NCBI RefSeq assembly: GCF_039654945.1
Contig: NW_027361814.1
Location: 2,666,001-2,730,000 of the forward strand
Direction: 5' to 3'
DNA length: 64,000 nt
Source of the DNA: Dendrobates tinctorius
Taxonomy: Eukaryota
Shown here piece by piece: positions 1-64,000 of the stretch (its first letter is position 1; each line of letters starts with the position of its first letter). The position numbers and the translations under genes are program-made. The notes beneath the pieces were generated by a model. That model was given only the letters and a program-made list of their open reading frames with translations. It was not told the origin of the DNA and ran no database searches.

Positions 1-289
1 GGTTTTACCTGCGGATTGCTCTGCGGTTTTGCCCTGCGGTTTTTCATCTCCTCAATAGAGGAGATGGCAAACCGCAGGAGAATCCGCAGAAAGAATTGAC
101 ATGTCAATTCTTTCTGCGGATTGAAAACCGCAGATAATCCGCGCGGAAAATTCCGCACCGTCTGCACTGCGGTTTTTGATTCCCATAGGGAATCATGGTA
201 CTGTACACCGCAGCAAAAACTGCTGCGGGTCCGCAGCGGCCAAAACCGCTGCGGAACCGCAGCAAAATCCGCAGCATGTGCACACAGCC
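1..289. mobile_element. PIF/Harbinger-type MITE, right part (cut by window start)
   Basis: Ends ...GTGCACACAGCC|tca; near-identical to the complete copy at 20069-20447. Confidence 0.75.
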
Positions 290-1091
290 TCACACCTCTT
301 GCCATGTTAACCCTCAACACACCACACCGCCTCAACACACACTCCTCTCACCTTTCACCTCCACTCATGTCCACTCACTCTTTCACTCCACATACGTTCC
401 TTTCTCTCACTCCGTTTCTTATACTCACACCGTCATCGTCGCTGCCCCGACATCTTCCTCCGCCGCCGCGATCCAGGATCCAGACGTTCTCCAGGCCGCC
501 GACATGTTCTTGCGGGACGCCATCTTGGATTTCGTGAAATCCCGCGATATTTAAGATGGCGTCGCCGCAACATGTCGCTGGCGTGGACAACATCGGGATC
601 CAAAAAGATGGCGTCGGCGCAACAACATGTCGCTGGCATGGGCGACATCGGGATCCAAAATGGCGTCGGCGTAATCTCGCGAGATTTCGCCGACGCCATC
701 TTTTTGGATCCCGATGTCGTCCACGCCAGCAACATGTTGTTGTGGCGACGCCATCTTAAATATCGCGGGATTTCACGAAATCCAAGATGGCGTCCCGCAA
801 GAACATGTCGGCGGCCTGGAGAACGTCTGGATCCTGGATCGCGGCGGCGGAGGAAGATGTCGGGGCAGCGACGATGACGGTGTGAGTATGAGAAACGGAG
901 TGAGAGAAAGGAACGTATGTGGAGTGAAAGAGTGAGTGGACATGAGTGGAGGTGAAAGGTGAGAGGAGTGTGTGTTGAGGTGGTGTGGTGTGTTGAGGGT
1001 TAACGTGCGTGTGTGTGTGGTGACGTCACCGGTTACAACTGAACGGAAGTTGTTACAACCGGAAGCTGGTTAGGGCATTTATTATTATAGA
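290..1091 (-). mobile_element. Possible non-autonomous Helitron 5' portion containing the palindrome
   Basis: Minus strand reads A|TCTATAATAATAAA from 1091, resembling a Helitron 5'-TC terminus; no 3' CTRR end is visible in the window. Confidence 0.3.
303..1007. repeat. Long CpG-rich inverted repeat (arms ~303-619 and ~688-1007)
   Basis: Arms are near-perfect reverse complements over >300 bp; the ORF track shows mirror-image peptides on opposite strands. Confidence 0.95.
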
Positions 1092-1104
1092 TTGGATACT
1101 CTTC

Positions 1105-1181
1105 TTAAGCGTTTCCGCAGCAGAAACACTTGTCTAAAAGCGCTGCGGAAACGCTTAAAAACGCAACGTGGGCACACAGCC
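1105..1181. mobile_element. Harbinger-type MITE end fragment
   Basis: Hairpin ttaagcgtttccgcagc/gctgcggaaacgcttaa; terminus GCACACAGCC|taa. Confidence 0.55.
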
Positions 1182-1726
1182 TAAATCGGATGCTTGGTGT
1201 TAAAAATCGGATTGTACTCACATGAAAATGACACTCGCCCCACTTTTCTGGACCGAAATTGTATTTTTTTAATTTAATGGTGATGGGTATGAGCCCTAAA
1301 AAATAAAGTAGAGTTTGAATATATATCAATCCATACACAGTTTAGAGGAGGGCACTTCCTGTTCTTGTATAATCATGCAATAGATTCCACAATGTAGTCA
1401 CCACTTTTATAAATGGTGCATGCTAGGTGTAAGGTCTTCACTTACCAGCATTTAAATAACCATTATTGGGACATTTATGCCCCAGCACAGTGACCTCCTT
1501 GGAATACCCCAAAATGGCCAAGTTTGGTGCAAACTTGCCTAAGCCTCATCTTGACCTATTAGCTGAATTCACCTGCCAAAATCTGAACTTTTCTCCACAA
1601 TTCCTACGCCAGCAATGGCATTATGTCCATCCTTGTGAATACTGTAGCCAATCATTGGCCTCAGCAGTTATGTGTGGTACATTCCAGCATCACTGCTAAG
1701 GCCAAGTTTTGGATGTCATCCCTTAA

Positions 1727-2170
1727 AGGGAATCTGTCAACAGTTTTTTTGCTATTAATAAGAAAGCAGCATAAAACAGGGCAAGAGCCCCTAATTCCAG
1801 AGATGTGTCAATTACTAGGCTGTATGTTGTAGTTTCAATAGAATCAGTGTTTCATCAGCTGGAGATTATCATTACAGGACTAGGTCTCCCACACAGATCA
1901 GTCCAGCTAATCTGTTTAAGCCCTCCCCCACCACTAATTGGCTGCTTGCTGACACTGTACACTGCACACATGAAGCTGCCAATCAGTGGTGTGGGCGGAG
2001 TTATGCGCAGCCCAGAATTCTTAGCTCTGCTATATCTACATCAGATAAAACAGGGATTCTATCAAAACTACACCAAGAAGCCCAGTAAGTGACAACACTG
2101 GAATCAGGCTCTCTTTCCCTATATTTAGCTGTTCTCAGATTATATGGCAAAACCTGCTGACAGATTGCCT
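1727..2170. mobile_element. T2/Kolobok-type MITE
   Basis: TTAA|AGGGAATCTGTCA ... TGACAGATTGCCT|TTAA. Confidence 0.85.
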
Positions 2171-2321
2171 TTAAGTGGAAACAGGGACCATGAGAGTGTA
2201 TGCGCTGAAGTTGCAGGAGCGTGAACAGGTGAGTAATGCCATTTTTTATCATTTTATAAACTTTGTTGCTAGTCCAACTTTTTGAACAAACTGAAACAGT
2301 GACCTGTGGACATGGATCATG

Positions 2322-2772
2322 TCTGGTATAGAATATATCCCCATTCTGGTATATGTCCCCCATCTGTGAATATGCTCCCTCATTCTGGTATATGCTCTCT
2401 CATCTTGGCATATGTCTCTCATCCTGGTATATAGCCCCATTCTGGTATATGCACCACATCCTGATATCTGTCTCTCCATATGTCCATCATCCTAGTATAT
2501 TTGCCTCCATCCTGGTATATGTTCTCTCATCTTGGTATATGTTCACCTTCCTGGTATATGTTCCCTCATCCTGGTATATGTTCTCTCATCCTGATATATG
2601 TTCCCCCATCCTTGTATATGTCTATCCATCCTGAGATGTGTCCCTCCACCCTGGTATATGCTTCCCATCCTTGTATATGTCCCTCATCCAGGTATATATT
2701 TCACCATCCTGGTATATGTCCCCCATTCTGACATATGCCCCCCATCTATGTATATGTCCCCATTCTGGTATA
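2322..2772. repeat. ~19-20 bp minisatellite (CATCCTGGTATATGTCCC), left half
   Basis: Degenerate tandem units; the array resumes at 17197 after the Penelope insertion. Confidence 0.9.
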
Positions 2773-2833
2773 TAGAAGTAAGAAACTTGGCACTCAACTT
2801 ATGATAAGGAAATCCAGATTTTTTATTTAGGCA

Positions 2834-2886
2834 GTCACAAAAACAGAGGACGTTTCGGTCCCTGTTGGACCTTCATCAGCCTGACA
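2834..2886 (-). ncRNA. Minimal hammerhead ribozyme core in inverted pLTR
   Basis: Minus strand: CTGATGA-A-GGTCC-aacag-GGACC-GAAAC-GTC. Confidence 0.75.
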
Positions 2887-2928
2887 ATAATATATAAAAA
2901 AATTAAACAAATAAATCTTTAGAAACAG

Positions 2929-3521
2929 CCAGCTTAGGCCTTTGTACCAAGAGCACCTATACTCCACCACGGGGCTCACATGCCCTTGAAACCTTTATAA
3001 AGCTGGTAGACACAGCCTCACACAAACTTAGACAGGACATGGAGGGTGGGAAACTACATTACAACCCCAACCTCAGCCCCCTTGATTTTCAGGCCCTAAG
3101 GGCCTTACATGAGGACAAAATAATAGTTATAAAACCAGCAGATAAGGGGGGATCTATAGTAGTTATGAACAAATCTGACTACCTACAGGAAATACACCGC
3201 CAATTGGGGGACGATTCCGTCTACACACATCTACCAAAGGATCCTTCTTCAGAAATCCGTCATCAGATTGATGTGGTCCTCAATACCTTTCTTAACCTAA
3301 GAGTTATCGACACAAAGACGAAGCAGTATTTAACCAAACAGAATCCTATCACACCAGTGTTCTATACTCTACCCAAGGTCCGCAAAAACCTAGAACACCC
3401 CCCAGGCAGACCGATAGTCGTCTCTACCGAATCTCTCCTGTCTCCCCTCTCTATTTACCTAGAGAAAATCCTCACCCCGCTTGTTTGCAACATACCATCA
3501 TTTCTGTTAGATACTGGTGAC
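2929..3521 (+). pseudogene. Penelope reverse transcriptase, N-terminal part
   Basis: IVIKPADKGGSIVVM, FYTLPKVRK, PPGRPIV motifs; frame cut at ..LLDTGD by the hAT insertion. Confidence 0.9.
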
Positions 3522-4949
3522 TGGAGATGAGCGACTTTGCCTTTTTTCGGGTCGAGTCGGGTTTCATGAAACCCGACTTTCTCAAAAGTCGGGTCGAACG
3601 AAATCGGCCGATTATCATGAAAAGTCGAAGGCCGACTGAAACACGAAACCCAATGCAAGTCAATGGGGAAGCAAAGTCGGCAGGAAGTGGAGGACATTAA
3701 CACACCTACAGTGCCCATTCGAATGGCAAAAACATCAATTCTTATTACTTAAGCTTGTCAACCTTAATTTACTTCATAATAATAGTTACGCACTGAAAAC
3801 TGGGGGTTATTTGGCAAAAGTTGTGGAGGGGTAGGGCTGGCTCCAGGTTTTCTTGTGCCCTGGGCCAAAGAACACATACCACAACTCATGATGCTCCGAT
3901 ACGGTAGAGAAATAGCGGTATAGTACAATGAAAAATACTTCACTTTTTACATCTCATGACTGATATCGATTTTAAATTCTCCAATAGCTCCAAAAACGGA
4001 CAGTATATTACTCCATACAGTATTATGGGCACCGCATAGTGCGCTATACAGATTAATAAGGCCCATATATTTCTCCATACAGAATCATTGGTGCCATATA
4101 ATGTTTGAAACAGTATATGATGAGCTCCACATAATGCTACAGTATATGTTGGTCCCCATGGATGAAGCTCCACTGTCTTATGGACCCAAATAATGCTCCA
4201 TATATAATGGGCCCCATTTCTAATGCTCCAGTGTATAATGGGCCCTGTAAATGCTGCTCCAGTGTCTGATGTCCACCTTTGGAATGCTCCAGTGTATGGT
4301 GGGCCCCATATATCATTCTCCAGAGTATAGTGCTCCCCAAAAATTGCTGTCCCAACATTGAAAACAATTAAATAAGTCTCCTCGCTAGGGAATCCTTGTA
4401 CTAGTCTGGACTCATCGTCGTCCCCATCTTCCATCTCACTGCACTTGGCTGTTTAGGCAGAGGGCGTACAGACGTGATGTCATTGCACTCTCTGATCAGA
4501 ATATCACTGTCAGGACACGCAGAAGACGTCATGGCGGTGGAGCAGGGAGAGGTAAGAATTTCAACTTTGCAAGTGCTTTGATCCGGAGCAAGCAGGGGGG
4601 GCCCACTCATTGGCAACAGCACTGGCACAGGGCCCCTCATAGTACGGCGGTGTGTGGCGGTGTGTCTGACGGCACGTGGGCCCTCCCACCGGCAGAGACA
4701 CTTTTGCATACTATGAGGGGCCCTGTGCCAGTGCCATCGCCCATGAGTATGCCCCCCACCTGCTCAAGGTACCTGCACTTTCATCTGCACCTTCCTCTTT
4801 GTCACCTTGTAAGGTGGTATAGTATGCGGGAAGGGGAACCTGAGTTTCCTCAGGGTCAGATTCTGGCTGTGTAGAGTGTGAGGGGAATGTAGTGGTCTGG
4901 GTCAATGTACCAGCAGAATCATCTAGCAGTGGCTGGGCATAAGTGCACA

Positions 4950-5890
4950 TGTGGCGTCCCCCGGAGTACGGTCGCCACAGTGGGATTACCTTCCTCCTAG
5001 GGAGTGTGATGTTATGCTTGGGAGCAACGAAGGATCTCTCCAGCAGTTCAACCAACACACAACACATTTCCCACTCCAGGCCAGCAGGGAGACCTCTGAA
5101 CCTGACTGCTGAGGAGCTGCTCTCTGTGGTCGGGAGGAGGTAAGTTAGGGCACTCTGTGCAGGGAAGGGGAAGTGTGTGGACGTGAGAAGGTGAGCTGGA
5201 TGATGAGCAGAGTTAAGGCTCACTCCTAGCTGGAGCGCATGGTCTGGATTCCGGTCTCAGAGTTTGTAGGGACACTGACGTTCCTGCAGCAGAAACCGGA
5301 GGAAGTAGCAGCTGTAAATGCTCTGTACCCAACTAAGGCTCGGAGGCCACAGCATCGACGTGTGGGAGCCAGAAGGAAAAGGCTATGGCTGCCTGCCATG
5401 CGAGAAAGTTCCAAAAGAGAGTCAACAGTGGGAACTTCTATGAACTCAGCACTGCGAGTACCTCAGATAAGCGCCAGAACAGAGGTCACACTACCTATCT
5501 GCAGAGAGAAAATTCGAAATTGGCTTCCAGGCTGACCAACTCCTTCTCCATCTGTACTCTGGGTCCTGGACGGCACTTACCAAGTACAGTTAAAGGAACT
5601 GCACGACTGTGTCTGTCATCTTTCTCCTGCGCCTGGCGCACGGCTCTGCTACATCCTGCACTGCACACCATCTACCAACTCTTTCATCTGCCCTGTGACT
5701 ACGGCACTACCTGTGCAGGGCTTCTACATCTTAGCTGCACCACAACATCTGTCCCAGAGAAGTGACACTGCAGCGCTGGTCAATCTAATCAGAAACCACA
5801 GGTGGCATCACGTATCATTCACCTATAAACGTAATACACCCCTTTGCATGGATGCCCAGGGTCACAGAATGGGTCACCACCACCGTGACA
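4950..5890 (+). mobile_element. Old solo-LTR-like insert fixed inside the hAT family
   Basis: TGTGGCG...CGTGACA termini; interrupts transposase-derived sequence; same insert at 28342-29285; no clean TSD. Confidence 0.5.
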
Positions 5891-6271
5891 CATCCCTGTG
5901 AGACACCGGCCGGTACCGATTAACCAAACTGCCCTGGCTGGCCACCCACACTCCATGTCTGATTCATCTTGGACTTGGGAATTCTTGATTTGACTTGATA
6001 ACCCAGGCATGGCATGATAGAAAGAGCTACATGGACTAATGTGAAGTGTTGCCTGCTGCATCATTCACTTTTGGTGGGGGTGAAGGACACAAGGAAAGGG
6101 GTTCTTCCTGACCAGGAGCCAGCACTTGACGACTCAGTGCTTGCATTTTTGGAAACTTCAGAAGAGGATGGCATATTTACTGGAGTCTGTTTCGGCAATG
6201 TAAGCCAAAACCAGTTCCTCATGCTCCGCCTTTAAAAGCGGTTAACCTACTCCCAGAAATGGTAGCCAGGC

Positions 6272-7068
6272 TGTTATGAATGAGTCACCGTAGGAGGCAA
6301 AAGCAGAAATACAAGCTAAGTCCAGAAAACCAGAGAAGTTGGCAACTATCAGATTGCAGACCCCTGAACCTATCAACACAACTAGCAGTAGCCGTGGGGG
6401 GTTCCTACGATGCCCTAGACCCCTCGATCACAGCCAGAGAAATACATAGGCCTAAAGAAAGAAAGGGGAAATCTAAACTGCCCCAGAGCAGACCCCAATG
6501 CAATAGGCAGCCCCCAACATATAATGACGGTGAAGCAAGATGAAAATACTAACACAGACAGAAAGATAGACTGAGCAAAGACGGGGCCCAAAAACTACCT
6601 AGATAGGAAAGGAAAGGAAGGCTGCTGTCTGCAATCTGCCAAAACCCTATAAAAGACATAAGCCAACCAGCTGATATGAAAAAGGCCCTGAAGCAGCTAG
6701 GCTTCAAAAACTGAATCAGCACCAGGTATTTTCAGAAGACAGAGCTAACTGAATTCAGCACACCCCAGCAGGGAATGGCAGAAATCCAGAAAAACAAAGC
6801 AAAAACAAAGTCAAAGCACAAAAGCAAAAGGCCGAGCAGCAAACTTAGCTTTGGAGGAGCAGGAATTCAGACTGGTCTCCAAGGATCCCACAGAGAAATC
6901 ACCCGCAGGGCAGAAGGGCGTCGGCAGCATTATATCCAGTCCGTAACTCCACTCAGCCTGTCACAATCATCAGCCTCAGGTGTTTGACAATCAGGCTCAC
7001 TACCTTTCTTTACCAGAAGAGGGAGTTCCTCGGGCCTCAGTAATGAAGGGGAAAATGAACTCACAACA
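6272..7068 (-). mobile_element. Solo LTR with 6-bp TSD CCAGGC
   Basis: TGTTATGA...TCACAACA; homologous in reverse to 47881-48686; absent from the sister hAT copy. Confidence 0.88.
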
Positions 7069-8311
7069 CCAGGCGTTCCGGAGCCAGACCATGACGCAGG
7101 CTCAACACCTCCTGCCTTAGCTGCTATTGTGCTTTTGCCACTACCAGCAGATGCACCACCACCATCAGCACCAGCTGGCCCCCCCACGTCCGCGACCTCT
7201 TCCACCAAACTTCAATATTTTGCAGAAAATAGACACAAAATAACATCAGATATATGGCACTGTATCAGAAGCGTACAGCTCTATTCAGTCAAAGGATAAT
7301 TGTCAATCTCCCTATATATTCCATCAGTCACACAGAGATGCTCACAGGCTCAGTATGGATTAGACAAGAATATAAAATTTAGACAAAGTGTATAGTATCA
7401 TCAGATTGCAGGTATATATAGTATAGTTTAAACATTCTAAATCTCCGTAGATATTTGAGGAGGCACACACAGACGCTCTCAGGCTCAGTATTGGATTACA
7501 AAACAATCTAAAAAGCCATAAAACGGTAATGGATCTCAAGAGTACAGCTGTACACAGTGTAGGTGTCATTGTTGTCAATTTCAGTATTTATTTCCACAGT
7601 CAGAAAATAACTCTCACTTGATCAGTTTGGATTAGACCAGAATTTAACAAGCAGTAAATGGGTAATGTATCACAAGCGTAGAGCTGTATAAAGTGTTGGG
7701 GTAATTTTTAAATGTACATCTAAATTGCAGGAGTAACCCATAGACACTCACACGCTCAGGATGGATCACAACACAATATAACAAGAAGATCCGCAAGAAA
7801 TAATCACACATGTGGGACAATGTTCCAGGTGTCAATGATACACTTAGAGTGGTGGGTGGAGGAGGACTTCCTGGCAGAAAGGGTACAGTATCACCAGATA
7901 CCAGGTATATATAGCATAGTTTAAACATTAACAATGTACTTCTATATATCAGGAGCAGTGTTGAGCCACCCCGCTAGTGTTTTGGTTCGTCGCACAGGAG
8001 GCAAGTTCGTCGAATGTTCGTCGAACGTTCGAAGAACACCGTCGTACCCCATTGAAAACAATGGCAGGCAAACACAAACACATACAAACACATAGAAAAC
8101 AATTACAAAACACCTTTAAAGGTGTCCCAAAGCAGACAAAATGCTCAGAAGACAAAAATAACATATGTAAAAGGTCAACTACATTTAGAAAAGAGGTGGA
8201 GGAGTAAAAGGAGGAGGTGGAGGAGACACTAGGCTTGTCATGCCCTTATGAAGTCAAGAATTGCTGGAATAAAAATGTAAAATACAAACAAAAAAAAAAA
8301 TAATTCTGAAA

Positions 8312-8872
8312 TCAAACACGATCATATACCGTCGGACTTCCCATCAATAAATTATGCCAACTGCTGCGCTATTCCCACAAACCTCCAAACTGCATCCATG
8401 AAGGCAAAGTGTTTGGTTTCCGGGGGCTGTATAATTGCAAAGCTGAACCTTAAAGGAATGTCCAAAAGGGCACCACCAGGAGTGGAGCCTGTGGCTTAAT
8501 TGGACTCCACCCGGGAAACCACAACCATACATGCTACAGAAAAGATGGACAGATTGCAAGCTTTGTCGATTCTGTGTGTGGTGTGGTATGTCCGTTTGTA
8601 GTTGTGCTAGCGATTTCTCAGCTTTATTCCGTTAACGACCGAGACTCCGGCATGCCCCCGCGGTACGTGTCAAGCTTACTAGAGGGATACGTGAGGCTCT
8701 GGCACTATCATGGTCTATCATGCCCTTACATGTCCGGGGCTGCATGCGCGCTACACTGAAAGGCCCAGCTTTTGTCGCTTACAGGTGCTGATAACCCGCT
8801 GAACACCGTTAGTGATGGGGATCTGGGATTCCAATTATTCCCCGCGAACGATGATTTCCCAGTAAGTGCAGG
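8312..8872 (+). pseudogene. Degenerate 18S rRNA fragment (central to 3'-major domain)
   Basis: Colinear SSU signatures: TTGCAAAGCTGAA(c)CTTAAAGGAAT, AGGGCACCACCAGGAGTGGAGCCTG(t)GGCTTAATT, ATGCCCTTA(c)ATGTCCGGGGCTGCA(t)GCGCGCTACACTGA, CAATTATTCCCC, TTCCCAGTAAGTGC. Confidence 0.92.
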
Positions 8873-9327
8873 CAAACTGCAATTACGGAATTAGGCCTAA
8901 CCGTCATTAATGACAAAATGAAAAAATTACGTGTCCAAAGCACAGGTGCTGTAGCTTGCTTAACAGCTCGGCAGCCGTTCTCAGGCCCAGTATGGATTTG
9001 ACAACATTGTAGAAAGTTGATAAAGGGTACAGTTTCACCAGATAACACGTATATATGTAGCATAGTTTACACATTAAAAACCTATGTCTATAGATCAGGA
9101 GGCAGGCTCAGACGGTCTCAGGCCCAGTATGGATTAGACGTGATTGGACAAAGGTGAGAAAGGGTACATTATCACTGGATAGCAGGTATATATAGCACAG
9201 CTTAAACATTTAAAATCTCCGTGTTCTCAGTATGGATTAGACAACAATCTAAAATGTAGAAAAAAGGAAATGTTTTTGAAGCGTACACCAGTATACACTT
9301 TTGGTGGTATTTTTAAATCTTCATATA

Positions 9328-10933
9328 CAGTGGGGCAAAAAAGTATTTAGTCAGTCAGCAATAGTGCAAGTTCCACCACTTAAAAAGATGAGAGGCGTCT
9401 GTAATTTACATCATAGGTAGACCTCAACTATGGGAGACAAACTGAGACAAAAAAATCCAGAAAATCACATTGTCTGTTTTTTTTTCATTTTATTTGCATA
9501 TTATGGTGGAAAATAAGTATTTGGTCAGAAACAAGCAATCAAGATTTCTGGCTCTCACAGACCTGTAACTTCTTCTTTAAGAGTCTCCTCTTTCCTCCAC
9601 TCATTACCTGTAGTAATGGCACCTGTTTAAACTTGTTATCAGTATAAAAAGACACCTGTGCACACCCTCAAACAGTCTGACTCCAAACTCCACTATGGTG
9701 AAGACCAAAGAGCTGTCAAAGGACACCAGAAACAAAATTGTAGCCCTGCACCAGGCTGGGAAGACTGAATCTGCAATAGCCAACCAGCTTGGAGTGAAGA
9801 AATCAACTGTGGGAGCAATAATTAGAAAATGGAAGACATACAAGACCACTGATAATCTCCCTCGATCTGGTGCTCCACGCAAAATCCCACCCCGTGGGGT
9901 CAGAATGATCACAAGAACGGTGAGCAAAAATCCCAGAACCACGCGGGGGGACCTAGTGAATGAACTGCAGAGAGCTGGGACCAATGTAACAAGGCCTACC
10001 ATAAGTAACACACTACGCCACCATGGACTCAGATCCTGCAGTGCCAGACGTGTCCCACTGCTTAAGCCTGTACATGTCCGGGCCTGTCTGAAGTTTGCTA
10101 GAGAGCATTTGGATGATCCAGAGGAGTTTTGGGAGAATGTCCTATGGTCTGATGAAACCAAACTGGAACTGTTTGGTAGAAACACAACTTGTCGTGTTTG
10201 GAGGAAAAAGAATACTGAGTTGCATCCATCAAACACCATACCTACTGTAAAGCATGGTGGTGGAAACATCATGCTTTGGGGCTGTTTCTCTGCAAAGGGG
10301 CCAGGACGACTGATCCGGGTACATGAAAGAATGAATGGGGCCATGTATCGTGAGATTTTGAGTGCAAACCTCCTTCCATCAGCAAGGGCATTGAAGATGA
10401 AACGTGGCTGGGTCTTTCAACATGACAATGATCCAAAGCACACCGCCAGGGCAACGAAGGAGTGGCTTCGTAAGAAGCATTTCAAGGTCCTGGAGTGGCC
10501 TAGCCAGTCTCCAGATCTCAACCCTATAGAAAACCTTTGGAGGGAGTTGAAAGTCCGTGTTGCCAAGCGAAAAGCCAAAAACATCACTGCTCTAGAGGAG
10601 ATCTGCATGGAGGAATGGGCCAACATACCAACAAGAGTGTGTGGCAACCTTGTGAAGACTTACAGAAAAAGTTTGACCTCTGTCATTGCCAACAAAGGAT
10701 ATATCACAAAGTATTGAGATGAAATTTTGTTTCTGACCAAATACTTATTTTCCATCATAATATGCAAATAAAATCAAAACAAAACAGACAATGTGATTTT
10801 CTGGATTTTTTTGTCTCAGTTTGTCTCCCATAGTTGAGGTCTACCTATGATGTAAATTACAGATGCCTCTCATCTTTTTAAGTGGTGGAACTTGCACTAT
10901 TGCTGACTGACTAAATACTTTTTTGCCCCACTG
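9328..10933 (+). mobile_element. Full-length Tc1 transposon (IR/DR-type long TIRs)
   Basis: TA|CAGTGGGGCAAAAAAGTATTTAGTCAG ... reverse complement|TA; ~205-bp TIRs with an inner repeat AAGTATTT(a/g)GTCAG. Confidence 0.97.
9695..10717 (+). CDS. Tc1 DD34E transposase, 340 aa
   Basis: Uninterrupted ORF with HTH region, [22 protein letters not shown] and [12 protein letters not shown]. Confidence 0.95.
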
Positions 10934-11859
10934 TATATTTCTGTCTCAGTAAGACAGTCCAGCCTCTCCGCAATAGGAAATGAGATGCATACAATTACTG
11001 ACATAAAGTCTAGTGATTGCAGAAATCTAGGAATTAATAATCACGGGAAAAACTTCCATCACAATTCTCAGAGGCGATGCTGACCCTCAATTAATTTGTG
11101 TGTGGAGACAGCGAAAACATAACTTTCTGAAGAAAGTGTTGCTGTATCGCAGTACCGTTGATCCCATCAGCGTTACTCATCTCCATCAAATTTTTATCAC
11201 AGGGAGAGATGTAAACATGTTGCTCACTGCCTATCATGATCTGTCACGTAACTTTGGAGTGCAAAAGACAGAAGCCACAGGCCGTAGGCGATTCTATGGG
11301 ATTGGCATGAGAGGGCACATTTAAAAATGTGCGCCGGAATGTCACACGTCTGTGAGTAGGAAAACTGTGAAAGCTGATGATAAACCACCACTGCATCTCA
11401 TTGTGAGTCGACGTCCATAAGAAATGGAAGCCACTGATCATCTGAAGCTAGAGCCCGGCCAACGGGACAGGGCATAGCTACGTCTTAACCATCATCTATC
11501 AGTTCAACAAATTTGTAGTGGCAGTCCCAGTGAAGGATTTGACAGCCCAGACTACACAGTGGAGGAGCAGGGAGAGGTAAACATTGCAAATGCTGTGGCC
11601 CTGCCCAAGCAAGGGGGGCACACTCGTGGGTGTCGGTACTGGCACTGGGCCCCTCATAGTACGGCGGTGTGTCTGACGGCAGGTGTGCACCCCCACCGTC
11701 AGAGACACTTGATTGCACTATGAGGGACCCTGTGCCAGTGCCCGCGCCCAAGAGTCAGCCTACCAACCTGTCCAGGGCAACGGCATTCGCACGGTTGTGT
11801 GCGCTAGGTGGTGACCCCGGCCATGGGGGGGAGGCAGCCCAGTTAGGGAGGTTTACAAA

Positions 11860-13972
11860 ATGGCATATGTTGATCTGGGACATTCAACTGCTGCTAAAGG
11901 CGAAATTGGTCAAGTCCGAGGAAGAGGAGGACCAAAGCAAGCCATTTTTCTGGCAACCAATGCTCATGCTCATGATGGCATCGTCTGCGCTTACCAGCCG
12001 TGTGCATTCCTCAAAACACTGAAGGACTTTACAGAGGTCTTTCAGCTTCGACCATTGCACACCTGTCAACTCCATGTCTGCCCTCAAAGTGCCTGCCCGT
12101 GTATCCTCCCACAAATGCATTATGGCCTGCCTCTGTTCTCACAGCCGCTCAACCAGGGCAGGGTGGAGTTCCACCTTGTTGCAACGTCGATAATTAGGCG
12201 GTGCTTGGGAAGGTGGAGCAATCGCTGCAGCTTCTGTATACGACTGGAGTGTACCGGCGACCGGCGGATGTGCGAGCACAGTCTTCGAACCTTATGGAGC
12301 AGGCCTGTTAACTACGGATAATTATTGAGGAAGCACTGCACCACCAGGTTCAAGGTGTGAGCCAAGCAAGGTATGTGTCTGAGTTTTGAAAGGGCTATGG
12401 CTGCCACAAAATTCCATCCGTTATCACTAACTACCTTGCCTGCCTCAAGATGTAGACTGCCCAGCCATGACTCAGTTTGTCGCTGAAAGTAGTCGGCCAG
12501 TACCTCCGCAGTGTGTCTGTCGCCCAAACACATCATCTGCAACACAGCCTGCTGACGCTTTCCACTAGCTGATCGATAGGGGGACACCTTGTGTGCAACA
12601 CTGGCAGCTGCGGATGGAGTGCTCATGCGACTGTGTTCTGTGGACGAGCTTTCGCTTCTGGAGGAGGAGGAGGAGGGTCGAACGCCTACAGCCAACTGTT
12701 TCCTATACCATGGGCTAGGCAGCACTGTCCCACCACCGCTGTCCCCTGTGGACCCTGCATCCACCACATTAACCCAGTGCGCAGTGATGGACACGTAACG
12801 GCCCTGGCCATGCCTACTGGACCATGCATCAGTTGTGAGGTGCACCTTTCCACTCACTGATTGCTTGAGTGCATGGACAATGCGGTCTTTCACATGAAGG
12901 TGGAGGGCTGGGATGGCTTTGCGAGAAAAGAAGTGCCGACTGCCAAGGTCATAGCGTGGTACTGCGTAGGCCATGAGTTTGCGGAAACCTGCGCTTTCAA
13001 CCAACCGGTAGGGCATCATTTCTAACGAGATTAGTTTGGCAATGTGGGCTTTCAAACTCAGTGTACGCGGATGAGAGGATGAGTACTTTCTTGTCCTACC
13101 CATAGTCTCTGGTAAGGTGAGCTGGACTTGAGAGCTGCATATGGTGGAACTAGCGGTGGACATGGCGGACTGAGAGAGGGTTGATGATGGTGATGGAGTT
13201 GGTGTTCTTTCTGATGGCCTAGATTCAGTCTTTCGTTGATATAACATTGTGATTTCCTGACTGCTTTGTCCTTGCGATGACACCTCAACATTTGCTGTTG
13301 GTGGTGTGCTAACCGGTGGGGTTACAGTGGGGGAAACAATGTAGCGTTGCTGACTATCTTCTTTGGGAGCAGTTGCACATGTGGTACGTGAGGTTTGGTA
13401 GTCCGTCCACGATTGCAAGTGCATGGTGGTTAAATGTCTAAGCATGCAACTGGTATTTCTCATATATTTCTCAGATTTTTCCTTCAGCTAAAGATCTTTG
13501 CGCACTTCTTGCAGATAACCTTTGCCTGATCATTAGGATTTTGTTCAAAAAAGTGCCACACTGCACTCTTCCTACTATGGAAGACATTTTGAGGCCTTGC
13601 ACGCTGTGCTTTGACCATCTGGCCAAGCTGTCCTGCAACTCTTTTAGTTTTTGTAACCCGTTTTTGGACTGCTCCGCGCCTGCCAGATAACAGCTGTTGC
13701 GATGTCGATTCCTGCTGTGGATGCTCCTCCTCCTCTTCTGAACTACTGGCAGCGGCACCCTCTTCCCCCAATGGATGCCAATCTGGGTCAACAACTGGGT
13801 CATCCATCACCTCCTCTTCAATGTCATGTGCATCTTCCTCTGTGTCACCGTGTATGGTGGTATAGTATGTGGGAAGGGGCACCTGAGTTTTATCAGGGTC
13901 CAATTCTGGCTCAGTACACTGCGAGGACAATGTAGTGCTCTGAGTGAATGTACCAGCAGATAAATACCGCAA
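11860..13972 (-). pseudogene. hAT transposase with BED zinc finger, frameshifted and C-terminally truncated
   Basis: RKSAVWHFF..VICKKC (BED finger), VHLTTDAWSS, YVSITAHWV, VVSDNG, CLAHTLNLVVQ, LQCFEECTRLVS. Confidence 0.92.
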
Positions 13973-14940
13973 TGTGACAGGCAGAAATTGGCTGGTCTAT
14001 GAGAAGGCAGAAGATGTATATAGTATTGGTGAGAATATGAAGCTCACTATAGATTGGAGGACGCTGATCTGTTGCCTCAGGCCCAGGACAGATTACACCG
14101 CAATGTGACAGGCAGAAATTGCCTAGTGTCTGACTAACTACAAGGTGTATATAGAATTGGGCAGAATTGGAATCTCCCTAGAGTGTAGGTCTGTAAGAAC
14201 GGACAAACTCCTCGGCTTTTCCTTACAGAGTCACACACTTAGATAGCTTCATTTTGGCCGTGATAGCAGCCGGTACACGGTACTGTGTGAGGAGCGTACA
14301 CCGCTGTACGGTGTGTGAAAAAATGAACGCTCAGTAACTCACCAGGACAAAACAATAAAATTTGGATTGCTTTGAAAAAAGCAGTTTGCTCAGCAGTGTG
14401 AAAACAGCAATGCAGCTATCAGGGAGCCTTAAAAGGCAGCCTAATAACCAACAGAGCTGATGCACCAAAATATAGCCTCCCCTTGCACTGCACACTAACT
14501 GGTGTGTTGTACAGGCAAAATCGCTAGCAGCAGAAGTAGTTTTTGGTATCTTCTTCCCTGCCTAACGCTCTTCCTACAGAATCATCATCAGCAGCAGCTC
14601 TCCCTATTCTGAGATCAGCATAAGTAACATGGCGGTCGGCGTGCACGCCATTTTATACCCCCTGTGACGCCGCACAAAGCAAGCCAATCACTTGCATGCC
14701 CTTCACAAACATGGTGGTAACCGCTGCCTATGTCATCACGTTGCCCACAGTGTCCGTTCTTCCTGATTGGCTGAAAAAGGGCGCAAAAGCATCTTTTGAA
14801 ATGTGATTTTGGCGTGATGGTCGCCGACCTCGTGGCCAACCTCACGCTAAGGTCGGGTTTCGTTTCATGAAACCCGACTTTGGCGAAAGTCGGCGACTTT
14901 TGAATTTTTTAGACCCGTTTCGCTCAACTCTACTGGTGAC

Positions 14941-16040
14941 TTCTTGGACAAAATCAAAATAATAGGCCCTATACCTAAAACAGCCATTCTAGTCACTATG
15001 GATGTGAAGGACCTACACACATCCATACCCCCCAGACATGGTATTTCATGTGTAAAAAAATTGCTAGAATCCTCCAAAATGCATAGTGACACCATTTAGT
15101 TCTGTCTTGAACTTCTTACCTTAGTTTTAACTAAGAATTTTTTTATGTTTGAGGATCTATTTTACCTACAGACCAGAGGCACAGCCATGGGGTCCAATGT
15201 GGCCCCCCTTACGCCATCTGCTATATGGCACACTTTGAAGAGGAGGTTGTCTACCCTGACCCTCTATTCCGTACACATAATTTAATGTGGAAAAGATATA
15301 TCGACTATATATTCTGCATTTGGGACGGCCCTGAAACTTCCTTATCATCTTTCTTTGGTAAATTAAATTTGGCATGGCCAGGTATTTCCTTTACCATATC
15401 AACAAGTCAACACAAAGTCAATTTCCTTGATACTTTGGTCATTAAAAATGAGGCGGGCAATCTAAGCACAGATTTGTACACAAAAACCACAGATCGAAAC
15501 AGTCTTCTACATTTTGACAGTCTGCATCCTCCAGCTGTAAAACGCTCGATTCCTCGTTCACAGTTTAAAAGGGTACAGAGGATTGTATCTGATCCCTCCA
15601 ACCACGATGTTATATACACGGAGATGTATACCAAATTTATCGAACGTGGTTATCCTCCCAACCTTTTGTCGGAAGCTACCCGACCTTCAGAAAGGCCCTC
15701 TTCCACTATAGACAAACGAATTCCTTTTGTCCACACCTATCATCCCCTTGTCCACATTCTACATAAAACTATCAGAAGTCATTGGGGCCTGTTAGGAAAA
15801 GCACATCCAGAAATTACAGAGTTCCAAAACCCTTTTTTACCGTGCTATAAGAGACCCTCAATCCTCCGTGACAGCCTTGTTAGTGCCGACATAGGCTCTA
15901 CCAGTCAGAATCCCACTCAGAGATTCCTACAGAACCCCAGGATAGGAACATCTCTCTGTCTACAGTGCAATCAATGCAACAATGTAATGAAGGGCAATAC
16001 ATTTCATCACCCACACTCAGGCAAACAGTATAACATCAAT
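14941..16040 (+). pseudogene. Penelope RT C-terminal part and thumb/linker; GIY-YIG endonuclease missing
   Basis: Resumes FLDKI..LVTMDVKDLHTSIP; QTRGTAMGS; catalytic motif reads YIDY instead of YIDD; VNFLD, TDLYTK, CLQCNQC. Confidence 0.9.
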
Positions 16041-17021
16041 TTGCATCCTCTTTTGCTTTCCTCTCACAGTCAAGATTGTTTATTGCATATAGTGTACAAC
16101 TTTTTCATATGGTCCGCTATAATGTTCTCTGAATACATCTGACAACGGCAGATTCCGGGTCAGTGTAGGAGAGACTAAGCACAGCGCCTGGTAAGTAATC
16201 CCTGTTGGGGTTTTCTGTATTGTCCTTAATCGACATAGCACGCTGCCTCAGATGTGTCTCTGACACTCAGCGCCGCTGCCACCAGTGGCACTAATGTGCT
16301 ACCACCACTAACCATTGTTACTCATGAATATGGGATCCTTATCAGGCACAGCGCGCTGTCTCACATGTGTCTCTTACACTCAGCGCTGCCGCCACCACTG
16401 ACTCTAATGAGCTTTCATTACTAACCTCCGTTACCCAGGTGGTTCCCTTTGTTTTTTATATTTGATATACTTTACCTCACTTTCTAGCTGAAAAAGTTCT
16501 GATGGGGACGACTAATAAATATATAGTGTTTGCCCATACAATCCCCCATATCTGCCTTCATGCACACTAATGGAAACCCTTTGTTTTCTGCAGCTTTTCA
16601 AATCCCTGCTTTTGGCCAGCTTTGACCTATGGACCCCTTTCTCATATTTGCAGTATGCTCCTATATTTATGTTTAAAGGGACACTACCATCATTCAACTG
16701 CCTAATTTTTCATTCATTTTCACTCATCACTTGCAGGACTAAACTCTAGTTACGGTTGCTGCTACGCCATCTTCACCTACAGGCACATTTAGCCCAGTAT
16801 CTATACTTATTCATGCAGCAGTCGGGTAGGTACCTGAACCCATCTCCCTCATTTCATCTTATTTTTCTTATTCTCTTATCTTCACAATTTTATGCTAAAA
16901 GACCTTCTTATCTCACTATATATCATAATGGCATTTTTCCTGTTGTTTTTCCTTTTTACCCTTGATGGATTTTGCGTTCTGTTTCTAAAGATTTATTTGT
17001 TTAATTTTATTATATATTATT

Positions 17022-17073
17022 GTCAGGCTGATGAAGGTCCAACTGGGACCGAAACGTCCTCGGTTTTTTTGAC
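17022..17073 (+). ncRNA. Minimal hammerhead ribozyme core in Penelope pLTR
   Basis: CTGATGA(17028)-A-GGTCC-aactg-GGACC-GAAAC-GTC(17056-17058). Confidence 0.8.
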
Positions 17074-17196
17074 TGCCTAAATAAAAAATCTAGATTTCCT
17101 TATCATAAGTTGAGTGCCAAGTTTCTTACTTCTATCTTACTGGCTTGAGAACCTACTTAAGCACCTTCACAGTAGTGCTACGGTTCATTCTCTTAT

Positions 17197-17830
17197 CCCA
17201 TTCTGGTATATGTCCTTGTATATGCTCCCTCATCGTGGTATTTTTACCTCATCCTTGTATATGTTCCACTATCCTGGTATATGCTCCCACATCCTTCTAT
17301 ATGTCCCCATCCTTGCTTATTACCCCAATCCTGGTATATGCTCCCCCATCCTGGAATATGCTCCCAATCCTTGTATATGCCCCCATCCTGGTATAGGGCC
17401 CCTATCCTCGTGTATGCACCTCATCCTGGTACATGGCCCCCATCCTTGTATATGTCCCTCCATCTTGGTATATTGTATATGGCCCCCTAATATATATCAC
17501 CTGTCCTTGTATGTGCTTCCCCATCCTTGTATATGCCTCCATCCTGGTATATATCCCCCATCCTTGTATATGCCCCCATCCTGGTATATATCTCTTATCC
17601 TTGTATTTGCTCCCCATCATGGGATATTTCCCTCATCCTGGTATATATATTTCGCATCCTTGTATATGTCCCCCATCCTGGTATAAATCCCTCTTCCTTG
17701 TATATACCTCCCATCCTTGTATATACCCCCAATCCTGGTATATGTTCCCCCCATCCTGCTATATGTCCCCCATCCTGGTATATATCCCCCATCCTTGTAT
17801 ATGCCCCTCCATCGTGGGATATTTCCCCAA
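17197..17830. repeat. ~19-20 bp minisatellite, right half
   Basis: Same unit as 2322-2772. Confidence 0.9.
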
Positions 17831-18879
17831 TCATGCCTTTGAAAAAAAACAATAAATGATCCTACTCACCTTTACCCCGCTACCGAATCCCCATACACAG
17901 TGTCTTCAATAAAATGGTGATGTAGTGTGGTAGGCGCACGTGCTGATACCGGCGCCACACAGCACAGGTGCCGCCCATCCCAGCTTCAGACAGAAGGACA
18001 CATCCACCATTACATATAAGACAGCCACCCCCTTTTTTTTTTTACTTTCATGATCTTTTTTGCAATACTTTCATGTAGGTGACGTTTAGTCAGGTACTTT
18101 CTTCAGCTGCTTCATATGTCAAAAGAATCCAATTTAAATCTCATAGAAACCCTCTAAGCTATATGGTAACATGCTGAAAAATAAAATAAAACCAAACCAA
18201 ACTAGCCGTCAATTGCTCAGGACACACGTAACAAACAAGAAAAATAACTGTAAGAAGTGTTTTATTTTGTGACAACAGCAATATGACAGTTTCCCATATA
18301 ACGAAAACATGACACTTTTCCAAATATCAGAGGATGCATCAACTGCTCCTGGGACTCCAGCGCTGTCACATAAATGGAAGGTCACAGGCTGCTTTCCTGA
18401 TTTCCACAGTTACAAAATGTTGAGGAGAGGTCTTTGCACACTAAATGCTGCAGGCTGGGGGGAATTTTTGTTTTCTGTATCATGATAAATCTGACAGGAG
18501 AAAAAAGGTCTCGGCCTGACAGCAGTAACCCTTAGATTTAAGGACTGTGCCCCCAGCAACCCAGAAGTCAAATCACCTATGTTAACTTTTAGTTTTCTCC
18601 ATCTTAAATTTCCTAAAAGTGTCTGCTGCATATATTTGTTTTATGCCTCTGACAGTATCCTCTTCTAATGCCCTAAAGCACAATCATAAATAGCGTTTAC
18701 ACAGGCTCTGCATGTCTCGCAGAAGGTAAAACGCACTATTCTATAAAAAGATGCATGCAGCTCAGACTCCCATAGTCTTTTATAAAGCAGGTCATGTATG
18801 AGAAGTGTCAGTGTCGGAAAATGTCTTTAAAAATGGCTCCTATTCTGGCTGCCTACGCATGGGGCTTCGTCCAAACTTG

Positions 18880-19638
18880 GTGGCTGTTCTTTGGAAGGAA
18901 TATCTTCATGTCCATTATGCCTGTTCTTTGGAAGGAAGATGGTCATGTCCATGATGACTGTTCTTTGGAAGGAAGGTGGTCATGTCCATGATGGCTATTC
19001 TTTGGAACAAAGATGTTCATGGTCATAATGCCTGTTCTTAGGAACGAAGATGTTCATGTTCATGATGGCTGTTCTTTGGAAGGAAGATGTTCATGTTCAT
19101 AATGCCTGTTCTTTGGAAAGAAGATGTTCATGTCTATGATGGCTGCTCTTTGGAAGAAAGATGTTCATGTCCATGATGGCTATTCTTTGGAAGGAAGATG
19201 TTCATGTTCATTATAGCTGTTCTTTGGAAGGAAGATGGTCATGTCCATGATGGCTGTTCTTTGAAAGGAAGATTTTCATGTCCATGATGGCTGTTCTTTG
19301 GAAGGAAGATGTCCATGATGGCTGTTTTTTGGAAGGAAGATGTCCATGATGACTGTTCTTTGGAAGGAAGATGTTCATGTTCATGATGGCTGTTCTTTGG
19401 AAGGAAGATGGTCATGTCCATGATGGCTGTTCTTTGAAAGGAAGATGTTCATGTCCATGATGGCTGTTCTTTGGAAGGAAGATGTTCATGATGGCTCTTC
19501 TTTGGAAGGAAGATGTTCATGTCCATGATGGCTGTTCTTTGGAAGGCAGATGGTCATGTCCATGATGGCTGTTCTTTGGAAGGCAGATGGTCATGTCCAC
19601 GATGGCTGCTCTTTGGAAGGAAGATGGTCATGTCCATA
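18880..19638. repeat. ~37-bp minisatellite (GGAAGGAAGATGTTCATGTCCATGATGGCTGTTCTTT)
   Basis: About 20 tandem units, a few shortened. Confidence 0.95.
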
Positions 19639-20068
19639 ATTATAATCAAGTTGATTTTCCAACAATTTTACAAGAATTTTGTTGCATTTTGTTAGTAGAA
19701 GAGGTGGCCTTAGGACAATCTTTGCCCTTATGTTCGATAGGGGCATGTAGATGCCAAACAGGAAGGTTTTTACTCTCACAACCTGAACTGAGTCCAAGTG
19801 ATCCTGAATCTTCAGAGATTCATTTTATTGACGTCTAAGGATTGTCCTGAATTTAAAAAAAAGATGGCTGAGAATGTGTTAAAACAAAATAATTATTACT
19901 TACGAAGGATCATCAATAATTTAACTGACTAAATGTGAAAAGAAATTTTTCTGAGAAAATTGAACTTGCTACTTTTTAATGGACTTTTAACCACACTTAT
20001 TCCACTTCACCTCCAGTGATCAGATGCCCTCAGAATAAGAGACTTCTTAACAGATCTCCAATCCTTCA

Positions 20069-20447
20069 GGCTGTGTGCACACGCTGAGGATTAGGTGCGG
20101 ATTCATCCGCGCGGATTTTGTAAAATCCGCAGGTGAAACCGCAGGTCAAAATACCTGCGGTTTTACCTGCGGATTGCTCTGCGGTTTTGCCCTGCGGTTT
20201 TTCATCTCCTCAATGGAGGAGATGGCAAACCACAGGAGAATCCGCAGAAAAAATTGACATGTCAATTCTTTCTGCTGATTGAAAACCGCAGATAATCCGC
20301 GTGGAAAATTCCGCACCGTCTGCATTGCGGTTTTTGATTCCCATAGGAAATCATGGTACTGTACACCGAAGCAAAAACTGCTGCAGGTCCGCAGCGGTCA
20401 AAACCGCTGCGGAACCGCAGCAAAATCCGCAGCGTGTGCACACAGCC
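20069..20447. mobile_element. PIF/Harbinger-type MITE
   Basis: tca|GGCTGTGTGCACACGCTG ... CAGCGTGTGCACACAGCC|taa. Confidence 0.85.
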
Positions 20448-22160
20448 TAACTTTCCTTGAAGAGCCGCACTGTACTGCACTTGCCATCCTGTCACTTCCA
20501 GTGCTTTCATCAAAATAAATTTCAACTGTGTTTTTTGCATGTTCAGACATGGCACAACATGCACAAAAAATATCAGCTCTCTAAAGGTGCTTTCAAATTA
20601 CAATCAGGCACCCATTCGTTGGCCGCGCCAGGGCTTCTTTCTGTACCGCCTGGGATTCAGGCGTATGCATCAATGGGGCCTTAGACTATAATGGGTGTCC
20701 GCGTCTAGTGGGCGTATACGCCATAAAATTATGCACAGCAGAGAGCACGTTTACTCTGCTGCACCTTTATTGTCTACGGTCCCTTCGGCACATATGTCCA
20801 ATTCCTATTTTGCTGGTGGTTTCCATCTAAGGCCCAACGGAAGCCACTGAGGAGGTGCTTAAATGCAGTGTGAAAGCACACTAACATTGACAGAACATGC
20901 TGGGGTAGGTAACTTATTGAACACCCCTCATACCTATTCAACAACCCTGCCACGCTAGTATAGCTGATCTGATGGACCCTTCGGGACAGCAATAATTGTG
21001 TGACGTGAATCATTCATATGACCACTGCAGCTAATCATTGGACAAAGCTGACATGGGTTGTACATGCTAATAACATGGCTGCGACCAGTGATTGGAGCAG
21101 TGGTCACACAGATCAATACTGTTTAGTGGCCAGCATAGGTTATAATACTGTATAAACATTGTCAATGGAATTAGAACACTTCTAACTAAACCCTAATAAA
21201 GCATAACTTTCAATCCGTATTGTTTAATGACGTAAAAGACCCTATTTGTAAAAGAAACGCATAATGCTATAATAAGGAGCTTAGATTAAACAGGTATATC
21301 CTGATTTTAGATAGGTAAAGTGATAAGTGCTTCTAATTTAAGGTATCCATCTCACAAGTGTTATTGACGAGATCCTATCATCTTATTGTTACTATTGTCT
21401 AACATATGCTATCTAAAATTAATCAGCAGCTAGCCTCTCCAACATGTTTCACCACACAGGCATCATCAGGGGGATGAGGCTATAATGGAATGGACCTGTG
21501 GAGCAGCGGAGCTGGAGTGGCAGTTTGAAAAAGTGGCAAATGTGCTACTTTAAAAGTTTTTAAAAAAATCCAGACAATTATTTCCTCCACTAAAGCTGAA
21601 AAATATTAAGGTTCTACTTTTTTTTTGCCTTATTTGGATCCAGGATTTTTGCCCAATACATGTAAGAATCATAAAACAGGCTATCCATTCTCAAAACTTT
21701 AGAGAAAAATCAGTCAGCAGGGTAACAAGAATTGGCCATTCCTGTCTCAAAGTGGGGGGCAAAGGCAAATCTAGGCTTTCCTGCAACCAGGGGAAAAAAA
21801 AATCAGTTTGGTATCCCCTTCTATACACAATTTAAGCGGTTTCTTTAGTCATCATGACACCGCTCATATAAACGGTAATTTGTGTACTTACAGTCACGAG
21901 CCAACTAGCTGCTCTTCGTAATTCTCTCATTGTTCCGTGAAAAAATACAGCCCTTGTTTCATTGAGAGAAACAATAAAAAAGCTAGTTGCCAGACGATTG
22001 GTCATATGATGACTGCTGGAGCTAGCAAGCAGAGCCGAATCCTGACAGTAAGTATATTACACACAGTTAGGATTGGGCATGCTACAGTGCTGCAGTTTAT
22101 AATTAATGCCCCTAACATAAAGTAATCCTTAACTTGTCAGACACCACAGTACTTTAATAA

Positions 22161-22619
22161 AGGGAAAATGTCACCAGAAAAAAGCACTATTTACCTGCAG
22201 ATTTGGGGTTAATCTGCAGGTCAATAGAGTTATTAACCTGTCCAACATCAGCAGGAACTTTATTCCCCCTCAGAGTGTTTTGGTTTTAGTCACTGGGTGT
22301 TGCCAGCACGGATTCAGTCACCGCTAAGTATATAGAGCAGTGGGTGTAACCGCACCTCTGGCACTGACTGACAGCTTGTCCCAGTGCAGAGCCAGTGTAA
22401 GTCAGGACCGCTGAGCAGTATACTCAGAACCGTGACTGAATCCACGCCTGCGCCACCCTGGTGACTGAATCTGGAATGCGAAAGGGGGGAAAAAGTCCAT
22501 TTTCTCCTTGCAGAGTTCAGCTAAGTGTGGGTGCCGGGCAAGTTAATAACACTAATAATCTGCAGATTAATCCCATATCTGCAGGTTAATAGTGTGTTTT
22601 TATTGGTAACAGGTTCCCT
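22161..22619. mobile_element. T2/Kolobok-type MITE
   Basis: (a)taa|AGGGAAAATGTCACC ... GGTAACAGGTTCCCT|TTAA with subterminal inverted repeats. Confidence 0.75.
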
Positions 22620-22766
22620 TTAATGTACCCATGCATCATGTTATCTGACAAGTTATGGATTGTTACTTGTGTACAGGATCAGAATCCATAATATTTCATG
22701 AATACATCACCAGAACAACCAACAGTACAAAAATACATCACCAAAACCATCATAACTACAGATATA

Positions 22767-23035
22767 CAATTGTGTGAAAAAGTGTTTGCGCTCTTGCTGA
22801 TTTCCTATTCTTTGGCTTGTTTGACACAGTTAAATGTTTCAGATCACCAAACAAATTTAAATATTAGACAACGATAACACAAGTAAACACAAAATGCAGT
22901 TCTTAAACTAAATTATTCATTATTAAGGTAAAAATAATTCCAAACCTACAGGGCCCTGTGCGAAAAAGTGATTGCCCCATAAACCTAATAACTGGCTTTG
23001 CCACCACCCTTAGCAGCAACAACTGCAATCAAGCT
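22767..23035 (+). mobile_element. Tc1-like terminal fragment
   Basis: TA|CAATTGTGTGAAAAAGTGTTTGC with inner repeat TGTGCGAAAAAGTGATTGCCCC; truncated. Confidence 0.6.
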
Positions 23036-23228
23036 GAAATACATCCCCTGAACCACAATCACTATAGAAATACATCACCAGAATCATGAACAGCACAGGA
23101 ATACAAAGACACAGTTCACAGACAGAGTCCACTGAGCAAACGTTCAGCGAGCACCCCTGGCCCCTTGCACTTAAATAGACAGGACTGACACAGTTCCTTC
23201 CCACGGGTTACCTTTTCTTTCTAGCTAC

Positions 23229-23920
23229 TGTAGTCCTGCAATCATAAATTCAGGGTTACTGCTGTGATCCAACAGGGATATCTTTATTTTATGTTTTTAC
23301 AATAATAACAAAGTAGGAAAAGGTAGAAGAAAAGAAGATACAACACTGACTTCCTGCTCTTTCCCTGACACTATCCACGGCAGTACCCACAACGGCCGAG
23401 ATCAGGCAATCAGTCCACTCACTGGAATCTGGACGCTTATAGTCCCTTCAGCTGGGGCCCAACCGAAGTCTTGTGGCCCGTGTTATGGTCCTTTAGTCCT
23501 TAGTCCATAGTCCTTAGTCCAGGGCAGCAGATTTCCTCTGTCCTGGGAGTATGGTAATTCCCCGGCTGCAGCCACACGTCTGCTCAAGGCTAACATGCCC
23601 GAGCTTCTCAATGGGACAGCAGCATCATGCCGCCTTTTTCTGAGCTGGCCTAGCCCATAACATTAACTCACTACTCTCCCTAACTCTAATAACAGCAATA
23701 CATAACACAGTGAATATCACATCACAGGCAATTTAAAGAGCACTTGCGCAATAAAACAATATGACTAGAACACATCGAGGTAAGGCAGTTTAATGCAATT
23801 ATTTTGCATTTACAGTGAATACAACAATGGCACACAGTGAGAACGTACATGAGACATATTTTACACAAAGCGCATGGGCAGGAGAGAGAGCGCACTGAAG
23901 TCCTCCGCTACCTCCTTACA
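23229..23920 (-). mobile_element. Solo-LTR-like segment
   Basis: TGTA...TACA termini and LTR-like composition; no convincing TSD. Confidence 0.3.
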
Positions 23921-24479
23921 TGTATGCATCCTAACAGTTTAAATACATATTCTCAAGGGGAGAAAGCACGTGGGAGAAACACTGATTACATCATGGGTAA
24001 GCACTGAGCTGGTATTAGCACTGCATGTGTGGCCTGAGTGATCGACCCTTTCATTATTCTAAGGGAGAAATCCTTGAAATAGTTGTTAATAATCGCAGGA
24101 TGATAGGTTGATCCGTACTGGGGTCCATTGCGATTCTATTGCCCTATATGAACTTTTTGACTTATCACCACTGCTTTTCTTTTGCTTTGCACATCCTCTT
24201 TATATAAAAACCTCACGCATATGTCCTTTTTTGTTTGTTATATATGTCTTTTAAATGTATGTTCAATAAACTTTATTCATTTTAGTTTTGAGTAATTGTG
24301 ATTTATGGATATTTTGCATCCATTTTTAGGTTATATATATGATTTAATACACTATAAGTATATAAATATGTGTTATTGGAGAGACAAGTACAGATATACT
24401 GTATCTCTAGGCACCATTATTATTATTTTATGCTTTATGAATGTTTGTTTCTTGTTTTGTATGCGTAGTAATTCCTTAT

Positions 24480-24817
24480 CCTTCTCTGTTTTTGTTTATT
24501 CCACTACCTTCACACCCCAGTGCATTCCTCTGTTACATGTGAGTGAATATTTTGTATGCCTGGAGTTTTCTATTAACCCTTGTCTGTGTTGCCTTGTTTG
24601 TCGGTATGGCATACTATGGTGCACAGTAGCGCCTCTCTTCCCTGGGTGGGAGAAGAGATTAGAAGGAATGTTAACTTAGGAGATAAGGCAAGGGCGGAGG
24701 CCCCAGCATCTTCGCCATCTGAAGTATTACGGGGAGCAGGGCGAGATAAGGCTTCCCCTAGTGTTAGGGACAGGTAAGGAGCCCCTGTCCCGGGTCACCC
24801 GACAGCTGTGTTGTGAC
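24480..24817 (+). mobile_element. LTR 3' fragment
   Basis: Ends GTGACA; similar in reverse to the start of 59257-59924 (cctaacactaggg, caggggctc). Confidence 0.55.
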
Positions 24818-24879
24818 ATCACCACTCTCCAAATAGCAATACTGTTTCTATTCTCTAAATATAAAAAACATCATCATTA

Positions 24880-25190
24880 AAATAGGAAATATCACTACAA
24901 AAATAGCAGAAGACATCAGTGCTCCCCATATATAGCAGAGGAGGACATCACTGCTTCCCAAATGTACCAGATGTCATTACTGCTCCTCAAATCTAGTAGA
25001 GGAGGACATAACTGCTTCCCAAATATAGCAAATGACATCATTGCTCCCCAAGTATAACAGATGTCATCACTGCTCCCCAAATCTAGAAGAGGACATAACT
25101 GCTTCCCAAATATAGCAAACTACATCATTGCTCCCCAAGTATAACAGATGACATCACTGCTCCCCAATAATATAAGTTGTTATCACTACT
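24880..25190. repeat. ~31-36 bp minisatellite (CATCACTGCTCCCCAAATATAGCAGA..)
   Basis: Degenerate tandem units. Confidence 0.85.
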
Positions 25191-26188
25191 CTATAAGTAT
25201 ACCCAATGACTAGAAGAGGCCTTATATATATTGGGTCAGAATTTTACAGATATCCATGTCACTTGTACAATTTATATTTCGTTCTCCGAATACAACTTCC
25301 ATGTCCCATTGCTACAAACGGAGATTGAATTATACTTCAAAGCTGTCCACACAACTCATGAACTACAAATGAATTACTATATATTTGTCAGCTGTGTCAG
25401 AATTCTTCTCGCAGTATTTATATCACCGTATTGTTTTTTGCTTTTTGATTTATGTATTGAATGACCGGATCAGACTCGTAATTTAGGAAAAAAGTAAGTG
25501 AAGGAACTTTTGTAAAACAATCCTTTTGCTGATGTTTCAATAAAGTTATTGCATTTCCCTACCACCGGGCAAAGTTCCGTAGCCATCCAGTCTATATTAA
25601 CCACAGTAATCTAAAGACCCTCAGCAAGAACGTCCCCACTGATCTGAGCAAGCCCTAGCTTTCTCATTAGCAATCAGCAAAATTCTGTTGGTGTCTGCTG
25701 GTTTCAAATCAGGGCAAGTGTTTTTATTGCTTGTGCAAAGCCCAAAAGGACAATACCAGTAATGCTTTCTAATCAACGGTGAACATATGAGATCTCACAT
25801 TCATAGCAGGCTCAGGCTAAGTTCCTGGACGCTGTTGAGTTGCATAGAGCCTACAGTATCCAGAATGCAAGGCGGTTGCTGATAACAATGCAGGAACCAC
25901 TCAGGGTAACATCATTATTAAGGCTGCCTCTGTGTCTCCCTTTGTGCCTCTTCTTATTTTGCAAACTGTCGGGGTGAAGGAAGTTTCCCCTGTTGTACTA
26001 TTCAAACAATGTATGCAGCATCGTGCACTTGAAATGTCCCCGGCATAAAGAGCAGGGCAGGGACTAATAACGTTGGAGAGGTATTATATGTACGACTAAG
26101 CAAATCATGTCTTTTGTATTTTGCAGGGTAACTTTTATGTGACCGGACTTGATAGACAGAGATTTGCCATAGGTTGATGGGATAAAGG

Positions 26189-26498
26189 TAGTGATGAGCG
26201 AGCGTGCTTGGATAAGGTGTTATCTGAGCATGGTTGTGTCCTAATCGAGTATTTTCGTCATGTTTGAAACAAATGCTCAAGTCGCCGCAGCTGCATATCT
26301 CAGGGCTGTTCGAAATGGCAACACATGCAGGGATTGCCTAACAAACAGGCAATTCCTGCATGTATGGTGGCTGTCGAACAGCCGCGAGAAATGCAGCTGC
26401 GGCGACTTGAGTTTTTTTTTCGAGCATCCCGAAAATATTTGATAGGGACACGTGCATGCTAGGATAACACCTTATCCGAGCACGCTCGCTCATCACTA
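26189..26498. mobile_element. Palindromic hAT MITE
   Basis: TAGTGATGAGCGAGC ... GCTCGCTCATCACTA; perfect 8-bp TSD GATAAAGG. Confidence 0.93.
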
Positions 26499-29400
26499 GA
26501 TAAAGGATATCATGTCAATAACATCTGCATTCTGAAAAGACATAAAATAATCCAGTTTTAGTCACATTAAACTCTGAAATGCTATCTTTATTGCATGGCA
26601 GCATCTGCAGACTGCAGTCATTGTCCTACCGGGAACGTATGATGTCTCGTATGATATTAGCAACTTCAACTGTGACCCAAAGGATCGTGAATTATTACTT
26701 GAAAAAATATATATTTTAATATTTACAAAGGGGACAGTGTTTTATATAGAGGAAGAGAGGCCTCATAGCAGAGATAGTAATCAGACCCCTTTCAGGAGTA
26801 GCTTCACCCCATCAATCTCCTGACTATCTGCAGCAGAAGGCAATAGCACGCCTATCCTGTTCTCAGCACCTGTATAAACCAATATTTCAGAGGTCAAAAG
26901 TAGAGATGAGCGACTTTGCCTTTTTTCGGGTCGAGTCTGGTTTCATGAAACCCGACTTTCTCAAAAGTCGGGTCGAACAAAATCGGCCGATTATCGTGAA
27001 AAGTCGAAGGCCGACTGAAACACGAAACCCAATGCAAGTCAATGGGGAACCAAGGTCGGCAGGGAGTGAAGGACAGGAAACACACCTACAGCGCCCATTT
27101 TAATGCCAAAAACATCAATTCTTATTACTTAAGCTTGTCAACCTTAATTTACTTTATAATAATAGTTAGGCATTGAAAACTGGGGGTTATTTGGCTAAAG
27201 TTGTGTGGGGGGGTAGGGCTGGCTCCAGATTTTCATGGGCCCAGGGCCAAAGAGTGTCACTGGGCACCTATAACACATGCAACAATTCATGATCCTCTGA
27301 TATGGCAGAGAAATAGCGGTATAGTACAATGAAAAATACTTCACTTCTTACATCTCATGACTGATGTCCATCTTAAATTCTCCAATAGCTCCAAAAACGG
27401 ACAGTATATTTCTCCATACAGTATTATGGCCACTGCATAGTGCGCTATACAGAGTAATGAGGCCCATATATTTCTACATACAGAATCATTGGTCCCATAT
27501 AAAGCTTGAAACAGTATATGATGAGCTCCACATAATGCTACAGTATATGTTTGTCCCCATGGATGAAGCTCCACTGTGTTATGGACCCAAATAATGCTCC
27601 ATATATATTGGGCCCCATTTCTAATGCTCCAGTGCATAATGGACCCTGTAAATGCTGCTCCAGTGTCTGATGTCCACCTTTGGAATGCTCCAGTCTATGG
27701 TGGGCCTCATATATCATTCTCCAGAGAATAGTGCTCCCCAAAAATAGCTTTCCCTACATTGAAAACAATTAAATAAGTCTCCTCGCTAGGGAATCCCTAT
27801 ACTAGTCTGGACTCCTCGTCGTCCCCATCTTCCATCTCACTGCACTTGGACTGTTTAGGCAGAGGGCGTACAGATGTGATGTCATCGCGCTCTCTGACCA
27901 GAATGTCACTGTCAAGAAACGCGGAAGACGTCACGGCGGTGGAGCAGGGAGCAGTAAGTATTTCAACTTTGCAAGTGCTGTGATCCTGAGCAAACAGGGG
28001 GGGCCCACTTGTTGGCGGCGGCACTGGCACAGGGCCCCTCATAGTAGGGCAGTGTGTCTGACGGTAAGTGGGACCTCCCACCGGCAGAGACACTTTGGCG
28101 TACTATGAGGGGCCCTGTGCCAGTGCGTCGCCCATGAGTATGCCCCCCCACCTGCTCAAGAAACCTGCACTTTCATCTGCACCTTCCTCTTTGTCACCAT
28201 ATAAGGTGGTATAGTATGCGGGAAGGGGAACCTGAGTTTCATCAGGGTCAGATTCTGGCTGTGTAGAGTGAGAGGGGAATGTAGTGGTCTTGGTCAATGT
28301 ACCAGCAGAATCATCTAGCAGTGGCTGGGCATCAGTGCACTTGTGGCGCCCCCAGGAGTACGGTCGCCACAGTGGCATTACCTTCCTCCTAGAGAGTGTG
28401 ATGTCATGCTTGGGAGCAACGAAGGATCTCTCTAGCAGTTAAACCAACACACAACACAGTTCCCATTCCAGGCCAGCAGGGAGACCTCTGAACCTGACTG
28501 CTGAGGAGCTGCTCTCTGTGGTCGGGAGGAGGGAAGTTAGGGCACTCTGTGAAGGGAAAGGGAAGTGTGTGGACGTGAGAAGGGGAGCTGGAGGATGTGC
28601 AGAGTTAAAGCTCACTCCTAGCTGGAGCGCATGGTCGGTATTCCGGTCTCCGAGTTTTTAGGGACACTGACGGTCCTGCAGCAGAAACCGGAGTAAGTAG
28701 CAGCTGTAAATGCTCTGTTCCCAACTAAGGCTCGGAGACCTCAGCAGCGACGTGTGTGAGCCAGAATGAAAAGGCTATGGCTGCCTGCCATATGAGAAAG
28801 TTCCAAAAGAGAGTCAACAGGGGGAACTTCAGTGAACTCAGTACTGCGAGTACCTCAGATAAACGTTGGAACGGAAGCCACACTACCTATCTGCAGAGAG
28901 AGAATTCCAAATTTGCTTCCAGGCTGACCATCTCCTTCTCCATCTGTACTCTGGGTCCTGGACGGCACTAACCAAGTACAGGTAAAGGAACTGCACGACT
29001 GTGTCTGTCATTTTTCTCCTGCGCCTGGCGCACGGCTCTGCTACATCCTGCACTGCACACCATCTACCAACTCTTTCATGTGCCCTGCGACTATGGCACT
29101 ACCTGTGCTGGGCTTCTACATCTTAGCTGCACCACAACATCTGTCCCAGAGAAGTGACACTGCAGCGCGGGTTAATCTGATCAGAAACCACAGGTGGCGT
29201 CACGTATCATTCACCTATAAACATTATTCACCCATTTGCATGGACGCCCAGGGCCACGGAACGGGTCATCACCACCAACGTGACACATCCCTCTGAGACA
29301 CCGGCTCGGTACTGGTTAACCCCACTGCCCTGGCTGGCCACCCACACTCCATGTCAGATTCATCTTGGACTTGTGAATTCAAGATTTGACTTGCTAACCC

Positions 29401-29899
29401 AGGCATGGTATGTGAAAAGAGCTCCATGGAGTAAGCAGTAGTGTGGCCTGCCACATCCTTCACTTTTGGTAGGGGTAAAGGACACAAGGAAAGGTATTGC
29501 TCCTGACCAGGAGCCTCCAATGAGGACTCAGTGCTTTTATTTTTTGAAACTTCAGAAGAGGAGGCGAGAGAGCTGGTGGCTGTGTCAGCAATCTAAGCCA
29601 AAACTTGTTCCTGAAGCTCCGGCTTTAAAAGTGGTTTTCCTACTCCCAGAAAACAGAGCCTTTGAGGCCTTGTGGAGCCAGACGATGACGCAGGCTCAAC
29701 ACCTCCTGCCTTAGGTGCTATTGTGCTTTTGCCACTACCAACAGATGCAACACCACCACCACCACCATCGGGACCAGCTGGCAACCCCCGCCCACTTCCA
29801 TGGCGTCTTCCATCATACTTGCTCATTTTTGTGAAAATGTACCTAAAATACCACCAGCTATATGGTACTGTAAAACAAGGTAGAAGGTGTATCTATTTT

Positions 29900-30350
29900 T
29901 GGTGAGATTTTGAATCTCACTATAGATTTGAGGACGCTGAACTATTGTCTCAGGCCCAGTAGAGATTACACCTCAATGTAACAGGCTGAAATTGGATGGT
30001 TTATGACAAGGTGTAGGGTGTCTATAGGATTGGTGAGAATTTGAATCTGACTATAGATTTGAGGACGCTGAACTATTGTCTCTGGTCCAGTAGAGAATAC
30101 ACCTCAATGTAACAGGCTGAAATTGGATGGTGAATGACAAGGTGGAGGGTGTCTATAGGATTGGTGAGATTTTGAATCTCACTATAGATTTGAGGACTCA
30201 GAACTATTGTCTCTGGCCCTGGAGAGATTACACCTCAATGTAACAGGCTCAAATTAGATGGTGTGTGAAAAGGTGGAGGGTGTCTATAGGATTGGTGAGA
30301 ATTTGGATCTCATTAGAGATTTGAGGATGCTGACAATGATGCTCTCAGTC
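29900..30350. repeat. ~137-bp tandem repeat internal to hAT
   Basis: Three to four units containing ctatagatttgaggac; related units at 13965-14190. Confidence 0.85.
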
Positions 30351-30354
30351 CAAG

Positions 30355-31018
30355 TATTACTATTATTATTATTATTATTTATTGTTATAGCGTCATTTAT
30401 TCCATGGCGCTTTACATGTGAGGAGGGGTATACATAATACTACAAGTACAGTAATCTTAAACAATACAAGTCACAACTGGTACAGGATGAGAGAGGACCC
30501 TGCCCGCGAGGGCTCACAATCTACAACGGGATGGGTGAGGAACCGTAGGCGAGGGTAGAGCTGGTCGTGCAGCGGTTTGGTGGATTGGTGGTTACTGCAA
30601 GTTGTAGGCTTGTCGGAAGAGGTAGGTATTCAAGTTCTTTTTGAAGGTTTCCATGGTAGGCGAGAGTCTGATATGTTGTGGTAGAGAGTTCCAGAGTAGA
30701 GGGGATGCGCGGGAGAAATCTTGTATGCGATTGTGGGAAATGGAGATAATAGGGGAGTACAAAAGGAGATCTTGTGAGGATCGGAGGTTTCGTGCAGGTA
30801 AGTACCGGGACACGAGGTCACAGATGTACGGAGGACTCAGGTTGTGGATGGCTTTGTATGTCATGGTTAGGGTTTTGAACTGGAGTCTTTGGGTAATGGG
30901 GAGCCAGTGCAGAGATTGACAGAGGGGAGAGGCCGGGGAATAGCGGGGGGACAGGTGGATTAGTCGGGCAGCAGAGTTAAGAATAGATTGGAGGGGTGCG
31001 AGAGTGTTAGAGGGGACG
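30355..31018 (-). mobile_element. L2-clade LINE 3' fragment
   Basis: LQSILNSAARLI..LHWLPI..RNLRS..LWNSLP..FKKNLNTYLF; (TAA)n tail. Confidence 0.9.
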
Positions 31019-33817
31019 CAGTATGGACGCAGGCAGCCTAATAAGCAGGACTGCTGCACAGTGCACACACAAAAGGGTGGAAAATTGAACGCTTGGTAAC
31101 TGTGCAGAAAAGAGGAAGAAAAGTATTTTTGCTTTTAAAAAAGCAGTTTGCACAGCAGTGTGCAAACAGCAATGCAGCTATCAGGGAGCCTTATAAGGCA
31201 GCCTAATAACCAACAGAGCTGATGCACAAAAAATAGAGCCTCCCCTGTCACTGCACACAAAGTGTTGTGTTGTAAGTGTAAATCACTACCAGCAGAAGCA
31301 GTTTTTTGGTTCTTCATCCCTGCCTGACGCTCTCCCTTATTCAGAATCAGCAGCATCAGCAGCTCTCCCTATGCTAAGATCGGCATAAGTAAGATGGCGG
31401 TCGGCGTTCACGCCCTTTTATAGCCCTTTTATAGTGACCGATGCCTATGTCATCGCATTGCCCACAGTGTGCGTCCTCCATCATTGGCTGAAAAAGGGCA
31501 CTGGAAGTATCTTTTGAAACACGACTTTGGCGCTCTGGTCGCTGACCTCGTGGCCGACCTCACGCTATGGTCGGGTTTCGTTTCATGAAACCCGACTTCA
31601 GCGAAAATCGCCAACTTTTGAATATGACCGACCCGTTTCGCTCAACTCTAGTCAAACGCAGTAAACATTGATGTTTTGCATGCCAGCCTTCTTCAGGCCC
31701 TCAGTCTCAACATGAAGGAGGCCTATATGCTGAAATGTAGCTATTTCATGGACTTTGATTGATTCATTGGATAGTTCAACACTGTATGATGCACTTTAAG
31801 AGTATGTGCACATGTTGCAAATTTGTCTGCAGAATTTTCTGCGCAGAATCTGTACCTCTTGGCAGAAAACGCAGGTAAAAATCAGCGCGTTTTTGATGTG
31901 GATTTACATGCATTTTTTTCATGCGGATTGTATGTGTTTTTGTAAGGTAAATAAAGATATGCTATTTAACAAAAAAAAGATTTGTGATGTCATTTCTGGT
32001 CCAACCTCCTCTTTTACATTTGTCCAACCCACACTCCATTACACACACAGTTGGACAGAGAGACAGATAATAATAGATAGATAGATAGATAGATATGGGA
32101 TATATCTATCTATCTATAGATATCTATAGATATCTATCTATAGATATCTATCTATCTATAGATATATCTATAGTAGTGATGAGCGAGCACTAAAATGCTC
32201 ATTGCTCAGGTCAAGCAAATTGGAATACTCGGGTACTCGGACACAACAACGAGCCCAATGTAAGTCTATAGGACACCAGCGCATTTTTACCACGATCCCC
32301 AATTTAAAGGAGCGGGTCTCCTAGACTTGGAATGCCCATACACTAAGAGTGTTGGCTATCAAACATTTTCCCCTATGGGGTACACCTCAACCTTTTCCAT
32401 AACAATTCTTTTACGCCCAGCAAAACCCCCCACCCTTGTTAGGATTTCGAACACATTAACGCTGGTGATCTAGTGGCAGCGGATGATGAGACGTGGAGGA
32501 AGGCTTGATTCAAAACAATGCCAAATTTAAAGGAGCGGGTCACCTAGACTTGGAATGCCCATACACTAAGTGTATGGCATGTCAAACATTTCCTCCTGAG
32601 GGTAGATATCAACATAGTGTGGCCTTTTTGGGGGCAGGTTATCATAAACACCTTGCAAAGCTGTAATGTGCTTTCATACATAGTTGCTGGTGGGAAGGTG
32701 CAGGTTTTTAGTAAAAGTATGGCTGACAAATAGTTGCATGAAGTGATCTGGAAAAGGGTTATGTTGATGACAGGAATTGGAAAGTACATGATTAATAACA
32801 GCAGTGGCTATGGGAGGTATGAGATCCAGGATACAGCCAACAATGATTCGTCGTTTAGCCACTATCAATTACCATATTCGGTTTCACAGTGTACCAGATG
32901 CGCGTGTGAGACTCGTCCTAAGAACTGCCCTTCCAAAATATGTTGCTAAACACGCACGTGTCTGTATAAAGGGCAAAGTGCAACATGTTCGTGAGATGCT
33001 GAATTATACAAAGCAGATCAGTGTAGGAGGAAAACCAAACAAACTGATGGATGCTCGTGAAAAACTAAGTTTAACCCCTTTCCTACATTAGACGTACTGT
33101 TCCATCCATGTGACCTGGGGCCTAAGTCCCAAGGACGGAATAGTACGTCTAGCGCGATCAGCTGCGCTCACGGGGGGAGCGCAGCTGATCGCGGCCGGGT
33201 GTCAGCTGATTATCACAGCTGACATCCGGCACTATGTGTCAGGGGCGGTCACGGACTGCCCCCGACACGTTATCCCCTGGCACACTGCGATCAAACACGA
33301 TCGCAGTGTACCGGGGGTTTAGGGAAGCATCGGGAGGGAGGGGGCTTCCTCCGTGCTTCCCTGAGACCCCCACAGCAGCGCGATGAGCAGCGCTGCTGTG
33401 GGGGTCTCCTTCCCTGCATGTCCCCGAATCCAAAATGGCGGCGGGGACCTACGGGAGCCTGCAGGGAGGCGGCTTCCTCATGCCAGCAAAGCGCTGGCAT
33501 GAGGAAGCCTGCAGCACTGCTTGTGACAGATCGCTGATCTGTCACAGCGATCTGTGATGTGACAGATCAGCGATCTGTCACATGACAGTTATGTCCCCCC
33601 TGGGACATTGTAATAAAGTTTAAAAAAAAAAGTGTAAAAATAATTTATAAAAAAATTGCTAAATAAATAAAAAAAAAATATTTCCTACCAATAAAAACGT
33701 CAACTCGTCCCGCAAAAAATAAGACCTCACATAACTCGGTGGGTCAAAATATGGAAAATTATAGCTCTCAATATGTGGTGATGCAAAAACTATTTTTACA
33801 ATAAAAAGCATCTTTTA

Positions 33818-34261
33818 GGCTAGTTTCACACTAGCGTTTATGAGCGCAGCGACGGCCTGCGCACGGCCGCCGCTAAGCCCCGCCCCCTGCCACGCCCACC
33901 GGTAGCTCCGCCCACCGGCGCATGACGCTGCATGCGCCCTCTATCTTTATCACAGGGGGCGCAGGCCATGCGCAGTATGCGTTTGGCGGCGCATGTGCCT
34001 TTTTGATGGTGCGCCGACGCAACCAAACTGCAGCAGGTTGCGTTTGGCGCAGGTCGACGCACCGTCAAAAGGACGCATGCGCCGCCAAACGCATACTGCG
34101 CACGGCCTGCGCCCCCTGTGATAAAGATAGGGGACGCAGGGCGCATGCAGCGTCATGTGCCAGTGGGCGGAGCTACCGGCGGGGGCGCGGCAGGGGCGGG
34201 GCTTAGCGGCGGCCGTGCGCAGGACGTCGCTGCGCTCATAAACGCTAGTGTGAAACTAGCC
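33818..34261. mobile_element. Foldback Harbinger MITE
   Basis: TTA|GGCTAGTTTCACACTAGCG ... CGCTAGTGTGAAACTAGCC|TTA; arms of ~200 bp are nearly perfect. Confidence 0.92.
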
Positions 34262-34385
34262 TTAGCGTGCGACAGCTGCCAAACATAAAAACCGCCATAA
34301 ATAGTAAATCAAACCCCCCGTTATCACCCCCTTAGTTAGGGAAAAATAATAAAATAAAAAAAATGTATTTATTTCCATTTTCCCA

Positions 34386-34458
34386 TTAGGGCTAGGGTTA
34401 GTGTTAGGGCTAGGGTTAGGGCTAGGGGTGTGTTGGGGTTAGGGTTGGAGTTAGAATT
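34386..34458 (+). repeat. Degenerate telomere-like (TTAGGG/CTAGGG)n tract within the piggyBac-like element
   Basis: ttagggctagggttagtgttagggctagggttagggctaggg... Confidence 0.8.
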
Positions 34459-34848
34459 GGGAATTTTCCACTGTTTTGGCACATCAGGGGCTTTCCAAAC
34501 GCGACATGGCGTTCGATCTCAATTCCAGCCCAAAAAGTCAAATGGCGCTGCTTCCCTTCTGAGCTCTGCCATGCGCCCAAATAGTCGTTTACACCCACAT
34601 ATGGGGTATCAGCGTACTCAGGACAAATTGCACAATAACTTTTGAGGTCCTGTTACTCTTGGGAAAATAACAATTGGGGGTGAAAAGATCATTTTTGTGG
34701 AAAAAATATGATTTTTTAATTGTACCGCTGTGCATTATAAACTTCTGTGAAGCCCTTGGGGGTTCAAAGTGCTCACCACATATCTAGATAAGTTCCTTGG
34801 GGGGTCTAGTTTCCAAAGCTGTTCCATGGCCATCCACTGGGAGCGCAG

Positions 34849-35088
34849 GTGGTCTTCTCTTCCATCCTCCCAGTGGATGGCCATGGAACAAGGAGGTGGA
34901 ATAAGATTCTGCAGGTGAACAACTGGCTACGTCGATGGTGCCGTCAGCAACGATTTGGATTTCTGGATCACGGAGTGAACTACTTATACGATGGACTACT
35001 TGCTAGAGATGGGGTGCACCTTACGAAGACTGGAAAGCATGTATTTGGAAGTCGCCTTGCTACACTTGTAAGGAGAGCTTTAAACTAG
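34849..35088 (+). pseudogene. CR1 ORF1 C-terminal SGNH/esterase fragment
   Basis: VVFSSILP..NNWLRRWC..FGFLDHG..RDGVHL..RALN*. Confidence 0.9.
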
Positions 35089-35267
35089 AACAACATGGGA
35101 AGGGAAGCAAAAGACCAGAAAAAGCCATACACCTGACAAATGCTATTGAGAACTCTGCTATTAGAAGTGGAAAGGAAGAACAAAGACGAAAGAATCTAAT
35201 TAATAAAAATATTGGAGAAAGAGAAACCAATCACAAACTAAAATGTTTCTATACTAATGCACAAAGC

Positions 35268-38000
35268 ATGGGCAACAAACAAGGAGAATTGGAACTACTA
35301 ACACAGGAAAAGAAATATGATGTCATTGGAATCACTGAAACTTGGTGGGACAATACACATGATTGGAATACAAGACTAGAAGGATACAACTTATTTGCAA
35401 GAAACAGACTTGATAAACGAGGAGGGGGTGTCGCATTGTATGTTCGAAACGCGTATATCTGCACAGAGATTGAAGCTTCAGAGACTGGGAGTTCTGTGGA
35501 AACTGTTTGGGTAAGAATACAAGGACAGAACAATGGAAAGGACACCATTGTAGGCATTTACTACAGGCCGCCTGTGCAAGCCGAAGATATAGATGAACTC
35601 TTTATGCATCAGATGGCCAAGTTCTCCAAAAAATATGACATAGTTGTCATGGGAGATTTCAACTATCCAGACATTTGTTGGGAATCTCTCTCAGGCAAAA
35701 CTAACAGGTCAAGGAAATTCTTATCCTCTCTTGCTGACAACTTTATCTTCCAAAAGGTAAGGGAGAAAACAAGGGGAACTGCTACCTTGGATCTAATCCT
35801 TATAAACAGGGAGGAAATGGTTGAGGAGGTAAAAGTGGCTGGGACCCTAGGAGGTAGCGACCATGCTATTTTAGAATTTTGGATAACTAGAGTTGGAAGA
35901 CCTGTGAAGACTCAGACGTCAAGGTTAGATTTCAGAAAGGCAGATTTTAAGGGATTCAGAAAGAGAATTGGAGGGATCCAATGGCTGGATATCCTTAAAG
36001 ACAAAAATGTCCAGGAAGGATGGGAAATCTTGAAAAATGAAATTCTCAAAGCACAGTTGTTAACAATTCCGAAAAGAGGGAAGAATAGGAAGCATTTAAG
36101 GAAACCAGGATGGATGAACACAGAACTTAAGCACATGCTAAAAAGGAAGAAAAAAATGTTTATAAAATGGAAAGAGGGAGGCATATCTAAAGAAGAATAT
36201 AATGCTGTCTGCAGAACCTGCAGGGCACAAATCAGATTAGCTAAAGCTGAAAATGAACTGAGGCTTGCAAGAGATGTCAAAAGCAATAATAAAGGATTTT
36301 GGGGATATGTCAAAAGTAAAAGAAAAGTCAAAGATGCTATAGGATTTTTACAGGATGAAAATGATGAAATGGTAAGACAGGGTGTTGAGAAGGCTGAACT
36401 TTTAAATTCCTATTTTGCATCTGTTTTCTCTCAGAAAGGAAATGCAACATCAACTGTTATTCTCTGTCCTATTAAGGGAATAGAAGAATCCAGGATATCT
36501 ATAAACAGAAAGATAGTGAGGAAACACTTAGCTAACCTAAATGAATTCAAGTCTCCAGGTCCAGATGAATTACACCCCAGAGTACTGAAGGAGATAGCAG
36601 AAGAAATTTTTGAACCCCTCTCCATAATCTTTGAAAATTCTTGGAGAACAGGAGAAGTGCCAGAAGACTGGAGAAGAGCAAATGTTGTTCCTATCTTCAA
36701 AAAGGGGAAGAAGGTGGACCCAGGCAACTATAGGCCGGTGAGTCTGACTTCTATACCAGGAAAGATCTTTGAACAAATTATTAAACAACATGTATGTCAA
36801 TACCTGGATAAGAATGAAGTGATTAAACAGAGTCAGCATGGGTTTGTAACTAATAAGTCATGTCAGACTAACTTAATTTCCTTCTATGACGGTATCACTG
36901 ATTGTGTGGATCAAGGAAATGCTGTAGATATAGTATATCTTGACTTCAGCAAAGCATTTGACAAAGTCTCTCATACAATCCTTATTGAAAAAATGACTAA
37001 GTATGGAATGGACAAGGCAACTGTTAGGTGGATTCATAACTGGCTTAGTGATCGGACCCAAAGAGTGGTCGTAAATGGCTGCACATCCAGTTGGAAGAAT
37101 GTCTCAAGTGGGGTACCACAGGGCTCTGTCCTGGGCCCTGTATTGTTCAACATCTTTATCAACGATTTAGATGAAGGAATTGAGGGTAAACTGATTAAAT
37201 TTGCTGATGACACAAAGCTAGGAGGGATAGCTAATACTAGAGAAGAGAGAGAGAGGATTCAAAAAGATTTAAATAAACTGGAGAAGTGGGCAGCAACTAA
37301 CAGAATGGTTTTTAACAGGGAGAAATGCAAAGTACTACATCTGGGCAATAAAAATGAAAAAAGCATATATAGAATGGGAGGAATAGGGCTAAGTGACAGC
37401 ACATGTGAAAAAGACTTGGGTATACTAATAGATCACAGACTGAATATGAGTCAACAGTGTGATGCAGCAGCAAAAAAGGCAAATGCAATTCTAGGATGTA
37501 TTAACAGAAGCATACAGTCTAGATCACGTGAAGTCATTATTTCCCTCTACTCCTCTTTGGTCAGACCTCATCTGGAATATTGTGTCCAGTTTTGGGCACC
37601 ACATTTTAAAAAAGACATCAACAAACTGGAGCAAGTTCAGAAAAGAGCGACCAGAATGGTGACCGGTCTGCAAACCCTGTCTTATGAGGAAAGGTTGCAG
37701 GATTTGGGAATGTTTAGTTTGCAAAAGAGAAGACTGAGAGGAGACTTAATAGCTGTCTACAAATATCTAAAGGGCTGTCACATTGTAGAAGGATCAACTT
37801 TATTCTCATTTGCACAAGGAAAGACTAGAAGCAATGGGATGAAACTGAATGGGAAGAGACACAGATTAGATATTAGAAAAAACTTTTTGACAGTTAGAGT
37901 GATCAAGGAGTGGAACAGGCTGCCACGAGAAGTGGTGAGCTCTCCTTCAATGGAAGTCTTCAAACAGAGGCTGGACAGACATCTGACTGGGATGATTTAG
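35268..38000 (+). CDS. CR1 ORF2: APE endonuclease + reverse transcriptase (frame open upstream to at least 35079)
   Basis: ITETWW, GDFNYP, GSDH, KSPGPD, NYRPVSL, YLDFSKAFD, GVPQGSVLGP, KFADD; no stops in 910 aa. Confidence 0.96.
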   Translation: MGNKQGELELLTQEKKYDVIGITETWWDNTHDWNTRLEGYNLFARNRLDKRGGGVALYVRNAYICTEIEASETGSSVETVWVRIQGQNNGKDTIVGIYYRPPVQAEDIDELFMHQMAKFSKKYDIVVMGDFNYPDICWESLSGKTNRSRKFLSSLADNFIFQKVREKTRGTATLDLILINREEMVEEVKVAGTLGGSDHAILEFWITRVGRPVKTQTSRLDFRKADFKGFRKRIGGIQWLDILKDKNVQEGWEILKNEILKAQLLTIPKRGKNRKHLRKPGWMNTELKHMLKRKKKMFIKWKEGGISKEEYNAVCRTCRAQIRLAKAENELRLARDVKSNNKGFWGYVKSKRKVKDAIGFLQDENDEMVRQGVEKAELLNSYFASVFSQKGNATSTVILCPIKGIEESRISINRKIVRKHLANLNEFKSPGPDELHPRVLKEIAEEIFEPLSIIFENSWRTGEVPEDWRRANVVPIFKKGKKVDPGNYRPVSLTSIPGKIFEQIIKQHVCQYLDKNEVIKQSQHGFVTNKSCQTNLISFYDGITDCVDQGNAVDIVYLDFSKAFDKVSHTILIEKMTKYGMDKATVRWIHNWLSDRTQRVVVNGCTSSWKNVSSGVPQGSVLGPVLFNIFINDLDEGIEGKLIKFADDTKLGGIANTREERERIQKDLNKLEKWAATNRMVFNREKCKVLHLGNKNEKSIYRMGGIGLSDSTCEKDLGILIDHRLNMSQQCDAAAKKANAILGCINRSIQSRSREVIISLYSSLVRPHLEYCVQFWAPHFKKDINKLEQVQKRATRMVTGLQTLSYEERLQDLGMFSLQKRRLRGDLIAVYKYLKGCHIVEGSTLFSFAQGKTRSNGMKLNGKRHRLDIRKNFLTVRVIKEWNRLPREVVSSPSMEVFKQRLDRHLTGMI

Positions 38001-39329
38001 CGAATCCTGCTTTGAGCAGGGGGTTGGACCAGATGGCCCAGGAGGTCCCTTCCAACTCTACGATTCTATGATTCTATGATTCTATGAAATGGGGTCACTT
38101 ATGGGGTGTTTCCACTGTTTAAGCACATCAGGAGCTCTCCAAACGTGGCATGACATCCGATCTGAATTCCAGCCAATTTTGCAGTGAAAAAGTCAAACGT
38201 CGCTCCTTCCCTTCTGAACTCTGCCATGCGCCCAAACAGTGGCTCCCCCCCACATATCAGGTATCGGCGTACTCAAGACAAATTGCACAATAACTTTTCC
38301 AGTCCAATTTCTCCTGTTACCCTTGGTAAAATAAAAAATTGAACCTGAAGTAATTTTTTTTTGTGAAAAAAAGTTAAATGTTCATTTTTTTAAGCATTCA
38401 AAAAATTCCTGTGAAGCACCTGAAGGGTTAAGAAACTTCTTGAATATGGTTTTGAGCACCTTGAGGGGTGCAGTTTTTAGAATGGTTTCACTTTTGGGTA
38501 TTTTCTATCATATAGACCCTTTAAAGTGACTACAACAAATGTGATATGGTCCCTAAAAATAAAATGAGAAATCGCTGGTCAACTTTTAACCTTTATAACT
38601 TCCTAAAAAAAAAAAATTTGTTTCCAAAATTGTGCTGATGTAAAGTAGACATGTGGGAAATGTTATTTATTAACTATTTTGTGTCACATAACTCTCTGGT
38701 TTAAGGGCATAAAAATTCAAAATTTGAAAATTGCAAAATTTTCAAAATTTTCACCATATTTCCATATTTTTCATAAATAAACTCAAGTTATAGCGAATAA
38801 ATTTTACCACTAAAGGGAAGCAAAATATGTAATGAGAAAACATTCTCAGAATCGCCTAGATCCGTTGAAACGTTCTTGAGTTATTACCTCATAAAGGGAC
38901 AGTGGTCAGAATTGTAAAAATTGGCCCGGGAGATAACGTGCAAACCACCCTTGGTAGTAAAGGGGTTAAAGAGGAGTACACCGTCCGTAACTATAAACAC
39001 ACCCGTGCAACAAGCTTCTTCATCTTCACCCATACATATTACCAATAATATACAAATGTCACAGTCTAAAAATAATTGTGAGTGTAACCAACACAGTTAA
39101 AGGAATGCCACAAAACGTAAATAACCACGACCCTTTGAAAAGCCTGATCTCCTCTTTACGACAAATGGAAGATGATGGTTTTGATCACGACTTAGAAAAT
39201 TTCCACATCCACACCAAGAAGATGAAGATCACAGCTGCAAAAAATGTTTGAAAAAGGCAGTGAATGTCTGGAAAATCATTTTCTCTAGGTCAAAGTTTAC
39301 CTCTTACTAAAGTGGTACCAAATGAGGCA

Positions 39330-39660
39330 TACACAGCTCTCTGGTGTACTCAGTGTGAGATGCTTGACAGAAGATGTATTCTGATTTATCCATGTCCACT
39401 TTTTGAAAAAAAGCAGAAAAGAAGAATGATATAGCAGGAAGACATGTGATTTTGGTCAGTAAGGAGGTGATGTCAGGTACAGATAGGTAGATCTGCGTGT
39501 CATCGGGGTAGTGATGATATTGCAAACCATGCCATTACATCAGCTGGCCCAGGCCGAAGGTGTAGATGGAGAAGAATAGGGGTCCTAGAACAGAGACTTG
39601 TGGAGCAATGAAAGACAGGTGTCGAGGTGAGGAGGTGGTGTGGTAGTGGGAGACAATGAA
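39330..39660 (-). mobile_element. L2 RT fragment
   Basis: PQVSVLGPLFFSIYT and QYHHYPDDTQIYLS. Confidence 0.75.
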
Positions 39661-39989
39661 TGTCCCCCTACCTGTCTTCTTGTTTTTTAAAGACTCGATA
39701 ACCCCAAAAAGGACATTTGCACGTCCGGCCATGGCCGCATCTGCAGGGGTAGTAAAACTACCAGCCTTACCACCACCAGCATGATCAGACACATGGCAGC
39801 AAAGCAACAGACTTTGTTGGTTGAACACCAGGCTCCATGAACAGTGTCTGCGGGTGATACCACTGTTTCTTCCACTGTTGGGCGTGCAAGCCAATCCCTT
39901 GTCCACGGTGCAAGTGAAGATGCCTCCTGCCCTGTACCTGTCGTTGACCACAGTCAAATTGCACCATCATCAATTACATCCACGTCCTT

Positions 39990-42483
39990 TTCCCATTGCA
40001 GCCTTCAGTTGTCCATACCCTAGTCATTGGACCATAATCAGAAACATGCAGCCAAGGCCAAACAGGCCACAGTACTAAATTCACAAATTTCTCATCTGCT
40101 TGCACTCGAAATGTTGCATTCTAGGCTCGTGGGAAGCGGACACTTTCCGCAGCCTGATGGCGGTGACCATAACAAGGTACTCAGTCCCACCAGGCACTAT
40201 TTCTCCCAGTCTGCCGTCATGACATTAGACAAGCAAGTACGTGTCCTACAACATTATCAACAATAGCAAACAAACATCTGCAGACAATATGCACTGTTAG
40301 AAGAAATGGCCCTTACCTAAAGAGACCACATCCTTGTATGCACTAGCAATGGAATTACTCTAAAAATGCTTTGTATACAAAAAGAAAAAAAAGTGTAAAA
40401 AAATCCACAAATGAAATAGTAAAAATATAGTATTTTTCATTTATCTACGAGATATAAATCACCCGTACACATAGACACAAAAAAAGGTCACAATTATTCA
40501 GAATTCCGTAACAAGGCAGTGAAGGGCATGGCAAAAACGAAAGACTGTGGAATAAAAGAGGGACAGTTGGATTACTCTGGCAGCAGAGTTTTGGATAGAT
40601 TTGAGTGGTGCAACAGTGCTAGAGGGGAGGCTACAGAGTATAAGGTTGCAATACTCGAGGTGGGAGATCATGAGGGCATGCACAAACATTTTTTATGTTT
40701 CTTGTAATGTACGGATCCAGGAAATGTTTTTGAGTTGTAATGGACAGCAGGAGGCAAGGCCATTGATATGTCGCTTGAAAGAGAGGGCAGAGGATCACCC
40801 CGAGGCCACGAAAATGTGTGAATATTTGTTCCGGTGTGCTGTCCCGGCATTACACAGGCACATGTCCCACAACATTACCCGTGCCCTCCACAATGCTGTT
40901 ACTTGGAAAGTCCACCTATCCACAAACACGTGGACAAGTGCTTGTGGTCACGGATGGTAATCTCACTGAGGGTACACTGGGTTAACATAGCCGGGACCCA
41001 CTCTGACCTTGGTATGGTGCCCGTCCTCCCAAACACCGAGTATTGCATGCCCTACATCAATCTGGGTTGCCCTGACAGTGTACAGCTCCTGCACCTCCTC
41101 CTTCGCCTCCTCATCAACCTCCAGCTACAAAAGTAGCACATCAGTCACAAGCTGGAATCACTGCAGCACTGCCTCATCAAAGCGGGAACAGGCTGTGCTG
41201 AAGCTAATATGCTTAGGTGACAAACCCCACAATGCTGAAGAGTTGTGGACAGCTCTGAAAGAGCAGGCAGATCGGTGGCTGAGACCGCTGAACCCACAGC
41301 CAGGCATGATTGTGTGTGACAATGGCTGGAACCTGGTGGCTGCTCTGTGGTGAGGCGAGCTCACACACTTGCCATGCCTGGCTCATGTGCTTAACCCAAT
41401 TGGTCAACGATTTTTGAAAAGCGACACGGAGCTGGCAGATCTGCTAGGAAAAGTACAACACTCTGCGTACCCATTTTAGAAAGTCAGCTACAGCTTCATC
41501 TGAACTTGCCATGATTCAGCAGCGCTTGCAGCTTCTGGCTCACCGACTGGTGTGTGACGCCCCCAGGCATTGGAACTCTACACTGCAGATGTTGGAAAGG
41601 ATTTGTGAGCAGAAGAGGGCAGTTGTTGACTAGTCTACCAGCATCAACAAGGTTGTCAGCACTCAGTTCTGTCTTCACACATAACATCTGAGGAGTGGAC
41701 ATGCATGTCTGACATATATAACATCCTCCAAAACTTTGAGGAATCCACCAAAAGGGTGAGCGTCAATGACACCATAACTAATGTCTCCATCCTGCTTATA
41801 TGTGTTCTAATTTGAAGATTGATAGTTATTATAGAGCGAAAACATATTTAAAGTTTAACAGTTTCAAACACAACAGTCCTAAGTAACAATGATAACAATA
41901 ATACAATAATTAAACCAAAATAAAACGACCCTGCTGGTGATAGCTTACAATCTACACTAAGTAACAACGATAACAATAATTAAACCCAAACAAAACAATC
42001 CTGTTCGTGACAACTTACAATCTACAATGAGGTGGAGATAAAAACTAAAGGGGTGTATTTACGAGAATGTATTTACAATGATGTTTGTACAATGATATTA
42101 CTGATGTTAGTTCAAAGTCGTGGAGGCCTGAGGATAAGGAGGAGGAGAGCATGGTCTGTCGTCCTCTTGGTGAGGATACGGAAGTATTGACTGTTAGCAG
42201 TCTTGTACGCATGGCTCAGTTTATGTTACGCTGCCTTTCCCGACACCCTCGCGTTATCAAAATTTTGGGTGACGGGCAATACTGATTGGTGACACTTCTA
42301 GACCCATGCTACAAGGAGAACTTTACATCTCTTATTCCAGAGGCAGACAGGTGTACTAAAATGTTGGAGGACCAGAGGGCCCTTCTTGCGGAGTTATTGA
42401 AAAAATTCACATATGAAAACGACGGCAGCAGAGGTCACAGTTTGTTGGCCAAGCAAGGAGTACAGGTGAGAGAGACACAATAA
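39990..42483 (+). pseudogene. Fragmented hAT transposase with interleaved L2 piece and AT-rich insert
   Basis: LNSQISHLLALEML, AVPALHRH..KVHLSTNTWTS, LICLGDKPHNAEEL, VCDNGWNLVAAL, TLLDPCYK. Confidence 0.85.
40500..40815 (-). mobile_element. L2 RT C-terminal fragment
   Basis: VHALMISHLEYCNLIL..LKSIQNSAARVI. Confidence 0.8.
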
Positions 42484-43455
42484 TCCTTCGCAGCGCCACT
42501 GCTCTAAGGACGGAGGATGCTACTCAGCCTCCTATGTGCTGCTTGTCCACGCCAAAAATATTTGATGACATGCCCGCTTTTCTTAAGCTGGCCCCCTGCC
42601 TCTAGGTCACCGGGTCTGTCTGTCTGCTGCATTTCGCCACTGCGTCGGCTCTTCGGGTGCATAGTGCACTGCCCCCCTTGCTGCTCTCATGCTCACAGCT
42701 GGGGACTCACTCCTGCTTTGCTTTTTTTTCCCTCAGCTTCCAGCCAGGTTCCCTGTCTAAACACGACCCCTTTTTCTGTGTAATGGGGCCTGTCCGTTCC
42801 TCTATTCCTTCTGCCGGGAAACAGGGGACGCAGCCTTGACAGTTCCGGACACGTCGCAGCACAGTTACCCGCAGCCCGGTCATCCTGACTCCATATCTGG
42901 TCAATCAGTTCTTTAATGCAAGCAGCATAGAAGGCATGTTCTTCCAATTTTCTAGAGAAAATTGTACAGTACATCCAGAACAGTTTCAATTTGAAGGACT
43001 TTGTAGCTTATATCATTCCACAAGATGACACTAGTCTCATACTTAAAATTTTAAGTGGAAAATAATTTCCCCACTGATAGGTTGTGTATTTTCTGAATTA
43101 TGTAACATCATTTGTGTGATTAATTATTCATATCTATTTGCTGCATAATATATTCATCTTTTTCTTCAAGACTTTGGAATATAATGTTGTAAGAGTGAAA
43201 GCAACCGGTTGAAGTGTGTTTTACCTCAAATGTGAAACTACTTGTCATCTTTACTATTTCTCCATTCCGTGTGCAGCTAACCACCTCATTGATGTCATTG
43301 AGTTTCTTTGGCAAGAAAACAACAGCTACACCAATACCACGTGCTTTTCCTATTAATTCATCATGCTGCTAAAGTACAGGTGAGATTAGGGACCTAGATA
43401 ACATTTGGGGACTGTAGACAACATGACATTGTGCCAACACCCACTGGGGTGTTGC

Positions 43456-44255
43456 TGTAGGTAGGGGAACCGACTGGGGGGTGGTCCGTTTCTGGCAGCA
43501 GACAGACTCGAGACAGAGACAGGAACGTGTTCAACAGGCTTTCTATATTGATCGTCTTTCCACGACCCACAGCACCTCACAGCAATTTCACGTTAATCTC
43601 CGCAGCCTCATACAGCAGCTGCTCGACAATCCCCTCAGCCACACACAGTAGCTGCTTAACTTCGTACACAGGCCCGGGTACCTTCACTCTCTTTTCCTGT
43701 ACTCGTGACGACCTCCGTGGTTCTCTTTGCCGTGGCTGCCCTAGGCCTATCTACCACAGCGCCTCACCAATCTGAGTATGTCGTCCGTTTGGTACCCCCA
43801 GGTCGCCTCTCTGTCTGTGGCTTCGCTATGCTCTCTGTCTGTGGCCTCTACTGTCTCTGTCTGCAGCTACTCCTTTCAGGGCCACCCCCTGTAACCGTCA
43901 CAACTGTCAGTCCTCTCAGGAGCTTCCTTTCTTTCCTCTCTCCTCAAATGTACTTCTTGTCTCCTGTGCTCCCTTCACTGACTGACTTTTCCAGAACCTT
44001 CTCCCCCTTTTTTTTAACCTTTACGTTCTGGTAACTCCGTCCACCATGACTCAACGGTTTTCTTTTCCAATGGCTGTTGTTCAGTCCTAACCTCACAACT
44101 CTCCATTGCCCTCTAATGGTCAAAATCCAATACTGCAGACCTCCTTCCTATCTCCAGCTGTTTCCCCTTTTTTACTACAACAGTCCACCTTCTATACACT
44201 ATACCTCCGCCCTTCTTCTACAGACAGGTCCGTACGTCGGTCCACCTTCCCTACA
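43456..44255 (-). mobile_element. Solo LTR
   Basis: TGTAGG...CCTACA; TSD TTGC/TAGC; shares motifs with the LTR at 53535 (ggctg.cctag..c.atctacc.cagcgc). Confidence 0.65.
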
Positions 44256-44361
44256 TAGCTACCAAGTTGACATAGTTTGTGTACAGCTGAACAGCGTTGT
44301 CAGAAAAAAAAATTCCTTCAATAACATGTTTGATGGCTTGTCTCATGGAAACACCCAAATA

Positions 44362-44570
44362 GTATTATTATTATTTATTTATTTATATAGCACCATTAAT
44401 TCCATGGTGCTGTACATGACAAGGGGTTGCATACAAATTAATAGATATTGTTTACAGAGAAAAAAATTACAATGACAGACTGGTGCAGAGGGGAGAGGAC
44501 CTTGTTCTTGCGGACTTTCATTCTGCGGGAGAATGGGAAAGAGACAGAAGGTGGGGGGTGCTGCACCTCA
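44362..44570 (-). mobile_element. L2-type 3' tail (LINE or SINE)
   Basis: tattattattatttatttatttatatagcaccattaattccatggtgctgtaca resembles 30355-30420. Confidence 0.65.
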
Positions 44571-45029
44571 GGTGGTGGAGAGACGGCAGCTCATGTGGGG
44601 GTGTAGAAGTCACATCTCCGACCACCACGCTCTCCAAGTGACATCTCTTGAAATGCAACCGAAATGTCAAAATCTTTAGCTTCAGTTATAGAAATTGCAT
44701 GGGCTCCTTTTTGACATCATCATCCACCCAGTTCAGTATTAGTAGGTGAGGGCTTGTCAGAATCCTGCCCAGGAACATCATGCTTCAGTAGTTGGGAGTC
44801 CTGTCCCCGTGATCTTCCACGTAATCTTGCTCTGGCTCTTCCAGGCATGATTTCATCAAGAAGATTTAGCCTTCGTAATACAGAGACAGAGTACCACACC
44901 GCCTAAGCGTTCACCCTCTGCCACTCAGACTTTCTATCTGCGCAGTGACTGCCTCTAGGCTGAAGATGATGATGGTGGCAGTAGTTGGAGCATTTAACAC
45001 AGTCATGAAGCAGCCATAACAATTAGAAA

Positions 45030-46960
45030 CAGAATTCTTTTTACCGACATACCCCACTGTAAAAAATGTTTTTTTTTTATGCAAAAGAGTGCTCAACATA
45101 ACGAGAGTGGCAGACTGCAAAAAAAATTGAACTTAGGCCTAAAATGCCACAATTTTTGGCACAGGGATGTATGAGGCGTGTCACAGATATACCCCACTGT
45201 AAAATGTGGTCTGTTTTTTAAAAAATGCAACAGAGTGCTGCATATAACTTGAGCAACAGACAGGAAAACACTGGAATACCGGCCTAAAATCCCCAAATTT
45301 TTATCACACGGACGTATTAGGAGTGTCACAGATATACCACACTGTAAAATACCGTATATACTCGTGTATAAGCCAAGATTTTCAGCCCATTTTTTGGGGC
45401 TGAAAGACCCCCTCTCGGCTTATACGCGAGTCATATACCGGGGGTGGGTGGGGGAGGGGGAGCGGGGGTGTCAGAGATCATACTCACCTCTCCTGGCACT
45501 TCTCTGCAGCCTCTGCGTCTCCCATCTGCTTCCTGCATTCAGCGGTCACGTGGTACCGCTCATTAAACTCATGAATATGTGCATATTTAATGAGCGGTAC
45601 CACATGACCAGCTGAATGCAGGAAGAAGACGGCAGAGGGAGAAGCAGGGGCTGCCACTGCAGAGAAGACCTTTCGCTAGGAGGGGAGAGTATGATGGGGC
45701 AGAGTGATATTCACCTGTCCCCGTTCCAAGCCGTGCACCGCTGTGTCTCCGGGTCCTCCTGCTGTGACGACACAGAGCGCGATGATGTAGTCAGTGCACG
45801 CCCTCTGCTGTCAATGCAGAGATCCGGGGGACACAGAGGTGCATGGCTTGGAACGGGGACAGGTGAATATCGCCACTACCAGGGGCTCAGGACACCGGAG
45901 CCTGGCCCCCAGCGACGGAGAGGTGAGTATGTCATTTTTTTATTGCAGCAGCAGCAAATAAGGGGTATATATGGAGAATCTTATGGGGCAGCATTAACCC
46001 TTGTGGAGCAGCATATGGGGTATTTATGGGGCAGCATTAACGCTTGTGGAGTAGCATATGGGGGTATTTATGGGGCAGCATTAACCCTTGTGGAGCAGCA
46101 TATGGGAGATATTTATGGGGCAGCATTAACCCTTGTGCAGCAGCATATGGAGGGTATTTATGGAGCATCTTCTTGGGCCAGCATTAACCCTTGTGCAGCA
46201 GCATATGGGGGGTTTTTATCTATGGAGCATCTTCTCGGACCACCATTTAACCCTAGGCTTATACGCGAGTCAATAAGTTTTCCCAGTCTTTTGTGGCAAA
46301 ATTAGGGGGGTCGGCTTATACACGGGTCGGCTTATACACGAGTATATACGGTATGTGATCTGTTTTTTGCAATAATGCAACATGGTGCTGTATATAACTT
46401 GAGTAACAGACAGGAAAACACTGGAATACCGGCCTAAAAAACCCCAATTTTTAGCACACGGATGTATGAGGCGTGTCACAGTTATACCCCACTTTAAAAT
46501 ATGTGGTTTTTTATTATGCAAAAGAGTGCTGGATATAGCGAGAGTGATAGACTGCAAAAAAAAGAGAATTTAGGCCAAAAATGCCACAATTCTTGGCACA
46601 TGGATGTATGAGGCGTGTCACAAATATACCCCACTGTAAAATATGTGGCCTGTTTTTTAAAAAAAAAAATGCTACAAAGTGCTGTATATAACTACAGTGA
46701 CACCCAGGACATAAAAGGAAAACCGGCCTAAACTGGCCAAACTTTGAGCACGCACAGATATCAGCTTCACGGAGATACCACACCGACAAATGTGTGGCCT
46801 GTATTTTTTTATTTTTTGGCTAAATAGTGCTGTATATAAGTACTGTGACAGACTGCAAAAAAAATTGAATTTACGGCTAAAAAGACCAAAATTTTTAGCA
46901 GATGGATGGATGAGGCGTGTCACAGATGTACCACACTGTAAAATATGTGGCCTTTTTTTG
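45030..46960. repeat. ~130-bp degenerate tandem repeat internal to hAT (split by a TcMar MITE)
   Basis: Recurrent gaggcgtgtcacagatataccccactgtaaaa. Confidence 0.8.
45352..46351. mobile_element. TcMar (pogo/Tc2-like) non-autonomous element
   Basis: TA|CCGTATATACTCGTGTATAAGCC ... GGCTTATACACGAGTATATACGG|TA; internal 42-bp tandem repeat. Confidence 0.85.
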
Positions 46961-47880
46961 GGCGCGGGGTTCAGCAAAATAGTGTCAAGAAATTGTGTAA
47001 GACACTCAAAAGAAAAATCTACTCAACCTTACCACATAAAAATTAAATATTTCTCAGTGCACTCAAAAAGGATTTTTGGGACCCCATCAAAATTGCTGAA
47101 TTTTCAAAACAGTACAGTACCCTGCCTACCTAACACTGGACCCTATATACTCTGGAATTAGTCCTTAGAAGGACTGTTGGTTTAGCTGAATTTGAGTAGT
47201 TTACGATGGTAGACCCCACATTGACTAATAAATCCCCAATTCTGACCTATCTCGGCAGCAGCTCTCCCCAACTAACTAAATCCTGAGTTGAATGCGCCAA
47301 GCAGGGCGGTGGTCTGGTTTCTTATACCTTTGATGATGCTGTGCGGTCAGCCAATCACTGCATGACCACAACAAAGATGGCTGCGGTGTTTCATTGCCTG
47401 GCAGACAATCCCTGCATCGTGATTGGGTCTCTAAAGTCCACCAAAATAGCTGGGTGGAGACCCGAGTTCCCGCCAAGTAATCCCAGAAATGCTTGGTGCT
47501 CGCGATACTCGGGCGAGTAACGAGTAGTGGCGAGCACATTCGCTCATCACTAATCTATAGATATATCCATAGATATATCTATAGATTTATCCATAGATAT
47601 AGCCATAGATTTATCTATCTTTTGATCTAGAAAAAAAATATATATGTAAGGGTACATATAGATAGATAGGTAAATAATAGCAAGGCCTATGTTTATTAAT
47701 GAACAATATATTTAATTTTGAAAAAAAAAAACGGGATGAAAATGGCGTGGCCTCCCGCGTAATTTTCTGCGCCAGAGAGGGAAAGCCGACAGCCGAGGGC
47801 CAATATTTGTAGCCTGGGAGGGGGTAATACCCATGGATCTTCCCAGGCTATGAATATCAGCCCGAAGCTGTCTGCATAGC

Positions 47881-48686
47881 TGTTATGAGTTCATTTTCCC
47901 CTTCACCATTGAGGTCTGATGAACTCCCTCTTCTGGTGAAGGAAGGTAGTGAGGCTGATTACCAAGCACCTGAGCTGGGAGAGGATGACTGGGCGAAGGG
48001 GATCTCTGACTGGATATAAGGCAGCCGACGCCCTTCTGCCTCGCTGGTGATTTCTCTGTGGAATTCTAGGAGACCAGTCTTATTCCTGCTCCTCAAAAGC
48101 TAAGTTTTCTGCTTTGCCTTTTTGAATTTGTGTTTTGGTTTTAGTTTGCCTTGCTTTCCTGGATTCTGCCATTCCCTGCTGGGGTGAGCTGAATTCCTTT
48201 TTGCCTTTTTGCTCTGTCTTCAGAAAATACCTGAGTACTGACATAGTCTTTTTGAAGCCTAGCGTCTTCAGGGCCTTTTTCCCTGTCAGTCTGTTGGCTC
48301 TTATTTTGATAGGGTTTTTCACGGATTGCAGACAGCAGCTTTCCTATCCTGTCCTATCTAGTTAGCTTGGGCCCCATCATTTGCTCAGTCTATCTTTCTA
48401 TCTGTGTTAGTGTTTTTTCTTCTTGCTTGACCGTCATTATATGTTGGGGGCTGCCTATTGCTTTGGGGTCTGCTCTGGGGCAGTTTAGATTTCCCTTTCT
48501 GTCTTTAGGCTATTTAGCTCTCCGGCTGTGATCGAGGGGTCTAGGGCACCGTAGGAACCCCCCACGGCTACTGCTAGTTGTTGTTGATAGGTTCAGGGGT
48601 CTGCAATCTGATAGCTGCAACTTCTCTGGTTTTCTGGACTTAGCTAGCATTTCTGTTTTGCCTCCTACGGTGACTCATTCATAACA
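47881..48686 (+). mobile_element. Solo LTR with 6-bp TSD CATAGC
   Basis: TGTTATGA...TCATAACA; TATA-like GATATAAG near 48014. Confidence 0.9.
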
Positions 48687-51600
48687 CATAGCCTTTACTG
48701 GCTATTAAAATAGGGGGACCCCAAAAAAATGACATCGGGTCCCCCTATGTTTTATAGCCAGAAAGGCTACGCAGACAGATGTGGGCTGATATTCATAGCC
48801 TAGCAAAGGGCCATGGATATTGGCCCCCCTGGCTACACCAGCCCGCAGCCGCCCCAGAAATGGCGCATTTGTACGTTGCGCCAATTCTGGCACTTAGTCC
48901 CTCTTCCCACTGCCATGTAGTGGTGGCATATAGGGTAATAAGGGGTTAATGTCACCTTGCTATTGTAAGGTGACATTAAGCCAGGTTGATAATGGAGAGG
49001 CATCAATAAGACGCCTCTCCATTATTAATCTTATTGTAATGATGGGTTAAATAAACACACACATAAGAATATAGTATTTTAATGAAACAAAGCACAACAC
49101 AGTTTTTCATAATTCTTATTGTACACCTAAATCCATTCGAAGATATCGATCAACTGCAAAAAAAATAAAAAAATTGTACCACGACGATCTACCCTATAGA
49201 GCGGTCACATCAACAGATGTGACCGCTCTATAGGCCTCCGATGACACACTGACCGGAGATAACCCTCCCGCAGTGTGTCATCGGAGATAAGACTCTCGCT
49301 TTATGGCACTAGAGCGTGAGAAAATTCTCACGCTGTAGTGCCACAAAGTGACAGATGAACTCAGGTAACCTTGTCAGTGGCGGAGGGATACAATGTGGAG
49401 GATTATCTCCATCATTGTATCACCGGAGCCCCTGGAGAGTAGTTGCATCTGCTGTTGTGACAGCTCTACATGGGAGATCGTCGTGGGACAATCGTTATTA
49501 TATGGACTACGTCGGACACAGGGAGTATATTGTTTACATTTTTTTTCAGGTGAGCGAGGGCTTCGAGGATTAGCTGATTATGATAAGTATGCAATATATG
49601 TATGCATGTGTTTTATTTTTTACATTCAACACATTAGCCGGATGATTGGACTACTACTGTCCCATCATTGGCTAATGGTGTCACTGTAGCAGGCATAGCC
49701 AAATGGGACTAGTAGTCCCATCGGACGATGCCTGCACACACACTGAAACACACACAGCCTCGCAGACTTCCGCCGACCCCGCACACAGCCCCGCATACCC
49801 ACATACAGCCCCGCTGACACAGCACACAGCCCCGCCAACCCCTGCCGACCCCCGCCGACACCGCACACAGCCCCGACGACCCCACACACATCCCTGCAGA
49901 CCCCGCACACAGCCCCGCAGACCCACACACACAGATTCAGACACTGACACACACACACAGACATGCAGACCCCGCCCGCACACACAGACAGACATGCACA
50001 TAGCTCCACCTACATTCCGCCCACACTCTTCCCTCACATCCACATCTGCAGTAAAACTGCATATCTTTTTTACATCAGCGGTTTTGCTGCGGATGTGCCT
50101 GACTCAATGCAAGTCAAAGGGTGCAGAAAGGCTGCAGATCTGCACAAAGAATTGACATGCTGCAGAAAAAAACCCACTGCGAATCCGCACATTTTTTTCC
50201 ACAGTGTGTGCACAGGAAATCTCCAATTCCCATAGGTTTACATTGGCTGTGCACTACACTGCGGATTTGATGCAAATCCGTGCAGCAAAAGACGCTGCGG
50301 ATCCGCAATGAAATTCGCAACGTGTGCACATACCCATAATATATATGAAAATACGGCAATATGTGCTCTGGTAATGACAGAGCACTTTTTGGGTCTCTGC
50401 CCTCCTGAGGTTGTTTTCCTGTCCAGCACCAGCCTCTTTAGCTTGATTGACAGATCGCTGTCTGTGTTACACATGATGGCAGGCAGTGAGCTGTCAGTCA
50501 AGTTAGAGAGGCTGGTGCTAGATGAGGAAACAACCTCACGAGGCAATGGCTTGGAAAGTGCTCTGTCACGTCCAGAGCACCTAAGGCCTCATTTGCATAT
50601 GAATTAAAAAAAAAATCTAACTTATCAGGAGTGCAGCAAAATATAGAAGATATAAAGTTGTCAATAGTTTTATATTTCAAAGACCTGTATTCCCATGTAT
50701 AAGATTTGCGGAGGGGGGTTAATCTTACTGACAGATTCCCTTACAAGGTGTTCTGTAGTTTAGAAAATCCATTTCATATAACCTATTATGGAATAGATAT
50801 GAGTGTCTCTTGATTTTGAGGACTTGATTTGTATGCACACTTGGTCATTTTATTTCACCCCTGAGGTGGCACTGTGGGAAAATGAAACACCGACTGCATA
50901 GTTTTACCACAGATTACGACTGGTCGCTGTTGGTCCCAACCCTAGGACATTTTATAATCAGCTTATTGTCAGAGACAATGGTAATAAAGTGTATTCCACT
51001 TTAAAAGGAATTCTTGACAAATGGGCTCAATGACTGTCTATGACTCCAGACAAGATCTTCCCTAGTTATGCCTTATGTAGTCATTTCCATGTCCATATAC
51101 TGTAGGCATTAGATTGATGATGTGGAATTAGCCCAGAGAAGCCACATAAGTGAATGACCCTTTAAAGGGCTATTCCCAACATTAAAGGATAAGAAAAGTA
51201 GGTAATAAAGTGCAGGTGATTGACAGGCCTCTCCCATAGTGAGAGACCTGTAGAGCACATGGAGCGGTGCTGGGAAGAGCCTGCCAAAAGTAGTGTGGGG
51301 CTAATCCCATCTTTGTCTATGGACTCTGGCTGGATCTTTGAAGTATATTTTCTTTGAAATGCCAGAGCACTTCAGAGAAAAATATGTCTGCCAAACTCTG
51401 ATTCATGCCGATTCCTGTGTTTGGGCTGCAAGAGTGAATGACTGGTTCCCTTTAAGAGGAATTTTTTTTTTGAGTTGCAAGCAAGAGAACTCAGAAAAGT
51501 AACTCCACTGTGCATTAAAGTTGTGTAGTCCAAAATGTATTTTTTTATATGATTAATTTAGCAGATTATTACATTCAGTCTATTTAGAGGAGATCTATCC

Positions 51601-52537
51601 AGCACTAATCAAACCGAGCTTTTCCCTGGAGATCACTATACCTTGGTGTTAAAATGGAATTGGCTAGGAAAAAACCAACAGATTGTGAATATGGCTCTTC
51701 AAGGATGAATCCTCATTAGCTCGGGCTATTAACTCTTTCTGTCCTCGATTCCATCGTTATTAAGCAGAACAAAAGTATTGAAACGGTAATAATGGTCACA
51801 ATAATCCAAAAAAACGTATTCGCATGAACAAATCAAGGAATTATTTAATGGCACAATTTATGATTAGAAATGATCTGATAATAAAGGACGAGACAGTCCT
51901 GGACCCGAATTCCCTGAGAATCTGTCTGCAGATTGCAAGTATGAATTATAACAGCCTGTAGTCTGTGGATAGGATCATGACGTTGTAAGGGGTGTATCGG
52001 GACCGCATGATGTTCCACTTCCTTTCCTCATGTTGATATTATACTGTTCGCATAATTGGATATATGACGTATCTGATGTTGCTATATGTATACATATATA
52101 TATATATATATATACTGTATATACAGTACAGACCAAAAGTTTGGACACACCTTCTCATTCAAAGAGTTTTCTTTATTTTCATGACTATGAAAATTGTAGA
52201 TTCACTCTGAAGGCATCAAAATTATGAATTAACACATGTGGGATTATATAATTAACAAAAAAGTGTGAAACAATTGAACATATGTCTTATATTCTAGGTT
52301 CTTCAAAGTAGCCACCTTTTGCTTTGATTTCTGCTTTGCACACTCTTGGCATTCTCTTGATGAGCTTCAAGAGGTAGTCGCCGGAAATGGTTTTCACTTC
52401 ACAGGTGTGCCCTGTCAGGTTTATTAAGTGGGATTCCTTGCCTTATAAATGGGGTTGGGACCATGAGTTGTGTTGTGCAGAAGTCTGGTAGATACACAGC
52501 TGATAGTCCTACTGAATAGACTGTTAACATTTGTATT

Positions 52538-53534
52538 ATGGCAAGAAAAAAGCAGCTAAGTAAAGAAAAACGAGTGGCCATCATTACTTTAAGAAATGAA
52601 GGTCAGTCAGTTCGAAAAATTGGAAAAACTTTGAAAGTGTCCCCAAGTGCAGTCGCAAAAACCATCAAGCGCTACAAAGAAACTGGCTCACATGAGGACC
52701 GCCCCAGGAAAGGAAGACCAAGAGTCACCTCTGCTGCGGAGGATAAGTTCATCCGAGTCACCGGCCTCAGAAATCGCAGGTTAACAGCAGGATAACAGCA
52801 GCTCAGATTAGAGACCAGGTCAATGCCACAAAGAATTCTAGCAGCAGACACATCTCTACAACAACTGTTAAGAGGAGACTTTGTTCAGCAGGCCTTCATG
52901 GTAAAATAGCTACTAGGAAACCACTGCTAAGGACAGGCAACAAGCAGAAGAGACTTGTTTGGGCTAAAGAACACAAGGAATGGACATAAGACCAGTGGAA
53001 ATCTGTGCTTTGATCTGATGAGTCCAAATTTGAGATCTTTGGTTCCAACCACCGTGTCTTTGTTGCGACGCAGAAAAGGTGAACGGATGGACTATACATG
53101 CCTGGTTCCCACCGTGAAGCATGGAGGAGGAGGTGTGATGGTGACTCTGTTGGGGATTTATTCAAAATTGAAGGCATACTGAACCAGCATGGCTACCACA
53201 GCATCTTGCAGCGGCATGCTATTCCATCCGGTTTGCATTTACTTGGACCATCATTTATTTTTCAACAGGACAATGACCCCAAACACACCTCTAGGGTGTG
53301 TAAGGGCTATTTGACCAAGAAGGAAAGTGATGGGGTGCTACGCCAGATGACCTGGCCTCCACAGTCACCAGACCTGAACCCAAAAGTTTGGGGTGAGCTG
53401 GAACGCAGACTGAAGTCAAAAGAGCCAACAAGTGCTAAGCATCTCTGTGAACTCCTTCAATACTGTTGGAAGACCATTTCCGGTGACTACCTCTTGAAGC
53501 TCATCAAGAGAATGCCAAGAGTGTGCAAAGCAGT
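52538..53534 (+). pseudogene. Tc1 transposase with frameshifts and stop; C-terminus resumes at 56571
   Basis: MARKKQLSKEKR..GRPRVT, *SDESKF, TVKHGGG, FQQDNDPKH, WPPQSPDLNP. Confidence 0.93.
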
Positions 53535-56500
53535 TGTGGAAAGGCCGGGCTTATGGGGTGGACAACTGCTTACCCTGTTCGGACGCTGCAGACACCAGGC
53601 GACTCAAAGGATGAGGCGGAGACAGATTTCACGTGTAACAGTTCCGGATTTATTCGTCGTCCTCCTGACGACCACTAAACACGCACCGCAGCTTCTTCAC
53701 ACTGTCTCCAGGCCTGGGTACCTGCGCCTTCGTTCCAGTCACAGTAACACACCTCGTGGATCTTTCACTGGGGGCTGTCCTAGACCAATCTACCCCCAGC
53801 GCTTCACCTGTCCAAGGTCGTCGTCCAGTCAGTACCCCCGGGGCCTCACTCTTCCTGTGGTACATCATCTCGCCTGTCCTGCGGTCCGTCGGGTCAGGGC
53901 CACCCCCCTGACTGTCTCTTCTCTGTCCGTCCCCTGGCCGAGCTCTTCGCCCTTCCCTGTCTTCTTCTGAGCTCCTCCCGGGACTAAACTCCTCTCGAGC
54001 CCCGCCTACTTCTATTTATCCCCTCTCTCACAGGGGAATTCCCCTCAGGGGCTCCTATCTCCCCGCCCCCCCATGACTAAGCATATCCTGAGCAATAAGC
54101 TGATGTATAGTCCTACACTACTCTCACCTGCCATCTTGTGGTCACTTAGAATCGTAGAGTTGGAAGGGACCTCCTGGGCCATCTGGTCCAACCCCCTGCT
54201 CAAAGCAGGATTCGCTAAATCATCCCAGTCAGATGTCTGTCCAGCCTCTGTTTGAAGACTTCCATTGAAGGAGAACTCACCACTTCTCGTGGCAGCCTGT
54301 TCCACTCATTGATCACTCTAACTGTCAAAAAGTTTTTTCTAATATCTAATCTGTGTCTCCTCCCATTCAGTTTCATCCCATTGCTTCTAGTCTTTCCTTG
54401 TGCAAATGAGAATAAAGTTGATCCTTCTACAATGTGACAGCCCTTTAGATATTTGTAGACAGCTATTAAGTCTCCTCTCAGTCTTCTCTTTTGCAAACTA
54501 AACATTCCCAAATCCTGCAACCTTTCCTCATAAGACAGGGTTTGCAGACCGGTCACCATTCTGGTCGCTCTTTTCTGAACTTGCTCCAGTTTGTTGATGT
54601 CTTTTTTAAAATGTGGTGCCCAAAACTGGACACAATATTCCAGATGAGGTCTGACCAAAGAGGAGTAGAGGGAAATAATGACTTCACGTGATCTAGACTG
54701 TATGCTTCTGTTAATACATCCTAGAATTGCATTTGCCTTTTTTGCTGCTGCATCACACTGTTGACTCATATTCAGTCTGTGATCTATTAGTATACCCAAG
54801 TCTTTTTCACATGTGCTGTCACTTAGCCCTATTCCTCCCATTCTATATATGCTTTTTCCATTTTTATTGCCCAGATGTAGTACTTTGCATTTCTCCCTGT
54901 TAAAAACCATTCTGTTAGTTGCTGCCCACTTCTCCAGTTTATTTAAATCTTTTTGAATCCTCTCTCTCTCTTCTCTAGTATTAGCTATCCCTCCTAGCTT
55001 TGTGTCATCAGCAAATTTAATCAGTTTACCCTCAATTCCTTCATCTAAATCGTTGATAAAGATGTTGAACAATACAGGGCCCAGGACAGAGCCCTGTGGT
55101 ACCCCACTTGAGACATTCTTCCAACTGGATGTGCAGCCATTTACGACCACTCTTTGGGTCCGATCACTAAGCCAGTTATGAATCCACCTAACAGTTGCCT
55201 TGTCCATTCCATACTTAATCATTTTTTCAATAAGGATTGTATGAGAGACTTTGTCAAATGCTTTGCTGAAGTCAAGATATACTATATCTACAGCATTTCC
55301 TTGATCCACCCAATCAGTGATACCGTCATAGAAGGAAATTAAGTTAGTCTGACACGACTTATTAGTTACAAACCCATGCTGACTCTCTTTAATCACTTCA
55401 TTCTTATCCAGGTATTGACATACATGTTGTTTAATAATTTGTTCAAAGATCTTTCCTGGTATAGAAGTCAGACTCACCGGCCTATAGTTACCTGGGTCCA
55501 CCTTCTTCCCCTTTTTGAAGATAGGAACAACATTTGCTCTTCTCCAGTCTTCTGGCACTTCTCCTGTTCTCCAAGAATTTTCAAAGATTATAGAGAGGGG
55601 TTCAAAAATTTCTTCTGCTATCTCCTTCAGTACTCTGGGGTGTAATTCATCTGGACCTGGAGACTTGAATTCATTTAGGCTAGCTAAGTGTTTCCTCACT
55701 ATCTTTCTGTTTGTAGATATCCTGGATTCTTCTATTCCCTTAATAGGACAGTGAATAACAGTTGATGTTACATTTCCTTTCTGAGAGAAAACAGATGCAA
55801 AATAGGAATTTAAAAGTTCAGCCTTCTCAACATCCTGTCTTACCATTTCATCATTTTCATCCTGTAAAAATCCTATAGCATCTTTGACTTTTCTTTTACT
55901 TTTGACATATACCCAAAATCCTTTATTATTGCTTTTGACATCTCTTGCAAGCCTCAATTCATTTTCAGCTTTAGCTAATCTGATTTGTGCCCTGCAGGTT
56001 CTGCAGACAGCATTATATTCTTCTTTAGATATGCCTCCCTCTTTCCATTTTATAAACATTTTTTTCTTCCTTTTTAGCATGTGCTTAAGTTCTGTGTTCA
56101 TCCATCCTGGTTTCCTTAACTGCTTCCTATTCTTCCCTCTTTTCGGAATTGTTAACAACTGTGCTTTGAGAATTTCATTTTTCAAGATTTCCCATCCTTC
56201 CTGGACATTTTTGTCTTTAAGGATATCCAGCCATTGGATCCCTCCAATTCTCTTTCTGAATCCCTTAAAATCTGCCTTTCTGAAATCTAACCTTGACGTC
56301 TGAGTCTTCACAGGTCTTCCGCCTCTAGTTATCCAAAATTCTAAAATAGCATGGTCGCTACCTCCTAGGGTCCCAGCCACTTTTACCTCCTCAACCATTT
56401 CCTCCCTGTTTATAAGGATTAGATCCAAGGTACTTCTCAGTACTACACCCTCCTATCCTGCCTTTCCTAGCTGTCACCCTGCTATTCTGTCAATCCCCGT

Positions 56501-56566
56501 CTCTGGTGTACAAATCGTCCCCTCCTACTGCCAGTCATGTCTGTCCATCAAGTCAACTTCCCCACA
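53535..56566 (-). mobile_element. Solo LTR (~750 bp net) interrupted by CR1
   Basis: TGTGG...CCACA with perfect 4-bp TSD CAGT. Confidence 0.85.
54147..56432 (-). mobile_element. CR1 LINE, 5'-truncated in the endonuclease (open 737-codon frame 54215-56428)
   Basis: Protein nearly identical to ORF2 at 35268-38000; same 3'UTR. Confidence 0.97.
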
Positions 56567-56785
56567 CAGTAATCAAAGCAAAAGGTGGCTACTTTGATGA
56601 GCCTAGAATATAAGACATATTTTCAGTTGTGTCACACTTTTTTGTTAATTATACAATTTCACATGTGTTAATTCATAGTTTTGATGCCTTCAGAGTGAAT
56701 CTACAATTTTCATAGTCATAAAAATAAAGAAAACTCTTTGAATGAGGTGTGTCCAAACTTTTGGTCTGTACTGTATATATATACA

Positions 56786-56824
<39 letters not shown>

Positions 56825-57019
56825 GTAGATAGGGAAAGTACAGTTATAGGATTAGCCATTAGAAGGGGGCATAGTAGGATAGGAATAGGAGTTTAGTATA
56901 GTAAGTAGTTAACATAGGAGGGGTCTGCTATGGGTAACACAGGAGCATTTCCTGAAGATAGTGGGGCCAGGGAGTCCAGGCTGCATGGATCCACTGGGTG
57001 AAGGTTAGTATTCATCAAA

Positions 57020-57205
57020 TAGTTAACATCCAGCGCCTCTTTGGACAAATGATTCCAGGAAATCCAAGGTTTCTTAAAACATCTATTTATTTCTTCATAT
57101 TAAAAACAGGTAACAAAAAGGTCAGGCAGTGTGGATAGACTCATGATTTAAATTAAGGGCCTAGAAACCAACATGTTTCGACCCAGGTAGGTCTTAATCA
57201 TATCC
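57020..57205 (-). mobile_element. Degenerate Penelope pLTR-like fragment
   Basis: Minus strand aTGATtA-A-GACC-tacctg-GGTC-GAAAC-atgt followed by AATAAA. Confidence 0.45.
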
Positions 57206-58907
57206 CCAGCAAGGAAACTCAATTAAGTACAAGGTGGTGAACTGCAGATTACAAATAGATGTCAAGGGCAATGACCAAGTAAAATGTAAATTGTGCATGA
57301 TTTGCCTATGAGTAACCATGTGGCAAAATACAAATAGTAGATCGGTACTTACATATGGAATCAGTACTTAGGTCCCCCTTGCCTGCCGCACCAGGGTGTT
57401 TTAATCTAGCTTTGGTTTTACATTTTTTTTTAATGTAATTTTAATTTTATTGTCTTACCTTTAATAGATTTCCCTGCTGGGGATGATCAGGTGATTACTT
57501 TAAGGTGACTGATTACATTAAAGGTTGTCTTTTTGGCTGCTTTTTGTAACCTTATATCTGTGGCAAATTGATTGCTGAATTATATATACGGTAGTGATCT
57601 TTGTGTGTACAATTGAACAATTTTTTAGGATTTCCCCTTGTCATTGTGCCTACATAGTGAGTGTTACTCTGTTTTACTAATCATGTAATTTATTTATTAA
57701 TGTAATAAAATTTAATCATTTTGTCTGAAAATACTCTTTGATTCCCTTCTTACTGAACACGGTGTATAAGGTTTTTTTTCTGATGTATATACTGTATTTT
57801 TGAGTTTTTGGACTTATTATCAAATCCCATTGGTTAGGGGAATTTTTTGGTGTCTAAAAAAAAAAAGGGAGTATCGCCAGTGGTTAGCTCTATTGTCAAC
57901 TGGATGAACGTCGTGGGACGCACAAGTACGGGCTGGGGCTGAAATTCTGCCCTGGCATTTAAAATCACACAGGCCCATGTTGCCTCTGTCCCCAAGCACC
58001 AGATGGGATATATTACTAATATTACCCTGGATGTAGGAAAGTAAGAATTACTACACTACAAGACCAGTATTGGTAATGATACCCATGGCCTGCTGGGGTA
58101 AGTGGCAGAGTCACCGACTTTGTGCTCCGTCACAACTCTTAACAGTTTGGGTGCCTTGAGAACACCGATTCTGCTAACAACGTAGCAGACAAGGCAGGCC
58201 ACGACCAGACAGGACCTTCTGGCATGTACCACAATTGCCTGATGGCCAGTCAGGCTCTGAACGCATATTTAGTTGAAAACTATTGCAGAGCAGAGAGTCA
58301 ATGGACATATTCTGGAAAGTTAGTCCTTACTTCTATAAACCCAAAGAACCAGGAGCAGTATTTCGACAATGGACTCAGGCCTCACTTGACACATCTTCCT
58401 TCACTAGATTATTTTGACTTCATACTAAGACTCTACAATAAAAAATATCCTACTTTGTGGCAGCAGTGGGGGGTCGTGTCTATATGTCTATAGGGTCTCT
58501 TACCTTCCTGTTTTCCTAAAGTAAGAAAAGCTTACTAAAATTTATGACTGGATATTCCTTCAAACATCTGCAGAATATTGACACGTCCCTGCATCCTCCG
58601 AACAGATACCTACTAATGTATTCGGCAGGTCATCCAGAACCATCTAAGCATGCAATATCCTAGGCAATAAAAATATTGTCTGCAGCTTAATAGTCATCCA
58701 TAATCACACGAGGAAGGCAATTCACCGCAATCCGATAAAAGAACAAATTATCACAAATAATATCTCAAGGGAAAAAAATCTACTTAACTTCATGAATGTT
58801 GTGTTTCGGGGTGGCTCACAAGTAGTAGTGCTCAGCTACAGGGTCACATTGTTAGATTTCAACTGGGGAAACAACATGCATTTTTGAGAAATAGAGTTAA
58901 TATTGAT

Positions 58908-59103
58908 AGGTGCATTCAGGCAACCGTATAAATCGGTCCGAGATTGGACTGCAAACCTTGGACTGGACATGGGTCTCCCAACCCAAAAGTGACAGCTGCA
59001 TAGAAATATATAAAGCTGTCATGCTTGGATCTGTTGAGCTGCGGCCACTCTGATCATTGCGGTCTGATTTCAGGCTAATTTATAAGGTCATCTGAATGCA
59101 CCC
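58908..59103. mobile_element. Old Harbinger-type MITE
   Basis: GGTGCATTCAG ... CTGAATGCACC termini. Confidence 0.55.
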
Positions 59104-59256
59104 TCATAGTGACATTGGCACCAGTCAAGGGTGGAATATGGACACCAAAGTGAGATGAATGAACCCCTATAATTTCCAATTCCAGACATTCGCTCAAAAT
59201 CGGCTAGGAAATTCTATGTGCACTGAATTTATTCAATGCAAATTTGAAAGTATCTT

Positions 59257-59924
59257 TGTCATTACTCTGTTGTCAGGTATCCCAAGCCCAGGGGCTCGTT
59301 CCATGGCCCTAACACTAGGGAAGCCCTAGCTCCCCAAATTCATTCTAATGGTGAAGACGCCAGGGCCACGTACCTTGCTAAGCTCTTGAGTCCGCCCTCA
59401 GTCTTTTCCCTGCCCCCCAAACCAGGGAAGAGGGGAGTAATAGAGTAGGCAAACAAGGTAATACAAACATGGCTTAAGGAAAATACCAATCATACAAAAA
59501 TGCAAACACAAACAACAGAGGGAGACACCGGGGAGTGAAGGAAGGGAAAAACCAAAGTAGGAGAAGGAGGGGATTTGCACACAGCCAAAACCTAAAAACA
59601 GTCTTTGATAAATCCACCAAACGCCTTCTCAAACAACAAAACTCCTCCAGCTCTTGGACCATGCAGCATGAAGCTAACTCTGACATTTCCTGATTGCAAG
59701 AGCTGAGAATATATAGTAAAGAGGAGTGACCAACAGTGAACAGCTGACAGCCTTAAGGCAGGTTAGCTTCCAGGAGCTCTCAACAGAGCAGAGTAACCCC
59801 TGCACTGTTAAAAGAAACCTGTACCATTTAATATGAAGGTGAATTGTTTCTAGTCAGTGCAGGAGCAGGAGAAATCAAATGGTGCAATCTTCTGGCTTCT
59901 TTCTGTCATGGCAACCACGTGACA
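59257..59924 (-). mobile_element. Solo LTR (Gypsy-like)
   Basis: TGTCA...TGACA; 5-bp TSD ATCTT/GTCTT. Confidence 0.7.
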
Positions 59925-61015
59925 GTCTTGAAGGCAATTAAAAGATGTTTATTTTGTTCCAAGCTCTCCAGACCTCAAAGCATAATTAACCAAGAGCTGG
60001 AGAGAGGTTTGAAAAATTAACAAAATATTACACTCAACAAGCAAAATATAGATGCATGGAGCTTCACCATAAGGGTATACAATATGTCCAAAAAGATGAA
60101 GCCAATCAATGGACACTTAGCTCAATGATCAAATATTTTGCTTGTTTTGGATTCATGATTTTTAGACATCCTATTTTTCCGTAGCTGCTACATCGCATCT
60201 ATCCATGCCAAAATATTATACTCACCTGTTCTGCTGCAACAGGTCCCCCACCTCACCCCTAGGTCATCCACTTGCTCCCTTCGATTATCAGGCACTGACT
60301 CCTTGTCCCCCAGCAAGTACCACGCAAATATCTATCACATGGGTCACACTCCAAGTGACCAGGACGAGCTGTAAGTCATGGATGTTCATGACGTGAATTT
60401 AGCCTAGCGAGACGTGCCGGAGGCCTAGGAGTCAGTGACAGTAGATCATACAGAGCAAGGCGAGTATAATATTTTACTATTTTTTAACCCTTTTTTGACC
60501 CTAAAAGAGTTTAGAAAAATGTCAGACAGTCATACGTTTTCTGAATTTGAGCATATCGAACTGCAAAGAATTCACAGCAAATTTCACAAACCAATAGAGA
60601 TAAATGAGTTGAATCAAAATTATAAAGATAAAAATATATTTTATTATAATGAATGAAAACTACATATCACATAACAATGTATTCAAATAGGACACCAAAT
60701 ACTGGGACATAGAGACACAGTGAAGGTAGCAGAAGGTGTAGCCCCCAAAGGTAAAGGTACACACAGATATGAGGTTACTTATAATCAATAATTGCATTTA
60801 TAATAAACATCAAAACCACATAGACATCTGGCCCAGTTCCTACTACCTAATCCGTATGATAAGGGACAAAGATGACAATGTCCTAAAAAAAGGTGCAAAC
60901 AATTTATAAAATTTATAAATACCATGTCACTTATAAATATAAATGAATAAAGTGACAATGTCTATATATCAAAAAAAGCTAAGCACCATGAAATTATGAT
61001 GTAAATCAATCCTTA

Positions 61016-61047
<32 letters not shown>

Positions 61048-61188
61048 GCTGCAGTAAATACAAATCAAACATTACCTGCAGTCATGATGAATGGGGGGAT
61101 AACCACTGGCTGTAACACACCTCAATTCACAGCAAATTTGTCTCACCTGAAGTAATTTTACTCATCTCTAGCAGCAAGTGAGTATTCA

Positions 61189-61481
61189 GGGCTGATTCAT
61201 CAAGACCGGCGTCGCTGATGCAATGCATGTCCAAGGGCTATGTCAAAAATCTCACTCCAGTCAGGTAATGGAGTGAGAATTTTGGCCCAGGGAACACCAC
61301 AATTTGTCATGAACTAGACAAGATGTAGCATCCTGCCCATTTTGTTGGAGTTGTGAAAACCTGGCAAGAAAATACCAAAAGTTGCAAAATTTAGGTATCA
61401 CTCCAAGTTGCACCTATATTTTGAGATTTTTCAAAGCTTTCAAGACAGAATTCTAGCAAGAAAGCTTTGATGAATCAGGCC
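61189..61481. mobile_element. Old MITE
   Basis: tca|GGGCTGATTCATCAA ... TTGATGAATCAGGCC|taa. Confidence 0.6.
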
Positions 61482-62949
61482 TAAGGTTCTTAAAAATTGA
61501 TGAATTAGTAGCAGAAAAAATAGGAAAGATTAAGGGTCTGGGAGTCTTTTTGTCAAGGGTCAACTTGAGATGGAAAGCTAAGTGGGTCACAGTTTCCTCA
61601 AAACAACGTCTTGTGCAGAGTTTCTAGTATGCAGTGGTTAGTGGTTAGTGGTCTAAGGAAGAATAATCTGTGAACTGGTCATAAGATCGAGGCTGCTCAG
61701 ACTTAGTGTTGGGTTATCATATGCAACTTGCATTAAAGTCTATAGCAAGTGAGTTGCTTGTGGCTTGCGACCAACAGAAAATTTGAGGCTTTGCGCTACA
61801 GTCCCTGAAGGTCCCACGATGTCACAGTGCAATGCCATGATTTCATTTTTGTGCCACACATGTCACATGTCACATTTTGGCTCTTCCCTAATTAATATAT
61901 TCATGCCAACCCATGCCATGTGCTAATAAAAGTGTCAAGATCAACCCCCTGGCATCGAACCAGGGCGAGTACCCAGTTTTTTAATCTACTAAAGGGCGCA
62001 CTTGCGTACAGTAGACGCAGGGGAAAGGGGAGAGGATTGTTCAGCTGATCATGTGTGACAATATAGCCTCCATCACAATGTGCGGCTTGCGGACTGCAGC
62101 CCGGCAGCTTGGCAACAGAAAAAGGAAAGAAAAGAGTTCTAGCATCCACTGGATTAAAACATGACTTTTAATAGTAGCATTAAAATAAAACGACCATTTT
62201 CAAATGATTAAAAAAGAAGTGGGACATTGAGGATAAGGGTATGGTTCCACGTGGTATATTGGCAGCTCTTTGGACGGAGCTCCGCCCAAAGCGCTGCCGG
62301 CTTTTGAGCTAGCGGTGATTCCGCATGTGTTCATTGAACACATGCGGAAACATTGCATCCTATACATTGACTGTGTAATTTATCTTGTTGAGACTGAGCA
62401 TCTCTGCAAGATAAATATACATGTTGTGGTCTATAAAGACGCGCCGCATGTGCTTATACGCAGGTCTGCCACCTGTGTCTTTGAGCGCATAGTGGAGATG
62501 GGATTTAATAAAATCCCCTCCGTTATGCAGTGTTACCACCACTGGCCACTCTCCCCCTGCGGCTGGTCACGCCACTGTTACCTCTGTGCCCGCTGCTGTC
62601 CACTCCTCCGTTCCTGTCCTTCAGTCCTGCCGTGCTCCCCGTACTGCTGGAGGCTCCAGGACTCCGCACTTGCGCTCTGGCACTCTTTGAGGGTGGCCAC
62701 GCCTCCTCCAAGGTCCTGTAGCTTCTCTGATGTCCTGACCCGGGTGGCCAGGCCCCCTCCCAGGTCCTTTATACACTTGGATATCCTGACCTGGAAATCC
62801 CAACAGCCAATCCGGGTAAGGTGGGGGTTATTTGAACCTGCTTCCTCTTTCCTCTGGTGCCTGGTTATTGTTTACAGCCTGCTTCTGTGACACAGGCCCG
62901 TGTCTATATTCTGTGTGCACTATCTGCACGTCCGTGTCCTTGCTCTCTG

Positions 62950-63280
62950 CCTGTTGCTCTGTTGTGCCTCCTGGCACAAGCTTAATCCTTAATCCCTGTA
63001 CTCTGCCTTGTACTCTGTTGTGCCTCCTGGCACAAGCTCAATCCCTGTACTCTGCCTTGTGCTCTGCTGTGCCTCCTGGCACAAGCTCAATCCCTGTACT
63101 CTGCCTTGTATCTGTTGTGCCTCCTGGCACAAGCTCAATCCCTGTACTCTGCCTGTTGCTCTGTTGTGCCTCCTGGCACAAGCTCAGTCCCTGTACTCTG
63201 TCTTGTATACCGTTGTGCCTCCCGGCACAAGCTCTGTCCCTGTACTTTGCCTGGTGCTCTGTTGTGCCTCCTGGCACATG
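62950..63280. repeat. ~47-bp tandem repeat in the LTR, each unit with hairpin TTGTGCC-TCCT-GGCACAA
   Basis: About 7 units. Confidence 0.9.
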
Positions 63281-63549
63281 CTCTGGTATACTCCTGTGCT
63301 CTGTTCCATATGGCCATTCCTAGTGCTCCTGTGTTTGTCAGTCTCCTCAGTTATCTTTCTGTTCCATGTCTCTCCCGCTATCTGAGCCATCCCTCTTGGT
63401 ACCGGCTACCATGGTATTAGAGATCCCTAGGCCTGTCCCTGACGATCCCTGTATAGGGGTCGGTCTTCACTAGGTCGGCTCGCCCTGGGCAATCTGTTCC
63501 ATGGTCCAGAGGGTCCACTCTTATAGCTCACCTCACTGAGGCGTTACAG

Positions 63550-63560
63550 AATAACCAGGC
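63550..63560 (+). promoter_or_regulatory. Self-priming primer-binding site
   Basis: AATAACCAGGC is the exact reverse complement of GCCTGGTTATT at 62859-62869. Confidence 0.75.
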
Positions 63561-63561
63561 C

Positions 63562-64000
63562 ATGGACCCTGCCGGCACCACGTTTTCTGCGGCTTCCTTT
63601 CAAGTAGCACCCTGTGACGCTGGCCTTGTCTCCCTGCCATATTTCTCGCCTCGGCCGTGCAAGCTACCTAAGTTTTCTGGGGATCCCAAACAGTGCAGGG
63701 GTTTTTGACTAAGTGTAGCATCCATTTTGATCTCTTGCCCCTGCAGTATCCCACCGATCGGGCAAAGGTGGCTTTCATTGTATCTCTTCTAGAGGGAGAG
63801 GCCTTGGGTTGAGTGAATCCCCTGTGGGAGCATGATGCCCCCATTGTCTCCCAACTGGCAACCTTTTTGGAAACTTTTCACAGGGTCTTCGATGAGCCGG
63901 GAAGGCTGGTCTCTATGACTGGGGTCCTTTTTAACCTTCGCCAACGCTCCCTGTCACTAGCTCAGTATGCCATCCGCTTCCGCATCCTAGCCTCTGAGTT
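63562..64000 (+). pseudogene. sushi/PEG10-RTL1-like gag, disrupted, runs off window
   Basis: PKFSGDPKQCRGF, PTDRAKVAFIVSLLEGEALG*VNPLWE, FLETFHRVFDEP, LRQ..SLAQYAIRFRILASE. Confidence 0.9.

Follow-up and report, generated by a model that had tools for sequence, protein, structure and literature searches.

Codon-level conservation of a coronavirus-type slippery heptamer at the ORF1–ORF2 junction points to programmed −1 frameshifting in esterase-type CR1 retrotransposons

The window analyzed here, a 64,000-nucleotide stretch of Dendrobates tinctorius DNA (assembly GCF_039654945.1, contig NW_027361814.1, forward strand), carries a 5′-truncated CR1 insertion on its plus strand. A 24-nt inverted (fold-back) copy of ORF1 sequence occupies the truncated 5′ end on the minus strand (34820–34843), and the sense match to a full-length copy begins at around position 34836. 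From there, the 3′ part of ORF1 (34836–35088) encodes the C-terminus of an SGNH esterase, for which this fragment returns a weak Pfam GDSL/SGNH esterase match (E 0.01), and ends in Arg-Ala-Leu-Asn-stop. The final codons, GCT (35077–35079), TTA (35080–35082) and AAC (35083–35085), directly adjoin the ORF1 stop codon TAG (35086–35088); the heptamer T-TTA-AAC (35079–35085) accordingly sits in X-XXY-YYZ phase relative to ORF1 immediately before the stop, as had been described in the first-pass annotation. TTTAAAC followed by a stop codon occurs only once in the 64 kb window, both strands considered, at 35079.

The −1 frame of ORF1 is ORF2. It runs from stop to stop over 997 codons (35007–38000), is intact for the 973 codons counted from the heptamer (35079–38000), and encodes an APE endonuclease and a reverse transcriptase (Pfam Exo_endo_phos, PF03372, E 2e-16; RVT_1, PF00078, E 2e-36). 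The earlier reading that this frame stays open without an AUG until 35268 was confirmed, the first in-frame ATG being codon 63 counted from the heptamer start. The AUG-free linker (35079–35237) is open in the −1 frame only, with four stop codons in each of the other frames; it leads into the first endonuclease strand, LKCFYTNAQS (35238–35267, invariant Asn at 35256–35258), which lies 5′ of the first in-frame AUG, as was also noted at first pass. The Pfam endonuclease match begins at Met 35268, already at model position 14. Four out-of-frame AUGs (35095, 35140, 35243 and 35257) precede 35268, and the first of these, 6 nt after the ORF1 stop, opens a 13-codon mini-ORF in the ORF1 frame (35095–35136) that would divert scanning ribosomes from ORF2. 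A G-tract, GGG-AA-GGG (35097–35104), starts 11 nt after the heptamer and is read as Gly-x-Gly in the −1 frame. The 3′ UTR (38001–38087) possesses a stem-loop and a pyrimidine motif, TCCCTTCC (38046–38053), and ends in 8-nt repeats (three GATTCTAT units) with no poly(A). As the window copy is 5′-truncated, a full ORF1 cannot come from it; the mechanism discussed below belongs to the full-length source copies of its family.

Domains, tail and homologs together assign the window element to an active family of esterase-type CR1 LINEs. The SGNH esterase of ORF1 was found on homologs (PF13472), and an ORF1 profile matches the ZfL2-1 esterase structure 4C1B (E 2e-34). An endonuclease profile matches structures of the L1 endonuclease and exonuclease III; a PDB search with the single endonuclease sequence gave no useful match. 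The Asn of LKCFYTNAQS is invariant in all eight aligned relatives, and from the alignment offset and residue numbering we take it to be the active-site Asn of the L1 endonuclease and exonuclease III. The element shows no structural difference from CR1 subgroup 7, ORF1 type IVB, as set out in the accessible part of PMC4120745: both combine a zinc-finger/coiled-coil and SGNH esterase ORF1 with an APE-RT ORF2, both carry a 3′ stem-loop with GATTCTAT repeats, and both are frequently 5′-truncated.

Full-length ORF1 in other copies comprises 320 amino acids, and its closest named protein, 98% identical, is also from D. tinctorius. Searching the genome assembly of this frog (6.36 Gb, 830 contigs) with the ORF1 end returned 22,646 candidates, of which the best 150 were scored; all 150 were 100% identical. 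Among 30 loci that were fetched, TTTAAAC is present in all 30, is followed by TAG in 29, and is trailed by a first in-frame Met at codon 63 in 28; these loci were picked by protein identity, and their uniformity reflects youth rather than selection. Three of the four copies fetched in full are open for 973 codons from the heptamer. Given the identity of all scored matches and the open reading frames of these copies, the family is highly active.

For the conservation analysis, four esterase-CR1 families were reached in the frog's own genome, F1 (the family of the window element), F2, F3 and F4, together with 68 metagenome loci that appear bird-derived by protein likeness. The junction was readable by profile alignment in 189 of 238 loci in total, 20 of these metagenomic, and by eye in two more. 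Codons were compared across 24 rows, one for each frog family and one for each of the 20 metagenome loci, with deep splits at 44–56% nucleotide identity; each of the 20 bird-type loci is one decayed copy, and they are partly related to each other, leaving about seven independent deep lineages. Searches with three more distant proteins found only F4 and one amplified old relative, the viral contigs and plasmids searched held no relatives, and the prokaryote genomes searched gave a single weak match (L194), which was excluded.

The terminal Leu codon of ORF1 is TTA in 23/23 lineages, which ranks it at the top of 45 four- and six-fold degenerate columns with a median modal codon share of 0.54; in 14 other conserved Leu columns, the commonest codon reaches at most 14/20 (≤70%). 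The terminal Asn codon is AAC in 22/22 lineages, as compared to 13/24 for the other conserved Asn column. With lineages clustered at 80% identity, the corresponding counts are 19/19 and 18/18. Modal shares of 0.89–0.95 are likewise attained in two-fold columns (Cys, Phe and Asp), and AAC alone is thus not exceptional. The base before TTA is T in 23/24 rows, across Ala, Cys, Ser, Gly, Pro and Thr codons. The exact heptamer is present in 20/24 rows; the misses are three single changes in decayed copies, plus F2, whose loci read G-TTA-AAC in 11/15 cases and A-TTA-AAC in 3/15, the latter likely through CpG decay. The heptamer is followed by TAG in 19 rows, TAA in two, TGA in two and TGC in one. 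Conservation of the heptamer beyond amino-acid constraint, which the first-pass annotation had put forward as a check on frameshifting, was borne out, the synonymous positions being fixed where other Leu, Asn and Ala columns vary; the −1 phase, the other half of that check, is likewise kept over 12 linker lengths.

At the protein level, 156 of 244 proteins align to the ORF1 end and 122 of them stop there, with Leu in 120 and Asn in 118 as the last residues at identities down to 31%, and with 11 different residues preceding Leu-Asn. Two proteins ending in Gln-Gly-Asn could fit the heptamer G-GGA-AAC. Entries from eel, sturgeon and sawshark are among the proteins aligned at the ORF1 end. The solved ZfL2-1 esterase chain stops short of the terminal Leu and Asn positions.

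Of the 18 lineages that could be read, 15 have the endonuclease in the −1 frame, at 12 spacings that range from 98 to 278 nt; the three out-of-phase rows are decayed copies, and F4 is represented by a copy selected for being in frame. In 10/24 lineages, the −1 frame closes one to two codons 5′ of the heptamer, and in only 1/24 does it contain an upstream ATG, which places ORF2 entry at or after the heptamer and rules out an ORF2 start by upstream overlap. The 52-codon linker to the endonuclease in F1 is open in 1.45% of 2000 shuffles. An AUG in frame with and upstream of the endonuclease exists in 13 of the 15 in-phase lineages, in eight of them within codons 3–7 of the heptamer; only F1 and one bird-type locus have none. 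Its position varies (codon 3, 4, 7, 11, 22, 34 or none). An AUG near the stop in the ORF2 frame, a SART1-type feature, is absent in the window's family; in L102, a decayed locus, stop and start overlap as TAATG. The AUG-free start of ORF2, which had been offered as an argument for frameshifting, therefore holds for the window's family and fails for most in-phase lineages. Moreover, L1 ORF2 initiation is independent of its own AUG according to the accessible part of PMC5009743, so that a missing AUG is no proof of frameshifting; reinitiation could proceed without one.

The downstream region was examined for a stimulatory element. In folding without explicit pseudoknots, the 100 nt downstream of the window heptamer reach a predicted free energy of −8 kcal/mol (z +1.31), and 183 of 200 shuffles are at least as good; the earlier statement was that no obvious downstream pseudoknot is visible. 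A conserved downstream fold was not found either, with one of ten downstream windows below z −2 in this purine-rich region under the same folding scheme, nor was a coronavirus-type stem-loop or pseudoknot located 5–9 nt downstream. What is conserved is linear: G occupies positions +12, +13 and +14 after the heptamer in 21/23, 22/23 and 22/22 cases, a second G-tract spans +18 to +21, and positions +5 to +10 vary. This corresponds to a PRRSV-type conserved motif approximately 11 nt downstream, to which Gly-x-Gly coding could contribute. Because the first Gly of Gly-x-Gly is nearly always GGG, as compared to 14/68 Gly codons in F1 ORF2, the bias points to a candidate RNA signal. An intramolecular G-quadruplex is unlikely in the window's family, which by inspection has only two G-tracts. 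The adjacent stop codon, to which the ribosomal pause had been tentatively attributed at first pass, remains a candidate, although not the sole one, as the conservation of GGG at +12 to +14 is close to that of the heptamer itself.

The G-tract can also pair with the pyrimidine motif of the 3′ tail, over 8 bp in F1. Compared to windows of ORF2, the 3′ tail is the best partner in F1, F3 and F4, with 0/55, 0/54 and 0/56 windows as good; in F2 it is not, as 33/54 windows are equally good. Own 3′ tails are not preferred over foreign ones as partners, the pairing displays no covariation, and four of the five bird-type tails found in flanks have more T in the pyrimidine motif. Long-range pairing of the G-tract with the 3′ tail may thus be regarded as a weak lead.

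The G-tract of F4 is a homopolymer whose length varies. Among 67 measurable unique F4 copies, 16 keep the −1 frame across the G-run, and 37 lack one base and have lost the frame. Both forms exist among very young copies, within 0.5% of the family majority, and G-run length does not track copy age (p 0.38). Two F4 copies with eight G residues are open for 982 codons from the heptamer; two copies with shorter G-runs have ORF2 intact in another frame. The short runs would be accounted for by slippage during copying or by under-calling in long reads. Independent DNA contigs contain 1–2 base deletions at the F4 G-run as a small share of depth, and such contigs cannot give shares.

Taken together, the junction bears a real, deeply conserved signal of the recoding type in a well-known element, as judged from its codons. 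We consider it probable that synthesis of the ORF2 protein relies on programmed −1 ribosomal frameshifting at U-UUA-AAC before the ORF1 stop, and the conservation results support the ORF1–ORF2 fusion that the first-pass annotation had proposed. The reading is favored since the heptamer is fixed at synonymous positions and behind six different preceding amino acids, since reinitiation would not fix the −1 phase kept over 12 spacings, and since the sole lineage with another first base, F2, presents G-TTA-AAC; G_UU(A), as in G_UUA_AAC, is given as the equine arteritis virus shift site in the accessible part of PMC5009743. Most ribosomes would stop at UAG and release the 320-residue ORF1p. A minority would slip back by one base, re-pairing from UUA AAC to UUU AAA, and continue through CUA GAA CAA to produce an ORF1p-linker-endonuclease-RT fusion of about 1,290 residues. 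Slippage at such a site would set a high ORF1p:ORF2p ratio, akin to retroviral Gag:Gag-Pol. Either the adjacent stop codon or the G-tract 11 nt downstream, which would probably be protein-bound, could supply the pause, as could the two together; in lineages with an AUG near the stop, reinitiation may run alongside. Counted against frameshifting are the in-frame AUG of most in-phase lineages, the AUG-independence of L1 ORF2, and the out-of-frame state of most F4 copies. In addition, some canonical CR1 lineages have lost ORF1 (PMC13343379, accessible part), and hence the ORF2 protein need not be a fusion.

The arrangement invites comparison with known recoding systems. The ORF1a/1b sites of coronaviruses (U_UUA_AAC) and arteriviruses use the same heptamers in the same phase and likewise have the enzyme ORF in the −1 frame; the CR1 junction differs in that neither a pseudoknot nor a stem-loop was found, the stop codon directly adjoins the heptamer, and the host is a genomic LINE. 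The PRRSV nsp2 frameshift, stimulated by nsp1beta and PCBP, has in common with it a short, unstructured motif that begins 11 nt after the shift site, CCCANCUCC in PRRSV (PMC5009743, accessible part) and GGG in CR1; unlike in PRRSV, the CR1 motif is G-rich rather than C-rich, the heptamer is different, and a stimulating protein is only putative. Among non-LTR elements, the accessible part of PMC5911963 states that −1 frameshifting is necessary for ORF2 of Dictyostelium TRE5-A and TRE3-A, which are also of the APE type and differ from CR1 in clade and ORF1; here the comparison is with that statement, made in a figure legend. A more specific and tentative model, in which we place little confidence, is that the CR1 frameshift is structure-free and switched by the G-tract 11 nt downstream, either through a trans-acting protein, be it ORF1p or a host factor that binds G-tracts, or through pairing with the 3′ tail of the same element at a distance of 3 kb, such that only full-length RNA would yield reverse transcriptase.

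The main rival is termination-reinitiation, in which ribosomes would restart near the ORF1 stop in the −1 frame, at an AUG or, in the window's family, at a non-AUG codon, and the heptamer and G-tract would be part or relic of the reinitiation signal. L1 and SART1 offer the precedent, also with a bicistronic LINE RNA and low-level ORF2; they differ in that no fusion product is made and no slippery heptamer is described in the accessible parts of PMC5009743 and PMC3708506. SART1 uses UAAUG (PMC3708506, accessible part), which the TAATG of L102 recalls, the in-frame AUGs at codons 3–7 and the AUG-independent initiation of L1 speak in the same direction, and F4 copies with short G-runs could express ORF2 only in this manner. 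Yet the AUG is conserved neither in position nor in presence, four out-of-frame AUGs come before the first in-frame one in the window's family, and reinitiation leaves unexplained both the fixed synonymous bases matching X-XXY-YYZ and the fixed −1 phase; on balance, we judge it unlikely.

Two further readings appear far less plausible. The heptamer and G-tract could serve as another RNA or DNA signal, for ORF1p or ORF2p binding, packaging or termination efficiency, with ORF2 reached by an unrelated route; conservation does demonstrate constraint and not its cause, and the role of the G-tract is only putative. This we hold to be improbable, as conservation spans exactly the seven heptamer bases and ends at free codon positions upstream; it is compatible with any of the three stop codons and with the G-UUA variant, and it goes together with reading phase. 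Slightly less credible still is a route in which splicing, or slippage of a polymerase close to the junction, gives access to ORF2 in the RNA. A TAG with G or A after it looks like a splice acceptor, and F4 G-runs often change length; however, the stop is TAA or TGA in 4/24 lineages, so that AG is not kept and the splice-acceptor reading of TAG is ruled out, and in the window's family the junction is free of long homopolymers. Contigs from three runs, guessed to be RNA or of unknown kind, span the junction with no joint or indel, contigs being prone to drop rare forms.

Our literature search found no report of CR1 frameshifting; the 1997 papers on CR1 of chicken and turtle, as well as Kapitonov and Jurka 2003, which lie outside that search, may mention the overlap. 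The accessible parts of PMC4120745, PMC13343379 (a 2026 CR1 survey) and PMC3905857 contain no mention of 'frameshift' and give no ORF2 translation mechanism, and CR1 is not mentioned in the first 300,000 of the 449,034 characters of PMC5009743. Among retrotransposon groups, CR1 dominates in most vertebrates (PMC13343379, accessible part).

How the second gene of a LINE is translated is a long-standing question that has been answered for few elements, L1 and SART1 among them. The heptamer, stop codon and G-tract make it amenable to a simple reporter test in CR1, for which a young family rich in identical, intact copies is well suited. If frameshifting holds true, the predicted N-terminus of the CR1 ORF2 protein would change to a Gag-Pol-like fusion carrying the esterase, and the loss of the first endonuclease strand in ORF2 annotations that start at the first AUG would be explained. 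The junction would also represent a frameshift signal that works without the customary RNA structure and, should the G-tract model prove correct, the first case of a LINE frameshift stimulated by a protein or by the tail.

The 5′-truncated CR1 insertion of family F1 (34836–38087, + strand) carries at its 5′ end a perfect inverted repeat of 24 nt, in which ORF1 sequence is folded back on itself (window 34820–34890); this fold-back likely arose during formation of the 5′ junction. Nested upstream of the insertion are GC-rich, long palindromic, non-coding elements that are MITE-like (33820–34262 and 33137–33575). Another F1 copy lies at 54218–56434 on the − strand; it is truncated further than the 34836–38087 copy, is 98% identical, and spans ORF2 residues 235–973, the ORF1/ORF2 junction being absent from it. 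In full-length F1 copies, the 5′ UTR is made up of tandem units of ~114 nt (locus L010, 448–700).

Among the other CR1 families of this genome, the ORF1 sequences of F2 and F3 are 82% alike, yet their 3′ tails look unrelated (3′ end of L243 against L245, L250 and L256), which, with a single F2 copy compared, suggests a swap of tails. F2 also carries the variant heptamer G-TTA-AAC. A single old, broken F4-like copy (L225–L239) is repeated at dozens of near-identical places on a few contigs (C75, C123, C144 and C357); these copies sit within a large tandem or segmental repeat.

Among the ORF1-related proteins, P0039 is a CR1 ORF1 protein encoded on a 2.9-kb contig whose database entry stands under Klebsiella pneumoniae, probably vertebrate contamination. 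Two distant ORF1 proteins, P0217 and P0244, terminate in Q-G-N; judged from the protein, this C-terminal end could reflect an alternative slippery form, G-GGA-AAC.
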